A DNA stretch of 64,000 nt from Roseibacillus sp. (GCA_965242925.1 CBDEUM010000014.1:320001-384000), one strand, 5' to 3'. Numbered from the stretch's first letter, positions 1 through 64,000 are shown. The notes: generated by a model from the sequence alone, not told the origin. Program-made: numbers and translations.

Positions 1-170
1 GAAAAAGGGAAGAACCGGACAAACCTATTCATGGCCGGCAGTGTGCCCACCCTGTCCCCGGAATCAAGAAGCCCCTGCCACCCCTGCCGTGGCACCCCGG
101 AATGATCCAATGGCTCCGGAACTCAAGAGCTCCTTGACTCAGAGCGTGCAGTGTCCTACCTCCGCTCCCC

Positions 171-1290
171 ATGCCAGAACCTTCATTCAGCGACGACCTC
201 CAGGCGCTCGACACCACGGCCCTCAAGGGCCGCTTGTCGGAACTCCGGAGGTATCTTTGACGTCCCTGAACTGGAGAAGAACATCGCTACCATCGAAAAG
301 AAGATGGAGTCCCCGGACTTCTGGAACGACCAGAACGCCGCCCAGTCGACGGTCAGGGAGGCCAGCCGGCTCAAGGGCAAACTCCACCCCTTCCTCAGGC
401 TCGAGGAACGCCTCCAGAACGTGGAGGCCGGGATCGAACTGGCGCGCGAATTCAATGATGCCGACTCGGCCCAGGAGGCCTCCGACGAATTCAAGACCCT
501 CACCCGCGACATCGATTCCTTTGAGCTGGTAACCCTCCTCGACAAGCCGACCGATCTCAACAATGCCTACCTGTCCATCCAGGCGGGGGCCGGCGGCACG
601 GAGGCTTTCGACTGGGCCCAGATGCTTCAGCGCATGTACATGCGCTGGGCGGAGAGCAGGGGATTCAAGGTGTCCGTCACGGACGAGCAGGAGGGGGAAG
701 GTGCGGGCATCTCCAGCGCCTCCCTCAAGATTGAGGGAGAGTATGCCTACGGCTACCTGAAGAACGAACGCGGGGTGCATCGCCTGGTGCGCATTTCTCC
801 CTTCGATGCAGCCGGCAAGCGTCACACTTCATTCGTCGCAATCGACTGCACACCGGAGATCTCCAAGGACATCAATATCGAGATTCCCGAGGGCGACGTC
901 GAAGTGCAAACCACCCGCTCCGGCGGAAAAGGCGGCCAGAATGTCAACAAGGTGGAAACGGCGGTCATCCTGAAACACAGTCCCTCCGGCATCCTCATCC
1001 GTTGCACGCAGGAGCGCTCCCAGCTGCGCAACCGCGAACTGGCCTGGGAACTTCTCAAGGCCAAGCTCTACCAGATTGAGGAGGACAAGCAGAAGGCAGA
1101 GGCGGACCGAACCTACGGCGAGAAGGGCGAAATCGGATTCGGCAGCCAGATCCGCTCCTACGTCTTCCAGCCCTATCAGATGGTCAAGGATCTCCGTACG
1201 GGCCATGAAACAGGGAATATCCAGGCCGTCATGGACGGGGACCTCGATGGCTTCATCGAGGCCAAGCTGCGCGGTCAGGAGAGATCCTGA
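171..1290 (+). CDS. prfB: Peptide chain release factor 2, expressed via programmed +1 frameshift
   Basis: ATG at 171 opens [29 protein letters not shown] ending at CTT-TGA-C (255-261). The +1 frame continues DVPELEK... with the SPF anticodon-mimic motif (RISPFD) and GGQ (GGKGGQNVN). Confidence 0.97.
246..261 (+). other. prfB programmed +1 ribosomal frameshift site
   Basis: CGGAGGTATCTTTGAC: internal SD-like GGAGG, 3-nt spacer, slippery CTT TGA C; canonical RF2 autoregulatory cassette. Confidence 0.96.
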
Positions 1291-1345
1291 TTTCGAGGCC
1301 ATTGAAGGTTGGCACCCTCAAAATTTTTGTTAGGGTCGGACTCCG

Positions 1346-2101
1346 ATGAAACGATTCTGGTGCTTCCTGCTGGCCCTCGTCTGCCCCGCCCTTGCAGACG
1401 TGGAATGGCGCAGCTTTGAAAACGCGGACAAGACCAGGTCCTTCCAGGGGCGTCTGGTCGGCTACGATCCCGCCCGGAAAAAGGTCACCGTGCAGAAGAA
1501 ATCAACCCTGCGCCCGGTCACCTTCAGCGTGGCCCTGCTTTCCGAGGAGCACCGCAAGTTCGTGGAAAAGCGCGCCGTAGAACTGGAAGCAGCTGGCGGC
1601 CTGCGCATGATGTTTTACCAGACGATCGAGAAAACCGGGAGCAACCGCAGCGGTGACACCCGCACCAGCAGTTACAACGGTGGCTATAAGATCGAAATCC
1701 GGAACTTCCTTCGTCGTGCCATCCAGGATGTCTCGGTCGACTATATCGTGATTTACCGCAAGGACTCGACCAAGGGTAATGGGACAAGGAGCGTTAAGAG
1801 AGGATCTAGGGACCTCACCGCCCTGGTGCCCAACTACGACGAGAACATCGTCATCGATGGCATCCCACTCACCAGCTACTACAAAGCTGGCTCGGTCTCG
1901 GTAACGGGGGCGGCGGGATCGACATGATGTCGCGGTGGTGGTGGCGCGGTCAGCGCCACGAGGTCACAGCGAAGCCGCGACTCCCTGGTCGGTTGCATTG
2001 CCCAGATTAAAGTGGGTGGCAAGGTGGTGAAGACCGAGGCGTCGAGCGCTGATGTGCTCCGCCAGTACAGCGGCGCCTTTGGATCATCTGACGCCCGGTA
2101 A
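1346..2101 (+). CDS. Exported SHD1-like domain protein; candidate selenoprotein (in-frame TGA at 1925-1927), 251 aa if read through, 193 aa if not
   Basis: Signal peptide MKRFWCFLLALVCPALA. N-terminal domain WRSFENADKTRSFQGRLVG...VALLSEEHRKFVE resembles SHD1. After the TGA the frame stays open for 57 codons to TAA at 2099-2101, and a hairpin follows the TGA. Confidence 0.72.
1928..1981 (+). promoter_or_regulatory. Candidate bacterial SECIS element
   Basis: Upper stem GTGGCGC(1941-1947)/GCGCCAC(1953-1959) with loop GGTCA starting 20 nt after the TGA. Lower stem GTCGCGG(1929-1935)/CCGCGAC(1975-1981). Confidence 0.62.
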
Positions 2102-2181
2102 GCCGGTAGCCACTCAGGCTCTCCGGTTCCTGTGCGAACCTCCGGGGGGCAACCCCTTTCCGGGCTCCAGGCAGCTTCAAC

Positions 2182-3561
2182 CTAGCGAAAGGAAACGTCC
2201 TGGCCGACGGCAACCAGCTTGCCCCAGAGTTGCTGGGGAGATTCGCCCGGAGCGGTCATGACGAAATGGGGGGCATATTCCCGTCCCAACCCCAATTCCT
2301 CGACGAAATCGCGAAAAAGGTCCCGGAGCGCATCGCGCACAACAGGATCGGAGTTGGCCGGCAGAAGAAAGAGCACAGATCGGCGACCTTCCTCGTGGGA
2401 GTTGCTGAGAAGCGTCCTGTGAGGGAGTAGCTCCAAGAGGTCGCGGAATGACTCGGCGGAATCCACTCCGTCGTCAAAGTCGAAGGGAACGCGCACCAGG
2501 GTGGAGGGAGCCGCGTACTTGGTGTGGGTTGTCACCGCCGCTTCCATGGCAGCATAGAATTCATACTGGTCGATGGAGCGGTGGCGGGCCTCGTCATGAA
2601 GCGGCGGGGCTGGGGACCCGATCCTTCGATCGCAGACTGACTTCATCATCTCAAAGGACCCCGGCTGGAGGTTGTTGAAAGGCACATCCTGCACGATCAG
2701 GACGTGGGTTGTTGCCCTGTCGGCACCGTTGGTGATGGGATACGCTGCAAGATACCCGGACCTGCGTGAAGGGGGATTTTGCAGAAGGGTCTTCTGGACC
2801 AGAAAGCAGTTCCGGGCCAGGGACTCCGCCACGATCTGGTGATCATCCCGCAGCAGGTGCTCCGGGAAGTGCGCGGAGTCCCCCAGGGAGGCAACCCGCA
2901 CAAGAGCTGCAGCCCGGGACTCCAGAGGCACCTCGTAAAGTGCCGCACTGCCTGCGTGAGTGATCCGGGCCAGAGCCGCGAGAAGATCTGACGGGACGAA
3001 ATCGCTACAGGTTTCCACCGCCTCTCCCAGGTCCTCCTCCAGTTGTTCCTCCAGAGAATCCGCCTCGGCGCCATGGAATTCGAGCCTTTGCTGGAGATCC
3101 TGCCGGGAAAGCACGAGCAACTCCTTCTCGGCGTGCACCCGGCGGTTCTCTCTCCTGAGCTCTTCACCCTCTTTTTCCAACTGCAATCCACACCGCTGCA
3201 GGCCCTCCGAAACCTGGCCCAGGAGAACCCCGAGGAGAGGGAAGGAGATCAGAGTGTAGCGATGCTCCGTGAGAGTGATCCCCTGGCCTGCCACATACCT
3301 TCCCACCACCAGGAGCAGAACAGTGAGTAGCCCGGCGCTGAGCCCGGCGCTGAATCCGTAACGAACACCGAGGAGCACAGGGATGAGAAGAAAGGGAGTC
3401 GGATTGACGCCAAACCAACCGGCATCTCCGGGAACGATCACGTAGTTCACCAAGGCCAGCAGCGCGAAGAACGCAACGAAGCGGAGAAGAAAGAACCGAA
3501 CAGGATATGGCCCGGGACAAGACACGGAGCCATGGACAAAGGGCAGGGTCTGGGCAGACAT
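2182..3561 (-). CDS. PelD-like membrane protein (TM bundle, coiled coil, GAF-like domain, degenerate GGDEF-like C-terminus)
   Basis: PFLLIPVLLGVRYGFSAGLSAGLL resembles the PelD membrane segment, followed by a coiled coil, a GAF-like region and C-terminal EEGRRSVLFLLP. Start could be the TTG at 3579. Confidence 0.6.
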   Translation of the reverse strand: MSAQTLPFVHGSVSCPGPYPVRFFLLRFVAFFALLALVNYVIVPGDAGWFGVNPTPFLLIPVLLGVRYGFSAGLSAGLLTVLLLVVGRYVAGQGITLTEHRYTLISFPLLGVLLGQVSEGLQRCGLQLEKEGEELRRENRRVHAEKELLVLSRQDLQQRLEFHGAEADSLEEQLEEDLGEAVETCSDFVPSDLLAALARITHAGSAALYEVPLESRAAALVRVASLGDSAHFPEHLLRDDHQIVAESLARNCFLVQKTLLQNPPSRRSGYLAAYPITNGADRATTHVLIVQDVPFNNLQPGSFEMMKSVCDRRIGSPAPPLHDEARHRSIDQYEFYAAMEAAVTTHTKYAAPSTLVRVPFDFDDGVDSAESFRDLLELLPHRTLLSNSHEEGRRSVLFLLPANSDPVVRDALRDLFRDFVEELGLGREYAPHFVMTAPGESPQQLWGKLVAVGQDVSFR

Positions 3562-3840
3562 GGGGGAGGCAGAGGGCAAGGGTGTGGCAGCGCAATGCTT
3601 GCAGTGGCACTGCGGACAAGGTCCTTCAGATAACCGGACTACCTCAGTGTCGCCAAAAGGAAATTTAGAAATGAATTTAAGCGATGATGATATTCATGGT
3701 AATTCTTCCTGTCTCAGTTAAACGAAATTCTCCTGATATCTAATCATCTCAAATTAAATACGGGATCCCTAGTAGGATCCCTTTATCAGCGAAAACAGGG
3801 AGAATGGGGCCCAGTTGTTGATCTCATCCATCCTGCGGAT

Positions 3841-3876
3841 CAAAACTTCAGGACAGCTCTTGGCTTCTCCTGAAAG
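3841..3876 (-). terminator. Possible intrinsic terminator downstream of the M28 peptidase gene
   Basis: Inverted repeat TTCAGGA(3847-3853)/TCCTGAA(3868-3874) followed on the minus strand by GTTTTG; U-tract is short. Confidence 0.3.
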
Positions 3877-3967
3877 AACGGGAAAACCCCTTAGTCGTGT
3901 AGCTGCGAAAATAAGGAAAACTTGGATCCGGGCCTTGGCCTGGAATTTCAGTTCTCTTTATCTAACA

Positions 3968-6955
3968 TCACTGCCGCGAACCCGGAACCACTTCCAGGAT
4001 GACCTTCTTCCCTTTGCGCAGCACGGTGATTTTCACTTTCTCTCCCACCTTGAGGGACTCCAGCAGGTAGGTGTAGTCGTAGATATTCTTCACTTCCTTG
4101 CCCGACACGTTGACCACCACGTCACCGGCTTCGATGCCGGCCTTGTCGGCCGGACCGCCCTTGGTGGCACCCGAGAGTTTGACCCCCACAATATCACCCT
4201 GGGAATAGTCGGGAACGGTTCCCAGATAGGCCCGCAAGTTGGCCCGTCGCCCCTGCCCTTCAGGGCGTTCCACCTTGACGTAATCGGGCTCCTCACCAGC
4301 GGCGGCCAGACCGCGGGCCACCAGGGCCATGAAACGCGTGACGCGCTCGGTCCCGGGGTAATTGATCTTGTCAGCAGTATCTCTGGGCGTGTGGTAATCA
4401 TCGTGAGCACCAGTGAAGGCGTTCAGAATCGGCACTTCGCGCAGGTAGAAGGATGTCGCATCCGTGGGCAGATAGGCATCGCTCTGCGTCTTGATGGACA
4501 ATCCGACAGGGACGTTGCGCTGTTCGATGATCCCAGGCCAGATTGAACTGGATCCCGTCCCCTGGAGGACGAGGGATTTGTCGAGACGACCCACCATGTC
4601 CATATTGAGATTAGCCGCAAAAATCCCATTGAGCTTGGCGTTTTCATCGCCCTTCAACTTCCGGGCAACCTCCTTGACGAAATGGGAAGAACCGATCAAT
4701 CCGATTTCCTCCCCGGACCAGGCCGCAAAGAGGACATCTCGCTTGAGCTTGAGTTTCCCGGCCTTCTGCTGAGAAGAGAGATACTGGGCGATCTCCAGCA
4801 AACCCGCCACCCCCGAGGCGTTATCATCCGCACCAAAATGAATTTCCTGCGCCTCTTTTCCGGTGGCTCGCGAGCCACCGCCATGGGTCCCCAGATGATC
4901 GACATGTGCCCCGAGAATAAGCGCCGGCCGCCTCTGGGCTTCCGGGTCCGCGGCGACCAGCCGTCCCACCACATTACGGCCGGTTCGCTTCTGTTGGACA
5001 ATGTCAATCCGGGCCCCGAGAGCGGCCTTGGGAATCTTCAGGCCCATCATCATCTCTCCCTTGTCGAGAATGGTCTGGATCTCCTTGAGATTCTTGCCGG
5101 TTGCCGCAACCAATTTCTCGCCGATCTCCTTGCGCACCGAGAGTGCCGCGATACCGGAGTCCGCCATTGATGCATCATAGCTCAGTCTCACCAACTCCTC
5201 CCGCACCTTCGAATTCGGGCCGGCCACGAAGATGATTCCCCGGGCGCCCTTCTGGCGGGCCGTCATAGCCTTGTAGCGCATACTTGAGTAACGGGCAAAC
5301 TGGCGGCGGCGCTCTGCGCTCACGTTTTCAGGTATGAAGCGGAGAGCCAGCACCCACTTGTCCTTTACCGCCAGATGGTAATAGCTGGAGTACATCTTCG
5401 TCTTGGAGCCATCGGCATCCACCTGCCCTTCTGGGATCTCAATCCCGTATCCGGCGAAAACGATTTCCTCGGCCTTGATCTCTCCCAGCTGGGAAAAGGA
5501 AAGCGGACGCCAGTCCTCGTCTACCTTGAGGTCCAGTTCTTCATCCCCCGTCTTCAGGACGAGCGTGTTCCCCTTGCCGAGATCCATCCCCGCCGTGAAC
5601 TCGAAGGGGTGAAAGTAGTTGTCGCCCAGAAAGGGTTTCAACCCGAACTCTTCGAAGGCTCGTGCCACGTAGGCGGTCGCCTTGCGCTCCCCCGGCGTGC
5701 CCGTCATCCGGCCCTCCAGTTCAGGGCCCGCCAGGTACTCGATATGGTGACGAAGGTCCCCCTGGTCAACCTTGGAAGTCGTGGCTGCCAACCCCGCAAG
5801 AGCCTTGGTGGAAAGTTCCACCTTGGGGTCCTCCTTGCCTTGAGGGGGCGTTCCCCGGACAGGCGCGGCGGCAAGAAGTTCGAGGGCAGCGCTGTGATTC
5901 CAGTCCGCCAGAAAAATCTGTGAACCCTTCTTGCCCGTCCGTTTGCTGGTCCAGGACAGGCGCTTCCCATCAGGGGAAAATGCAGGCAACCCGTCGAATC
6001 CGTCCGTCCAGGTCACCCGCACCGGTTCCCTGGCCCCAGCCGCGTCAACCAGGTAGAGCTCAAAGTTGGCGAAACCGTTCAGATTCGTTGCGAAGATAAG
6101 ATACTCACCACTCGAGTGGAAGTAGGGCGCCCACGACATCGCGTCCAGGGCAGTGAGCTGTTTCTCGTTACTCCCGTCGACATTCATGGTCCAGATCTCG
6201 GCCTGATCCCCTTCCCGGTTGAAACGCCGCCAACAGATCTTCGATCCATCCGCATTGAAGAACGCCCCGCCATCGTAACCGGGCTCCGACGTCAGCTGTT
6301 TCACATTGGAGCCATCCGCATCCATGATGAAGAGGTCCATCAGGAAGGAAGGATTGAGCTTGAACCACTCCCGGTCCTTTGCGCTGAGCCTGTCGGCATC
6401 GGAGTAGCCCAGACGGTTGGATCCAAAGACCACCTTACGCCCATCCGGTGAGTAGGCCCCCTCCGCATCGTAGCCTGGCGTTCTGGTCAGGTTACGGGAT
6501 TTCTTCGTCTCCAGATCATACTCGTAGATGTCGAAGAAGGCATCGTAGTCCCAGGAATAACGCTTCTCCTTGCCCTCCGCCCGACGCTTCAACGCTTCCT
6601 CCTGTTTTTTCCTCGCATCGGGATCGCTGTGAGTGGAGGCGAACATGACCTTCTTCCCCCCGGGGTGAATCCAGGCACACGTCGTCTTGCCATGGCCGGG
6701 AGAGATGCGCTCGGTATCGCCGGTCTCCAGATCAATCAGGTAGATCTGGAAAAACGGATTATCCTTCTCCCGTTCACTCTGGAAAATCATCTTGCTCCCA
6801 TCCGCACTGAAATAGCCCTCCCCGGCCCGCTTGCCCGCGAAGGTGAGCTGCCGGGTGGAGGAGAGAAGGCGCGCTTCATTTTCTGCCGCCTCGTCCGCAA
6901 GGGCAGCCACAGGCACACTCAAGGCGAGGGAAATCAGGAGATAAACAGTTCTCAT
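3968..6955 (-). CDS. Exported M28-family peptidase with TolB-like (PD40) propeller, PA and PDZ domains
   Basis: Signal peptide from ATG 6955; repeated (F/Y)SPDG motifs; GAHVDH, GADDNASG, SGEE, NMDMVGR and DYHTPRD zinc-peptidase motifs; C-terminal PDZ (YLGTVPDY...GPADKAGI). Confidence 0.92.
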   Translation of the reverse strand: MRTVYLLISLALSVPVAALADEAAENEARLLSSTRQLTFAGKRAGEGYFSADGSKMIFQSEREKDNPFFQIYLIDLETGDTERISPGHGKTTCAWIHPGGKKVMFASTHSDPDARKKQEEALKRRAEGKEKRYSWDYDAFFDIYEYDLETKKSRNLTRTPGYDAEGAYSPDGRKVVFGSNRLGYSDADRLSAKDREWFKLNPSFLMDLFIMDADGSNVKQLTSEPGYDGGAFFNADGSKICWRRFNREGDQAEIWTMNVDGSNEKQLTALDAMSWAPYFHSSGEYLIFATNLNGFANFELYLVDAAGAREPVRVTWTDGFDGLPAFSPDGKRLSWTSKRTGKKGSQIFLADWNHSAALELLAAAPVRGTPPQGKEDPKVELSTKALAGLAATTSKVDQGDLRHHIEYLAGPELEGRMTGTPGERKATAYVARAFEEFGLKPFLGDNYFHPFEFTAGMDLGKGNTLVLKTGDEELDLKVDEDWRPLSFSQLGEIKAEEIVFAGYGIEIPEGQVDADGSKTKMYSSYYHLAVKDKWVLALRFIPENVSAERRRQFARYSSMRYKAMTARQKGARGIIFVAGPNSKVREELVRLSYDASMADSGIAALSVRKEIGEKLVAATGKNLKEIQTILDKGEMMMGLKIPKAALGARIDIVQQKRTGRNVVGRLVAADPEAQRRPALILGAHVDHLGTHGGGSRATGKEAQEIHFGADDNASGVAGLLEIAQYLSSQQKAGKLKLKRDVLFAAWSGEEIGLIGSSHFVKEVARKLKGDENAKLNGIFAANLNMDMVGRLDKSLVLQGTGSSSIWPGIIEQRNVPVGLSIKTQSDAYLPTDATSFYLREVPILNAFTGAHDDYHTPRDTADKINYPGTERVTRFMALVARGLAAAGEEPDYVKVERPEGQGRRANLRAYLGTVPDYSQGDIVGVKLSGATKGGPADKAGIEAGDVVVNVSGKEVKNIYDYTYLLESLKVGEKVKITVLRKGKKVILEVVPGSRQ

Positions 6956-7049
6956 GTGTGAAATCCTAATAGAATCAGGCCTCCTATACGTCAATCGTAT
7001 GCTCGGAATTGCTTTTCGTTTCAAAATTCCTCACTGAGAGGCGCTCACC

Positions 7050-7745
7050 ATGCGCATCGACATCGTCACGCTCTTCCCCGAAATCGCCCTCGCGCCCCTG
7101 AACGAGAGTATCATCAAACGGGCACAGGAGGCCGGGATCGTGGAGATTCACGCTCACGATCTGCGGTCCTGGGCGAAGGACAAACACCGCAAGACCGACG
7201 ACTATCTCTGCGGGGGAGGCCAGGGCATGCTGCTCAAGCCGGAGCCTCTCTTCGCGGCGGTCGAAGACCTGCGCCAGGAATCAACCGTGGTGATCCTGGC
7301 AACCCCCCAGGGAAGGCCCTTCATGCAGAACGATGCCCACCGGCTCGCCACCGATGATCATCTCCTCTTTCTCTGTGGCCATTACGAGGGTGTGGATCAC
7401 CGGGTGATTGAGGAACTGGTCGACGAAGAAATCAGCATTGGTGACTACGTGCTGACAAATGGAGCTCTTGCCAGTGCGGTCATCTGCGATGCAGTCATCC
7501 GCCTCCTGCCCGGAGCCCTCGGCGACGAGCGGTCCCCCGAAGAGGAGTCCTTCTCGGATCCAAACCTGTTAGAATCTCCCGCCTACACAAAGCCTGTCGA
7601 TTTTCGAGGACTCAAGGTTCCGGAGGTTCTCCTTTCGGGCCACCACGGCGAGATTGAAAGATGGAAACAGGCGCGCGCTCTGGAGCGCACCCGCAGAAAT
7701 CGTTCCGATCTGCTCGATTCGCCACCTGAAGCGGAGGAGCAGTAA
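7050..7745 (+). CDS. trmD: tRNA (guanine37-N1)-methyltransferase
   Basis: MRIDIVTLFPE, GGGQGM, LCGHYEGVDHR, EISIGDYVLTNG, VPEVLLSGHH motifs. Confidence 0.97.
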   Translation: MRIDIVTLFPEIALAPLNESIIKRAQEAGIVEIHAHDLRSWAKDKHRKTDDYLCGGGQGMLLKPEPLFAAVEDLRQESTVVILATPQGRPFMQNDAHRLATDDHLLFLCGHYEGVDHRVIEELVDEEISIGDYVLTNGALASAVICDAVIRLLPGALGDERSPEEESFSDPNLLESPAYTKPVDFRGLKVPEVLLSGHHGEIERWKQARALERTRRNRSDLLDSPPEAEEQ

Positions 7746-7829
7746 CCGTGGCACGATCCCCTTGCCCCTGACATTGCAGACCGGCGTTTCTCTCTCGCCA
7801 CTGCTTACCGGCCACTGATAGAAACGAGC

Positions 7830-8702
7830 ATGCACAGCATGACCGGATTTGGCCGCGGAACCCATGCCACTGAACGCGTTGTGATCCGCGTGGAGGCCTC
7901 CTCGGTCAACCGCAAGCAGGGCGAGGTCCACTTTTTCATGCCCCGCGATCTCGCTGAACTGGAACCCCGCCTGCGCAAGCACGTCCTGGGCCGGATCACC
8001 CGCGGACGGATCAACATCAACGTCAATCTCGAACACCCCAGCGGGGCGGGTGGCGGCATCCGGGTGGACATGGGGAAGGCCCGTGCCCTGAAAGCGGCCT
8101 TCACCAGGCTGTCCGATGGCCTCGAACAGGAACTCACCCCCGGGAGCACCGACTACCTCCGCGCTCCCGATATCTTTGTCTTCGAAGAAGACTACCAGGT
8201 GGAAGAGATCTGGACCGCCCTGCAACCGGCTCTGGATGAGGCTCTTGACAGCCTGATCGAGATGCGCGCCGAGGAGGGTGCCGACCTCCAGGTCGAACTC
8301 GAACGTATCCTTGCCGCGCTTGAGGCCCTCACCCATGAGATTGAGGAGCATGCCCCCTCAGTTGTCACCGCACATCGGGAGAACCTCCTGCGCCGCCTCC
8401 GTGATGCGGATCTGGATCTCGCTTCTGATGACGAGCGGATCCTCAAGGAGATCGCGCTCTTCGCCGACCGCTGCGAGATAACGGAAGAACTCGCCCGGTT
8501 GCGCTCACACCTCCGGAAGTTCCACAACTATATCGAAAACTCCGGGGTAGTGGGGCGATCGATGGATTTCCTCTGCCAGGAGATCAATCGTGAGTTTAAC
8601 ACCATCGGATCCAAAGCCAACGATGCCTCCCTTGCCCAGCTGGTCGTCACCGCCAAGACGGAACTCGAAAAGATCCGCGAACAGGTGCAGAATATCGAAT
8701 AA
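7830..8702 (+). CDS. yicC: YicC/YloC family endoribonuclease
   Basis: SMTGFGR N-terminus; EELARLRSH, GRSMDFLCQEINREFNTIGSK, EKIREQVQNIE C-terminus. Confidence 0.93.
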   Translation: MHSMTGFGRGTHATERVVIRVEASSVNRKQGEVHFFMPRDLAELEPRLRKHVLGRITRGRININVNLEHPSGAGGGIRVDMGKARALKAAFTRLSDGLEQELTPGSTDYLRAPDIFVFEEDYQVEEIWTALQPALDEALDSLIEMRAEEGADLQVELERILAALEALTHEIEEHAPSVVTAHRENLLRRLRDADLDLASDDERILKEIALFADRCEITEELARLRSHLRKFHNYIENSGVVGRSMDFLCQEINREFNTIGSKANDASLAQLVVTAKTELEKIREQVQNIE

Positions 8703-8903
8703 GCTGGCCTCGGGTCAGAAACCACACCCACCTCTGCAGGACAATGACCGCCGGGGGAGACCGTGGCGATCGTCCCTCGACGAAGCGGAGCCCTGCCATC
8801 CCGGCTGCCAGTTCTCCACTCCGGACAACCGGCTTTCCCATTCACGGCTTGCCATCTGCGGCCGGGAAAGCGTATTCCGAACACGCGCCTCTTCCTTTCC
8901 ACG

Positions 8904-10298
8904 ATGCAGCTTCCCTCCCCCCGGCATCTTCCTCCCCTCGATGAGCGCTTCCTGCCCGCTGCACTCTGGAACAGAGCATACCGGAAACTGGTGGACGCCG
9001 AGCCGGAGAGCCGCAACCTGCATCTCGCCCTTGCCCGCAAGGACGGCACAACCTTTCACCACCGCCTGCAAATCCTGCCCCATGAGGGCGGGAACGTGGA
9101 GCTCAACCGAAAATATGTTGAACGCACGGTCAAATTCCTCTTCTGGATGAAAGGTGGAAGCCGCCTCTACGTGGCGGGCAACGACGCAGTGGCGACCTTT
9201 CTGTCCGGAATCTACTCGCCGGATGGCGCCCGCTCCTTCGACCGGGATATCGTGGGACATGGGATCTTCGGCGAACCCATTTCCGTTACCCCCTGCCAGC
9301 GGGAGGAATTGCCCCCCGCCTCGGAGGAAAACATGGAGCTCGGCCGCAATCTTGACGGCTGCCGAATCGGATTTGATCTCGGTGGATCCGACCGCAAGGC
9401 CGCCGCCCTCATCGACGGGGAGGTTGTTTTTTCCGAAGAAATCCCATGGGACCCCTACTTCCAGTCCGATCCACACTACCATCTCGAAGGAATCCGCGAC
9501 AGCCTGCAACGCGCCGCGGCCCACCTGCCACGGGTCGATGCCATCGGCGGATCGGCAGCAGGAGATTACATCAACAACGAAGTCCGGGTGGCTTCTCTCT
9601 TTCGGGGGATCAAGAATCCTGCTGTTTTTGAGACGGAAGTGCGTCCGATCTTCCTCAAGCTGCAGGAGGAGTGGGAGGGAATCCCCTTCGTGGTCATCAA
9701 CGACGGAGAGGTGACCGCCCTCGCCGGCTCCTTGAGCATGAATGCCAACGCCGTGCTCGGCATCTCGATGGGCACCTCCCTGGCGTCCGGCTACTGCACT
9801 CCCGGAGGCCGTATCACACCTTGGATCAACGAGCTGGCCTTTGCACCCATCGACTATCGCGACGACGCCCCCGAGGATGAATGGTCGGGCGACATCGGAT
9901 GCGGAGTGCAGTACTTCTCCCAGCAGGGAGTTGCGCGGTTGGCTCCCGCCGCAGGTTTCGCGTTCGGGAAAATGGCCTTCCCCGAGCAACTGGCGGAGAT
10001 CCAGAAGGCGATGACCCGGGGCCATGAGGGCGCCCGCCGGATCTACGAAACGATCGGGGTGTGCTTCGGTTACACCATCGCGCACTACGCCGAGTTCTAC
10101 GAGATCCAGAACCTTCTCATCCTGGGCCGGGTGACCTCCGGAGAGGGTGGCGAACTCATCCTCGAAAAAGCTGCGGAAGTGCTGCAGGATGAGTTTCCGC
10201 AACTGAGCGAACAGATCACCATGACCACTCCGGACGAACAGATGAAACGGCACGGACAGGCGGTGGCCGCTGCCAGCCTGCCGACCCTTGCTCCCTAG
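8904..10298 (+). CDS. ROK-family sugar kinase-like protein with extra N-terminal domain
   Basis: IGFDLGGSD, INDGEVTALAG, MGTSLASG, ELAFAP. ATG 8904 preferred over the ORF-track start at 8763. Confidence 0.82.
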   Translation: MQLPSPRHLPPLDERFLPAALWNRAYRKLVDAEPESRNLHLALARKDGTTFHHRLQILPHEGGNVELNRKYVERTVKFLFWMKGGSRLYVAGNDAVATFLSGIYSPDGARSFDRDIVGHGIFGEPISVTPCQREELPPASEENMELGRNLDGCRIGFDLGGSDRKAAALIDGEVVFSEEIPWDPYFQSDPHYHLEGIRDSLQRAAAHLPRVDAIGGSAAGDYINNEVRVASLFRGIKNPAVFETEVRPIFLKLQEEWEGIPFVVINDGEVTALAGSLSMNANAVLGISMGTSLASGYCTPGGRITPWINELAFAPIDYRDDAPEDEWSGDIGCGVQYFSQQGVARLAPAAGFAFGKMAFPEQLAEIQKAMTRGHEGARRIYETIGVCFGYTIAHYAEFYEIQNLLILGRVTSGEGGELILEKAAEVLQDEFPQLSEQITMTTPDEQMKRHGQAVAAASLPTLAP

Positions 10299-10314
10299 CC
10301 TCCTTCCGTCTCCC

Positions 10315-11163
10315 ATGCATTTCTCCAGTCCCAGCGCCTCTATTTACGTCCCGCCCGGTCAAACCATCGAGGTCGCGGTTCCCCGGATCACCCACCTGGG
10401 GATCGGGGCCCACCAGGATGATCTTGAGTTCATGGCCTTTCACGGAATCGAGGCCTGTTATCGGCAGAACGACAAGTGGTTCGGGGGGGTCACCTGCACC
10501 AACGGGGCGGGGAGTTCCCGCACGGGCCTCTACAAGGACTACTCCGACGATGAGATGTGCGCCGTGCGCCGCCGCGAACAGGAGCAGGCCGCGGTGGTCG
10601 GGGAGTATGCCGCCATGGTTCAACTCGATTACCCGAGCAGCTCCATGAAGGATCCCTCCAACCCTTCACCGGTAGAGGACCTCCTCTCCATCCTGGAAGC
10701 AACCCGCCCAGAGGTGGTCTACACCCACAATCCGGCGGACAAGCACGCCACTCATGTAGCGGTCACCGCGGCCGTGCTGAAAGCGCTTCGAGCCCTCCCG
10801 CCCGAGGCACAGCCCAGACAGGTCCTCGGTTGCGAAGTCTGGCGCGATCTTGACTGGATGCTCGATGCCGACAAGACCGTGCTCGACGTAAGCGGTCGCC
10901 CCAACCTGGCCGCCGCGATCGGTGGAATTTTCGATTCCCAGATTGCCGGCGGCAAACGTTACGATCTCGCCGTGCAGGGGCGACGTCTGGCCAATGCCAC
11001 CTTCTTCGATTCACACTCGGTCGACGATGCGGAGCAACTCTGGTTCGCCATGGACCTCACCCCGCTGGTCGACGATCCCGCCCTTGACCCTGTCGAGTTC
11101 ACCGCTGCCTTCATCCGGCGTTTCGAGGAGGATGTCCGCGGCTCCCTTGGAAACTATTTCTGA
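10315..11163 (+). CDS. PIG-L/LmbE family N-acetyl-sugar deacetylase
   Basis: GAHQDDLE metal motif, RRREQ, VYTHNPADKHATH, FDSQ. Confidence 0.88.
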   Translation: MHFSSPSASIYVPPGQTIEVAVPRITHLGIGAHQDDLEFMAFHGIEACYRQNDKWFGGVTCTNGAGSSRTGLYKDYSDDEMCAVRRREQEQAAVVGEYAAMVQLDYPSSSMKDPSNPSPVEDLLSILEATRPEVVYTHNPADKHATHVAVTAAVLKALRALPPEAQPRQVLGCEVWRDLDWMLDADKTVLDVSGRPNLAAAIGGIFDSQIAGGKRYDLAVQGRRLANATFFDSHSVDDAEQLWFAMDLTPLVDDPALDPVEFTAAFIRRFEEDVRGSLGNYF

Positions 11164-11284
11164 CCCCTGGACCGACGCGACGGACACCGCCCACAGCAAC
11201 AAATCGTCGACTCGTCAGCAGCCTGCCCCGTTTGGGTCCCTCTCTCTGCCCCTGACCCTGACCCCCCGAGAAGGCAAAGGCTCT

Positions 11285-11317
11285 TTGACACTTGCCCAAA
11301 ATCCGCCATTTTAACTT
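11285..11317 (+). promoter_or_regulatory. Possible sigma70 promoter
   Basis: Perfect TTGACA at 11285-11290 followed by an AT-rich patch (CATTTTAACTT) ahead of the 11347 gene; the -10 match is weak. Confidence 0.35.
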
Positions 11318-11346
11318 CTCGCTTCTCCCTCAACTCCCTGCGGTCA

Positions 11347-12651
11347 ATGCGATCACCCGCTGCTCCTCATCCTTCCTCTGTCCTGGCGATCACATGTGCC
11401 CTTGCACTGCCTGCGGGGACCCTGCTGGCAACCGGTCTTGAAAATGGCGAGATCCAGGCCAACGCACAGTTTCTCTCGGGCGGGCTGGCGATCGGAGCCG
11501 AACAGGAACTCACCATGGAGGTGCGCTCGCCCGACCCCGGCCAGTTTCCACCGCTTCCCAATGCGGCGCCAGCCCTCGCCCGGATTGATGCCGCCATGGC
11601 GGCTGTCACGCACCTGACCACCGCAGGATCTTCCAGTGTGCTCAACCAGTTCAACTCCGCGGCCCAGTCCCTGGTCGAATACGTCGACAACCTTGTTGTC
11701 AGCGCGGAAGGGATCGCAGTGGGAACGGATTTGATTGTGACCGTGGCCTGGGAGGTCTCCGGGCGGACCGAGTTCAGTGCGCCTGATCGCATCCGCACGC
11801 GGAGCAGAGCCCTCCTCGAGGCGACCGGGATTGACCTCGATCCGGACCCCAATGCCCCTGATCCCCCCCGCCAGCAGTGGGCCCGCGACTTTTCGAACTA
11901 TAACAAGAACATCTCCGGTGAATTCGGACGGGTGAGCTTCGATTTTCTCGTCCAGGCTGGAACTCCCAATCCCGGAAACATCCGCCTCCGCACCGCCACC
12001 GGGGTGCTGGTCGGTGGGGCCGGATCGAATTTCACCGGGAATTACAACTGCCAGGCCAGAAGCGAACTGACCGTCACCCTGGTGGGCGCCATCGATGTCA
12101 GGACGAAGGCGGGCCAGACTCTCTTTCGCTGGAACACCACCGCGCACTCCGGACTTGATTACGGATTCCGCGACGATGATCCGCCGGTGACCCCTCCACT
12201 CACGGTGGGAAATTCCCCAGCTGGTGACGACTTCACCGCTCTGTCCTGGCAGTCCAACGAGAACCGCCACTATTTCGTGGAAATGACCACCGACGACACA
12301 AACTGGACCTTCCTCACCGAGGCAGGCGGCAGCGGGGATCTCATCGAAATCGACGTGATCGGGGATCCGCGGGTCACCGGATACCGCCTCCGGGAATTTT
12401 TCGGAAGTGAATCACCGGATCACAATGTGCGCTCGCCCCACTTGCACGTCTTCCGGAAGGAGGGCAACGGATTGAAGGTCCGCCTGGCCTGGAACACTCA
12501 TGCGCAGGAAATCTACCAGCTCAATGAAGTGCTGCCTGACGGTATTCTCTCCCCGGTCTTCGCCGCTATCGGGGATGGCGGCGCGGTCTGGTTCGACTTC
12601 GAGCCCACCGGCTCCGGACGCGTGTTCCAGGTCACTGCCATTCAAAACTGA
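11347..12651 (+). CDS. Secreted hypothetical protein with two tandem C-terminal beta modules
   Basis: Hydrophobic N-terminus, beta-rich body, two similar modules (LSWQS...YFVEMTTDDTNW...GYRLR and LAWNT...YQLNE...VFQV). Confidence 0.72.
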   Translation: MRSPAAPHPSSVLAITCALALPAGTLLATGLENGEIQANAQFLSGGLAIGAEQELTMEVRSPDPGQFPPLPNAAPALARIDAAMAAVTHLTTAGSSSVLNQFNSAAQSLVEYVDNLVVSAEGIAVGTDLIVTVAWEVSGRTEFSAPDRIRTRSRALLEATGIDLDPDPNAPDPPRQQWARDFSNYNKNISGEFGRVSFDFLVQAGTPNPGNIRLRTATGVLVGGAGSNFTGNYNCQARSELTVTLVGAIDVRTKAGQTLFRWNTTAHSGLDYGFRDDDPPVTPPLTVGNSPAGDDFTALSWQSNENRHYFVEMTTDDTNWTFLTEAGGSGDLIEIDVIGDPRVTGYRLREFFGSESPDHNVRSPHLHVFRKEGNGLKVRLAWNTHAQEIYQLNEVLPDGILSPVFAAIGDGGAVWFDFEPTGSGRVFQVTAIQN

Positions 12652-12759
12652 ATAACTCTCCGGGGAACCGCAGGCCCCTTGCCATCCTTCACCATCGTGG
12701 AGCCTGACGGATCCCGCAATCCTCCGTCCCGGCTGGATCCTGGTTCATCGTGTGGATCC

Positions 12760-13746
12760 TCAACCCAGGCGCCGGGCTGCCTCTTTTGCGAAGTAACTCA
12801 GGATCACATCCGCACCGGCACGCTTGATGCCGGTGAGACTCTCCATGACCACTGCCTGTTCTTCCAGCCAGCCCGCGGCACAGGCGGACTTGATCATGAG
12901 GTATTCACCGCTCACCTGGTAGGCTGCCACCGGAAGGGTGGTCTCATCCCGCAGGGCTGCAATCACATCGAGATAGGGCCCGGCCGGCTTGACCATTACC
13001 ATGTCAACCCCTTCCTCCTCATCCAGGAGGAGTTCACGGACAGCTTCCCGCACGTTGGCGGGATCCATTTGGTAGGTTTTCTTGTCACCGTCCCTGGGAG
13101 CGGAATCAAGTGCTCCACGAAAAGGTCCGTAGTAGGCCGAGGCATACTTGGCAGTATAGCCCAGGATGGAGACCCCCTCGAAGGACGCACCATCCAGGGC
13201 AGTGCGAATGGCGGCGACCCTCCCATCCATCATATCGCTGGGTCCCACCATGTCGGCACCCGCTTGGGCATGGCAGAGAGCCTGCCGACAGAGCACTTCC
13301 ACCGTCTGGTCATTGAGGATCTCGAGGGATCCATCCTCCCCTCGCCTCACAAGACCGTCCTGACCGTCTGAATTGTAGGGATCAAGGGCCACGTCGGTAA
13401 TAACCACCAGGGAGGGATGAGCAGCCTTGAGGGCCTGGACCGCGCGCGGCACCAAACCTTCCGGATTGGCACACTCCTCCGCTTCCGGGGTCTTCAGCCC
13501 TTCGGCCATAACAGGAAATAGTATCACTGCCGGGATTCCCAATGCGTGAGCCTTCCCCGCCTCCTGCACGAGGCCATCCAGGGACCAGCGTCGGCAGCCC
13601 GGCATGGACGCAATCTCTGCATCCCCCTTGTCTTCATGCAGGAAGAGCGGATAAATGAAGTCGCTGGGGGTAAGCACGGTCTCTCTCACCATGGCTCGGA
13701 TAGCGGAGGACTTGCGATTGCGCCGGGGGCGATGGAACAGGTTCAT
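12760..13746 (-). CDS. hemB: Porphobilinogen synthase (ALA dehydratase)
   Basis: RPRRNR, DVALDPYNSDGQDG (Asp-rich, non-Zn type), PSDMMDGR, KYASAYYGPFR, MVKPA, AYQVSGEY. Confidence 0.97.
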   Translation of the reverse strand: MNLFHRPRRNRKSSAIRAMVRETVLTPSDFIYPLFLHEDKGDAEIASMPGCRRWSLDGLVQEAGKAHALGIPAVILFPVMAEGLKTPEAEECANPEGLVPRAVQALKAAHPSLVVITDVALDPYNSDGQDGLVRRGEDGSLEILNDQTVEVLCRQALCHAQAGADMVGPSDMMDGRVAAIRTALDGASFEGVSILGYTAKYASAYYGPFRGALDSAPRDGDKKTYQMDPANVREAVRELLLDEEEGVDMVMVKPAGPYLDVIAALRDETTLPVAAYQVSGEYLMIKSACAAGWLEEQAVVMESLTGIKRAGADVILSYFAKEAARRLG

Positions 13747-13755
13747 GGGAATCTC

Positions 13756-15162
13756 CTAGAGTGGTTTCAGTTCGTATCCATTCTGGCCGTCTTTCACGGT
13801 CCAGCCTAGTGTCTTAAGCTCGTCGCGGACCGCATCGGCCCCGGCCCAGTCCCTGGCGACCCGGGCTTCCTGCCGCTTCTCGGCCAGGGCGACCACCTCG
13901 GGGGGCGCCTCCGGATCCTCCAGATCCGGCAGCAGCAACCCCAAGGCCGCCAGAATAGCATGAAACCCCAGCCAATTCACCCTCGGATCACCTTCGGTGT
14001 CGGCCGTCCGCAACCCCGTGAAGAGCTGGCCCAGTCCTTCCGGAGTATTCAGGTCGTCATTGAGGGCCGCCAGGGCAGGGGTAAAGACCCCGTGATCCTC
14101 CAGCTTGCAGAGCTCCTTGTAGGAAGGAGCCGCTTGACCGTCCCGACCGGCTGCTTTTGCAAGGCGGGCCTCGGCCCGCACGAGCTTGCTCAGGGCTTCC
14201 CGCGCCGCATGCAACCCATCGAAGGTAAAATTGAGCTGCTTCCGATGGTGCGCACTGATGAGCACGTAACGCACCTCCATCGCGGTTGCCCCCGGGTCAC
14301 TCCCCAGATCCTCCAGGGTGTAGAGGTTGTTGAGCGACTTGGACATCTTCTCCCCATCAACCATCAGGAAACGCGGGTGGAACCAGATGCGGGCGAAGTC
14401 CCCTCCACAGGCACACCGCGACTGGGCGATCTCGTTTTCGTGGTGGGGAAACTTGAGATCTTCGCCCCCACTATGAAGATCAAAACTCTCTCCGAGGTAC
14501 TTGAAGCTCATCGCGGAGCACTCCAGATGCCAGCCAGGCCGCCCTTCGCCCCAGGGACTCTCCCAGTAATTATCCCCGTCATCCGGACGCCGTCCCTTCC
14601 AAAGGACGAAATCGGATACGCTGTCCTTCTCGTACTCGTCGGCGTTAGCCCTTCGATCCTGCGTCTTCCCCAGTTCGAGTTCCTGCTGGTCAAGTCGAGC
14701 CAGCTTTCCGTAGTCCCCGAAGGAAGCGATCCGGAAGTAGACTGAGCCATCCCCGGAAGGATAGGCGTGTCCCTTCTTGATCAGGGTCTCAATCATGGCG
14801 ATCTGCTCCGGTATGTGCTTCACCGCTCTGGGTTCCACATGGGGCTCCAGGCAGTGAAGAGCCTCACAGTCCCCGTGAAACCGGGCCGTCCATTTTTCGG
14901 TGAATTCAGTCAGCGCCATCCCGGCAGCCTGCGAATCACGGATGGTCTTATCGTCCACGTCCGTAATATTACGCACGTGCTTGGTCCGCATCCCGCTCAC
15001 CTCCATTACCCTCCGGAGAACGTCATTCAGAACAAATGTCCGGAAATTGCCGATATGCGCCGGCCCGTAGACGGTGGGTCCACAGCAATAAAACCTGAAG
15101 GCCTTGCCGTCGGCTGGCTCTATTTCACGCATCTCACGCGTCATGGTGTCGAACAAGCGCAC
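13756..15162 (-). CDS. cysS: Cysteine--tRNA ligase
   Basis: [37 protein letters not shown] start at 15162 ([10 protein letters not shown]). Confidence 0.97.
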
Positions 15163-15369
15163 GCCGTGCTCTAACGGCGGGACACGCCCTTCGCAAGCCT
15201 CCGCTTGCCTGCCTTCGGCAGGCCCCGGCTGCGCGGGGGATTGTCCTCCTCTCCTTGATCCGGTAACACAAAGAGATTCGTAACAGGTCAGGAACAAGCA
15301 GGACCCCTCAAAGACAAGAATTCGCCACCTTGCGGTGGTATCCTGCCCCATCCTGGTCCACATTCAGGA

Positions 15370-15969
15370 GTGGCCACGCAAAAGAAAGCGATGTTCACTC
15401 CCGAGCAGAAGCGGGCCCTCCTCATCGGCTTCGGGCTCATTCTGGCGGTCGCGACCATCCTTGTCCTCATCTGGTTGGGCATGTTCCTGCCTGGTTTCGC
15501 CGGGGAAGTGTTCCGGAAACTGGCGGGGATGATGTGGACGCCCCTCGTCCTCGACTTTTCCCTCTTCCTCCTTGGAATCATCCTGATCCTCTCGCTCAAC
15601 ATGTTCATCCGGGCCCGAAAGGGCGATGAGTATGTCTATCTGGAGCAGGTGGAGGATCCCCCGACAGATCTCCCCGTAGAGGCCCGCTCCGCCATCTTCC
15701 ACGAAGCCCCCGACCCGGAGAGCCTCGGCCCCAGCCTCGCCGCCATTGAAGGGGCCCTCGAACTCAGTGACCTCTCAGAGGCCACCAGCCTTCTCTTCGA
15801 GTTGCCCTCGGACCAACTTGAGGAGCCGGACGTGCTTGCGCTCAGGATCGCGCTTGCGCACCACAAGGGGCACCATCGGAAAGCCGGCGATCTGCTGGAA
15901 CAGCTCCGGGTCAAGTCGCCTCAGCATCCCCTGTGCGAGAACTCGCGTGGGACGTCTCCCGCTGATTGA
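15370..15969 (+). CDS. Hypothetical membrane protein (2 TM, helical TPR-like C-terminus)
   Basis: Two hydrophobic segments then an acidic helical domain; GGA before the GTG start. Confidence 0.7.
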   Translation: MATQKKAMFTPEQKRALLIGFGLILAVATILVLIWLGMFLPGFAGEVFRKLAGMMWTPLVLDFSLFLLGIILILSLNMFIRARKGDEYVYLEQVEDPPTDLPVEARSAIFHEAPDPESLGPSLAAIEGALELSDLSEATSLLFELPSDQLEEPDVLALRIALAHHKGHHRKAGDLLEQLRVKSPQHPLCENSRGTSPAD

Positions 15970-16804
15970 GCTTTTCTCCACATCGCCGACAGAACTTCGC
16001 ATCGAGGAGATGGCCATGCACCCCACAGGAGGGACATGCGTCGGTGGTCTCGTCCTGACGGTTCATGGCGGCATTGAAAGTTTCGCCAATGACGATCCCG
16101 GTCGGCACCGCAATGATACAATATCCGAGCAGCACACAGAAGGCCGCCAGCGCCTTGCCCGCTACCGTGAGCAGGGGCATATCCCCATATCCCAGGGTGG
16201 TCACCGTCACAATGGCCCAGTAGACGCTGACAGGAATGTTCTCAAACTTGCTCCCTGGTTGTCCTGATTCAAGGAGATAGGCCACCGTCCCCATGATCGT
16301 AGCGAGGAGCAGCATGGCAAAGAAGAAGACCGTGATCTTCGTCCGACTTGCCAGCAATCCACGCATGATGACGCTCCCTCCCCGCACATGGCCAACCATC
16401 TTGAGCACCCGGAACATGCGCAGGAGCCGCAGAATCCGGATGACCAGCAGTGATTGGCTCCCTGCCACGAAAATGGCGAGGAAGGTCGGGATCCAGGAGA
16501 GAAAGTCGATAATCCCGAAAAAGCTGAAAATGTAGCGGGCAGGGCGCCGTACAATCCAGATACGCAGGAAGTACTCACTCATGAAAAGAGCGGTAAAGAA
16601 CCACTCTGCCCCCTTGAGCACGGTCCCCCAGCGGTCCGACACCGAACCGATGCTCTCCAGCATGACGGCCACCACGCTGAGGCCAATGGCCCACAACAGC
16701 ACCACATCAAAGGCCTTGCCCGCCCTGGTTTCCGCCTCAAAGACAATTTTCCAGAGGCGCTCGCGGGTTTCGCTGCGCGTGGGTGGAGTCGGCTCCTCGG
16801 CCAT
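15911..16804 (-). CDS. Voltage-gated potassium channel-like ion transporter with C-terminal zinc ribbon
   Basis: S4 repeat RILRLLRMFRVLK, selectivity filter TVTTLGYGD, C-terminal CPSC...CRRC. Confidence 0.92.
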   Translation of the reverse strand: MAEEPTPPTRSETRERLWKIVFEAETRAGKAFDVVLLWAIGLSVVAVMLESIGSVSDRWGTVLKGAEWFFTALFMSEYFLRIWIVRRPARYIFSFFGIIDFLSWIPTFLAIFVAGSQSLLVIRILRLLRMFRVLKMVGHVRGGSVIMRGLLASRTKITVFFFAMLLLATIMGTVAYLLESGQPGSKFENIPVSVYWAIVTVTTLGYGDMPLLTVAGKALAAFCVLLGYCIIAVPTGIVIGETFNAAMNRQDETTDACPSCGVHGHLLDAKFCRRCGEKLNQRETSHASSRTGDAEAT

Positions 16805-16921
16805 CTGGCCGATTCTAGCAGGTTCCCCCTAACCTTGGAACCCACATTCCGGGGAGATCCCTATCCCGCGAAAATCGGATCCTGCCAGTTGAAAAAAGGG
16901 CGAATTGACCACTCGCAGCCC

Positions 16922-17581
16922 TCAATCGTCACGGCCCAGCACATTGCGCATCTGCTCTACCGAGCGGCGATTATACTCGTCGTCACTGATGATGAGAGGT
17001 TCGGGAAAGACCCGGCGGCGAAAGTCTGTGTAGCCGTCACTCGGCTTGTCAACCGGCCCGGCATTACTCTCGCGGGCCCCGCCTGCCTTGTAGACGCCCG
17101 TCCCCGCCCTGCGACCATGAAAGCGTGACTTGCGGGCGGCAAGATGGGAGGGGCTCGTTACCTGAACACGCGATGGGGTCTGGAAGCGGGAGCCATCCGT
17201 CTTTCCCGGGTAGCTCCCGGTCCGAACCTGCCCAGGCCCCTTCCACTCAGGCGATTGGTAGTTTCCGGCCCGGTAGACGGCCTTTCCCACCCCGCCCCCG
17301 AAGGAAATGTCCTGCTTGCCTTCATACTGGCTGCGAACAGGTCCGGTGAAGTTGCCCTTCTTGTCCTTCTTCAACGCGCGGGAATCAAAGGCGAAGCGTT
17401 CTTCGAGAGCGTTGAGGCCTTCCGTTTCTCCAAGAGCAATAACCTGCTTGTCACGATTGCGGGTCTTCACCGTACTGGTTGTACTGGCAGCATTGACCCC
17501 ACCCGTGCCCGAACACGAACTGCACACCACCGCGGTGGCGGCAAATGCTCCAAGCAAGAGAACATGGAAGATATAACGCAA
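16922..17581 (-). CDS. Hypothetical lipoprotein
   Basis: Hydrophobic stretch ending AVVCSSC followed by a basic, low-complexity body; start uncertain (TTG 17581 or 17677). Confidence 0.6.
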   Translation of the reverse strand: MRYIFHVLLLGAFAATAVVCSSCSGTGGVNAASTTSTVKTRNRDKQVIALGETEGLNALEERFAFDSRALKKDKKGNFTGPVRSQYEGKQDISFGGGVGKAVYRAGNYQSPEWKGPGQVRTGSYPGKTDGSRFQTPSRVQVTSPSHLAARKSRFHGRRAGTGVYKAGGARESNAGPVDKPSDGYTDFRRRVFPEPLIISDDEYNRRSVEQMRNVLGRDD

Positions 17582-17692
17582 GGGACAGGCAACGTGGGGG
17601 CAACGACATTTCTTGTCAATGACGCAGGCGGGTGACGATCCCTTCTCGAATCCGACATTTGATCTCTGGTCCTTCAATCCCTATAAAGGGGC

Positions 17693-18763
17693 ATGCACCC
17701 CTCCCTTTTCAACCAGACCCCCGTGGAGCTGGCGGCCATGCTGGAAGGTTTGGGTGAACCCTCCTACCGGGGAACGCAGATCCTGGAGTGGCTCTGGCAG
17801 AAACGCAGCACTTCGATCGACGAGATGAGTAATCTGCCCGTCGGGTTGCGTGATCACCTGAAGGAGAGCTTCTCTCTGCGTTCGCTTACCCACGTCCGGA
17901 CACAGGGATCGCACGACAGCACGCGCAAGTTCCTCTTCCGCCTGCAGGACGGGTGCCATGTGGAATGCGTCCTCATTCCTGCCTCACCGGCACTCTATGG
18001 TGAACGCGCCGACCGCCGTACATTGTGCGTCTCATCCCAGGTCGGTTGCGCCTATGGCTGCAAGTTCTGCGCCTCGGGTCTGGATGGCTTCTCCCGCAAT
18101 CTCACGGCAGACGAAATCGCAGGGCAGGTTCTTCTCGCTGAGGAGTTGAGCGGCGAGAAGGTCAACAACATCGTCTTCATGGGCATGGGGGAACCCCTTG
18201 CCAATCTGTCCCAGCTGCTCAAGGCCCTGGAATTGATCACCGCCCCGTGGGGGCTTGGAATCGGCGCGCGTCGTCTCACCGTTTCAACCGCCGGGCTGGT
18301 CCCGCAGATCCGCAAGCTGGCAGATCACCCCCAACAGATCCGCCTGGCCATCTCCCTCCATGGTGCCAGCGACGAAGTACGCGACCGGATCATGCCGATC
18401 AATCGCAAGTGGCCCCTGTCAGAGCTGTTCAAGGCCCTGCGCTACTGGACAAAGCGCAAAAAACAGACAATCACCCTCGAATATATCCTGATCGACGACG
18501 TCAACGCCGACCTTGCCCAGGCGACTTTGCTCGCACAGCGCGCAAAGTCGCTTCAGGCCAAGGTGAATCTGATCCCCTACAACACGGTGGAAGGCCTGCC
18601 GTGGAAACGCCCGGACGATCCACAATGCCGTGCCTTCCGGGATGCCCTGGTGAAAAGCGGAGTCCCCGCCACCCTTCGCCTCGAAAAGGGGCACGACATC
18701 GATGCCGCCTGCGGACAGCTCCGACTCAAGGAGGAGAAAAAAATCAGGACGGACGTGGACTAG
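17693..18763 (+). CDS. rlmN: 23S rRNA m2A2503 / tRNA radical SAM methyltransferase
   Basis: CVSSQVGCAYGCKFC, FMGMGEP, VNLIPYN, DIDAACGQL. Confidence 0.96.
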   Translation: MHPSLFNQTPVELAAMLEGLGEPSYRGTQILEWLWQKRSTSIDEMSNLPVGLRDHLKESFSLRSLTHVRTQGSHDSTRKFLFRLQDGCHVECVLIPASPALYGERADRRTLCVSSQVGCAYGCKFCASGLDGFSRNLTADEIAGQVLLAEELSGEKVNNIVFMGMGEPLANLSQLLKALELITAPWGLGIGARRLTVSTAGLVPQIRKLADHPQQIRLAISLHGASDEVRDRIMPINRKWPLSELFKALRYWTKRKKQTITLEYILIDDVNADLAQATLLAQRAKSLQAKVNLIPYNTVEGLPWKRPDDPQCRAFRDALVKSGVPATLRLEKGHDIDAACGQLRLKEEKKIRTDVD

Positions 18764-19221
18764 AACGGGATATCTCCCTCGTCGTCGTCGAGGTCATCGG
18801 CCGCAGGGGACGCTCCCTGCGACTGAGCGGACGGTTCCGACTGTTGTTGCGGCGAGGCGGCGCTCTGGGCCTGGCCTCCGCCTCCACGGCCATCCGAAAG
18901 AAACTGCATGTTTTCACCGACTACCTTGAGTTTACTGCGTTTCTGCCCGGTATTCTTGTCTTCCCAGGTGTCCATCTGGAGACGCCCCTCGATATAAACC
19001 GGGCGCCCTTTTCCTAGATACTGCTGGGCCAGTTCCGCCTGTCGTGCCCAAAGGGTCACATCAATGAAGGTTGTTTCCTCCTGCCGCTCTCCCTGGTCGT
19101 TGGTCCGGACCCGGTTGACCGCCATCCCCAGTTCGGCAACCGCGGTTCCCTTCGGCGTGTAGCGCAGCTCAGGATCCCGGGTCAGGTTTCCAATGAGCAT
19201 CACCTTGTTCAAATTTGCCAT
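18760..19221 (-). CDS. ssb: Single-stranded DNA-binding protein
   Basis: MANLNKVMLIGNLTRDPELRYTPKG; acidic tail ending DIPF. Confidence 0.97.
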   Translation of the reverse strand: MANLNKVMLIGNLTRDPELRYTPKGTAVAELGMAVNRVRTNDQGERQEETTFIDVTLWARQAELAQQYLGKGRPVYIEGRLQMDTWEDKNTGQKRSKLKVVGENMQFLSDGRGGGGQAQSAASPQQQSEPSAQSQGASPAADDLDDDEGDIPF

Positions 19222-19434
19222 GTCCCGTACCGTAGCGCGGGACAGGCACCCACCAAGGAAAATAATAAGTGGGGAGAGCCCTTGGAAAGGCCCCCCGTCT
19301 GGCGAGCGGCAGGCCAGCAAGCCGTTCAACCGGCTCACAACAGGAGCAACGGTGACACAAAAACGGCACGCCGGGGCGTGCCGTCACTCAATCGCAGGGT
19401 TCTTTCCGAAGCGCAGATTCCGGGCCAGGTCAGC

Positions 19435-19722
19435 TTAAGCGAGGCGCTGGTAGTGCTGCAGGTGAATGAGAGTATTCAGCTTGAGTTTGCTCTGAATATT
19501 CCGGAACTGCTGGGTATCGGCTTCGAAGATGTAGTTCACATAATGCCCCCCCTCAAGGTGACGGGCGTTGTTTGCGAACTTCCGGCGGCCCATCTGCTTG
19601 ATCTCATCAAGCTTGGCGCCTTCCGCTTCCATCTCCTTGGCGACGGCTCCAACGAGTTCGTCGACACTATCTTCCTGTCCCTTCGTGTTCAGAACAATCA
19701 GGCCTTCGTATTTCCTGTTCAT
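19435..19722 (-). CDS. rpsF: 30S ribosomal protein S6
   Basis: MNRKYEGLIVL...MGRRKFA...GHYV, 95 aa, upstream of ssb. Confidence 0.92.
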   Translation of the reverse strand: MNRKYEGLIVLNTKGQEDSVDELVGAVAKEMEAEGAKLDEIKQMGRRKFANNARHLEGGHYVNYIFEADTQQFRNIQSKLKLNTLIHLQHYQRLA

Positions 19723-20341
19723 CCTCTGGTATCTTGGGTTGCGATTTTGGATCGGGTTCTGATTCCGGCCCCTTCGGCCGGACATTAAACCGGTTGGCGG
19801 CTTTGCTGACGCCCTCCGAGACCGCAACCTGAACAGCATCAACAGCGCTGGCAAGCGCCTTTTCTGCCTCCTCACGCTCCTCCTCCCGGAAGCGGCCGAG
19901 CACATGCCCCGTGAGTCGGGAGCCTGGAACACCTCCGATCCCGATCTTGAGCCGGGGGAAATCCCGGGACCCTAACTCGGTAATGAGACTCTGGATTCCG
20001 TTATGTCCACCGGAACCTCCGGTCATGCGGAAGCGCTGCTGCCCCAGCGGAAGGGCCACATCATCATAGACCACCAGGACCTTCTCCGCGGGAATCTTGT
20101 AGAAGCGGGCTGCCCCCGCCACCGCCCGGCCGCTCAGGTTCATGTAGGTCTGTGGCTTGAGGAGAAGAAGCCCCTCAGCGGTCCGGCACACTTCGGCCTG
20201 CCATTTCTTCTCCCGCTGAAAGACAAGACCGGCAGCGGCAGCCAGACCTCCGAGCACCTCGAAGCCCACATTGTGCCTGGTCCCGGCATAGTCCTTACCA
20301 GGATTCCCCAGGCCCACCACCAGTCGCGGAACATCCGACAC
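19667..20341 (-). CDS. pth: Peptidyl-tRNA hydrolase
   Basis: LVVGLGNPG..Y..TRHNVG, KPQTYMNLSG, YDD, GGHNG. The tail overlaps rpsF by 56 nt. Confidence 0.96.
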   Translation of the reverse strand: MSDVPRLVVGLGNPGKDYAGTRHNVGFEVLGGLAAAAGLVFQREKKWQAEVCRTAEGLLLLKPQTYMNLSGRAVAGAARFYKIPAEKVLVVYDDVALPLGQQRFRMTGGSGGHNGIQSLITELGSRDFPRLKIGIGGVPGSRLTGHVLGRFREEEREEAEKALASAVDAVQVAVSEGVSKAANRFNVRPKGPESEPDPKSQPKIPEDEQEIRRPDCSEHEGTGR

Positions 20342-20418
20342 ACACCCTTCATAACGATTCCAGACGGGAATTGCGCCACGAAAATTGGCTCGGGAGACGG
20401 AGAGGACCTCCCGCGGGC

Positions 20419-20450
20419 AAAAAAAACCCGGGGGAGGCCCCCCGGGTTTC
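20419..20450 (-). terminator. Intrinsic terminator after rplY
   Basis: Minus strand GAAACCCGGGGG-GCCT-CCCCCGGG followed by 8 T. Confidence 0.88.
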
Positions 20451-20488
20451 GTGCTTTAAACAGATGATCGGTGGAACAGGATACCGGA

Positions 20489-21166
20489 TTAGTCCGAGCC
20501 CTCTTCGCTGGTATCGCCACCTTCCTGTGCAGCGCCCTCCCCGGATTCTTCCCCTTCTTCGCCCTCACCCAATTCGCCCTCATCGGCTGCCTCATCGCTG
20601 AGAGCAATCCGCGTCTTGGCCGCCAGGGCCACCACCACATCCGCACCAAGGGTAGGCGAAACCCCTTCTGTCCACTGCATCCCCCCAACGTGGAGAGCAT
20701 CGCCGACGTCGAGATCGCTCACATCCCCTTCGATCGTCTCAGGAAGATCCTTGGGCAGACACTTGATCTCGATTGTGTAGAGCAGCTGCTCGAGTTGTCC
20801 TCCCAGTTTCACGCCCAGCGCCTCACCGTTCAGGACGACGGGTATCTGGGCTGTGATCTCGGTGGCTTCATTGATGGCCAGGAAATCGGCATGGAGGATG
20901 TTGCCGCTCAGTGGATCGTGCTGAAGATCCTTCACGAAGGCCAGTTGCTGGCCCCCACCATCCAGTTCCAAGTCCACCAGAACATTGGCGGAAGCGCTGG
21001 CGCCAATCATATCCCGGAAATCCTTGGCACTGATCTTGACGTTACGGGTTTCCGAACCACCGCCATAAACCACCGAGGGGATAAATCCTTCCCGGCGCAT
21101 GCGCTTGAGCATGCCGGTGCCGGTGCGCTTGCGATCCTCTGCCTTGAGTGTGTGCGTCTTTGCCAT
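20489..21166 (-). CDS. rplY: 50S ribosomal protein L25 / Ctc
   Basis: RMRREGFIPSVVYG, ILHADF, acidic tail; prs-rplY-pth synteny. Confidence 0.95.
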   Translation of the reverse strand: MAKTHTLKAEDRKRTGTGMLKRMRREGFIPSVVYGGGSETRNVKISAKDFRDMIGASASANVLVDLELDGGGQQLAFVKDLQHDPLSGNILHADFLAINEATEITAQIPVVLNGEALGVKLGGQLEQLLYTIEIKCLPKDLPETIEGDVSDLDVGDALHVGGMQWTEGVSPTLGADVVVALAAKTRIALSDEAADEGELGEGEEGEESGEGAAQEGGDTSEEGSD

Positions 21167-21227
21167 GGGTCCGTGGGATTTCTGATGGGGCGGCGGGCTC
21201 GGGCACGCACCGCAGGGGGGCGGCTAG

Positions 21228-22181
21228 CTACACGGATCCGCCCTCGATGTCAAAGAGAGAACTGACGGATTTGCCGTTATGGATTCGCTGGATGGCCTCG
21301 CCCAGGAGCCCCGCAACGGTGAGCGTGCTCACCTTGGCCCGGCAGGCCTCGGGCGGCAGTGGGGTCGAGTCTGTGGTGATCACCTCGTCGATATCGGAAC
21401 TCATGATGCGTTCGCACCCGAGATCCCCCAGCACGGCGTGGGAAACACCGGCAAAAATCCGGCCAGCCCCGTTGCTCTTGAGGGTCTCCGCGGCCGCACA
21501 GAGCGTTCCGGCCGTTTCGGTCATATCATCCACGATGATGGCGTCCCGACCCTCCACTTCCCCGATGAGCTTCATGGGCTCCACCACGGTGGCGGAGATC
21601 CGCTGCTTGGCCACAATGGCCAATTCGGCCCCGAGGGCATTTGCGTAACTGCGGGCAATCTTGACTCCCCCGACGTCGGGAGAGACCACCGTGATTTCGC
21701 GGTCCGAACCATTCCGCTGCTGGCGCAGGTGCTTGAGAAGAACCGGCTTGGCGTAGAGATGGTCGACCGGAATGTCGAAGAAGCCCTGCACCTGGGCGGC
21801 GTGCAGGTCCATGGTGAGCACCCGATCAACTCCCGCTGCTTCGATAAGGTTGGCCACCAGCTTGGCCGTAATGGGAACACGGGGCTTGTCCTTCCGGTCC
21901 TGACGGGCATAGCCAAAGAAGGGGATGACGGCGGTAATGCGCTCCGCACTGGCCCGGCGCACCGCATCCACCATGATGAGGAGCTCCATCAGGTTCTGGT
22001 TGGTGGGCGGGCAGGTGGGCTGGATAAGAAAAACATCCTGGCGACGAACGTTTTCATTAATTCGCACGTAGGTCTCACCATCTGGAAAACTGGTGACTTC
22101 GGCGTCGGCCAAACTGGTTCCGATCTGGTCGGCAATTCCCTGGGCGAGGGAGGGGTGGGCGTTCCCGGTAAGAAGTTTCAT
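21228..22181 (-). CDS. prs: Ribose-phosphate pyrophosphokinase
   Basis: FPDGE, YARQDRK, MDLH, VVSPDVGG, IVDDMTETAGT. Confidence 0.97.
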   Translation of the reverse strand: MKLLTGNAHPSLAQGIADQIGTSLADAEVTSFPDGETYVRINENVRRQDVFLIQPTCPPTNQNLMELLIMVDAVRRASAERITAVIPFFGYARQDRKDKPRVPITAKLVANLIEAAGVDRVLTMDLHAAQVQGFFDIPVDHLYAKPVLLKHLRQQRNGSDREITVVSPDVGGVKIARSYANALGAELAIVAKQRISATVVEPMKLIGEVEGRDAIIVDDMTETAGTLCAAAETLKSNGAGRIFAGVSHAVLGDLGCERIMSSDIDEVITTDSTPLPPEACRAKVSTLTVAGLLGEAIQRIHNGKSVSSLFDIEGGSV

Positions 22182-22284
22182 GGCAGGCGGTAGCCAAGGA
22201 TTGGTTATTAGTTTCTGGCCGTGAGGGCGAGGAGAATCGACGGCAGTTCTTGACTCCCGTCAGAATTTCCCATCCCCCAGCGCG

Positions 22285-23712
22285 CTACTTGCTCCCCTTC
22301 CTTCTCAACACCGCAGGAACGGTCTTGAGAAGGATCCTGAGGTCGAGCCCGAGCGACCAGTTGTCGATGTATTCAAGATCCAGGCGCACCCACTCATCAA
22401 AGCTGGTGATCTTGTTGCGGCCGCTCACCTGCCAGAGGCAGGTAATCCCCGGTTTTACACTAAGACGGCGCCGGTGCTCGGACTTGGCAAACTGCTCGAC
22501 TTCATAGAGGGGAAGTGGCCGCGGACCAACCAGACTCATGTCCCCCCGCAGCACATTGAGCAGTTGGGGCAGCTCGTCTATGCTGGTACGCCGCAGAAAG
22601 TTCCCGAATCCGAAAACCCGGGGATCGTTCTCCAACTTGAAGACCGGCCCCGACATCTCGTTACCCTCGGATTCCTTGATGTCGTCAAGTTGGTCTTCCG
22701 CATCCGGGTGCATGGTCCGGAATTTCCACATCGTGAACGGTTTGCCATAACGCCCGGCCCGTTTCTGGCGGAAAAAGACCGGGTCCCTAGGGCTCCCGAT
22801 CTTGATGAAGAGGGCGACCCACCACCAGATGAGAACGATGGAGGCGCCCAGAACGACCGCGGACACCAGGAAATCAATCGCCCCTTTCACCCAGAGGGCC
22901 CAGGACAACTCCGGGGTGGACCGCAGGACCAGCATGGGCTTGCCCCCCATACTGTCAAAGTCGGGACGGGCTACCTGCGTCTGGATGAAATCCGCCGAGA
23001 TCCAGGCCTCCACACCCTGTAACTCGCAGATCTCCACCAATTCAGCCAGTTTTCCAAACTCGGTCTGCCTGGGGGCGAAGATCACCCGGGCGACCGATTC
23101 GCGCTTGAGGAGGCTGGTGAACTCTTCCGGGGTTCCCTCGGACGGTTGGTAGTGGGCCACCACCTTGTATTCGGTCAGGACATCCGAGGGCAGGCTTGCT
23201 TCGAATTCCTTGATGGACTCCTGGGAGCCGACGTAAATGACCGCCTCCTTGGCATCTTCCACACGCACCGAGTGCAGCACGAAGATGCGCACCAGCCTCT
23301 CACGCATCAGGACCAGGCAGATCGCAATGGGGACGGCCGCACCAAGGGTCAGTCGAGGCGTAATGTCTCCCAGCTTGAAGAAGACCACCAGGGCCCCGAC
23401 CACCACCCCCACGATGATGAGGGATTTGGCCATCTGGGTCAGTGAATCCCGGAGGCGCTTGCGCAGGGGATGGCGATAGAAACCGAAGGCCTCCAGCGCG
23501 ATGGGAGTGAGAGGAATGATGACGAAAAGCAACGGCATCATCTCGGTGAGGCCGATCGTATTATCTCCCCGCTTCCAGACCTCCCACTTGTCGAGGATCC
23601 AAAGAAGATCATCGCGTATGGCGGCACTGATCACGAAAGCCGCGTAAACAAGGGTGGCATCGACGAACTGCAATGCCTGCACCGAGAGGGCTTCTTTACG
23701 TCCTTGGGCCAT
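22285..23712 (-). CDS. Priming polyprenyl-phosphate glycosylphosphotransferase (WcaJ/WbaP-like sugar transferase)
   Basis: N-terminal TMs; KFRTM, DPRV, SIDELPQLLNVLRGDMSLVGPRP, KPGITCLWQVSGRN, DLEYIDNWS. Confidence 0.94.
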   Translation of the reverse strand: MAQGRKEALSVQALQFVDATLVYAAFVISAAIRDDLLWILDKWEVWKRGDNTIGLTEMMPLLFVIIPLTPIALEAFGFYRHPLRKRLRDSLTQMAKSLIIVGVVVGALVVFFKLGDITPRLTLGAAVPIAICLVLMRERLVRIFVLHSVRVEDAKEAVIYVGSQESIKEFEASLPSDVLTEYKVVAHYQPSEGTPEEFTSLLKRESVARVIFAPRQTEFGKLAELVEICELQGVEAWISADFIQTQVARPDFDSMGGKPMLVLRSTPELSWALWVKGAIDFLVSAVVLGASIVLIWWWVALFIKIGSPRDPVFFRQKRAGRYGKPFTMWKFRTMHPDAEDQLDDIKESEGNEMSGPVFKLENDPRVFGFGNFLRRTSIDELPQLLNVLRGDMSLVGPRPLPLYEVEQFAKSEHRRRLSVKPGITCLWQVSGRNKITSFDEWVRLDLEYIDNWSLGLDLRILLKTVPAVLRRKGSK

Positions 23713-25730
23713 CAGCGGGTCGTTGGGTCATCCGGTCGGGGAAACCGAATAAGGATGTCGGGCGGAAACGCAGGCCGGATCTTTCCGTCCTGCAATGATT
23801 TAATGTATGATTCAAGAATCCTCCGCCGTTCCCGGAATTCCTGCGGTCGGCTGAAACGGTAGCCGCGGCGGATGGAAAGATCCAGATAATCCTGAGCGCG
23901 GAGGAAGCAGCCGAAAGCCTCTTCCGGTCGGCGGCTATACCAGAGTTGTTTGCCCCGCAGGGCGAGGTGAAGAGAGAGACCGGCATAGGCTCCGAACTTG
24001 CGTTCCCGGCGTCTGGCAACCCGAATCGCCTCCACATGCACCCCGGCAGCTTTGTCGAACTCCCCGAGCAGATCGAGTACGAGGCCAAGCTCAATCAGGC
24101 TGCGCGGATCCTCAGGGTGACGCTTATGAGCCAGGTCCAATCCCCACCGGGCTTCCTCGAGGCGAAAGATATTTTCGGGCCGGTCCGCTTCCGGGGTCTG
24201 TGTATAGGCGCTCAACTGCAGGCGACCGTACATTTCAGCCGCGAAATAGTGCGGTGAATCCTCCACCAGTTTGCGCAGGCGGGGCAATTCTCCGGGATCC
24301 ACTTCGAAGTTGGCCCCCCGTTGCTGTTCCCACTGGATCCATCCCCCCGCATGCAAGCTCTCCTTGCCTACCACAACCACAGCCAGAAAGGATATCACGA
24401 TCACCAGAGTGACGTGTCCGCCTTGGGCAAGGATGGAGCGGGTTGGGGATGCTGCAGGCATGACAAGTCCGATGGCAAGGGATGCCATCATGAGAATAGG
24501 CAGGAGATGGGGTTGAAAATCGAAGGCCGCGTGAAGCATTCCCCCCACCAACCCGGCAGCAGCGCCCACCTGCAGACCACGCTGGAGCGACGGAGGATCC
24601 TCCCCTCTCTGGTGTGATGGAAACAGCGCACCCAGAAGCACGGCGATAAGGAATCCCAGGAGGAGAACCAGCCCGATCAGGCCGTAGTCGCAGAGCACCT
24701 GAAGATATTCGCTGTGGGCCAGCTCGGGATCATCGACCCAGCTGGGGATATCCGTGTCCCAGTGCTGGATGGCGAGATAACGATAGCTCTGGCTCCCGTT
24801 TCCAACCAGTGGCTTTTCCTGCCAGATCTCGAAGGCCACCCCCGCCAGTCCCAGTCGCGAACTTTGACCCAGCAGGTTGCCAAGATCAGATCCCTGATCC
24901 CGCTGTACACTCAGGGAGGAAGTCGCCAGCACCACCGCCCCCACGATCCCGAGAGCAAGAGCTCCGAGAATACTCCAGGCTGCAAGCCGGACCCCCGGAC
25001 TGCGATGGTGGACCCTTGCGATAACAACAAAGGCAACGGCACACCCCAGCCCCCCCACAGTGGCGGCGAACCCGGCCCGTGACTTGGTCAACCAGACCAG
25101 AAGGAGACCGGCCCCTGCCAGGAGCAGGAAGGGAGCCCGCGCCCTCCACCTGGTCGAGCACAGCGCCACTCCAAGGAAGAGGGGCACCATGATAGCCATG
25201 AGTCCCGCCAGGTTATTCCACTGCCAGAAGAGTCCGCTCACTCCTTCTCCGCTCGGGCGCGTCCGTCGGAAGAAGGTAAAGTGGGGATCGAAGAATTCCT
25301 GGTAGATCCCCGCGAGAAACTGTGCCCCAAAGACAACAGTGAGCCCCGAGAGAAGGATTATCCGCTCACGCCGGGTGCCCACACAGGTGGGCACCGTGAC
25401 GATCGTAAGCCAGGCCATGGTGATGAGGTGCAGGTCATGGCGACCCAGATCCCACACTTCCGAGAAAAGAGCCCGCAAGGTGAAGTAGAGCAGCGCTGGC
25501 ACGCCCGCCAGCAGGATCGGCGTCCGCACGACCCGTCCCGTCCGGACCACCTCCGCCAATCCCAGAAGGGCCCCGATCACCACCAACGGCACGGCCACCG
25601 CGCTGCGGTGGAGTTCAAGCCCTCCCGCCAGGAGAATGGCGGTCACCCAGCCCGCAAAAAGAAAAAGCAGAGCGGAAGGCGCCAACCAGTGCACACGCAC
25701 GGATCGGGCTTGGACAGGATGGTCGCTCAT
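23712..25730 (-). CDS. O-antigen ligase (Wzy_C) family protein with TPR-like C-terminus
   Basis: Many TMs; LTKSRAG, PLVGNG, AHSEYLQVLCDYGLIG, HAAFDF. Confidence 0.85.
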   Translation of the reverse strand: MSDHPVQARSVRVHWLAPSALLFLFAGWVTAILLAGGLELHRSAVAVPLVVIGALLGLAEVVRTGRVVRTPILLAGVPALLYFTLRALFSEVWDLGRHDLHLITMAWLTIVTVPTCVGTRRERIILLSGLTVVFGAQFLAGIYQEFFDPHFTFFRRTRPSGEGVSGLFWQWNNLAGLMAIMVPLFLGVALCSTRWRARAPFLLLAGAGLLLVWLTKSRAGFAATVGGLGCAVAFVVIARVHHRSPGVRLAAWSILGALALGIVGAVVLATSSLSVQRDQGSDLGNLLGQSSRLGLAGVAFEIWQEKPLVGNGSQSYRYLAIQHWDTDIPSWVDDPELAHSEYLQVLCDYGLIGLVLLLGFLIAVLLGALFPSHQRGEDPPSLQRGLQVGAAAGLVGGMLHAAFDFQPHLLPILMMASLAIGLVMPAASPTRSILAQGGHVTLVIVISFLAVVVVGKESLHAGGWIQWEQQRGANFEVDPGELPRLRKLVEDSPHYFAAEMYGRLQLSAYTQTPEADRPENIFRLEEARWGLDLAHKRHPEDPRSLIELGLVLDLLGEFDKAAGVHVEAIRVARRRERKFGAYAGLSLHLALRGKQLWYSRRPEEAFGCFLRAQDYLDLSIRRGYRFSRPQEFRERRRILESYIKSLQDGKIRPAFPPDILIRFPRPDDPTTR

Positions 25731-25764
25731 GGCGTTAACTTGGAAACCGGCGGAACGGAAACGT

Positions 25765-26688
25765 TCACCCTAAAGCAGTAAACCAGCCCACCAGCAGGAT
25801 CCAGGTGGCAAGTGAAAAGACCAACCCGGGGCTCTTGAGAAGAAGGCGCTCGGGAGTTTCCACTACGGTGGAGCGCCAGGCCAGTCGCAGGTAGCTCATC
25901 AGTCCGGTCAGGGCAGGGAGGGTGGTGAAGACGAAGGGGATGCGGTCGGGACGATTGAGGCAGTAGGCCAGGTAGATGGCTCCGGCAAGGAGGGCGCTGC
26001 ATCCGGTCAGGACGTCGAGGAGATCAGCCGTATAGCCCCGCAGGGCCCGCCGGGTGATCCCCATCTCGCGATGGGTTTTCTCGAGGAGGAGCCACTCCCC
26101 CTTGCGTTTTCCAAAGCCGAGCAGGAGCGCGAGGAAGTAGGTACAGCTCAGGAGCCAGCCGGTAGGATGGGCGGTAAGGTCGAAGCGCTGCAGAGCGTAA
26201 GACCCGGCCGCCACCCGCGCCACGAACCCTGTGGCCAGGACGAGGACATCGAGAAGTGGCAGCCCGCGCAGGTAATACGAGTAGATCCAGGAAAGCAGGT
26301 AGTAACCCGCCAGCAACCCCGTCACGATGCCTCCTCCATAGAACCACCAGGAAGATCCCAGCGCCCCACCGGCCAGAAGGACTATCGCCAGCCAGGCCTG
26401 GCGCACGGAAATCTGACCGCTCGCGATAGGCCGCCTGCACTTGCGGGGATGACGCCGGTCTTCCGCACGATTCACAATGTCATTAGCGAGATAGACCGCG
26501 CTGGAAATCAGGCAGAAGCAGAAAACGATTGGCAGCACCGCCATCCAGGCTGCAAGTTCCAGCATGGACCCGTGAAAGAAAAGGGCTGTCAGGCAGAACC
26601 CGCTCTTGATCCAATGCGACGTCCGCAGAGCCGCCAGCCACTTCCGGACTGGGTCAGCGATCAGGTGTGCTGTCGTTTTCTCTGGCAT
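25765..26688 (-). CDS. UbiA-family prenyltransferase, decaprenyl-phosphate phosphoribosyltransferase-like
   Basis: LRTSHWIKS, YLANDIVNRAEDRRHPRKCRRPIASG, DVLVLATGFVARV, GKRKGE. Confidence 0.85.
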   Translation of the reverse strand: MPEKTTAHLIADPVRKWLAALRTSHWIKSGFCLTALFFHGSMLELAAWMAVLPIVFCFCLISSAVYLANDIVNRAEDRRHPRKCRRPIASGQISVRQAWLAIVLLAGGALGSSWWFYGGGIVTGLLAGYYLLSWIYSYYLRGLPLLDVLVLATGFVARVAAGSYALQRFDLTAHPTGWLLSCTYFLALLLGFGKRKGEWLLLEKTHREMGITRRALRGYTADLLDVLTGCSALLAGAIYLAYCLNRPDRIPFVFTTLPALTGLMSYLRLAWRSTVVETPERLLLKSPGLVFSLATWILLVGWFTALG

Positions 26689-26742
26689 CTAACCGAAATT
26701 AAGATAGGCCCTCGCGCCATCCGGGTATCCCTCCCGAACCGG

Positions 26743-28644
26743 TCACCGGCCCGCTCCGGAACCCGCGTACTTCCTCACATCCATGAAATCGGGAAGGGTC
26801 CCGAATCCCACCCAGAGATCCCCCGGGTCATCCCCGCGCTCCCTGTGAAGCTTCTCCCATTTTTCTGCTGTGACAGGCAGACCCCACCAGGGATCCTGGT
26901 CGTAGGGACTCTCCAGTTGCACGAGCTCCCCGGTCTGTCGCATGCGACGTCCCAATTGCTCAAGTGGTTCCCGGTCCCGCCCGGCGATCACCCCTCGATG
27001 CCCCCGCAATTCGTCCGCGTTCCAGTCCTTCTTGCGCCATGGGCTCAGTCGAAAATCGTTGCCTCTGAAATACTTATGTAGCGCGAGCTTTATACTGACC
27101 CCGGTATTAGGTGGGCCTGCCTCTGGCCTCCCGGGAGTCCAGAGGAGAATGCGTTCCCCATGGGACTCCCCCACCACCTGCAGGCGTCCGCGTTCGAGCA
27201 AAGAGAGGAGGGAGTTCCGGTTGGAGCCTTCCGTGGAATTCACCCCTCGCTGCCGTTTGCCCAAAGTGCGTTCGTCGAAGAGAACGAACTCGGCGTCTTT
27301 GATCCGGCGAACCTGCTCTTTCCCGAAGAGGGCGAGATGGAACGTGCCGTAGGACACCAGTCCGCTGCTGAGAATAACTCCCTCCCCCTCAGGCAGACTC
27401 GCAGGATTCACCGTGCTCCAGGCCGCCCAAACCCGCTGGTTGTGATCGACCGTCTCCTCCGCGCCGTCGGCCAGGCGGCCAAAAAACCATCCATAGCCTC
27501 CCATCGGCCAGAAGCCGTCGGTCGAAGGAAAGAGGGTAGACGGGGAGGTGACCAGTGCTCCCTGGCGCCAGTCAGCCATGCGCACGCCCACGATCCAGGG
27601 TCCCATGGTCCCGAGAAGAGTGAGCACGATGGCAAGCTGTCCGGGACGACGCCGACCGATCGCGGACCAGATCTCACGCCCGCGCTCGAAAAAGATGGTC
27701 AGAAGGATCGCGAGGGCCGGGAGGAACAGATGGCGCGGAGTATATAACACGCACCCGTAAAAGATGAGAGGCAGCAGGACGGCAGCGGCCACGAGACAGC
27801 GGTAGAACGACCGCCCACCCGCAAGGGTGGCGGCAAAGACAAGCAGGAGAAGGAGAAGGGCCCCCAGTCCGCCCCCAATGAAAGCGACGAAGGTGGGTAG
27901 AACAAAGAAGGGATCGGGCAGGACCGCGAAACCGTCACTGAGCAGTAATCCCAGGACAACGGCAAAACCAGTGCCCATCAACATGGCCTGCACCCGCCGG
28001 TCTTGAAAGAGCGCCCTCAGGGAGTCCTCACGGACCGTGAAGAACGCCAGCAAAGGCATGAGCAGGAGGGCGTCCTGGCGCGCCGCGGTAGCTGCCCACG
28101 CAAGGAGGCCCACCAGGAAGACCCTCCCCACCGACGGTTGTCCCACGTCTTCCCCATCAGCCCCCCGCCCCGGAGGGGGCCGCAGCATCACCACGAGGAC
28201 GAGGAGAAAGGACGCTGAAATCATGTTGGGCGAGAGGAACATCCCCGAAAAGGACAATACAGGGGTGAACAGCGCGCCGTAGAGGATGGCAACCTGCACC
28301 CCTGTCCATCTTCGCTGCGAACCCACCACCGAGAGCAGGGCAAGAGCGAAAAGGGTGACCGCCAGCAGGTTTCCCTCCCTCACGATGACCATGGATTTCT
28401 CGCCGGACGGGCTGCGCAGCTTGAGCCAGGCCGCCGTCACCCAGTAGGAGAAGTACTGCTTGTCGTAGTTGTAGCTGTCGTTGTCCGAGAGGGCCTTGTC
28501 GCCCACCGCCAACTGCACCGCGCCCCCGAGCAGCGAGGCCTGATCACTCTCGCGCATGACCGGACCGACTGCCCAGATTTCCAGGCAGATCCAGACCACG
28601 GTCACGAGAGACGCCGCAAGGCGCATCTTTCCGGAACGCGTCAT
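26743..28644 (-). CDS. Polytopic membrane protein, possible GT-C-fold glycosyltransferase
   Basis: About 10 TMs, acidic loop after TM1 (RESDQ), late PRHLFLP motif, soluble C-terminal domain; next to the UbiA gene. Confidence 0.5.
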   Translation of the reverse strand: MTRSGKMRLAASLVTVVWICLEIWAVGPVMRESDQASLLGGAVQLAVGDKALSDNDSYNYDKQYFSYWVTAAWLKLRSPSGEKSMVIVREGNLLAVTLFALALLSVVGSQRRWTGVQVAILYGALFTPVLSFSGMFLSPNMISASFLLVLVVMLRPPPGRGADGEDVGQPSVGRVFLVGLLAWAATAARQDALLLMPLLAFFTVREDSLRALFQDRRVQAMLMGTGFAVVLGLLLSDGFAVLPDPFFVLPTFVAFIGGGLGALLLLLLVFAATLAGGRSFYRCLVAAAVLLPLIFYGCVLYTPRHLFLPALAILLTIFFERGREIWSAIGRRRPGQLAIVLTLLGTMGPWIVGVRMADWRQGALVTSPSTLFPSTDGFWPMGGYGWFFGRLADGAEETVDHNQRVWAAWSTVNPASLPEGEGVILSSGLVSYGTFHLALFGKEQVRRIKDAEFVLFDERTLGKRQRGVNSTEGSNRNSLLSLLERGRLQVVGESHGERILLWTPGRPEAGPPNTGVSIKLALHKYFRGNDFRLSPWRKKDWNADELRGHRGVIAGRDREPLEQLGRRMRQTGELVQLESPYDQDPWWGLPVTAEKWEKLHRERGDDPGDLWVGFGTLPDFMDVRKYAGSGAGR

Positions 28645-28646
28645 TC

Positions 28647-29255
28647 CTATTCAGGGGCGAGGGGATTGAGCACGGCGAAGTACTGGAGCTTCCTGCCGAA
28701 GAAAGCATTCACCACGGGCGGGTAAAGATCGATAGAGGTTCGCTCCATCTGCACGGAGAGGGCACACTCCCTGAAGAGGTCGTGCCACCCGCTCACGGTG
28801 GGGTAACGGAAAAGACAGCGCACGCCATAGCCGGCATTGGCGGCCCAGTCGAGGAGGGAAATCCGCGGCCAGGCCAGAAAGGATCCGGTCTTGTGATCCT
28901 TGACGATCACACGCTTGCGCGCCACTCGTCCGGCCTCCTGCAACAGACGACCGGGATTCTCTTCGTGATGGAGAACGTCAGCCAGCAAAACGTTGTCGAT
29001 GGAACCTTTCTCGTAGGGAATGGTCTCTCCGTCGTAGGGATCGACCGGGATGCCGCAGCCCTCCCGCACATTGGTTTCCAGACCGCGGACCTCCAGCCCG
29101 TAGTCGCGGGTAAGCGCAGCACCGAGGGCACCCGCACCACAGCCGATATCGAGGAGTGACTCACCCCGAGGCAGGCACCCCCCGAGGACCTTGAGCAGGA
29201 CCTCCAGGCGCCGCTCGTAAACCGGTGCGTGCAACGTGCGCAAAAGGGCCTTCAT
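28647..29255 (-). CDS. Class I SAM-dependent methyltransferase
   Basis: LLDIGCGAG motif I; DVLHH. Confidence 0.9.
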   Translation of the reverse strand: MKALLRTLHAPVYERRLEVLLKVLGGCLPRGESLLDIGCGAGALGAALTRDYGLEVRGLETNVREGCGIPVDPYDGETIPYEKGSIDNVLLADVLHHEENPGRLLQEAGRVARKRVIVKDHKTGSFLAWPRISLLDWAANAGYGVRCLFRYPTVSGWHDLFRECALSVQMERTSIDLYPPVVNAFFGRKLQYFAVLNPLAPE

Positions 29256-30004
29256 TCGGCCTCGGTCGCTCCCAGCGATTTCTGGAACATGGGAGCATAT
29301 TGCTCGATGAAGGAAAAGGCGCGCGACCGAGCCTCTTCGTCAGCATTTGCGATTTCCTCGGGAGTCTTATTCCCCTCAAGGTCGACATGGACCAACACGC
29401 TGGGATACCCCCAGCGGTTGTTGAGGTTCCTGAACATGTTATCCAGGACAGTATAGAGGATGCGCTCGAAGTCAGAAGGGGTCGACCGCTTGGCTCCGAT
29501 CCACCAGTAGATGTAATGGGCGCGCGCGTTGCGGATGGTGCCGTCCTCTTCGCTCACCTTGCGCAGAAGCGTGAAATCCATGACTTTCACATCCTGACCG
29601 GCAACGGAAAGAGTGACCGTTTCCTTCTTCGCGATCCGCCATCCCTGCGCGCGGAGGCAGACCTGGGGGCGGTGGAGACTCCGGCGATCATTCCCACTCA
29701 GAATAAGACTGACCGAGATTCCCTCCTCGCTGGCCTCAACCTCATTCGACGCCGTCGATTTCTTCGGGACATACAGCATCTTCAGGAGGCCCGTATCCTC
29801 GGGCAGCCATTTTTTTTCCTCCATGGAGATTGGCCGCTCGAAACCCAGATAACCAGGAACCTGATCCCTGGCCGGCAGCTCCAGAATCATTCCCGATTCC
29901 GAATTTTCCGCCGCATTCGGAAAGAGCACGCAGACCCCGATCGTGGTGGAGACCAGCAGCAGCACTACCACACTCCGAACAACGGCTTGTCTGATCGTGA
30001 TCAT
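29252..30004 (-). CDS. epsI: Exosortase-associated EpsI family protein
   Basis: N-terminal TM; SLHRPQVCLRAQGW; YIYWW; coupled to the exosortase gene by a 4-nt overlap. Confidence 0.85.
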   Translation of the reverse strand: MITIRQAVVRSVVVLLLVSTTIGVCVLFPNAAENSESGMILELPARDQVPGYLGFERPISMEEKKWLPEDTGLLKMLYVPKKSTASNEVEASEEGISVSLILSGNDRRSLHRPQVCLRAQGWRIAKKETVTLSVAGQDVKVMDFTLLRKVSEEDGTIRNARAHYIYWWIGAKRSTPSDFERILYTVLDNMFRNLNNRWGYPSVLVHVDLEGNKTPEEIANADEEARSRAFSFIEQYAPMFQKSLGATEAE

Positions 30005-31041
30005 TCGGGTGTGGAATCCTCCGCTTTTTCGTCGGCCGTCACCTCTTCCTTCACCCCCACCACCCGGGAGCGAACGCGCTTTCTCTTCAACGATTTGAAT
30101 CCGCCATTGAGCACCTCCACGAGAACCAGCATGCAGATGAGGGCCACGATGAAGACCGCAATCCCGGCCCCGGTGTGGAAGGCGGAGGGATGGTCATCCG
30201 TGCCGATGGCGAAATCCTTGGAGGCCCAGATCGTGCCATAGTAGAGAAGGAGCATCCGGACGAAGTTGCCGAAGATCGCGAAGGGCACGGCGGAAACGGC
30301 CAGAAGCAGGCGATGCCAGCTTTTTTTCAGCGAGAGATACCCGTAGAGGAGGCTCACCATCCCGAGGGCAAAGAGGGAACGCAACCCGGAGCATGCCACT
30401 GCAATCCCCAGCGAGAAGCGATCACCGGCCGGCACTGCTTCCGAAGGCGGCGAATAAAGGGACGTCCCCGAGCGGATGACATCAACTCCCGTGACCTTGA
30501 GATAAACCTCCGTCAACTTGGTCATGAGGAGCTGCAGGGGGCTGGCAATCGGTTCGATGAGAAAGACCAGCGGCCAGGTCAATCCGAAGAGAACCCAAAG
30601 CCAGAAGGCCCGCTTGAAGAATTCGATGCCGAGGAACCACAGGATGAAACCGGCCACCAGGATCTGGCCCGCAAAGTAGCCTACGTACTTCTCATTGGCC
30701 TTGTAGCCTCCGAAGTAGATGAAACAACCGAAGGCGAGCAGGACGAGACCGAGGTAACTTGGTCTGATGGGGATCCCTGCGAAGCGTTTGCGGGTGACCC
30801 AGAGCAGGACGACAACGACGGGAGGCACAAAGTAGCCAAAGGCCCATTCCCCCTTCTCCATGCGATATCCCTGCCGCATGTTGCTCCACAGAGTGGAGCG
30901 CTCGAACATATAGCCGGTGGAATATCCAAACCCGAAGTAGAGGTATCCCATTACCAGAATCACGCAGCTCACCATGATGGCCATGGGGAGACGGTTCTCG
31001 CCGTTGGAAAAACTTGGGCTGCTACTCATGGCAGGAGGCAC
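30001..31041 (-). CDS. Exosortase (EpsH family)
   Basis: About 8 TMs with the Cys-Arg-His triad: VACSGLRSL, GNFVR, FHTGAG. Confidence 0.92.
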   Translation of the reverse strand: MPPAMSSSPSFSNGENRLPMAIMVSCVILVMGYLYFGFGYSTGYMFERSTLWSNMRQGYRMEKGEWAFGYFVPPVVVVLLWVTRKRFAGIPIRPSYLGLVLLAFGCFIYFGGYKANEKYVGYFAGQILVAGFILWFLGIEFFKRAFWLWVLFGLTWPLVFLIEPIASPLQLLMTKLTEVYLKVTGVDVIRSGTSLYSPPSEAVPAGDRFSLGIAVACSGLRSLFALGMVSLLYGYLSLKKSWHRLLLAVSAVPFAIFGNFVRMLLLYYGTIWASKDFAIGTDDHPSAFHTGAGIAVFIVALICMLVLVEVLNGGFKSLKRKRVRSRVVGVKEEVTADEKAEDSTPE

Positions 31042-31103
31042 CTAAACAAGACCGATTGCATGCAGGTGGCAAGGATTCAGTCTGCTCCGGTGGAGTTCGG
31101 AGA

Positions 31104-31973
31104 TCACCTGTAATGAAACAGCTCCAGCACCTCCGAAAGGGCCTCATCAAGCTGCTCGACAGTCTCCGAATTCAGTTTTTTGCGGTGGTTTCCCGGTTTC
31201 ACCGATCGTTTATGAGAAAGGACATTCTCCGATGAAACCTCGAAATCCGCCTCTTTTACGATCCGGTCGACAAGCGATCGGTTTCCGTCCATTCCCGTGT
31301 GCTCAACCACTTTTCGAATGAATTCCGGGAAAGCGGTCACCATCTCCTCGTAAGGCAGGAAGAGCACGCCGGGTTTTCCCACCAACTGACGGTGAAAATC
31401 AAGAAAGTCGCGCCGGTATTCCTCCGCATGCGCGAGGACCCACTGGTCAACACCGGTTGCCAGTGCCTCGCGACGAGCCCGGAGGTTTCCATGGTTGTTC
31501 AGCGTATGCGACTCCCGGATCGAAAAGTAGTGCGACACCAGACAGTCACGCGGATCACGCAGAAGAAGGACTGAACGGTAATTCTCGTGAGCAGGAATGG
31601 GATAGGCGCGGCGCAGGGTTCCATAGTAGCAACCTTCAGGATGAAAGGCGGTCTCCAGCGTCTCCCTGTCAAACAGGCTGACTCCCTTCCCCGGGGTCAC
31701 CTTGACGAAGTAGCTGCAATAGTCGAGATGCTGAAGACCGTTAGCCAGCGCAAGCTCCCGTATGGCCCGCGACAGGAACATCGAACCACAGCGGTAGTAA
31801 CTGTAGAACATCACACTGGGCAGGCCGCTCGGGGTGATCTCGCCCCGCAGCCCACGCTGTTCGTCCTTCCAGAGCAGGGAGTTGTAGACCTGCGAGAGAT
31901 TCACGTAGGTTTTCGGAAATCGCTTCATGCCCCAGAGGCGGGCTCGACGCGACATGCTGATCGACTTGCTCAT
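31104..31973 (-). CDS. PAPS-dependent sulfotransferase domain protein
   Basis: 5'-PSB-like YYRCGSMF, 3'-PB LRDPRDCLVSHYFS, YEEM, C-terminal HKRSVKPGNH. Confidence 0.85.
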   Translation of the reverse strand: MSKSISMSRRARLWGMKRFPKTYVNLSQVYNSLLWKDEQRGLRGEITPSGLPSVMFYSYYRCGSMFLSRAIRELALANGLQHLDYCSYFVKVTPGKGVSLFDRETLETAFHPEGCYYGTLRRAYPIPAHENYRSVLLLRDPRDCLVSHYFSIRESHTLNNHGNLRARREALATGVDQWVLAHAEEYRRDFLDFHRQLVGKPGVLFLPYEEMVTAFPEFIRKVVEHTGMDGNRSLVDRIVKEADFEVSSENVLSHKRSVKPGNHRKKLNSETVEQLDEALSEVLELFHYR

Positions 31974-31975
31974 GA

Positions 31976-33196
31976 CTACCTGGTGGATCGGGTTCGCACT
32001 TCCGCAGCGGCATCCCGGTAGATTCCGGTGAGCAGTTCCAGGTTTTTTTCCCGGCTGTAATGATCACGGTATTCTGCCAGAGCGCGCTCACCCATGCGAC
32101 GCCGTTCACGGGAGGGAAGCTCGAAGAACTCCCTCACTCCGGTTGCAATCTCCCCGGCATCTCCGCGGTTGACCAGAAATCCGGTCTCTCCCTCCCTGAC
32201 GAGATCCCCGGGTGCCGTTCCCCGTGAGGAGAGCACCGCAGTGCCCATGGCGTAGGCTTCCAGCACCGTACGCCCGAAGGTCTCGTACCACTGTGTCGGC
32301 AGGAGCAGGAGCTCGGATCGGCCAATCGCCCGGCAGGCCTCCTCCACCGGGAGGCGACCGGAAAAACTGATCGTGGGCGTGCCCCGGGCTTTTTCCCGGA
32401 GCTTCGCTTCGAGGGGCCCGGAACCCACGATCTCCAACGGAACTTCAAGCCCATGGCGAACCCAGGCCTCCACCATGAGTTCAACGCCCTTGTCTGCCGA
32501 CAACCGTCCCACGTAGATGGCCCGTCGCTCCCGCTTTTCCTCTCCTCCCTCGGGAAGGAGAGGCACCACGTTCGGCTTCAGGCAAATACGTTCCTCCGGG
32601 AAACCCCCCTCCATGAATTTCCGGCGCACCAGTTCCGAGGCCACAATGAACCTGTCCACTTCCCGGAGGTAGGTGGCCCGCATGTTGTGCCAGGCATTCA
32701 TGGCTACCAGCACGGCGGACCCGGGAAGGCTCCCCCGATAACATTTGTGCCGCACTCCCGCCCAGCCCACTCCGCGCCCCAGGCACTTTTCACAGATTTC
32801 GCCCTCCCGCATGAGCAGTCCGCTGGCACAGAGCGGCCGATAGTTGCGCAGGGTCTGGACCACGGCCACTCCCGCAGCCCGACCAGCCCCGTAGATCGCC
32901 GGAGAAATCAGGGGAAAGGAATTCTGCACGTGCATGACGTCAAAGTTTCCCTTTTCGAGGAGTGCGGACACCTCACGCCGACTGCGCCCTGACCAGATCG
33001 TGTCCGCCGCGGTCCTGAGCCGACCCCGGGACGCGATTTCCTCGTTGTCGCGAACGTAGGTCTCCACTTCATGTCCCCCGGCCCTCAGCAATTCGGTCTC
33101 GGCCGCAAATGACTCATCTTCCCCACCCCTGACGAGGTAGTGATTGTGAACCATGAGAACCCGCAGGGGGTGCTCGTCTTCAACCAAGGAGTTCAC
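31976..33196 (-). CDS. GT4 family glycosyltransferase
   Basis: RVLMVHNHY..RGGED, YVGRLSADKG, WYETFGRTVLEAYAMG. Start is approximate; the ORF track over-extends it. Confidence 0.9.
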   Translation of the reverse strand: MNSLVEDEHPLRVLMVHNHYLVRGGEDESFAAETELLRAGGHEVETYVRDNEEIASRGRLRTAADTIWSGRSRREVSALLEKGNFDVMHVQNSFPLISPAIYGAGRAAGVAVVQTLRNYRPLCASGLLMREGEICEKCLGRGVGWAGVRHKCYRGSLPGSAVLVAMNAWHNMRATYLREVDRFIVASELVRRKFMEGGFPEERICLKPNVVPLLPEGGEEKRERRAIYVGRLSADKGVELMVEAWVRHGLEVPLEIVGSGPLEAKLREKARGTPTISFSGRLPVEEACRAIGRSELLLLPTQWYETFGRTVLEAYAMGTAVLSSRGTAPGDLVREGETGFLVNRGDAGEIATGVREFFELPSRERRRMGERALAEYRDHYSREKNLELLTGIYRDAAAEVRTRSTR

Positions 33197-34265
33197 GGTA
33201 ACAGTCCAGATGGCCTTCCATGGTTCGTTCCCAACTGTAGGCCCTGCTGTGCTCCAGGCCCCTTTCCACGAGCTCATCGGACCGGGAGAGGGCCTCGAGA
33301 ATAGCGGCCGCCCCTCCGGCAGGATCAACCGGATCGAAATAGAGCGCGGCATCCTTTCCGACCTCGGGCAGACTTGTTGCATTGCTGCACACCACGGGTG
33401 TTCCGGCAGACATCGCCTCAATCACCGGCAGACCAAACCCTTCATAAAGTGAGGGAAAGAAGAACACGGCCGCGTGCTGATAGGCCGGAACCAGAACCTC
33501 ATCGGAGACACGCCCCAGTTCAATCAACCGCTCCGAACCACATCGCCGACAGAATTCCTCCCGCAGCTCGTCGGGAAGGGCCGCGCCCGCACGAACGAGA
33601 ACCAGTTCGGGTTCCCGGGCGAAGACTTCCGCAAAGACCTCGGGGAAGATCTGCAGGTTCTTGCGGGCGAACGCGCTGCTTACACTGAAGACGTAGGGTC
33701 GACCGGCGAGGTGATCGAGGGCGGGAGGGAAATCTGCAGGAGTCCGGAAGACCTCCTGATCGATTCCATTCTGCACCACACGAATCCGTTCCCGCGGGAT
33801 TCCGGTGAGCTCTACCACCTCGCCTGCAGTAAACTCGGAAACCGAGGTGAGGAGATCAAAGTTCGTGAGCCGGTCCGCCTGTTTGCGGACACGGGCCACC
33901 TGAGTCTCGCTCAGTTCCCCCGGGAAACGAAGTGGAATGAGATCATGAACGGTCGCCATGGTCCGGGGAGAGCCCTGCAAATGCGGAAGCAGGTGCCCCA
34001 ATCCCTGTGACAGGCCATGGACCAGGTCGTAACGACCTGCCCTGTTCACTCTCCACCGGTAGAAGAACCACTTGTCGAAGCCCCTCACAATCCGGGAGGG
34101 AGAACCCGCCATCAACCCCTCGTAAGCAACCAAGGGCGAGATGCTGAATTCCTCGAGGCCCTCCACTCCTGCTCTCCGAACCACGTCGTGGAGAACGCCG
34201 AAATACCGCTGCATGCTCACGCTCCCGAAAGACGGAGGCGTCGGAATCCAAAGGACCGAGGACAT
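33180..34265 (-). CDS. GT4 family glycosyltransferase (MtfB/WbaZ-like)
   Basis: TVHDLIP, RKN, FPSLYEGFGLPVIEAMSAGTPVV, SLPEV; ATG 34265. Confidence 0.92.
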   Translation of the reverse strand: MSSVLWIPTPPSFGSVSMQRYFGVLHDVVRRAGVEGLEEFSISPLVAYEGLMAGSPSRIVRGFDKWFFYRWRVNRAGRYDLVHGLSQGLGHLLPHLQGSPRTMATVHDLIPLRFPGELSETQVARVRKQADRLTNFDLLTSVSEFTAGEVVELTGIPRERIRVVQNGIDQEVFRTPADFPPALDHLAGRPYVFSVSSAFARKNLQIFPEVFAEVFAREPELVLVRAGAALPDELREEFCRRCGSERLIELGRVSDEVLVPAYQHAAVFFFPSLYEGFGLPVIEAMSAGTPVVCSNATSLPEVGKDAALYFDPVDPAGGAAAILEALSRSDELVERGLEHSRAYSWERTMEGHLDCYRELLG

Positions 34266-34330
34266 TCGATAAAAACTGGACAGGCAACTGGACCGCGCAC
34301 TCCGCTCCAGCCCGATGGGCTCGCGGTCCC

Positions 34331-35869
34331 CTACTGGCTGGCCTGACGGATGCCTCCCGGGACAGGAGGCTCCTCCGCTTCCGGTTCGGCGATGATGGCG
34401 ATTTCCTCCCGGCTTTGCCGCTCGCGGGTGAGGCCCGCGGCCATCACGCCCAGGAACACTCCGAAAAAGAAGGGATTGGGGTAGGCCTCCAGCGAGAGGA
34501 CCCCGAGAATGGATGCCCCCAGAACGGAAAAGGCAAGTGAAGCCATCAGCCTCAGGAGGAAGACATCGAAAGACTTGCCCTTGGACATCCTGATCAGGCG
34601 GCGATGCAGGAAAAACACGCTCGGCACCAGGATGGCACATATGGTGCCAACGGGGACATACCCGTACTGCATGACAAAGCGCACCAGCAGGGCGTGCGCC
34701 CTGTAGCCGCCCTCTCCCTGCGCAATCTCGGCCCCAAAAGGAGTCCAGTTGTTCGCGTCCGCCAGCATGTGGAAGTCCATCAAACGCACGTGGAAGGTCC
34801 GCACGCGCAGGAGGTCGGCCTTTGCACCGGATGTCCCGAACAGATCGTAAAGCCAGTTCTGCCACGAAGCCAACTCGTAGGCAATATCTTCACCGCTCAC
34901 CACCAGGACCACGAGGATGGTCGTGGCAATCCCGTAAGTGGCAATCGTGAGAAGTCCGCTGCGCAGAACCACCAACCCGAACATGACGCCCGGAATGACA
35001 AGCAGCGGTCCGCGCTTGAGCGAGAGAACCGCCGTGGTGGCAAACAACGCGAAGAGCAGAAGCATGACCACAGGGGGAAAGATCCGGTATTCCCTCGGCA
35101 TCTGTCCGCGGAAGAACCACGGCGAGAGGCAGATGGCCGCGCAAATCGCCATCGATGTGGAAAGCGGCCCCTGCGCCGAGAAAGGACCAAAAATCCCCTC
35201 CCCCCAGAGGAGGTATTTCAGGTTGATGGAGAAGCCCGATTCCATGTATTTATGCTCAAAATCAAAGAGCCCGAACCAAAAGTGCCACAGGGCATGGAGG
35301 GCGGCCGGGATCATGATGATAAGCGCAAACCGGAAGAACTTCTGCACGTCCACCACCCCCGGAAGAGCGAGCGGAAGGACGAAGATCAGCCCGTAATAAG
35401 CCGAGGTGTTGGCCAGAGGCTTGAGCGCCGCCATCCCAAAGCCCCCCTTGACCAATGCGATCATCGCAGTCGTCGTCACCAGGAGGGAGGCGATGACGAA
35501 GAGGATCGTATCGCGTTTCGTCATCTGGCGGACCCGCAGGGCGAAACAGGCGAGATAGTGGGTCACCATCCCGAGCAGCATGATCGGTGGCACGGCCAGG
35601 ATGAAATAGACGTCCCGGAAATCCATATGCAGCACGTTGGCGGTCACGAGGAACTTCTTGGGAATGTCGAGAAAGGTCGCAAATATGAGCAACACGTACA
35701 TCGAGGCCCGGGGAGCGACGCATCCCAGGAGCAGGGCCGGAACCCAGATGAAGCGGTAGGTCGCCCCAATCACGTTTCCTGTTCCGGTGAGGATCGTCAT
35801 CACCACGAAGAGGCCAAGGGCCATCATGGAGATCATCAGAACGATCGGTCCTATTCGAATAGTTCCCAT
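34331..35869 (-). CDS. Probable Wzy-type polysaccharide polymerase
   Basis: 512 aa with about 12 TMs, SLKRG and AHALLV motifs; lies among GT genes. Confidence 0.6.
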   Translation of the reverse strand: MGTIRIGPIVLMISMMALGLFVVMTILTGTGNVIGATYRFIWVPALLLGCVAPRASMYVLLIFATFLDIPKKFLVTANVLHMDFRDVYFILAVPPIMLLGMVTHYLACFALRVRQMTKRDTILFVIASLLVTTTAMIALVKGGFGMAALKPLANTSAYYGLIFVLPLALPGVVDVQKFFRFALIIMIPAALHALWHFWFGLFDFEHKYMESGFSINLKYLLWGEGIFGPFSAQGPLSTSMAICAAICLSPWFFRGQMPREYRIFPPVVMLLLFALFATTAVLSLKRGPLLVIPGVMFGLVVLRSGLLTIATYGIATTILVVLVVSGEDIAYELASWQNWLYDLFGTSGAKADLLRVRTFHVRLMDFHMLADANNWTPFGAEIAQGEGGYRAHALLVRFVMQYGYVPVGTICAILVPSVFFLHRRLIRMSKGKSFDVFLLRLMASLAFSVLGASILGVLSLEAYPNPFFFGVFLGVMAAGLTRERQSREEIAIIAEPEAEEPPVPGGIRQASQ

Positions 35870-35985
35870 GAAGAAGTTTTCAATTGATCATGACCCCTGC
35901 GACTGATCTTCAGGTTTCCGTTTGTGGCCTTCCCCTCCCCCGGATAAGTGGCGGAGGGCCATCCTCCGTCGCCATCCGGAACGAG

Positions 35986-36705
35986 TCAATCCCCGAGCGA
36001 TCGGTGCGTCAGCCGTAGGAAAATCGCTTCTGCAGCCTTGCGACGCGGCTCGGAAGCTGACCTCAGATAGGCCTCTTCCATTTCGCGCTTTTCCGCCGCC
36101 CGCTGTTGTCGTTCTCCCTCACTCTGGCGCAGACGGGGCTCGAATTCCGCCATCCGTTCCGCGGGCAGACTCGTCCCGAAGGAGGTGCCGAACTTCTGGT
36201 TCAAGGCCGCCACAACAGTCGGAAATTCACTCGTGGTCGTGCCAAAATCGCTCAGCACCATACGGTCCAGATGCGGTTCCGCCGCCTCATAGAACATCAC
36301 GTACCACCGCAGGGCGGACTCGAAGGAAACGAAGGGCCACCGCCGGACCATGGAGTTCACCGAATCGATGGGACGGCGCAGGGTGAGGAGAACCGGTACC
36401 CCGAGGCGGGTGGCGCGGATCGTCTCGGCCGGGCTATGGTAGTGATTGCCAACGGGAACCCTCTCCTTCTGCATGGCTCGGAACGCCCGGGTCGCAAAGG
36501 AATTCGCCGAGCCTGGAAAGCCGTCAATCACGAGGGCCAGCCCGCGGTGCACCCGGCCTTCTTCCGGCACGGACTCACTGCGAGCCCGAAACCTCCGCGT
36601 GCGGGACCAGCTGAAGGGGGCCATCAGCGGCCAGAGCGATTCGCGGCAACTGATCTGGAAGCGCAGTTCAAGGGACGCGGCCCGCAGTCGCAATTTGAGA
36701 CTCAT
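35986..36705 (-). CDS. Sulfotransferase-fold protein
   Basis: IDGFPGSANSF (PSB-like loop) and LRRPIDSVNS (3'-PB-like). Confidence 0.55.
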   Translation of the reverse strand: MSLKLRLRAASLELRFQISCRESLWPLMAPFSWSRTRRFRARSESVPEEGRVHRGLALVIDGFPGSANSFATRAFRAMQKERVPVGNHYHSPAETIRATRLGVPVLLTLRRPIDSVNSMVRRWPFVSFESALRWYVMFYEAAEPHLDRMVLSDFGTTTSEFPTVVAALNQKFGTSFGTSLPAERMAEFEPRLRQSEGERQQRAAEKREMEEAYLRSASEPRRKAAEAIFLRLTHRSLGD

Positions 36706-37538
36706 GATGCAGACAGGAAGGAACCGGCGCGGTCGACAGGGACGAACAGGTAGTTGGTGAGCGCGATGTCACTGTGCACTTCGATCTCCTCAAGACGCTC
36801 ACGGCTCCCATCAAGGTGGAGACGAATGATGCCATAACCCAGGTCGTGCAGGATCCCCGTCAGGGCGTCCTGACGCTCCTTGCGGAAGTTTCCCTGTTCG
36901 GTCGTGGTATCGTAGATGGGCAGCAGCTCTGTGATGATGAGGGGCTGGTGCTTTCTGAGAACGGGCCTCATGGCCCGGAAGACATCCAGTTCCCCCCCCT
37001 CCACGTCGACCTTGAGAACTCCCACCTTGTGTTCCAGCAACTCACCGGGCAGGACTTCGGCTCCCAGGATAGGGACCTTGATCCGTCGTTTGTAGTCGGA
37101 CTCGGAACGGAACCCGGCCACGATGCTGCCCTCCCCGCCCGTCAGCGAATTCAGGCGCAGATCCATCGCTCCGGTGGTCTCCCCAATCCCGAAGGGGAAG
37201 ATGGTGCATCCTTCCAGCGTGTTCAGCTTAACCAGGTTCATGGTGTAGAACACGCAGTAGGGATTCGGCTCGAATCCGATATAGTCCCAATCAGACCGGA
37301 TGGACTTCACCGCCAGCAGCGTCTGCCCGAGATTGACCCCCACATCAACGAAGCACCCATCGGCCTCTTTTTCGATCTGGATGAGATTCTCAAGCATCCA
37401 AGGCTCGTGGTGCCGCCGCATGGCCCCGCCCAGTCCTCCCAGCATGGGGATGCGGAAACGCCTCCCGTTGAGCGTTTTCCCCAGGGTGAAATTAAGCCGG
37501 CGCGCCACCGCCCGTTTCAGTGCTCGTATCATAGCCAT
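36702..37538 (-). CDS. FkbM family methyltransferase
   Basis: FVDVGVNLG, GFEPNP, LKVDVEGGELDV. Confidence 0.9.
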   Translation of the reverse strand: MAMIRALKRAVARRLNFTLGKTLNGRRFRIPMLGGLGGAMRRHHEPWMLENLIQIEKEADGCFVDVGVNLGQTLLAVKSIRSDWDYIGFEPNPYCVFYTMNLVKLNTLEGCTIFPFGIGETTGAMDLRLNSLTGGEGSIVAGFRSESDYKRRIKVPILGAEVLPGELLEHKVGVLKVDVEGGELDVFRAMRPVLRKHQPLIITELLPIYDTTTEQGNFRKERQDALTGILHDLGYGIIRLHLDGSRERLEEIEVHSDIALTNYLFVPVDRAGSFLSAS

Positions 37539-37539
37539 C

Positions 37540-38679
37540 TCATCGGAAATCCGGTCCCGCACCCTTCCGGGTCCGCACCGCACGCAACACCTCGACCACT
37601 TCGCGGGCCCGCGCCTCCCAGGTGTGCCCCTCCCGGGCCCGCAGGACCCGTCTCCGCACCCTCTGCAACTCCCCGGGGTTCTCTGCCAGGCGACCCAGGA
37701 GATTCCTGAATTCTGCAGGGCTGCTCACCACCCAGCCCAACTGTTCCCGCTCCACCAGTTCCGCCACCACCCTGAGCCCGCCCGAAACGATCAGGGGCAC
37801 TCCAAAGGAGAGGGCCTCAAAGATCTTCACCGGCATGCAGCAGGCGAGGTAGTCGTTGTCATTGCGAACCGCGAGGGCCAGGTCGGCCCGGCGGTAACAG
37901 GGATTCAACCCCTCCCCATGGGTATGCACCACCGAGACATTCCGGTAGTCCCCAAATCGATACAGATCCCCATGATGCCTGAGAGCGCGTTCACGGGTAA
38001 CCACCTCAAGTTTCGCGCAGGATACGGCTTCCACCGCCTCAATATAGGGACGAAGATCGTAGTGCGGCGGAGCGATGTTCCCGACATAGAGCAGGTTCAG
38101 GCACCCGCCCTCTCCCACGGAGTCCCGCTCGACGCCGGGGTCGGGGTCCCGTTGTTCGCCACCGGGCGGCAGGGTCCTCATCTCGGTATTCGAAAAAGGA
38201 AAAGGCACATATTGACCCATGTTCCTGTGCGGCAGAAAGAGGACATCGAGAGACTTCTCATAGTGGCGCAGTTCCCGCCGCGCAAAAGCGGGTGTCAGAC
38301 GCTTCTTCACGAACGATTTCAGGTTGATGGCTCTGGTCTCTTCGTACATCCAGTAGATGTCGCGGTAGAATAACCCGGTGGGTACTCCGCGCCGATGCAG
38401 GTCCCGGATCAGGTGATAGTCGAAGTTCATGCGCCAGGGCCGCCGCCGCGCCCACGTCAGACCCGGAGGAACATTAACCGACTCCGAATAGAACACGGTG
38501 TCACTCTCCAGGGTCCTGTCCAGCGCGGCCGCCTTCCCCACCCGGGCCAGCCCCCTTCCGCTGATCTCGATGACCTCCTCGCCGAGAGATCTGAAGGCTT
38601 CCAGCATTCGAAGTGGACGCAAGGCGGACCCCACCGCTGCTTCCGGATCGAGTTTCCCGGGATAATGATAAATGATCAT
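37540..38679 (-). CDS. GT4-like glycosyltransferase
   Basis: LLYVGNI, MPVKIFEALSFGVPLI, HTWEARA. Confidence 0.85.
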   Translation of the reverse strand: MIIYHYPGKLDPEAAVGSALRPLRMLEAFRSLGEEVIEISGRGLARVGKAAALDRTLESDTVFYSESVNVPPGLTWARRRPWRMNFDYHLIRDLHRRGVPTGLFYRDIYWMYEETRAINLKSFVKKRLTPAFARRELRHYEKSLDVLFLPHRNMGQYVPFPFSNTEMRTLPPGGEQRDPDPGVERDSVGEGGCLNLLYVGNIAPPHYDLRPYIEAVEAVSCAKLEVVTRERALRHHGDLYRFGDYRNVSVVHTHGEGLNPCYRRADLALAVRNDNDYLACCMPVKIFEALSFGVPLIVSGGLRVVAELVEREQLGWVVSSPAEFRNLLGRLAENPGELQRVRRRVLRAREGHTWEARAREVVEVLRAVRTRKGAGPDFR

Positions 38680-39744
38680 TCAGATTGAAAGGGCCGCCAC
38701 GATCCTGCCCGCCGCATTCCCGTCCCCGTAGAGGGGCTCCCATGAAGCGGGGGGCTCGGACTCTGCTACCAGGTTGGCCAACGATTCCACCTCCTCACCC
38801 AGAACCACGTTCCAGCCAGCCTCCACTGTTTCCACCCACTCGGTTTCCGTCCGAAGGGTCAGGCAGGGGGTTTTCCCCCAGTAGGCTTCCTTCTGCAAAC
38901 CTCCTGAATCGGTGAGAACCAACCGGGCCTGATCCAGGAGCAGAACCATCTCCAGATAGCCGACCGGGTCTATTGTGACAATGTGATCGCCCAACGACAA
39001 TTCCTCCCGCAAAAGAGCCTTCCGCGTGCGGGGATGAACCGGGAACACCACTTGGATATTCAGGCTGTTGAGCTGTTCCACCAGAGCCCGGAACCGCACG
39101 GGATCATCGGTGTTCTCGGCCCGGTGAAGCGTTAAGAGAGCAAACTCATCCGCCAGCATGTCCGGATTGGCAGCCTTCCAGAACTCTGCCGAGCGCCCGG
39201 CCACCACCTCCTGCGCCAGCTTGTTGGTATCTGCCATCACGTCTCCCACCATCTCCACCCCCGCCGTGATTCCTTCCCGCCGCAGGTTCTCCACCGCCAG
39301 TTCACTGGAGCAGAAAAGACGGTTGGAGACGTGATCCGTGAGCACCCGGTTGATCTCTTCCGGCATGCGGCGGTTCCACGAACGCAGGCCGGACTCAACA
39401 TGACAGACAGGAATGTGCAGCTTGGCGGCCGCCAGGGCCCCAGCCAGGGTGGAATTGGTATCCCCATACACCAGCACCCAGTCCGGCCGATCCTCTGACA
39501 GGATCTTCTCGATTCCCTCCAGCATCCGCCCCGTCATCGCCCCATGAGTGCCGCCTCCCAGTCCCAGGCTGTGCCGTGGAGGAGGAATCTCCAGCTCCTG
39601 GAAGAAAACCTCGGACATTTCAAAGTCATAGTGCTGGCCCGTATGCACCAGCACTTGTTCGATCCCCGCCGCTGCGAAGGCCCGACTGACGGGTGCGGCC
39701 TTGATGAACTGGGGGCGCGCCCCGATGACGGTAAGACATTTCAT
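38680..39744 (-). CDS. wecB: Non-hydrolysing UDP-N-acetylglucosamine 2-epimerase family (WecB/WbpI-like)
   Basis: GARPQFIK, HTGQHYD, GDTNSTLA, HVESGLRS, MPEEINR, TDSGGLQKEA. Confidence 0.93.
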   Translation of the reverse strand: MKCLTVIGARPQFIKAAPVSRAFAAAGIEQVLVHTGQHYDFEMSEVFFQELEIPPPRHSLGLGGGTHGAMTGRMLEGIEKILSEDRPDWVLVYGDTNSTLAGALAAAKLHIPVCHVESGLRSWNRRMPEEINRVLTDHVSNRLFCSSELAVENLRREGITAGVEMVGDVMADTNKLAQEVVAGRSAEFWKAANPDMLADEFALLTLHRAENTDDPVRFRALVEQLNSLNIQVVFPVHPRTRKALLREELSLGDHIVTIDPVGYLEMVLLLDQARLVLTDSGGLQKEAYWGKTPCLTLRTETEWVETVEAGWNVVLGEEVESLANLVAESEPPASWEPLYGDGNAAGRIVAALSI

Positions 39745-39783
39745 GGCTCAAAATCAGATTCTGCTCTGCCGTTCATCCCTGCC

Positions 39784-41283
39784 CTAGGAGGCCATGCCAT
39801 CGCCACGCCCCCCCAGCCGATGCCGGACGGTGTCCCAGTATCCCTTCAGGTCTTTTCGATAGAGGAGGAAGAATGGCGGACCAAGGAACACCAGGAACAT
39901 GGCGGTGGTCGTCATGGCGACCACCAGGGCGTTTTCGAAGGGCAGCAACTGCTGCAACGCCGTTGCGACAACCCCGGCCACTATCATCATGAGGATCATC
40001 AGACCAACCTGGCGATAGGGCATCAGTTGAAACCATTTTACCTCAAGCAACCGGCTGCAGTATCCGATGCAGTAGGGAACGACGTAACCCCAGAATACTA
40101 TCACCGTTCCCCAGGCTGCTCCTTCGATCCCGAAGTAGTAAATCAGGGGGTAACTCACCAGGGTGTTCAGGACCAGGGTCCCGATCGCGCGCTTCAGGAT
40201 CAAGTCCGTGCGACCCGCTGCCTGGAAGATCGCTCCAAAAAATATCAGGCGGGCCGGAAGCAGGAGCAGGTAGATGCGCAGGGGCCGGGAACTCTCGATA
40301 TACTCGCTGGAATAGAGCACGGCCATCAGTTCCGGCGCAATCACGAAGAGGACTCCTCCGATAGGCAGCAGAACCACCGAAACCTTGCGGGCAGCTTTGC
40401 GCCACAGTTCGAGCGCCTCGCCCTTCTGCTTGTTCTTGTAAAAGGCCACCAGTTCGGGAAGCACCACCGCGGTGGCAGGCACCGTGATCATCCGGATGAA
40501 CGGAATCTCCATCGCCCCGTTGACGAAAACCGCGAATTCCCGGGGACTGCAGAGTGCCGAGACGAGAACCTGGTCGATCCCCATCGCGAGTTTCTCCAGC
40601 ATGAGGGCGAGCCCGATCGGCACCGCGTACTTCAGCTGCGATGACATCCCTCTGAGGGTCGGCCGCGACACCTCGCTGCGTGGCACCGCGCGCAACATGA
40701 GGTAGATTCCCGAAGCAAACACAATCCCTCCCGAGACGGTCATCGCACCCACCGCTCCGAGTGGTCCGGCCGCACACAGCCACACCACCCCAAGGACCAG
40801 GAACAACCGGGAGAGACGGGTGGCCACCGTATGCAGGAAAAGCCATTGAACCTTTTCCTGCACCACCAGCACTGCGCTCACTGCCGTGGTGGGGAGGAAG
40901 AGGACGGGGTAGAGCGCGAAAACCAGCAGGGTCTCTTCGAGCTCCGGATTGGAGAACTGCTCGGCGATGAAGACATTGCCCCCGAGGACCAGAAACAGCG
41001 AAAAACTTCCCCCCAGGGCTCCCAGCAGAATCAGGTTCTCCAACAGCACTGCGCGGATCCGGCTCGTCTCGCCCGGCAGGAAATAGAACAGCGCCGCCGG
41101 AAGGCCCAGCGCGAGAAGAGGTCCGGAAAACTGGTAGATCAGAAGAGTCTGCCGGTAGGTCGCATAATCGACCTTGTCGAAGACCCGGGAAAGCACGGCC
41201 GCAATCACCAGGGTCACCACCGCTGTCGCTGCGTTGCTCGAGGCAAAAATCAATGCCTTGAATGTCCGTGACCTGGTCACCAT
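39784..41283 (-). CDS. wzx: Wzx-type oligosaccharide flippase
   Basis: 499 aa, 12-14 TMs, MOP/PST exporter pattern (LIYYFGIEGAAWGT). Confidence 0.85.
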   Translation of the reverse strand: MVTRSRTFKALIFASSNAATAVVTLVIAAVLSRVFDKVDYATYRQTLLIYQFSGPLLALGLPAALFYFLPGETSRIRAVLLENLILLGALGGSFSLFLVLGGNVFIAEQFSNPELEETLLVFALYPVLFLPTTAVSAVLVVQEKVQWLFLHTVATRLSRLFLVLGVVWLCAAGPLGAVGAMTVSGGIVFASGIYLMLRAVPRSEVSRPTLRGMSSQLKYAVPIGLALMLEKLAMGIDQVLVSALCSPREFAVFVNGAMEIPFIRMITVPATAVVLPELVAFYKNKQKGEALELWRKAARKVSVVLLPIGGVLFVIAPELMAVLYSSEYIESSRPLRIYLLLLPARLIFFGAIFQAAGRTDLILKRAIGTLVLNTLVSYPLIYYFGIEGAAWGTVIVFWGYVVPYCIGYCSRLLEVKWFQLMPYRQVGLMILMMIVAGVVATALQQLLPFENALVVAMTTTAMFLVFLGPPFFLLYRKDLKGYWDTVRHRLGGRGDGMAS

Positions 41284-41448
41284 TCAGTTTGCCGGCCATG
41301 GGTCCAATCCAACCATCTCTGAAGTTTCAACTGACATCGGGGGGCAAATCCTCTCCATCCTGACAAACGGGACTTCCGAGGCGCCGCGGAAGTCATGGGC
41401 CGGGATCAGCCTCCCCGAGGCTCCCGACAAGGAGAACACTCCCGGCCG

Positions 41449-42405
41449 CTATGACCCGTAAGCCTCGATTTCCACCACGTGGAAATTGCGGTTCTCGGTA
41501 TTACTGAGTCCGTGCACCCTGATAAACTGGAGTTTCGTGTCTTCCAGTCCGATCTCCTGCCATCCACCACGGGCTCTTGGATTTGAGCGGACCTGGTTCC
41601 ATGAGGCTCCATCCTCCGAGACGAAAATCCGGTAGCCATATCTCCGGTTGTCGAGATCGTAGAGGAAGAGACGAATCCTGTTAATGGTATGAACCGCCCC
41701 CAGATTCACCATGAAGCTGCACGGATTTGTGGCGAAGGCCCATCCCTTGTGCTTATCGTGCTTTGTCTTCCCGTCGATCATCAGATCCGCATCCTTGCCG
41801 CCCGACGCCTTGGCTCCCCTTGAAGCCAGAGCAAGGTCCTGCAGATCCTCATCGACTGGTTGACCAGGCTCGGGGGTAATGACCAGGGCTTTCACCTCCG
41901 GAAGATCCCCGACCCGCTTTTCTTCCTCCTCGATGACCAGAGCGTCCTTGATTTCACCCGCTCGCGTCAGCCGCCGTTTCTCGGTATCAAGGGCCTTCAG
42001 ATACAGTTCCACTGTTATCTTCAGTTTCTTGCTGCGGGCAGAACGGATCTCCGCCAATCCCCTCTCCCATTTCTCGCGAACCCGTTTGAAACGAAAGTCG
42101 GCATCGGCAGGAAGCTCCTTGGATTCCTCCCCGTCTTCGATCATCTCGATCTCTGCCAGAACCTGGGTGGCACCCTTGAGATTCTCGGCCCGCCCCAGCT
42201 CCCCCTTGAGCTTCTTCAGTGCTTCAAGGTAGTTGAGTCGCAGATCCCGGGCCGCCTTCCCATGTTCGTCCAGTTCGGCGTTCATCCGCTTCTCAAACGA
42301 AGTGCGGTACTTTTCCACGGTCTCCGCAACATCCGCCAGCACCGGCACGGTCATGCTGAAAGCCAGGACAACAGCCAGAAGGCGACCGCGAAGAATTCTT
42401 TTCAT
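41449..42405 (-). CDS. Exported coiled-coil protein with C-terminal discoidin (F5/8 type C) domain
   Basis: Signal peptide; long charged helices; VNLG...YRIFVSEDGASW...FIRV...VVEIEAY. Confidence 0.8.
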   Translation of the reverse strand: MKRILRGRLLAVVLAFSMTVPVLADVAETVEKYRTSFEKRMNAELDEHGKAARDLRLNYLEALKKLKGELGRAENLKGATQVLAEIEMIEDGEESKELPADADFRFKRVREKWERGLAEIRSARSKKLKITVELYLKALDTEKRRLTRAGEIKDALVIEEEEKRVGDLPEVKALVITPEPGQPVDEDLQDLALASRGAKASGGKDADLMIDGKTKHDKHKGWAFATNPCSFMVNLGAVHTINRIRLFLYDLDNRRYGYRIFVSEDGASWNQVRSNPRARGGWQEIGLEDTKLQFIRVHGLSNTENRNFHVVEIEAYGS

Positions 42406-42468
42406 GCTGGTGAGGGAAGTCCCTTTAGTTTCGTTGCCAACGATGCCCGGATCAAGCGAATTGCTCCC

Positions 42469-42867
42469 TTAATCCTGACGGTCATGAAACCTCGACCGCT
42501 GTTCCTCGGTGGGGAGCAGGCAGCTTTCCCCGCCCCGCAACCGATACCGGTTGCGGGCCACCAGGCCGTAGCACCAATCCCGCAGGAAGCGAGGCACCCA
42601 AAGCCCAAGGGCGGCCAGGAGCCCATATCGGGGCAACCGCGTTCCGATGCGCAGGGCGGCCGTGCTCCGCTCGGAGAGGTGTCCGTCCTCGAGCAGGTAC
42701 ATGGTGTCCAGTCCCGGTTCGTCCACCCCGTGATCGCGCAACAGCCGTCGCCCTGCCTTTGACTGGATCGAAGCAAAGTGGAAGAGCCCCTGGCGATCCC
42801 GCTTCAGGATGAACTGAATGGCGGCCGTGCAGAAACCGCACTCTCCATCGTAGAGAATCACCCTCAT
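42469..42867 (-). CDS. DCC1-like thiol-disulfide oxidoreductase family protein
   Basis: YDGECGFC (DxxCxxC), FASIQS, RDWCYGLVARNRY. Confidence 0.9.
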   Translation of the reverse strand: MRVILYDGECGFCTAAIQFILKRDRQGLFHFASIQSKAGRRLLRDHGVDEPGLDTMYLLEDGHLSERSTAALRIGTRLPRYGLLAALGLWVPRFLRDWCYGLVARNRYRLRGGESCLLPTEEQRSRFHDRQD

Positions 42868-42879
42868 GTCTTTGTCCGC

Positions 42880-44067
42880 TTAATCCCCTCCCGGGAACTC
42901 TGCAAGGACCGTTACCACATGATCCTGCATCTCCCGCGTAAGCTCGGGATAAATCGGCAGGCTCAGCGCTTCTGTTGCCAGCAGGTGAGCTGTTTCGTTC
43001 CCCGTCCGGCTCCTCTCTGGAAGGTTGGTGAAGCACTCCTGCTGGTCCATCGTGAGCGGATAATAGATCTCACATCCTATCCCGTGGGTGGCCAGATGTT
43101 TCCTGAGGGCGTCGCGCCGGCCCTCCCCGCGCACCCGCAGGGTAAACTGATTCCAGATATGCTCGTTGTGTTCGCAGCAGGCAGGCAGGACGACCCGGGC
43201 CTCACCCGGGGATTCTTCCCGATCGTCGCCGCAGCAGCAGCGCGCCGGGGCCACCACCATCCCTGGGAGGGCGGACAACTTTCCCGTGTAGTAGGCGGCA
43301 TTCTCCTGCCGGGCCCTGGTGTAGTCGCCGTAACGGCGCAGCTTGACCCTGAGGAGGGCGGCCTGCAGCGGATCGAGGCGGAAATTCCCCCCCACTTCCC
43401 GGTGGAAATATTTCGGCTTGGACCCGTGCATGCGTAAGATCCGGGCCCGCTCCGCGAGGTCGTCGTCGTTGCACACCACCATCCCGCCATCACCGAACCC
43501 GCCCAGGTTCTTGGAGGGGAAAAAGCTGTAGGTCCCGAAGTCCCCCATCGCGCCACAGCCGCGCCCCCTGTAGCGTGCCCCGATGGCCTGCGCTCCATCC
43601 TCGATGACGTGGAGATTGTGTTCCCGGGCCAGCGTCATGACGGCATCCATTTCCGCGGATTGACCGAAGAGGTGGACCGGGATGATGGCCTTGGTGCGCT
43701 GTGTCACCTTGCGGGCCGCATCATCGGGGTCCAGGTTGAAGCACCCCGGACAGGCATCCACGAAGACCGGGGTTGCCCCCGTCCGGGAAATGCACCCGGC
43801 CGTCGCAAAGAAGGTGAAGGCGGGACAGAGCACCTCATCACCCGGACCAATATCAAGCGCCATGAGAGCCACCAGGATGGCGTCCGTCCCGGACGTCACT
43901 CCAATCCCGTGCCGGGCTCCCACGAACTCGGCCACCTCTGCTTCCAGGGCTTCCACCTCGGGGCCCATGATGAAACGGCCCGAATGGAGCACCCGGGTGA
44001 AGGCCGCCGTCAGTTCTTCTTCCAGGGGAAGATTCTGCGCGTTGACGTCGAGGAGAGGAACTTTCAT
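42880..44067 (-). CDS. DegT/DnrJ/EryC1/StrS PLP aminotransferase (WbpE-like)
   Basis: SGTDAI, PVHLFGQ, IEDGAQAIG, SFFPSKNLGGFGDGG, NFRLDPLQAA, LSLPIYP. Confidence 0.93.
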   Translation of the reverse strand: MKVPLLDVNAQNLPLEEELTAAFTRVLHSGRFIMGPEVEALEAEVAEFVGARHGIGVTSGTDAILVALMALDIGPGDEVLCPAFTFFATAGCISRTGATPVFVDACPGCFNLDPDDAARKVTQRTKAIIPVHLFGQSAEMDAVMTLAREHNLHVIEDGAQAIGARYRGRGCGAMGDFGTYSFFPSKNLGGFGDGGMVVCNDDDLAERARILRMHGSKPKYFHREVGGNFRLDPLQAALLRVKLRRYGDYTRARQENAAYYTGKLSALPGMVVAPARCCCGDDREESPGEARVVLPACCEHNEHIWNQFTLRVRGEGRRDALRKHLATHGIGCEIYYPLTMDQQECFTNLPERSRTGNETAHLLATEALSLPIYPELTREMQDHVVTVLAEFPGGD

Positions 44068-44166
44068 GGAAGTCGTTTCAAGGATTCATTAAAGATCGAG
44101 CACAGGAGGCATTGGAACCGCCCTTGATAAACGTGCTCCCGCGGAGTAGCTCAGCGGGACTGTCGG

Positions 44167-44871
44167 TCAGTCATTCGTCCGGCGTTCCAGGTAGGCCGGC
44201 AGGAGTTCCACAATCTCCGCTTCCCGTTCGGCCGGCATCTTCCTGTTGTATGCAGTGGACTCGTAGTTGATCTCCTCCCACTCCCCCGTCCGGGCCCGCT
44301 CAATCGCGGTCACGAGCATGTCCATCTGGGTCTCATAAAGGCGCTCGGACAAGTCGAAGATCGTATCATCCCTGAACAGGGCAATTTCCCGCCGCTCCAG
44401 AAGGCGGCCGGCATCCACCCGATGGTCGATAAGGTGTGAGGTCACCCCCGGCGGCACATCCTTACGAATGGACCAGAAGAGGGCATCCAACCCCCGCACC
44501 TCGGGAATCAGGCCGGGGTGAAAATTGATGATGCCGGTCGAGAACCGGTCGATCACCGGACGCTTCAGAATGCGTGCGCCCGAAATCACTCCAATGGTGG
44601 GCTTGATCGCATCGAGGAGATCGTTGATCTGATTCCCCTGATGAGGAACCACATGGTAATGGGCCCCAATCGCCTTCGCCACCTTTGCGGGTTCGATCAG
44701 GGCCCCGTGGCGCAGCTTCGAACGGATTGAACTTGGTGCAACGTTAAGCTTCACCGGATCAGCCGCCAGCACATGCCCCACAGAGACCCCTTCCGCGAAA
44801 AGACGGAAGAGGAAATCCTGCGTCTTCCGGTGGGGAAAGTTATAGGCCAGGACTACCACTGAATCCGTCAT
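44167..44871 (-). CDS. Formyltransferase family protein (probable NDP-sugar N-formyltransferase)
   Basis: INFHPGLIPEVRG and GVTSHLIDHRVDAG, the N10-formyl-THF transferase signature; strong SD AGGAGG before ATG 44871. Confidence 0.82.
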   Translation of the reverse strand: MTDSVVVLAYNFPHRKTQDFLFRLFAEGVSVGHVLAADPVKLNVAPSSIRSKLRHGALIEPAKVAKAIGAHYHVVPHQGNQINDLLDAIKPTIGVISGARILKRPVIDRFSTGIINFHPGLIPEVRGLDALFWSIRKDVPPGVTSHLIDHRVDAGRLLERREIALFRDDTIFDLSERLYETQMDMLVTAIERARTGEWEEINYESTAYNRKMPAEREAEIVELLPAYLERRTND

Positions 44872-44932
44872 TGCAGGAGCCTCCTTTCTCATCGGCTCGC
44901 GGCCGGGGGTGCCAAGTAATCACTCATTCCGC

Positions 44933-45862
44933 TCAATGCATCTGGATGCGTTCCAGCACCGTTACAACCGCCAGACCGTTTCGTCCGTCCGAGATCGGCA
45001 CCTTCCTGGTCTTGATGCAGTCAATGAAATGTTCAAGTTCGATACGCAGGGGCGGTCCGCTACCCTCGAAGACCACCTCACTTCCCTCGTCAACGCTTTC
45101 GAGATCGTCATTGATCCGCTTGCGGTGCAGGGTGACCGTGGCGGCGGCCTCATCGTAGACCACCATTCCCTTCTCGCCGATGATGGTGAGTTGTCGGCGG
45201 TTGGCTGGCCAGAGCCATGAGTTGTGCAGGTGAGCCTTGATCCCATCGAGGAATTCCATATGCACGTAGACATCGTCCTCCACCTTCTCCTGGAGCCCGC
45301 AATGGCCCGAGGCGAAGACGTGGCGCGGTTGACTGCCGACCAGATAGAGGAGCACCGCGATATCATGCACCCCGAGACTCCAGGTGACATTCTCAATATA
45401 GCGGGCCCTCCCCAGCTTCTTCCGCTCCTGGTGGAGATGGTAGATCTTCCCGATCTTCCCTTCACCGAGGAACCGCTTGATAAACTGAATCGGCGGCTGA
45501 TAGAGCAGGAGATGACCCACCATCAGGATGCGCTCGTGGGTCTCCGCCAGATTCACCAACTCTTCGGCTTCGCCCGAGGTAAGCGTCATCGGCTTCTCGA
45601 CGAAGACGTCCTTCCCCGCCCGCAGGCTGGCGGCCACCAGTTCGAAGTGGGTCGGCACTGGCGTCGCGATCGCGACCGCATTGCAGTCTCCTGCGATGAG
45701 GTCGCGGCCGCTTGAAAATATTTTCGCGGAGGGCGCGATGTCCCGGACCGCCTGCCGGTTGGCTTCGACTGGATCCGCAACCTCACTGAGGACCCCCATC
45801 TCCAGAAAGTTTCTCACCAGGTTTTTCCCCCAGTGTCCGGCTCCAATGACTCCTACTTTCAT
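44933..45862 (-). CDS. Gfo/Idh/MocA oxidoreductase (WbpB/WlbA-like sugar 3-dehydrogenase)
   Basis: GVIGAGHWG, IATP...H, VFVEKP, MVGH, HDI. Confidence 0.88.
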   Translation of the reverse strand: MKVGVIGAGHWGKNLVRNFLEMGVLSEVADPVEANRQAVRDIAPSAKIFSSGRDLIAGDCNAVAIATPVPTHFELVAASLRAGKDVFVEKPMTLTSGEAEELVNLAETHERILMVGHLLLYQPPIQFIKRFLGEGKIGKIYHLHQERKKLGRARYIENVTWSLGVHDIAVLLYLVGSQPRHVFASGHCGLQEKVEDDVYVHMEFLDGIKAHLHNSWLWPANRRQLTIIGEKGMVVYDEAAATVTLHRKRINDDLESVDEGSEVVFEGSGPPLRIELEHFIDCIKTRKVPISDGRNGLAVVTVLERIQMH

Positions 45863-45888
45863 GGTTCTTTTCCTGCCTGGCAGCAGAC

Positions 45889-46839
45889 TCAGGATCCCAG
45901 CACGTCATGCATGCGCACCACGCCCTGCAGCCGCCCTTCTTCATCCGTCACGGGAACCGCATACACCTTACGCTGCGGATTTTCCATGACGTCGAGCACG
46001 CGGGACAAGCGTTCGTCCGCCCTGATCGTCACCGGAGCGGTGGTCATCATGGCATCGGCCCGGGCTTCGTAGCGCTTCTCCATGACCGCCCGTCGCACAT
46101 CCCCGTCCGTGATCACACCCAGGATCCTGTCTTCCGCGTCGAGGACACACACCAGGCCCAGGGGAAACCTGGTGAGGGCCGTCACGATCTCATCCAGGCT
46201 CGCCCTTTCTCCAAGGACCGCCACGTCAGGACGGGGTTGCATGACGTCCCCGGCGCTCAGGAGGAGGCGGCGGCCGAGGACCCCCCCGGGATGGAGAACC
46301 GCGAATTCCTCCTCTCCGAAACCGCGCTCCGCCTGCAGGGTGGCGGCCAGAGTGTCCCCCGCCACCAGCGCGACGGCCGTGCTGCACATGGGCGCCAGAT
46401 TGAGGGAATCCCCCTCTTCCCCGATCTCAATCGGAATGACAAGGTCCAGGTGGCGGGCCAGGGAGCTGGCCGGCTTGCCCAGCAAGCCAATGGTCTGCAC
46501 TCCGATGGTCCGCAGGCTGGGCATCATGCGCAGGAGTTCCTCCGTCTCCCCGCTGTTTGAAACAAGGAGCACCACATCTCCTCCGCACACCACACCCATG
46601 TCCCCGTGCAGGGCCTCCGCCGCATTGAGGAACACCGCAGGGGTCCCGGTGGAGGCGAGGGTGGCCGCGGTCTTGTGTCCGATGATGCCCGATTTACCCA
46701 CCCCGGTGACGACAACCTTGCCCTCGCTCCGGAGAATGAGATCAGCCGCCTGACGCACCCTTTCCCCGGCTGCGCCCTGAAAGCGCTCAAGGGCATCTGT
46801 CACCGCATTAATCAGCTTGTGAAACGGCTCGTTCTTCAT
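45889..46839 (-). CDS. KpsF/GutQ family arabinose-5-phosphate isomerase (SIS + 2 CBS)
   Basis: GVGKSG, STGTPA, EALHGDMG, SNSGET, HPGGVLG, CBS pair. Confidence 0.92.
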   Translation of the reverse strand: MKNEPFHKLINAVTDALERFQGAAGERVRQAADLILRSEGKVVVTGVGKSGIIGHKTAATLASTGTPAVFLNAAEALHGDMGVVCGGDVVLLVSNSGETEELLRMMPSLRTIGVQTIGLLGKPASSLARHLDLVIPIEIGEEGDSLNLAPMCSTAVALVAGDTLAATLQAERGFGEEEFAVLHPGGVLGRRLLLSAGDVMQPRPDVAVLGERASLDEIVTALTRFPLGLVCVLDAEDRILGVITDGDVRRAVMEKRYEARADAMMTTAPVTIRADERLSRVLDVMENPQRKVYAVPVTDEEGRLQGVVRMHDVLGS

Positions 46840-46889
46840 GGGATCACTCTGCTTTTCAGGTCTTCCTTCCAGCCCTTCCTGCCCCCTGG

Positions 46890-48224
46890 CTAGGCCTTCA
46901 CCACCTGGCCCTCGCGTGGCGTCAGGCCAGCCCGGGCAATGGCGTTGCGGGTGTCGATCACGAGATCCGCAGATTCAAGGAGACCTGCCAGGTCAAAGAC
47001 CCGGTGATTGGTGGCAATCAGGACGCAGTCGAAACCCGCGATGATTTCCGGCGTCCCCTCCACCGACCTGGCACCCGTCCAGCGCGCATGCTCACGGGTC
47101 GGGATGATTTCCGGGATGTGAGGATCGTAGTAGGCAACCTCCGCCCCCAGATCGGCCAATTCGTCCATCAGGGCAAAGGTCGGCGATTCCCGCATGTCGT
47201 CAACGTTCTCCTTGTAGGCCAGTCCCATGAGGAGGATGCGGCTGCCCTTCACCGACTTGGAACGCTGGTTGAGGGCCTCCATCGTGCGCTGCACCACCCA
47301 GTGCGGCATACTGGTGTTGATTTCTCCCGCCAATTCGATGAAGCGCGTGTGCACGCCATACTCCCGCGCCTTCCAGGTCAGGTAATAGGGATCGATGGGG
47401 ATGCAGTGCCCGCCCAGGCCCGGTCCGGGGTAGAACGGCGTGAACCCGAAAGGCTTGGTCGCAGCCGCCTCAATCACTTCCCAGATGTCAATGCCCATCC
47501 GATCGGCGGCCACCTTCAATTCGTTCACCAATCCGATGTTCACGGCCCGGTAGATATTCTCCAGCAGCTTGGCGAACTCGGCCACCTGGGTGGAACGCAC
47601 CGGAACCACCTCCGAAACCACCGCCTGATAGAGGGCCTGCCCCACCCGGGCACAGTCCTCGGTGATTCCCCCGACCACCTTGGGAATACTGGTGGCCGAG
47701 AAGTCGGGATTGCCGGGATCCTCCCGCTCCGGGGAGTAAACCAGGAAGATGTCCGTGCCGACCACCAGTCCCCGCTTCTCGATGAGGGGTCGCAGTTCCT
47801 CGTCCGTGGTCCCGGGATAGGTTGTGCTTTCCAGGCTCACCACCTGCCCGGGTCGCAAATGCGGCACGAGACTCTCCATGGTGCTGAGGACAAAGCTGAG
47901 ATCGGGCTCAAAATGTTCGTCAAGGGGCGTGGGCACACACATGATGAGCGCGTCCGCGCGACTGGCCTCCGAGAAATCCGTGGTGACTTCCAGCTTCCCG
48001 CTCTCGACGGCCTCCGCAATAGACCCGCTCGGAATGTGCTCAATGTAACTCTCCCCTGCCCGGAGGGAATCGATCTTTTTCCGGTCGATGTCTATCCCCA
48101 TCACCTGGAAGCCCCGGCTCACGAAGCCGAGGATCAGGGGGAGCCCGACGTAACCCAGGCCCACCACCCCGATCACAGCGGAACCATTCTCTATCTTTTC
48201 CAGGGTCTTGTCTGTTAGTTTCAT
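46890..48224 (-). CDS. UDP-N-acetyl-glucosamine 6-dehydrogenase (WbpA-like)
   Basis: [51 protein letters not shown]. Confidence 0.92.
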
Positions 48225-48235
48225 CTCTTCTCTGG

Positions 48236-49480
48236 CTACAGGATCATCCCGGCTCCCACCGTCTCGTTGGTGCCGGGATCAATCAGGATGAATGATCCCG
48301 TCTGCCGGTTACGACGATAGGCATCGTGCAGGAGAGGGACCGCCGTGCGCAGCCGGATGCGCCCGATCTCGTTCAATTGGAAAGACTCCACCTCTTCGAT
48401 CTTATGGAGGGTGTCGATATCGACCTGATAACGGATCTCCTCCACCACCGCCTTTGTTTCCCGGGTGGTGTGCCGCAGGACATATTTGCCCCGGGAACGC
48501 ATCGGCGTCTGCGAAAACCAGCAGATCATGGCATCGATATCCTGATCGATCTTGGGCTGGTTGTTGGGCTTGGCGATCATGTCTCCCCGGGAGAGATCGA
48601 TCTCATCCTCCAGAGTAAGGCAGACCGACTGGGGTGAATAGGCCTCGCTCTTCTCCCCGTCCGCGGCATGAATCCCCTTCACCCGGGTGGTGAAGCCCGA
48701 CGGCAGGACCGCCACTTCATCACCCGGCTTGAAGACACCCCCGGCGACCCTCCCCGCGTAGCCCCGGAAATCGTGCCACTGGTCGCTCTGCGGCCGGATC
48801 ACCCACTGGACCGGAAAGCGCGCATCCACATGATTCTCCTCCCCGCCGATGTAGACGTTTTCAAGATGGTAGAGCAGGGACGGTCCCTCATACCAGGGCG
48901 TCCTCTCCGAACGATCCACCACGTTATCCCCCTCCAGGGCCGAGATCGGGAGGGACTGGATCCCGATGATGCCATCAAGGCGGGAGGCAAAGGATTCATA
49001 CTCCCCCACGATGTTCTCGTAGACTTCCTGCGAGTAGTCCACCAGGTCCATCTTGTTGACCGCCACCACCAGGTGCTGGATACGCAACAGACTGGCGATG
49101 AAGGAATGACGCTTGGTCTGCTCGATCACGCCCTTGCGCGCATCGATAAGGATGATGGCCAGGTTGGCGGTGGATGCACCGGTCACCATGTTGCGGGTGT
49201 ACTGGATATGCCCCGGGGTATCCGCGATGATGAACTTGCGCTTTGGAGTCGCAAAATAGCGGTAGGCTACGTCAATCGTGATCCCCTGCTCCCGCTCCGC
49301 CCGCAACCCGTCGGTCAGCAACGCCAGATTGACATGCTCGTCGCCCCGCTTCCGTGAGCTTTCCTCGATCGCCTCAAGCTGATCTTCGAAAATCGACTTG
49401 GAGTCGTAGAGAAGCCGTCCAATCAGGGTCGATTTCCCATCGTCAACCGAGCCAGCGGTGGTGAATCTGAGTAAGTCCAT
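48236..49480 (-). CDS. cysN: Sulfate adenylyltransferase subunit 1 (no fused APS kinase)
   Basis: [39 protein letters not shown]. Confidence 0.96.
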
Positions 49481-49572
49481 TCCGTATGTGTTGAGTTGCA
49501 GGCCTTCGTTCCGCCTCCCGACTGCATTCATGTCCAGGCCATGAACTGCGGGCGACGGCTGAAATCGCCCCG

Positions 49573-50478
49573 TTAAAAGTATCCTTCCTTCTTCCTGTCC
49601 TCCATCGCCGTTTCCGAGCGCTTGTCGTCAGCCCGGTTGCCGCGCTCGGTCTGCCGGGCGGCCGCAACCTCCTCGATGATCCGGTCCATGGTGTCGGCGC
49701 CCGATTCCACCGCGCCGGTGATGGTGGCATCCCCCATCGTCCGGAAGCGGATCAACTTCTTCTCAACGGTCTCCCCCTCGCGCGGCTGCACGAACTCCGA
49801 CACCGCCAGAATGGTGCCGTCGCGGGTGACCGTTTCGCGTTCGTGGGCATAGTAGAGGCTGGGCAGCTCGATGCCTTCCTGTTGCATGTACATCCACACG
49901 TCCATCTCAGTAAAATTGGAGAGCGGAAAGATGCGGAAATGCTCGCCCTCATGCTTCCTCCCGTTGAAGACATTCCAGAGTTCAGGTCTTTGGTTCTTGG
50001 GATCCCACTGCCCGAAATCATCCCGGTGCGAAAAGAAGCGCTCCTTGGCCCGGGCCTTCTCCTCGTCACGTCGGCCACCTCCCAGCGCGGCATCGAAGCC
50101 GTGCTCCTCGATGGTGTCCAGAAGAGTAGTGATCTGCAGGCTGTTGCGCGAGGCATTGGCTCCCTTCTCCTCCTGCACGCGCCCTTCATCGATGGCCTTC
50201 TGGACCGACCCGACAACCAGACGCGCCCCCATCTTTTCGGCAAAGGCATCGCGGTAGTCGATGGTTTCCCTGAAGTTGTGGCCGGTGTCAATGTGCACCA
50301 GCGGAAAGGGAAGGCGGGCCGGCCAGAAGGCCTTGCAGGCCAGGTGAGCCATCACGATGGAATCCTTCCCGCCCGAGAAGAGCAGGGCCGGATTCTCAAA
50401 TTGGGCCGCCGTTTCCCGCAGCAGAAAGATGGCTTCGGCTTCGAGTTGCTCGAGGTGACTGAGGTGGTAGTCAGGCAT
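49573..50478 (-). CDS. cysD: Sulfate adenylyltransferase subunit 2
   Basis: LEAEAI, FSGGKDS, RRDEEKARAKER, QRPELW, KKEGYF. Confidence 0.97.
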   Translation of the reverse strand: MPDYHLSHLEQLEAEAIFLLRETAAQFENPALLFSGGKDSIVMAHLACKAFWPARLPFPLVHIDTGHNFRETIDYRDAFAEKMGARLVVGSVQKAIDEGRVQEEKGANASRNSLQITTLLDTIEEHGFDAALGGGRRDEEKARAKERFFSHRDDFGQWDPKNQRPELWNVFNGRKHEGEHFRIFPLSNFTEMDVWMYMQQEGIELPSLYYAHERETVTRDGTILAVSEFVQPREGETVEKKLIRFRTMGDATITGAVESGADTMDRIIEEVAAARQTERGNRADDKRSETAMEDRKKEGYF

Positions 50479-50508
50479 GTCGCTCTTTGGTGAAAGGAAT
50501 CGGCCCGT

Positions 50509-51123
50509 TCAGCTCCCTGAAGGGCCGGAGAGATGGTCGAGGAGGATCCGGGCACACTCCTCCGCGCCGTGGGTGTCGGTATCGAGCACCAGTTCGGCTT
50601 CGTCTCCGGGTTCTTCAAATTCGCTGTCCCTGCCCGTGAACTGCTCGATCTGTCCGGCCTCCGCCCTGGCGTAAAGTCCCTTCGGATCACGTTCGGCACA
50701 GGTCGCATACCCGGCCTTGACGAAGACTTCCCGGAAGTCCTCTCCGATGATTCCCCGGGCCAGGGCCCGCAGGTCCCGGCGGGGCGTGATGACCGAAACG
50801 AAGGTGATGATTCCCTGCTCCGCAAAGAGCCTGGCCACCTCTGCATTACGCCGGATGTTCTCCGCCCGGTCGTCATCCGAGAATCCCAGGTTCCGGTTGA
50901 GCCCGGAGCGCAGGTTGTCGCCGTCCAGGATGGTCGTGAAACGTCCCTCCTGGGACAACGCACGCTCCGCGAGGTTCGCGATGGTCGACTTCCCGGATCC
51001 GGAAAGGCCATAGAGCCAGAGCACCGCACCCTGCTGGTCCAGAAGCCGTTCCTTGTCCTCCCGTCCCAGGAAGCGATGAAATTCAGGGTGTATGTTGGTT
51101 GCGGCCATGAAGTCGGTGGGCAC
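50509..51123 (-). CDS. cysC: Adenylyl-sulfate kinase
   Basis: GLSGSGKST, LDGDNLRSGL, DRAENIRR, RDPKGLY, FTG. Confidence 0.96.
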   Translation of the reverse strand: MPTDFMAATNIHPEFHRFLGREDKERLLDQQGAVLWLYGLSGSGKSTIANLAERALSQEGRFTTILDGDNLRSGLNRNLGFSDDDRAENIRRNAEVARLFAEQGIITFVSVITPRRDLRALARGIIGEDFREVFVKAGYATCAERDPKGLYARAEAGQIEQFTGRDSEFEEPGDEAELVLDTDTHGAEECARILLDHLSGPSGS

Positions 51124-51126
51124 GGT

Positions 51127-51372
51127 TCACGAGCGGCTGGCGGCCTCGCGAATCATCCCGCGGGGCACAATCTGCCACAGTCGTTCGTGAAGATAGTAGA
51201 CGAGGAACTTGGCGAAAAACTCGATTCCCCCAATGGCGAGGGCAGGCCTGATATCGCGGTAGACCAGCCAGGCGATCAGGATGGTGGTAATGGTCGCGAT
51301 CACCCGCCAGCTCAGCGCCTTCAGCAGGCTCCGCACGTTGGACTCCTTCTGCATCTCACTTTCCATCGTCAT
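51127..51372 (-). CDS. DUF2061 domain small membrane protein
   Basis: ESNVRSLLKALSWR...YYLHERLW; ATG overlaps the upstream stop (ATGA). Confidence 0.88.
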   Translation of the reverse strand: MTMESEMQKESNVRSLLKALSWRVIATITTILIAWLVYRDIRPALAIGGIEFFAKFLVYYLHERLWQIVPRGMIREAASRS

Positions 51373-52184
51373 TTCTCCAGGGGATATTTCTTGAAATCCA
51401 TCAACTGGGGGAGGATCGCGAAGATGAATCCAGCATTGTTGATCGAGTAGCGGCGCCAGAGGCGACGGGGTTCCTGACACAGGCGGAAGAGCCATTCGAG
51501 GCCCCTGCGCTGCATCCAGCGGGGAGCCTGGTTCACCCTGCCGGTGTGAAAGTCAAAAGCCGCCCCCACGCCGAGCATCATCAGGCCATGGTCCCACCCG
51601 GCACAGAGATCCGGGTGACGGGCCAGGAAGCCGTGCATGAAACGTTCCTGCTTGGGAGTGCTCAGGCCCACCCAGAAAAAGTGGGGTCGGTTTTCCTGCA
51701 GCTGTTCCACGAGGTCCCGTTCCTCCCGGTCTGTCAACTCCCGGAACGGGGGGCACTCGACCCCGACCACCCGGGTGCCCGGAAACCGCTTCTGCATGCG
51801 TCCGCCCAGTTCGGCGGCCACTCCCTGATTGCCTCCCCAGAAGAAATGCCCGCGACCACTTCCGGCGCTGGCGCGCACCACATCAATCATCAGATCGGGG
51901 CCGTAGACGCGACCCACGGAATCGTGTCCGTTCCAGTGGGCCATCCAGACCATGGGCATCCCGTCCGGGGTTGATAGGTAGGAGCGATTGTGGATGCGCT
52001 TGAGTTCCACGTCGCGCTGCGACTCCATCACTCCGTGCACTCCTGTCACCGTGACGTAACCGCTGAATCCCTTCCGGTCCGCACCCTCAAGCACCTCCTT
52101 TACTGCACGCGGCATGTTCAGGGTGCTGATCCCCACCCCGAGCACATTGATCCGCTCGATTCCCCTGGAAGTGTCCCTGCTCAT
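51369..52184 (-). CDS. WecB/TagA/CpsF (GT26) glycosyltransferase
   Basis: PDGMPMVW, RVYGPDLM, WVGLSTPKQE, GVGAAFDF, GLEWLFRL..EPRRLWRRY. Confidence 0.92.
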   Translation of the reverse strand: MSRDTSRGIERINVLGVGISTLNMPRAVKEVLEGADRKGFSGYVTVTGVHGVMESQRDVELKRIHNRSYLSTPDGMPMVWMAHWNGHDSVGRVYGPDLMIDVVRASAGSGRGHFFWGGNQGVAAELGGRMQKRFPGTRVVGVECPPFRELTDREERDLVEQLQENRPHFFWVGLSTPKQERFMHGFLARHPDLCAGWDHGLMMLGVGAAFDFHTGRVNQAPRWMQRRGLEWLFRLCQEPRRLWRRYSINNAGFIFAILPQLMDFKKYPLEK

Positions 52185-52206
52185 GCTGATTCGTCGCCGT
52201 CGAATC

Positions 52207-53208
52207 TCAGTCAACCACGACCTCGCCACGCTTGCGGCGTTCGTATTGCTCCTTGATCCAGTGATAGGTCTTCTCCAGCCCGGTGGCCAGATTGACCTCC
52301 GGTTCCCAGCCAAGGGTTTCCCGGATGAGGGTGTTGTCCGAGTTGCGCCCACGAACCCCCTGCGGCTTGCTCAAGTCGTAGTTCCGGTTGAGTTTGATCC
52401 CGGCAATCCCCTCGATGATCTCAAGCAGGCCGTTGATGCTCACCAGTTCGGCCCGTCCGAGGTTGAGCGGCTCGGAGTGGCCGGATTCCATCAGACGCGC
52501 CATTCCGCCCACGCAATCATTGATGTACATGAAGGATCTCGTCTGCTCGCCATCTCCCCAGATCTCTATCTCGTGATTCCCCGTGTCGGCCGCCTCGATG
52601 ACCTTGCGGCAGAGAGCAGCAGGCGCCTTCTCGCGCCCTCCGACCCAGGTCCCGAAGGGGCCGTAGACGTTATGAAAGCGGAAGACCCGCACGTTGAGGC
52701 CAAAGTCCTCGTGAAAATTCCGGCACATGCGCTCCGAGAAGAGTTTCTCCCACCCATACCCATCTTCCGGTTGCGCGGGATAGGCGTCCGACTCCTTGAG
52801 GGCCATCACGTCGGCGTCGTCCTGCCGGTAGTCCGGGTAAACGCAGGCACTACTGGCGTAAAAGAAGCCCTTCACGCCCAGGTCCCGGGCCCCCATCAGA
52901 AGATGGGTATTGATCAGCACGCTGATCATGCAGAGAGCGCGGTTGAACTCGATAAAGCCCATCCCTCCCATGTTGCAGGCCAGATTATAGACTTCGTCAC
53001 ATCCCTCCATCACCTCGTAGCAGGCCTGTTTTTCCTCCAGGTTGAGAACGTGATTCTCCGCTTCCCCGTGCACCTGGTACCATTGGTCGAGACGTTTGAT
53101 ATCGGCAACCACCACCTGATGGCCCTTTGCCAGCAGCGCCCCCGCCAGGTGTCCCCCGATAAAGCCCCCGCCTCCGGCGATCAGGATTCGTTTATGTTGC
53201 TGGGTCAT
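52207..53208 (-). CDS. NAD-dependent epimerase, GDP-mannose 3,5-epimerase-like
   Basis: GGGGFIG, MGGMGFI, YASSACVYP, YGWEK, GGREKAPAALCRK, GVRGRNSDN. Confidence 0.85.
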   Translation of the reverse strand: MTQQHKRILIAGGGGFIGGHLAGALLAKGHQVVVADIKRLDQWYQVHGEAENHVLNLEEKQACYEVMEGCDEVYNLACNMGGMGFIEFNRALCMISVLINTHLLMGARDLGVKGFFYASSACVYPDYRQDDADVMALKESDAYPAQPEDGYGWEKLFSERMCRNFHEDFGLNVRVFRFHNVYGPFGTWVGGREKAPAALCRKVIEAADTGNHEIEIWGDGEQTRSFMYINDCVGGMARLMESGHSEPLNLGRAELVSINGLLEIIEGIAGIKLNRNYDLSKPQGVRGRNSDNTLIRETLGWEPEVNLATGLEKTYHWIKEQYERRKRGEVVVD

Positions 53209-53215
53209 GGGTGTT

Positions 53216-54016
53216 TCAATCGTTGTGCTTGATGGTGTCCCTCAGCCAGTAACGGATGAAGAGGCAGTTGCTGACGAGGTAACGCTTGAAGAGGCGGCGG
53301 GGCTCCTTCAGCAGGCGGTAAAACCACTCCATGCCAATCCGCTGCATCCAGGCCGGCGCCTGTTTCACTTCCCCGGCATGAAAGGCAAAGGCCGCCCCCA
53401 CTCCGAGATAGACCCCGGGGGGCAACTTGTCCTTGTGGCTGCCGATCCATTTTTCCTGCTTGGGGCATCCCAGTCCCACCCAGATCATGTTGGCCCGGCT
53501 GCTCCGGATCTTATCGGCGATCCGGTCAAACTCGTCCTCCGGCCACTCCCCGAAGGGGGGAGCGTAGCTGCCGACGATCCGCGCCCGGGGACAGTCGTCC
53601 CCGAAGCGTCGCTCCAGTTTTTCCAGGGTACTTTCCCTGCCCCCGAGAAAAAAGTGCCGGATCCCGGTGTCGGCGGAAGATTCCAGCGAGCACAACATGA
53701 GACTCGGTCCGTACACCCGGCCCTTCAGGCGATCCTCCTCCGGAACGCGGTGGTTTACCGCCCACACCAGCGGCATGCCGTCGGGACAGATGAGATCAAA
53801 GCGGTCGATCGCCTTCCGGAATTCCGGTTCATGCTGCGAGAGGGAGACCACGTGCGCGTTGGCCGCCTCCACCGCATAGGCGGCGTCCCCCGCCTCGGCC
53901 CAGCGATGGATCAGCTCAACCGCGAGGCCATAGTCGAGCAGGGCCACCGGTAACCCGCAAAAGGGAACCGTTTTGATGCCGGCCCTGGCGGCCGCGTCTG
54001 ACTGGTCTGCACCCAC
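53216..54016 (-). CDS. WecB/TagA/CpsF (GT26) glycosyltransferase
   Basis: PDGMPLVW, RVYGP, WVGLGCPKQE, GVGAAF, GMEWFYRL..EPRRLFKRY. Confidence 0.92.
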   Translation of the reverse strand: MGADQSDAAARAGIKTVPFCGLPVALLDYGLAVELIHRWAEAGDAAYAVEAANAHVVSLSQHEPEFRKAIDRFDLICPDGMPLVWAVNHRVPEEDRLKGRVYGPSLMLCSLESSADTGIRHFFLGGRESTLEKLERRFGDDCPRARIVGSYAPPFGEWPEDEFDRIADKIRSSRANMIWVGLGCPKQEKWIGSHKDKLPPGVYLGVGAAFAFHAGEVKQAPAWMQRIGMEWFYRLLKEPRRLFKRYLVSNCLFIRYWLRDTIKHND

Positions 54017-55030
54017 TTAGCCGGTAGCTTCCGCAATCTTTTTCTCCCGTTCCGCAAGTTCCAGGTCCGCATCCACCATGATCCGCACCAGGTCCTTGAA
54101 CTTGACCTTCGGTTCCCATCCCAGCTGGGCCTTGGCCTTGGAGGCATCCCCAACGAGCATGTCAACCTCGGCCGGACGCTCGTAGCGGGCGTCGTAGTCA
54201 ACCACGGCCTCCCAGTCGAGAGAGAGATAACCGAAGACTTCCTCCACGAACTCGCGGACCGAATGGGTCTCCCCGGTGGCCACCACATAGTCATCCGGGG
54301 TCTCCTGCTGCAGCATGAGCCACATCATTTCGACGTACTCCTTCGCATAACCCCAGTCCCGCTTGGCATCGAGGTTCCCGAGGTAGAGCTTGTCCTGCAG
54401 GCCTGTCTTGATCCGGGTGGCGGCCCGGGTGATCTTGCGGGTGACGAACGTCTCCCCCCGACGCGGAGACTCATGGTTGAACAGAATCCCGCTACTTGCA
54501 TGCATGCCATAGGACTCGCGGTAGTTCACGGTAAGCCAGTGCCCGTAAACCTTCGCGCAGGCGTAGGGAGAGCGCGGCCAGAAGGGCGTCCCCTCGGATT
54601 GGGGGATGGCCTGCACCTTCCCGTACATTTCCGATGAGGAGGCCTGATAGTAGCGCACCTTGTCGATGAGACCGGTCTGGCGAATGGTCTCCAGGAGCCG
54701 CTGGGTTCCCAGGCCCACCACGTCCCCGGTATATTCCGGCTGGTCAAAGCTCACCCGCACGTGGCTCTGCGCCCCGAGGTTGTAGATTTCATCCGGCCGG
54801 GTCTCGTTCAGGAGGCGAGCCAGGTTCGTTCCATCTGCCAGATCGCCGTGGTGGAGAATGAGGCGAGCATCTTCCTCCTGCCGCTCCCGGTAGAGATGGT
54901 CAATGCGCTCGGTGTTGAAACTGGAAGACCGGCGGATGATCCCGTGAACTTCGTAGCCTTTTTCCAAGAGGAGCTCGGCGAGGTAGGAGCCGTCCTGCCC
55001 CGTGATTCCGGTGATTAACGCTTTTTTCAT
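54017..55030 (-). CDS. gmd: GDP-mannose 4,6-dehydratase
   Basis: [53 protein letters not shown]. Confidence 0.97.
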
Positions 55031-55052
55031 AAAATCTGGCTGGGTCTGCAAT

Positions 55053-55991
55053 TCACCCTGTCCGCACCGACCCCGCTGCGCGTTCGGCCAGGAAACAGTC
55101 GTAGGTGATCCGGAGCCCCTCCTCCAGGGAGACGGTCGGTTCCCATCCGGTCTTCTTCATCCGGGAGACATCCATGAGCTTGCGAGGCGTCCCATCCGGC
55201 TTGGAAGGATCGGTGAGAATATCGCCCTTGAATCCCACGGTCCGCCCAATCGCGGTGGCAAGGTCAAGAATGCTCACCTCGCTCCCCGAGCCGACATTGA
55301 CCCAGTCCGGCGGATCCTCCTCGTCGAGGAGGTGAAAGCAGGCCCGGGCGAGGTCGTCGACATGCAGAAACTCCCGCCGCGGCGTGCCCGTGCCCCAGAT
55401 GACCACCTCCCTGGCATTCTCCTCCTTGGCCTCGTGGAAACGGCGGAGCAGGGCCGGGATCACATGCGAGTTCTCCGGGTGATAATTGTCGCCCGGCCCA
55501 TAGAGATTGGTCGGCATGGCGGAATGATAGAGCACCCCATACTGGGCCCGGTAGTGCTGGCACAGTTTCAGCCCGGCAATCTTCGCCACTGCATACGCTT
55601 CATTGGTAGGTTCCAGGGGACCACTGAGCAGACAGGATTCCGGCATGGGCTGGGGCGCCTGCTTCGGGTAGATGCACGAACTCCCCAGGAAGAGCACCCG
55701 CCTCACTCCCGCCTGGTAGGAGCCGTGGATCAGGTTGGCGGCAATGGTGAGGTTCTGGTAGACGAACTCCGCAGGGTAGGTGCTGTTAGCGACAATCCCA
55801 CCAACCTTCGCGGCTGCGATGATGACCTGGTCCGGTCGTTCCCTCCCGAGAAACTCAAAGACCGCCTGCTGGTCACAGAGGTCGAGTTCGGCCCGGGACC
55901 GGAGCAGGAGTTCGACCTCCCCCACCGCCGGAGTGGCCCGGACCAGCGCCGCCCCCACCATGCCCCGGTGACCAGTAATAAAGAGCTTCAC
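55053..55991 (-). CDS. fcl: GDP-L-fucose synthase
   Basis: [52 protein letters not shown] start at 55991. Confidence 0.96.
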
Positions 55992-55997
55992 CTTCTC

Positions 55998-56116
55998 TCT
56001 GAATAAGTTGTGGATAAGTTTGGGGTGGCCCACCGGCTCATCACGCTGCCGCCCTTGGTCGTTTGGACTCCAGCGAAGTCAAGACCTTCAAGAGATGCCT
56101 GAAGCGGTGTGAATAA
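55998..56116 (-). promoter_or_regulatory. Three co-oriented DnaA-box-like 9-mers
   Basis: Minus strand TTATCCACA (56009-56017), TTATTCACA (56108-56116) and TTATTCAGA (55998-56006, one mismatch to TTATNCACA); each preceded by AAC. Confidence 0.55.
56042..56053 (-). promoter_or_regulatory. ops-like element for an RfaH-type antiterminator
   Basis: GGCGGCAGCGTG, 11/12 match to ops GGCGGTAGCGTG, on the coding strand 50 nt upstream of fcl and downstream of the NusG paralog. Confidence 0.65.
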
Positions 56117-56167
56117 GTTGGCCACCTGCCGCACGTTGCAGGGGAAAGACACCCAATGGGGCAATCA

Positions 56168-56205
56168 GTTCAAGAAAATATGAACGAATTCAGAAAAAAA
56201 TGAAC
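56168..56205. promoter_or_regulatory. Tandem palindromic operators TTCA-N8-TGAA
   Basis: GTTCA-AGAAAATA-TGAAC (56168-56185) and TTCA-GAAAAAAA-TGAAC (56189-56205), 20 bp period. Confidence 0.7.
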
Positions 56206-56218
56206 TCTTCGGGGCCCC

Positions 56219-56788
56219 CTAATCGATTTCTTCCTGCTGTGGGAGGGGCTTTCGCGGCAAAAGCAGCGAAAAAAGGTCCACCTCGACCGGCTGGCTCTGC
56301 CCGAGGAATTCGACAAAAATCCGCACTCTCTCTTCCGCTGGACGAACCTCGATCACCGTCCCGGTCATGCCTTTCAGGGGGCCATCCACCAGTTCCACTT
56401 CGTCGCCCGGTTCTGCCACCGGCTGCAGGGTGATGAGCTCCTTTCGCTCCCCGTCCCGGACCAATTCGGCCCTGAGATCTTCAACGAAGCGGGCGGGCAC
56501 GGTGGGGATGTGCTCACCAAACCGCAGGATCCGGCTCACTCCTTTGGCATAGCTGACAGCTCGTTCCTGTTCCCCCAGCACGAAACGGGCAAGCAGATAG
56601 CCTGGGAAGAGAGGCTCAATCCACCAGACCTTCCCACGCCGGGTTGCTTTCTTATAACGAAGCCGGGGGCAAACCACCTCAATCTGCCCCAACTCCCTCA
56701 AGGATGCAGCGGCAATATGCTCACGCTTGATCTGCGTCCTGAGACAGTACCACGCCGCTTCCTCTCGTTGTTCCCCGGCCATCGTCAT
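56219..56788 (-). CDS. NusG paralog, RfaH/UpxY-like transcription antiterminator
   Basis: WYCLRT...E, PLFPGYL, GVSRILRFG, KOW motif GDEVELVDGPLKGMTG; sits at the head of a polysaccharide operon. Confidence 0.9.
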   Translation of the reverse strand: MTMAGEQREEAAWYCLRTQIKREHIAAASLRELGQIEVVCPRLRYKKATRRGKVWWIEPLFPGYLLARFVLGEQERAVSYAKGVSRILRFGEHIPTVPARFVEDLRAELVRDGERKELITLQPVAEPGDEVELVDGPLKGMTGTVIEVRPAEERVRIFVEFLGQSQPVEVDLFSLLLPRKPLPQQEEID

Positions 56789-57294
56789 TCTCCCAACACC
56801 CGCTGGACCAACGGCATGAGGAGCTTGGCCTGCTTCAGCCAGCGCTCCAGTTTCTTGACCCGCTCCTCATAGAAGGCCTGCTGGGCGGCATCGCCTTCCT
56901 TCATTACTTCGGTCTCAAGGACCTTGATGCGCTCCTTCCCGCTGTCGAGGTGCGGACGCAGTTGCTCACGAATGAAACCTCCCACCAGTTTCTTCAATTT
57001 GATGTCCGCTTCAAAATACGTCCGCCGCGCATCCGGACCGGCAACTTCCCGAAAGGCCCCCAGCGTCCGCAGGAATTTGAGGCCCTGGCTCGCAGACCCC
57101 TTGGAAATCCCAAGACGCTTTACCAGATCATCAAGGGAGAGAGGCTCCCGGGAAATAAACAGGAGCCCGTAGATCTCGCCGATGGAACGGGGCAACCCGG
57201 CCACCCGGACTCCATCCGCAAAAAGCGAAACCACCTGCTTCTCGATCTCCACGAGGCTCTTGGACTCATCGTCAGGCACGGCATTATCCTGCAC
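56785..57294 (-). CDS. GbsR/MarR family transcriptional regulator
   Basis: GLPRSIGEIYGLLFIS..PLSLDDL...LGISKGSASQGLKFL...RRTYFEA. Start uncertain (GTG 57294 or 57279, TTG 57315). Confidence 0.88.
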   Translation of the reverse strand: MQDNAVPDDESKSLVEIEKQVVSLFADGVRVAGLPRSIGEIYGLLFISREPLSLDDLVKRLGISKGSASQGLKFLRTLGAFREVAGPDARRTYFEADIKLKKLVGGFIREQLRPHLDSGKERIKVLETEVMKEGDAAQQAFYEERVKKLERWLKQAKLLMPLVQRVLGE

Positions 57295-57308
57295 ACAGGT
57301 CGACCTAT

Positions 57309-57328
57309 AGTTCAATTTTTTTTGAACT
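57309..57328. promoter_or_regulatory. Palindromic operator at the GbsR-like gene (probable autoregulation)
   Basis: AGTTCA-ATTTTTTT-TGAACT, a perfect 6-8-6 inverted repeat with the same core as the 56168-56205 sites. Confidence 0.72.
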
Positions 57329-57493
57329 CGATGGAAGACCTAACGGTTATGCCGGGATCAATCCCAGTGAAGGTGCGAATCCCCGGTATCAGGCAAGGGA
57401 AGGTGTCATCAGGGCGGGGTAGAACAGCGCCGCCGGGAACGAAAGACCCAGGATTATCACCCTTCCGGGTGAGCCCCCGGGAGATCGCTATGG

Positions 57494-57520
57494 TTTATAC
57501 ATATTTATTATAATATTTTG
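57494..57520. promoter_or_regulatory. AT-rich divergent promoter region
   Basis: TTTATACATATTTATTATAATATTTTG; palindromic ATTATAAT (57507-57514) gives TATAAT on both strands between divergent genes. Confidence 0.45.
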
Positions 57521-57601
57521 TAGACATTCCGGATTTTTTTGCAAAATTTCAGGACCCCTCTTTCCATAATCGCGAACTGGGCCTTTCCCCCCCTCATCCC
57601 C

Positions 57602-60600
57602 ATGTTCCCCCCCAAAAGATCCATCTGCACCATCCTCTCCCTTGGTCTCCTGTCCTCTGTCGCGGCAGGGACTGACTTTCACGTGGCTCCCCCTCCCCTC
57701 GGCGACAATGCCAACCCGGGCACCCTGGCTCAGCCATTCGCCACGATTACCCATGCCGAACTACAGACGGCGGCGGGAGACACCGTCCACCTGCACGAGG
57801 GCATCTATCGTGAATTTGTTCTTTTCCGGAGTGCGGGGACTCCTGCCGCCCCCATCACCTACCAACCTTACAACGACGGCTCGGGACCGGACAAGGTAAC
57901 CGTTTCCGGCTTCGATCCCATCACGCCCGGCAGTAACGGGGCCGGTCATTGGCAAGTCCACGACGGCTCCATCTACAAGATCCAGCTCAGCCCAAGCTAT
58001 GGTTTGATCCCCGGCGCATCCACAATCCTCATTGACGGGATTGTCCAGAAACTCGCCCGCTGGCCCAATGCTCCTTCCCCTTATGATTTCCACTGGAACA
58101 ACATGGCTTCTCCCCAGGGAGCAGCTCACGACCCTTCTTCAGAAGGCCCCGAGCCTCCGTATTCAGGAACCTTCTTCACTGCCACCTACACGGACGCCGA
58201 GCTTCCCGGGGAGGGGCCAAACGAGTGGCTGGGAGCTCGGATTGACACCAGCCCGGGGACGGGAGTCTTTCGAGATACCGGGCTTGTGATTGGCTCCGAG
58301 GCCGGGGGGCTCACCTTCCGTTACCGGCCCTACCTCCAATCGACCGCATTCGTTTCTGAAGCGGATCCCTATTTTCTCTGGAATCACCTGAGGGCCCTGG
58401 ATCAGGAAGGGGAGTACTTCTACGACATCGAGGGAGTAAGCGGCCCCCCTCACACTCTCTATCTCCACGCACCCGGCGGGACTTCTCCCGCCGGGCACCG
58501 AGTCGAAATCAAGAGCCGCCAATACTCCTTCGATCTGAACTGGTCCCGTAACGTTCACATCAGGGAACTCGAGTTCCTGGGGGGAGGGATCAGGTGCCCT
58601 GTCTCCAGTTCCCATATCTCCATGGATGACCTCGTTCTCCGCTATTGTGGATCGGGGCTGAACTCCCTGTGGACGGGCCGGGCGGCGATCTGGATCAAGG
58701 GAGACGGGCACAAGGTCCTCAACAGCTGCATCGATTCTTCATACGGAGGAGGCCTGATCACCCTGGGAACCAATACGGAACTTAAGAACAACGTTATCCG
58801 GGATTGCCTGCTTTACGGGATTGCCTCCTGGGAAAGTTCCAATGCCACCGTGCACCACAACACCACCTTCGGAATCGGCAGTGAAAACATCCACATGTAT
58901 TCCCCCGCCGGGACGTTCAACTACAACCATTGCTACCATGGCGGCAAGCGGGTGACGGACTCCGCGAGCATGAACTCAAATTACAACGGTGACCTGCAGG
59001 GGATGGAAGTCGCCTACAACTGGGTGCACACAAACGTGGCCCGCCGCAATGACGATCATCAATGGGGCGGGGGACGGGGAATCCGGATGGATACCAGCCC
59101 CTCCAACGTCTTCATCCATCATAATCTGATCTGGGGAATCTCCGCCCCCACTCTCAGCCTCATGCTCTGGGCCCTTGATTCCAACCAGGTCAACTACCAG
59201 AACAGCATGCAACGGGTTTACAACAATACCATCGACGGCCAGATCCACATCGCCGGGAACGGGAGTATTGGCGGGATCGATGTGAGGAACAACATCTGCA
59301 CTGAAATCAGGGAATTCGGGACCGACCCCGACCCCCATATCGTCCGGAACAACTTCCTCACCATTGGAAAATTCGAAGACCGCTGGCCCGGAAACACCAT
59401 CGACAGCTCCCTGTTTGTCTCGGCTCCCACCGGGAATTTCGAACTACTGGAGGACTCCAGAGCCATCGATGCCGGCGAAAACATCCCGGGAGTTACTTAC
59501 GGAACGGTTCATGGCATCGCCCCTGACATTGGAGCTCTCGAATACGATGGGGACTCGAATCCTCATTGGAGTGCCGGCGCCATTCTCCGTCCCGGAGATG
59601 CTCGAAACCTCATGTTTTCCCTGCTCAAAAAACCCAATGGCGATCATTACCTTGTCGCTTCAGGCATGCCTGAAGGAAGAATCCCCCCCAGGGAATTCAC
59701 GGTCCGGCTGGGGGGCGTCGTGACCCTTGCCGACCACCGGTTGATCTACTCCACGCAGTCTCACACCGGCGAAGCCTACTTCAGGATCGAAGAGGACAAT
59801 CTCTCGGGAGTGATACCCGTAGAATTCTCCCTCGATGGAGTTACATACCAGAATCACGGTGATACCGTTGAATTCAGCGGTCCCTCCCTTTCGATCGATT
59901 CTATCGACGTTACATCCTCCACTTCCTCGGGTGGATCTCTCCATACCATTTCGGGACAGGGTTTCGGATCGACACGCTGGACCGTCCCGCTACGGATGGA
60001 GAATATCGTTGGAGATGACCTGAGCCGTGCCCCCGTGCCCATCGTTTTCAACACCAGAGAGCACATCGAAAAGAATCGCATGAACCCCGATTGTTCTGAT
60101 CTGCGGGTCGTGCACTGGGAAACCGGCAGGGAACTGAGTTACTGGGTGGAATCAGGAGCAAATTCCGAGAACACCCTGCTCTGGGTAAAGTTCGGGGAAG
60201 ATTCCGCCCTGTCCGACAGATTCAGTCACATCGATGAATCGGGCTACTATCTCTCCTTCGGGGATCCTGACCGCCAATCCGCATCCGATCCGTCAATCAT
60301 CTACAATTACTTCCCGGAATTCCTCGACGGCGAACTACGGGTGTGGGCCTCCGCCAACCGCCTGGCTGAACAACTCAACCACGGTGACGCCATCGCTTCC
60401 TGGGGCTGCAGTGATCAAGCCACCACGCTTACTCAACCCGACCCCAATTCCCGGCCATTCCTGAAACTTGATCAACTCAACGGTCTGCCTGCCGCCTGTT
60501 TCAACGGCGCCGACTATCTTCACATCAACGACTTCCCCGCCACGGTGCGGGGGGGATTGACCGTCTTCGCGGTGACCAAGGCTCATCCTTCTCATGATCC

Positions 60601-61492
60601 CCAGGGACGACTTCTCAGTATCGGAGACGGAATCAGGGAAACCAACAACGTCAGGCAGATCCGGAATTCCAGATGGAGCGTCTATGGCGTGAAGCGGGCC
60701 TACGACGGCAATATCACCGCTATCGGCACGGGTCGCCGGTTTGAGGGATCCTTCCATTACATGACCGCAGATATAGCCGAATTGATAGTCTTCTCCAATC
60801 TTCAGAGCAACTCGACCGGAGTGGGCATGGACCGGATCCGGAATTATTTGGAGCGAAAATACGCTATCGGCGACACGCCGCGCGGAGTGGTCGATGATGC
60901 CAATCTTCAGGAACCCACCAGATTCCATCTTGACGGACGGCTCATCGAATCGGTCACCATCCTGAACGAGCGAACCGCGACCTTTTCCGCGCCCGCCATC
61001 GACCTCCCCTCATCGGGGCCACTGTCTCTCCCCCTTTCTGTCAGTCGGGGCACGGAGAGCAGCTCCGCCCCGGAGAGATTCCGGTATTACCTTCCCGCCT
61101 ACGACCAATGGGCAACCCGCAATCTGCCTTCCGAAAGTCGGGGCGCACTTGAGGATCACGATCACGATGGCATTACGAATCTGTTGGAATTCGCGACTTC
61201 TTCCCTTCCGGTCGGGTCAACCGGAACTCCGCTTTTTCCCGTTTCCCATGAGGGGTCAACACTGCCTTCGATGCGGTTCTACCGCAATCCTGACGCAACT
61301 GATGTATTCCTCACCGTTGAGTATTCCCATGACCTGCGATCCTGGAGCGCACTTCCCGCGGATGATCCGGGGATATCCGTGGCGGATCCTGATCCCTTCG
61401 GGGACGGAAGCGCAATCCTGATGGAGGTGGGGGCCGCCCCCGACAATCCCCGAGTGTTCTACCGGCTACGGGCAGAAAGATTGGGTCTCTAA
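57602..61492 (+). CDS. Large secreted right-handed beta-helix protein with IPT/TIG, DUF2341-like, LamG-like and Ca-binding modules (possible polysaccharide-active enzyme)
   Basis: Signal peptide; FHVAP..GDNANPGTLAQPFATI; Asn-ladder repeats; APDIGALEY; PDCSDLRVV..LSYWVE..LWVK; NGLPAACFNG..IAELIVF..YLERKY; DHDHDGITNLLEFA; SHDLRSW..FYRL. Confidence 0.82.
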   Translation: MFPPKRSICTILSLGLLSSVAAGTDFHVAPPPLGDNANPGTLAQPFATITHAELQTAAGDTVHLHEGIYREFVLFRSAGTPAAPITYQPYNDGSGPDKVTVSGFDPITPGSNGAGHWQVHDGSIYKIQLSPSYGLIPGASTILIDGIVQKLARWPNAPSPYDFHWNNMASPQGAAHDPSSEGPEPPYSGTFFTATYTDAELPGEGPNEWLGARIDTSPGTGVFRDTGLVIGSEAGGLTFRYRPYLQSTAFVSEADPYFLWNHLRALDQEGEYFYDIEGVSGPPHTLYLHAPGGTSPAGHRVEIKSRQYSFDLNWSRNVHIRELEFLGGGIRCPVSSSHISMDDLVLRYCGSGLNSLWTGRAAIWIKGDGHKVLNSCIDSSYGGGLITLGTNTELKNNVIRDCLLYGIASWESSNATVHHNTTFGIGSENIHMYSPAGTFNYNHCYHGGKRVTDSASMNSNYNGDLQGMEVAYNWVHTNVARRNDDHQWGGGRGIRMDTSPSNVFIHHNLIWGISAPTLSLMLWALDSNQVNYQNSMQRVYNNTIDGQIHIAGNGSIGGIDVRNNICTEIREFGTDPDPHIVRNNFLTIGKFEDRWPGNTIDSSLFVSAPTGNFELLEDSRAIDAGENIPGVTYGTVHGIAPDIGALEYDGDSNPHWSAGAILRPGDARNLMFSLLKKPNGDHYLVASGMPEGRIPPREFTVRLGGVVTLADHRLIYSTQSHTGEAYFRIEEDNLSGVIPVEFSLDGVTYQNHGDTVEFSGPSLSIDSIDVTSSTSSGGSLHTISGQGFGSTRWTVPLRMENIVGDDLSRAPVPIVFNTREHIEKNRMNPDCSDLRVVHWETGRELSYWVESGANSENTLLWVKFGEDSALSDRFSHIDESGYYLSFGDPDRQSASDPSIIYNYFPEFLDGELRVWASANRLAEQLNHGDAIASWGCSDQATTLTQPDPNSRPFLKLDQLNGLPAACFNGADYLHINDFPATVRGGLTVFAVTKAHPSHDPQGRLLSIGDGIRETNNVRQIRNSRWSVYGVKRAYDGNITAIGTGRRFEGSFHYMTADIAELIVFSNLQSNSTGVGMDRIRNYLERKYAIGDTPRGVVDDANLQEPTRFHLDGRLIESVTILNERTATFSAPAIDLPSSGPLSLPLSVSRGTESSSAPERFRYYLPAYDQWATRNLPSESRGALEDHDHDGITNLLEFATSSLPVGSTGTPLFPVSHEGSTLPSMRFYRNPDATDVFLTVEYSHDLRSWSALPADDPGISVADPDPFGDGSAILMEVGAAPDNPRVFYRLRAERLGL

Positions 61493-61499
61493 ACGGGCT

Positions 61500-63296
61500 C
61501 TAGGGCTCTATCACAAATCGGTAAAAAGCCTTTTCAGCGGCACTGGAATCATCCGTCCATTCGAGAAGGCCGGATCCTCCCAGCCCGGGGATACCCGGCA
61601 GGTCTTCCCACCCGGACAGATCGAAGGACCGCTGCAGGCGTAACGGGTAATCGTGTGAAGCATTGAACTCTCCGGGAATGACGGGCAACCCTGCGAGACT
61701 GATCCTGACACTCTCCGGGAACCTCTCGACAGACACCCCGCCATGCCGGAAGCGCTCCACTGCGTCACCGTCATTCAGGAAGGGACTGAACCCGAGTACT
61801 CTGAGATCCAGTTCCTGCTCATCGGACAGACCATCTTCATCACGATCCGCAGTGCCGAGGGCAGGCTTTTTCACATAGAAGACATCGTCCTGAAACGGTA
61901 TTCCGGACAGGGCCTCTTCCAGTTCCCCAAGCGCCCGCGGGTCGATCCCGTTCGGAAACGTCCCGAAATGCTCCCCCGGATCAGCGGCATGATCCATGAC
62001 TCTTCTGTAACTGCCGAAAAACGGGCCCTCGACCAGCTTCCACGTTCCCAGCTGGCCAATACGAAAGCGGGGTTTCGAATTTTTCGGATAGGTCGTACAG
62101 GACAAGGCCGGTGTATTCCACTCACGATCCGGATTCTCCTGCAGCGGGGCAAGAGACTGGCCATCGATGGGCTTGGGATAGGGCGAGACTCCTGCAAGGT
62201 CCAAGGCGGTGGGAAGAACATCGATCAATCCCACCTGGCGGTCACAGACCCGCCCTTCGGTAGCCATTCCCGGATGATGGATCATCATTGGCACGTGAAT
62301 GCTTTCCCTCGAATAATTCCGCTTGGAATAGAGGTGCAGGTGCTCCATCAGGCTGAAACCGTTGTCACTTGCAAAAACAATGACCGTGTTATCCCAGAGG
62401 TTGTTGGCGTCGGCGAAGTCCAGCACACGTCCCAGATTATGATCCATGAGGGTCACGGCACTGTAGTAGGCGTGAAAAAGCTCCCGCAGGTCTTCCTCGG
62501 GAAGCAACGGCCGTTCATCCGCAGCCTTTCCGTAGGGATAGGCATAAGGCGGCCAGTAGGCGTTATCATATGATTCCTCAATGTACTCCGGCAACGTGAA
62601 GGTCGCCGGATCATAGAGATCAGAGATCGCCTTCGGAACAATCCAGGGAGTGTGGGGCATGAAAAATCCGACCGCTACGAAGAACTTCTGGTCCGCTTCC
62701 AGACATTTTCCCATGGCGGCCATCGCCCCTGTTGCCGTCACTCCGTCCGCAAATTTCGCCGGATCTCCACCGTCGTATACAATGAAGCTCGTATCTCCGC
62801 TGATCCCCTTGTGGCCACTGAAATCACGCACCGAAGAAAACCTCCCATCAACAGAAAACGTCCGGGGAATCAACTCGTCCCACCGCTCGCTGCGCTCGTA
62901 GTGTTCCACCTTGCCATAGCTCCCGGCCCAATAACCCTCGGACCTGAAATACTGTGACATCCACATGCGATTCGGCACTACGTTTTCACCATTAGCGGTA
63001 GCTCCACCTGCAGCATGAATCCCAAGGTTCCAGGGAAAGAGCCCGGTGAGGAATGAACCTCTGGAGGGGGCGCAGAAAGGATACTGGCTCAGGCAGTTCC
63101 GGTAGTTCACGGTCCGTGCCGCCAGACGCGTCAGGTTCGGCGTGATCGCATCCACGTCCCCCAGCGGAGCAATCCGGCTGTTCAGGTCATCGGATATGAT
63201 CAGGAGCACATTATATGGCTCTTCCGTCCCGGCATGCACGTTACCAAGCAGAATACCTGCGAAGAAAAGTCTGATCGCCGTGCCCAGAGGTTTCAT
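61500..63296 (-). CDS. Secreted formylglycine-dependent sulfatase (iduronate-2-sulfatase-like) with C-terminal module
   Basis: NVLLIISDDL, CAPSRGSFLTG (CxPxR), GKVEH, GFFMPHTP, SDNG; tail DRDEDGLSDEQE and RSFDLSGW...FYRF. Start 63296 or 63311. Confidence 0.9.
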   Translation of the reverse strand: MKPLGTAIRLFFAGILLGNVHAGTEEPYNVLLIISDDLNSRIAPLGDVDAITPNLTRLAARTVNYRNCLSQYPFCAPSRGSFLTGLFPWNLGIHAAGGATANGENVVPNRMWMSQYFRSEGYWAGSYGKVEHYERSERWDELIPRTFSVDGRFSSVRDFSGHKGISGDTSFIVYDGGDPAKFADGVTATGAMAAMGKCLEADQKFFVAVGFFMPHTPWIVPKAISDLYDPATFTLPEYIEESYDNAYWPPYAYPYGKAADERPLLPEEDLRELFHAYYSAVTLMDHNLGRVLDFADANNLWDNTVIVFASDNGFSLMEHLHLYSKRNYSRESIHVPMMIHHPGMATEGRVCDRQVGLIDVLPTALDLAGVSPYPKPIDGQSLAPLQENPDREWNTPALSCTTYPKNSKPRFRIGQLGTWKLVEGPFFGSYRRVMDHAADPGEHFGTFPNGIDPRALGELEEALSGIPFQDDVFYVKKPALGTADRDEDGLSDEQELDLRVLGFSPFLNDGDAVERFRHGGVSVERFPESVRISLAGLPVIPGEFNASHDYPLRLQRSFDLSGWEDLPGIPGLGGSGLLEWTDDSSAAEKAFYRFVIEP

Positions 63297-63324
63297 GAAT
63301 TTCCTTAACATCCTGTCACTAACA

Positions 63325-64000
63325 TTAGTCCATCCAGCGACCAAGGGCCGCGGTGAGGGATTCTGACTTATGGACCCTGAACTGCTCCCCACATTCAATG
63401 GTGGCTCGCCTCCCGGTTCCGCTCTGCAGGTGGAGCAGAACAGGTGTTTCCCCGGGATGAGATGCCAGCACGCTCTGGATCTCCTCGAGATCCTCCGCCT
63501 TGCTGCGCGAGACCCAGAGTGAGAGCTCCAGCGGGCCGCCGCCATTCTGGCCGTTACGACCCTGACGAAGCTTCAGCTCCTTCAGACTGCTCCCCATGAT
63601 CTTGCGACTCTCCGTCCGGTCATCGATCGAAACCTCTCCCTTCAAGGCGATGACCCTGCCCTCTTCCAGGATACCAGCATCCCGCGCCGGGATGTAGGAC
63701 TCCCCCCAGCAAAGCACCTCCTGGCTGCCCGTGAAGTCCTCGATGACAAGAATCCCGAAGGGTTTGCCCTTCCTGGTCACGCGCTGCTCGATTTTCCGGA
63801 TCATTCCGGCGAATGGGAAGCGTGCCCGCCGGTCACTCAGATCAAGGTCATCCAGCAGGCCAAGCTTGCAGAACCGATCCGAGCTCAGCAGGACACGATA
63901 TTTGTCAAGGGGGTGACCCGTCACGTAGTAGCCCAGCAGTTCCTTCTCCTTTTCCAGGCGTTCGTCCTTGGGCCACTCCGGGATTTCATGTCGCGGGGCC
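63325..64000 (-). CDS. dnaE: DNA polymerase III alpha subunit, C-terminal part (truncated by the window edge)
   Basis: Frame open to the window end: EWPKDERLEKEKELLGYYVTGHPL, OB fold (TRKGKPFGILVIEDFTG), HPGETPVLL. Confidence 0.93.
   Translation of the reverse strand, partial: APRHEIPEWPKDERLEKEKELLGYYVTGHPLDKYRVLLSSDRFCKLGLLDDLDLSDRRARFPFAGMIRKIEQRVTRKGKPFGILVIEDFTGSQEVLCWGESYIPARDAGILEEGRVIALKGEVSIDDRTESRKIMGSSLKELKLRQGRNGQNGGGPLELSLWVSRSKAEDLEEIQSVLASHPGETPVLLHLQSGTGRRATIECGEQFRVHKSESLTAALGRWMD

Follow-up and report, generated by a model that had tools for sequence, protein, structure and literature searches.

A candidate exported selenoprotein of Verrucomicrobiota with an in-frame UGA in a glycine-rich loop behind an SHD1-like domain

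Does the TGA at positions 1925-1927 of a 64,000-nucleotide stretch of Roseibacillus sp. DNA (the window) end a gene, or is it read as selenocysteine (Sec) inside one? From ATG 1346, a frame of 193 codons leads to this TGA, which is preceded by GAAGST; past it, the same frame stays open for 57 codons (1928-2098), the first of them TGT (Cys), until a TAA at 2099-2101. A perfect 7-bp stem (GTGGCGC 1941-1947 with GCGCCAC 1953-1959) carries a GGTCA loop that starts 20 nt past the A of the TGA. These elements had been pointed out in a reading of the sequence alone, and our analysis reproduces both the 193-residue ORF with its 57-codon continuation (coordinates, GAAGST end, and TAA) and the stem, loop, and spacing. 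TGA 1925-1927 is internal to one gene, 1346-2101, and is not its end. From the comparison of related sequences, we predict with high confidence that Sec is inserted at this UGA, and with good confidence we take 1346-2101 to be a real Sec-decoded selenoprotein gene with the architecture described below. The features that bear on decoding are the following.

1346-2101, plus strand: predicted complete selenoprotein coding sequence, 251 codons and the TAA, with homology across the TGA in 7/7 genome loci
1925-1927, plus strand: predicted UGA Sec codon (U194) in a Gly/Ser/Thr-rich loop, with TGA in the same column of relatives and Cys in five stop-free homologs
1928-1930, plus strand: Cys195, forming a U-C motif with Sec194; TGT in 16/17 close-group orthologs
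1941-1959, plus strand: predicted bSECIS upper stem-loop, 7-bp stem, loop GGUCA at 1948-1952, invariant in eight close orthologs
1929-1981, plus strand: outer 7-bp stem, specific to the window, from the MFE fold of the window

In the window alone, the ORF extension and the hairpin are no more than expected by chance. An open frame of at least 57 codons past the TGA is found for 39.5% of the 1,846 long TGA-ended frames of this 60% GC genome. At a z-score of only -0.99, the 66-nt fold is equaled by 33 of 200 shuffles, and an Rfam scan of 1800-2200 (E ≤ 10) returned no SECIS family, only two chance-level matches. The significance of this locus comes wholly from cross-genome comparison. That open frames of this kind are common, and that gene callers end the gene at the TGA, would suit a true stop, a 193-residue protein, and a downstream region left over from decay, forming a small ORF of its own, or created by faulty assembly. 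We consider this extremely unlikely, on the evidence of the following two paragraphs.

All seven related genome loci, from Roseibacillus and Akkermansiaceae-type MAGs at 71-93% identity, keep the TGA and the downstream frame, and the downstream part is the most conserved of the family. In columns 206-245, 22 of 40 positions hold the same residue in all 17 orthologs, yet two to five synonymous codons are used for them; fixed residues with varied codons indicate purifying selection on the downstream protein. Three of the seven invariant columns in an alignment of 23 sequences (D212, L214, and G216) lie after the TGA. Conservation on both sides of the TGA, which the sequence-only reading had named as support, is thus found, the downstream frame being kept as protein. 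It had also been suggested that the extension looks like the missing end of a beta domain. The structural model agrees: it places strands at 201-232, with a mean pLDDT of 86-96 in 10-residue blocks over 201-240, and in it the downstream part completes a beta sandwich, of which a product ending at residue 193 would be without four strands. A separate small ORF fits poorly, as the first start-type codon in frame after the TGA is a GTG at codon 223, deep in the conserved part.

An assembly error is likewise disfavored. The TGA is fixed across dozens of species, and it recurs in independent runs: contigs from three RNA-library runs span it (1844-2200, 1825-1975, and 1896-2039), and a 7.9-kb contig from a DNA-type run of another study covers the whole stretch around it. 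Over 1925-1959, there are zero differences in the contigs of these runs, and the TGA itself, flagged earlier as a place to check for a sequencing error, is identical in all four. Since the run data consist of contigs, they speak to the presence of the sequence only and not to transcript structure.

What stands at the UGA column in relatives distinguishes between ways of reading through it. We searched 401 genomes from the window's bacterial family in six frames and found matches in 109; by hand count, about 71 of 89 near-full-length matches carry an in-frame TGA and 18 carry none, among the matches listed. A TGA occupies the loop column in 26 of 31 genes from 30 loci (L026-L055), including a group at only ~30% identity; the other five hold Cys (three) or neither (two). 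Among 40 further loci, the TGA lies in the same Gly-rich loop in 39, a figure that tests the position of the TGA and not its frequency, because these loci were chosen for showing a TGA in the six-frame search. In the 40th (L064), the TGA is just beyond the aligned part. The U column of the 23-sequence alignment (A4) holds Sec in 16, Cys in five, and neither in two.

Where representatives have no stop, this Gly-rich loop contains CxxC, Cx4C, or CxxCxxC, or else lacks Cys. P0079 (250 aa) and P0080 (245 aa), two distant homologs of this stop-free kind, align over 90-95% of the read-through product and as far as its end, including RSQRSRDxLVGCIAQ[IV]K, with a Cys adjoining the U column. The homologs have TGA or Cys at this column and no Trp, Arg, or Gly, which the sequence-only reading had listed as signs of a nonsense mutation or sequencing error, and at the DNA level their frames run past the TGA.

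The loop motifs include GST-U-C, GGG-U-C, and GGG-U-GG[AG]P-C. In one locus, L084, two neighboring Sec residues are found (GG-U-U). The vicinal Sec-Cys pair proposed for the window protein is common, GGGUC occurring in many distant subfamilies, but it is not universal: Cys195 is replaced by Ser (U-S) in L020 and L027, another subfamily has U-x4-C, its Cys standing five residues past the Sec, and the partner Cys is missing in L052, L055, L062, and L063, which read UGGGPV.

Further evidence, at the level of the RNA, comes from the hairpin. In the accessible text of PMC13188914, a bacterial SECIS is modeled with a loop of 3-9 nt, a stem of 4-16 bp, G in loop position 1 or 2, a distance of 16-37 nt from the UGA, and an MFE of at most -7.5 kcal/mol. 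A hairpin is present in 37 of 37 distinct sequences, its loop starting 17-24 nt past the UGA (20-27 nt when counted from its U), and all 37 fall within these constraints as that text gives them (PMC13188914), MFE ≤ -7.5 included; that of the window has an MFE of -15.0 kcal/mol. Apical loops are mostly GGUC(N), with GGUU or AGUU in a few. Around this fixed loop the stems vary: GUGGCGC/GCGCCAC, GAGGUGC/GCACCUC, CCUGGC/GCCGGG, CCUGAC/GUCAGG, CCUGCC/GGCGGG, CCCUAC/GUGGGG, and GCGGC/GCCGC.

We measured covariation in two gap-free sets, of 20 hairpins with a 4-nt loop and 17 with a 5-nt loop. The fraction of paired cells is 92.9% and 96.6%, respectively, against 26-61% when the partner is slid; these fractions are biased upward because each hairpin was placed at its best-pairing site around a [GA]GT[CT] motif. 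Double changes fill 18 cells in the 4-nt-loop set and 30 in the 5-nt-loop set, in 4/7 and 6/7 pairs, and the covariation score was reached by 0 of 500 shuffles. We argue that the pairing is real despite the picking bias, because the distance from the UGA is fixed and both controls, slid and shuffled, speak for it. Thus the stem, whose conservation had been offered as a test of the first reading, covaries among relatives.

The hairpin lies in coding sequence, and the two constraints can be told apart. GGUC is read in different codon phases (GCG-GUC-AGC in the window; GGC-GGU-CGC or UAC-GGU-CUG elsewhere), and the peptides over the loop differ by subfamily (GGAVSAT, PGGRR, and PYGLWG); the constraint on GGUC therefore acts on the RNA. 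Moreover, synonymous diversity over codons 193-207 is 0.26-0.31 against a mean of 0.52, the lowest among 179 seven-codon windows. The second 7-bp stem described in the sequence-only reading is present in the window, where GTCGCGG (1929-1935) pairs with CCGCGAC (1975-1981) and encloses the SECIS hairpin, but it is absent from the consensus structure of eight orthologs and variable elsewhere, and it is for this reason probably not essential.

Decoding of UGA as Sec requires that the organism be equipped for it, and the first reading had made its proposal depend on the sel genes. Three of the four are in the genome: the gene for tRNA-Sec (selC, anticodon tca); selB (287.5 bits against a cut-off of 242); and selD (366.6 bits), which has an in-frame TGA of its own (SSCAG-U-ASK) and a GGUC-containing stem-loop downstream. 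The fourth, selA, gave no match with PF03841 or TIGR00474 in this 89.9%-complete assembly. Since 18 of the 19 congeneric genomes have selA, and the one that lacks it is 70% complete, its absence here is probably an assembly gap.

The missing selA, and the fact that Sec at position 194 is called from in-silico comparison, could be taken to favor read-through of the UGA outside the Sec pathway, by near-cognate Trp, Cys, or Arg insertion or by a suppressor, with the hairpin acting as a pause or read-through stimulator. However, the hairpin, with a conserved GGU in its loop, fits the SelB-type consensus, a similar GGUC stem-loop stands behind the TGA of this genome's own selD, Cys is specifically the residue with which the column alternates, and the machinery is otherwise there, in this genome (tRNA-Sec, selB, and selD) and, for selA, in its congeners. 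We regard such read-through as very unlikely. UGA reassigned to Trp is reported for some Verrucomicrobiota in the accessible part of PMC13462651. Genome-wide reassignment is excluded here: long frames end in TGA more often than in any other stop (1,846 of 3,432), and prfB, encoding RF2, lies directly upstream of the gene with its canonical CTT TGA C +1 frameshift site, on which grounds this organism uses UGA as a normal stop codon.

We therefore return to Sec decoding, for which the recoding mechanism is classical. SelB carrying Sec-tRNA(Sec) would bind the GGUCA-loop hairpin at 1941-1959 and deliver Sec at UGA 1925-1927 in competition with RF2. The product would be a precursor of 251 residues, of which about 234 would be exported after cleavage of the signal peptide. 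Its predicted parts are as follows.

1346-1396, plus strand: predicted signal peptide MKRFWCFLLALVCPALA, cleavage before DVEW, read by eye
1400-1582, plus strand: SHD1-like (SH3-like) beta-barrel and helical linker, residues 19-79, by VIA-align to 2hbp
1598-2050, plus strand: Ig-like beta-sandwich, residues ~85-235, spanning the UGA, from the AF2 model and VIA-align

The predicted signal peptide was recognized by eye from its basic n-region, hydrophobic core, and A-x-A site; orthologs keep ASA, AVA, or AMA before E or D at the cleavage site, and residues 1-17 have a pLDDT below 50. The AF2 model, built from the 23-sequence alignment, has a mean pLDDT of 84.5 and a pTM of 0.70 and places barrel strands at 22-61, two helices at 67-85, the sandwich at 86-232, and a helix at 235-245. 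The block 191-200, which holds the Sec, has a mean pLDDT of 53. On this model, a signal peptide would be followed by an SHD1-like barrel and then by an Ig-like sandwich, whose flexible Gly-rich loop would carry Sec-Cys; the part after the UGA would encode the last four sandwich strands and the C-terminal helix, and Sec194-Cys195 would sit on the Gly/Ser-rich loop between strands.

Structural comparison was done by VIA-align against 48,161 chains. Residues 19-79 match the Sla1 Homology Domain 1 (2hbp) with a Z of 8.1 and an rmsd of 2.0 over 58/66 residues at 19% identity. The label "SHD1-like" given by the sequence-only reading thus holds by structure but not by profile: the window protein gave no match to Pfam SHD1 (PF03983), the gathering threshold not being reached. 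Among the 23 alignment members, sub-threshold Pfam matches are to RimP SH3 in ten and to SHD1 in one (E 0.043). Given the good likeness to the 2hbp fold, we take the protein to work like an SHD1/SH3-type barrel, membership by sequence apart. The sandwich (~85-235) is best matched by CsgC (2y2y_A, Z 9.2); GH2 and transglutaminase proteins contribute many further Ig-like domains with a Z of 8-9. A Foldseek search of the PDB gave weak Ig-like matches only (TM 0.2-0.35) and was less informative than VIA-align.

What would such a protein do? We tentatively propose an extracytoplasmic redox role, suggested by the exported Ig fold, by the paired Cys in the Cys forms, and by the fact that CsgC, the best structural match, was solved oxidized (the 2y2y entry is titled "oxidised form"). 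The selenol and the adjoining or nearby Cys may cycle between selenol/thiol and selenenylsulfide on the mobile loop outside the cytoplasm, the Ig-fold carrier acting in the manner of periplasmic redox proteins of the nDsbD/CsgC type and the SHD1-like domain serving as a possible docking module. Against a redox role, some Sec forms have no partner Cys (U-S; UGGGPV). Ig-fold matches at a Z of 8-9 are common and show no function. The 38 flanking ORFs at 15 loci contain no recurrent partner except prfB in some, and they name no pathway.

The main rival to redox is soft-metal binding, since the vicinal CU/UC families cataloged in the accessible text of PMC13188914 are mostly metal-handling (CopZ-type GxUC/CU, MerB-like SaoL, HgcA, and MbdU). 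In that case, Sec-Cys or Sec alone would bind soft metals or metalloids, such as Cu(I), Hg(II), Zn, As, Se, or Te species, and the protein would be an extracytoplasmic chaperone, scavenger, or sensor. The CxxC, Cx4C, and CxxCxxC of the Cys forms in their Gly-rich loops, as well as the two adjacent Sec of L084, would fit such a site. On the other hand, no metal-transport or resistance genes recur beside the 15 scanned loci, no known metal-binding domain was found with Pfam/NCBIfam, and some members have a single Sec only. We hold metal binding to be rather unlikely and keep redox cycling as our working proposal.

How large is the family, and is it new? With the read-through product as query, a protein search yielded 79 relatives, about 70 of which are 191-194 aa long, cover 77% of the query, end at GST, and bear the NCBI name "hypothetical protein"; gene callers do truncate these genes, as had been foreseen. 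A profile search of 1.84 billion representatives gave 1,294 proteins at E ≤ 0.001 and 313 at E ≤ 1e-10. Among the best 150 (50%-identity representatives), 54 are ~174-205 aa long and match only to profile position 171-196, and nearly all of the 53 short ones examined have Gly-rich ends (SGGG, GGGGG, or C-x-GG-T); judged by protein sequence alone, these short representatives fit truncation at the Sec codon. Of 400 genomes sampled phylum-wide, 17 besides the window's own gave a match (E ≤ 1e-10), and in none of these matches was there an in-frame TGA. Since the phylum-wide matches outside the window's bacterial family are stop-free, Sec forms seem concentrated in that family.

The family appears to be new, although the supplements of other selenoproteome papers (deep-Sep, Haft) might list it under another name. 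The window protein matched zero families in Pfam and NCBIfam (release 20) at E up to 1, and in a Pfam/NCBIfam scan the 23 alignment members, at the same limit, matched no cataloged selenoprotein model, PF07610 included. The Protein Atlas, entered with the Cys homolog P0080, gave unnamed Verrucomicrobiota clusters only, one neighboring cluster having SHD1 on 15%. A 2026 catalog of prokaryotic selenoproteomes comprises, in its accessible part, 119 families or subfamilies, nearly all with Pfam, NCBIfam/TIGR, PTHR, or cd identifiers (PMC13188914). Its Table 1 holds no fitting family, those with cd or PTHR identifiers only being judged by their table entries (PMC13188914). The belief of the sequence-only reading that this is no described selenoprotein family is upheld as far as Pfam, NCBIfam, and that table (PMC13188914) reach. 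The GOS supplements lack the motifs GSTUC, GGGUC, and GGUCG, and GGGUG occurs there only in SelD. Separately, the GOS_A, GOS_B, and "MucD" families, compared by eye in GOS supplement file 4, are unrelated. We found no paper joining selenocysteine with SHD1, and among the papers retrieved on selenoproteins in Verrucomicrobiota none, by title and abstract, deals with such a family.

We think it probable that 1346-2101 is the founding example of a large, uncataloged family of exported Ig-fold selenoproteins of Verrucomicrobiota, with a (G)n-U-C or U-x4-C poly-glycine loop behind an SHD1-like domain. Reports of new selenoprotein families appear regularly. In most selenoprotein families, Cys forms outnumber Sec forms; in the window's bacterial family, the reverse is seen. 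This dominance of Sec (about 71 of 89, among the matches listed) suggests that marine Verrucomicrobiota genuinely need selenium in their envelope or exterior and, if true, would indicate an extracytoplasmic function, in redox chemistry or metal handling, that depends on selenium and in which Cys is not an easy replacement. Known bacterial selenoproteins are mostly thioredoxin-fold or metal-center enzymes, and an exported SHD1 and Ig-fold protein with Sec on a poly-Gly loop would be a different scaffold from those. In practical terms, dozens to hundreds of public proteins are probably truncated at the UGA, and a family model would repair their annotation; the uniform GGUC-loop SECIS with its covarying stem could also serve as a clean training set for SECIS models in Verrucomicrobiota.

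Known systems put these proposals in perspective. The SECIS loop of E. coli fdhF reads GGUC. With fdhF-type SelB/bSECIS decoding, as modeled in the accessible text of PMC13188914, our locus shares an in-frame UGA followed by a stem-loop in the coding region, a small apical loop led by G and then G or U, and a spacing of 16-37 nt. It differs from fdhF in being another gene and in that its lower stem is not conserved, and SelB binding is a prediction here. As for the domains, residues 19-79 share the fold of SHD1 (PF03983, 2hbp), although the Pfam model is unmatched at threshold. The ligand of eukaryotic SHD1 is an endocytic motif, of which we know of no obvious bacterial counterpart. E. coli CsgC (2y2y) is, like the modeled sandwich, a periplasmic Ig-like sandwich (Z 9.2, rmsd 3.4, 95/95 residues), and nDsbD is an Ig-fold redox domain related to CsgC. 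However, identity to CsgC is only 12%, and many unrelated Ig domains reach a Z of 8-9; the likeness is one of fold.

Closer parallels to the motif itself come from other Sec proteins. DUF1573 is an Ig-like domain of PVC and Bacteroidota bacteria. Its UGC (PF07610) and the (2Fe-2S)-binding GxUC/CU of the CopZ type (cd10141) likewise have Sec next to or near Cys; unlike theirs, the architecture seen here, which joins an SHD1-like to an Ig-like domain and has a poly-Gly loop, has no entry in Table 1 of PMC13188914. By analogy only, the locus also recalls a well-known redox tail, though with the order U-C, in an internal loop, and in an unrelated fold and kingdom. Mammalian thioredoxin reductase ends in a flexible Gly-Cys-Sec-Gly redox tail that can form a selenenylsulfide, and there, as in our candidate, adjacent Cys and Sec are flanked by Gly on a flexible segment.

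The selenoprotein gene (window 1346-2101, plus strand) lies directly downstream of the gene for release factor 2, starting 56 nt after its stop on the same strand, and two further genes on its other side are read from the opposite strand:

171-1290, plus strand: prfB (release factor 2), with PCRF and RF-1 domains
2182-3579, minus strand: convergent ORF of 465 aa with N-terminal hydrophobic segments
3968-7024, minus strand: large exported protein of 1018 aa, with PD40, peptidase M28 and PDZ domains

The prfB gene contains a classical programmed +1 frameshift: the frame opened by the ATG at 171 runs to ...GRYL and meets a TGA (TAT CTT TGA C, near 250-260), past which coding resumes in the +1 frame and continues to 1290. 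A UGA-specific release factor gene followed by a UGA-recoded gene makes a curious pairing. In the neighbor scan of the family loci, prfB was also the upstream neighbor at L031, L032, and L040, and likewise at L055, a distant paralog locus in another genus. The convergent ORF gave no Pfam match; its positional counterpart in L040 matches PelG, an exopolysaccharide exporter (E 7e-17). In the 1018-aa protein, PD40 β-propeller repeats accompany the peptidase domain and the PDZ domain is C-terminal.

Two further loci hold members of the family:

L084:667-688 (G145:C107): gene in which two in-frame TGA codons stand side by side
L044 (G016:C99:179218-182931): two stop-free paralogs in tandem

The paired TGA codons of L084 (...RAGG-U-U-GAPG...) are followed by the usual GGUC hairpin and would encode a vicinal Sec-Sec pair. 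At L044, which adjoins a DDE transposase, one paralog carries a CxxC motif in its loop (AGCSTC) and the other has lost both Cys residues.

The profile search with the family profile also returned repeated stretches in two database proteins, 16 in P0101 (4278 aa) and 11 in P0197 (995 aa). In both, the matched part of the profile is the N-terminal domain, and Pfam assigns the P0197 repeats to CarboxypepD_reg-like domains. These matches are probably either spurious or signs of a very remote resemblance.

Outside the window, the same genome carries a further selenoprotein gene:

contig C14:573853-574776 (L001): selD, with an in-frame TGA

The product of this selD is itself a selenoprotein (...SSCAG-U-ASKLGQ...). 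About 33 nt after its TGA lies the stem-loop CGCGCA-GGUC-CUGCGCG, whose GGUC loop motif is common to selD and the exported selenoprotein family of the window gene.
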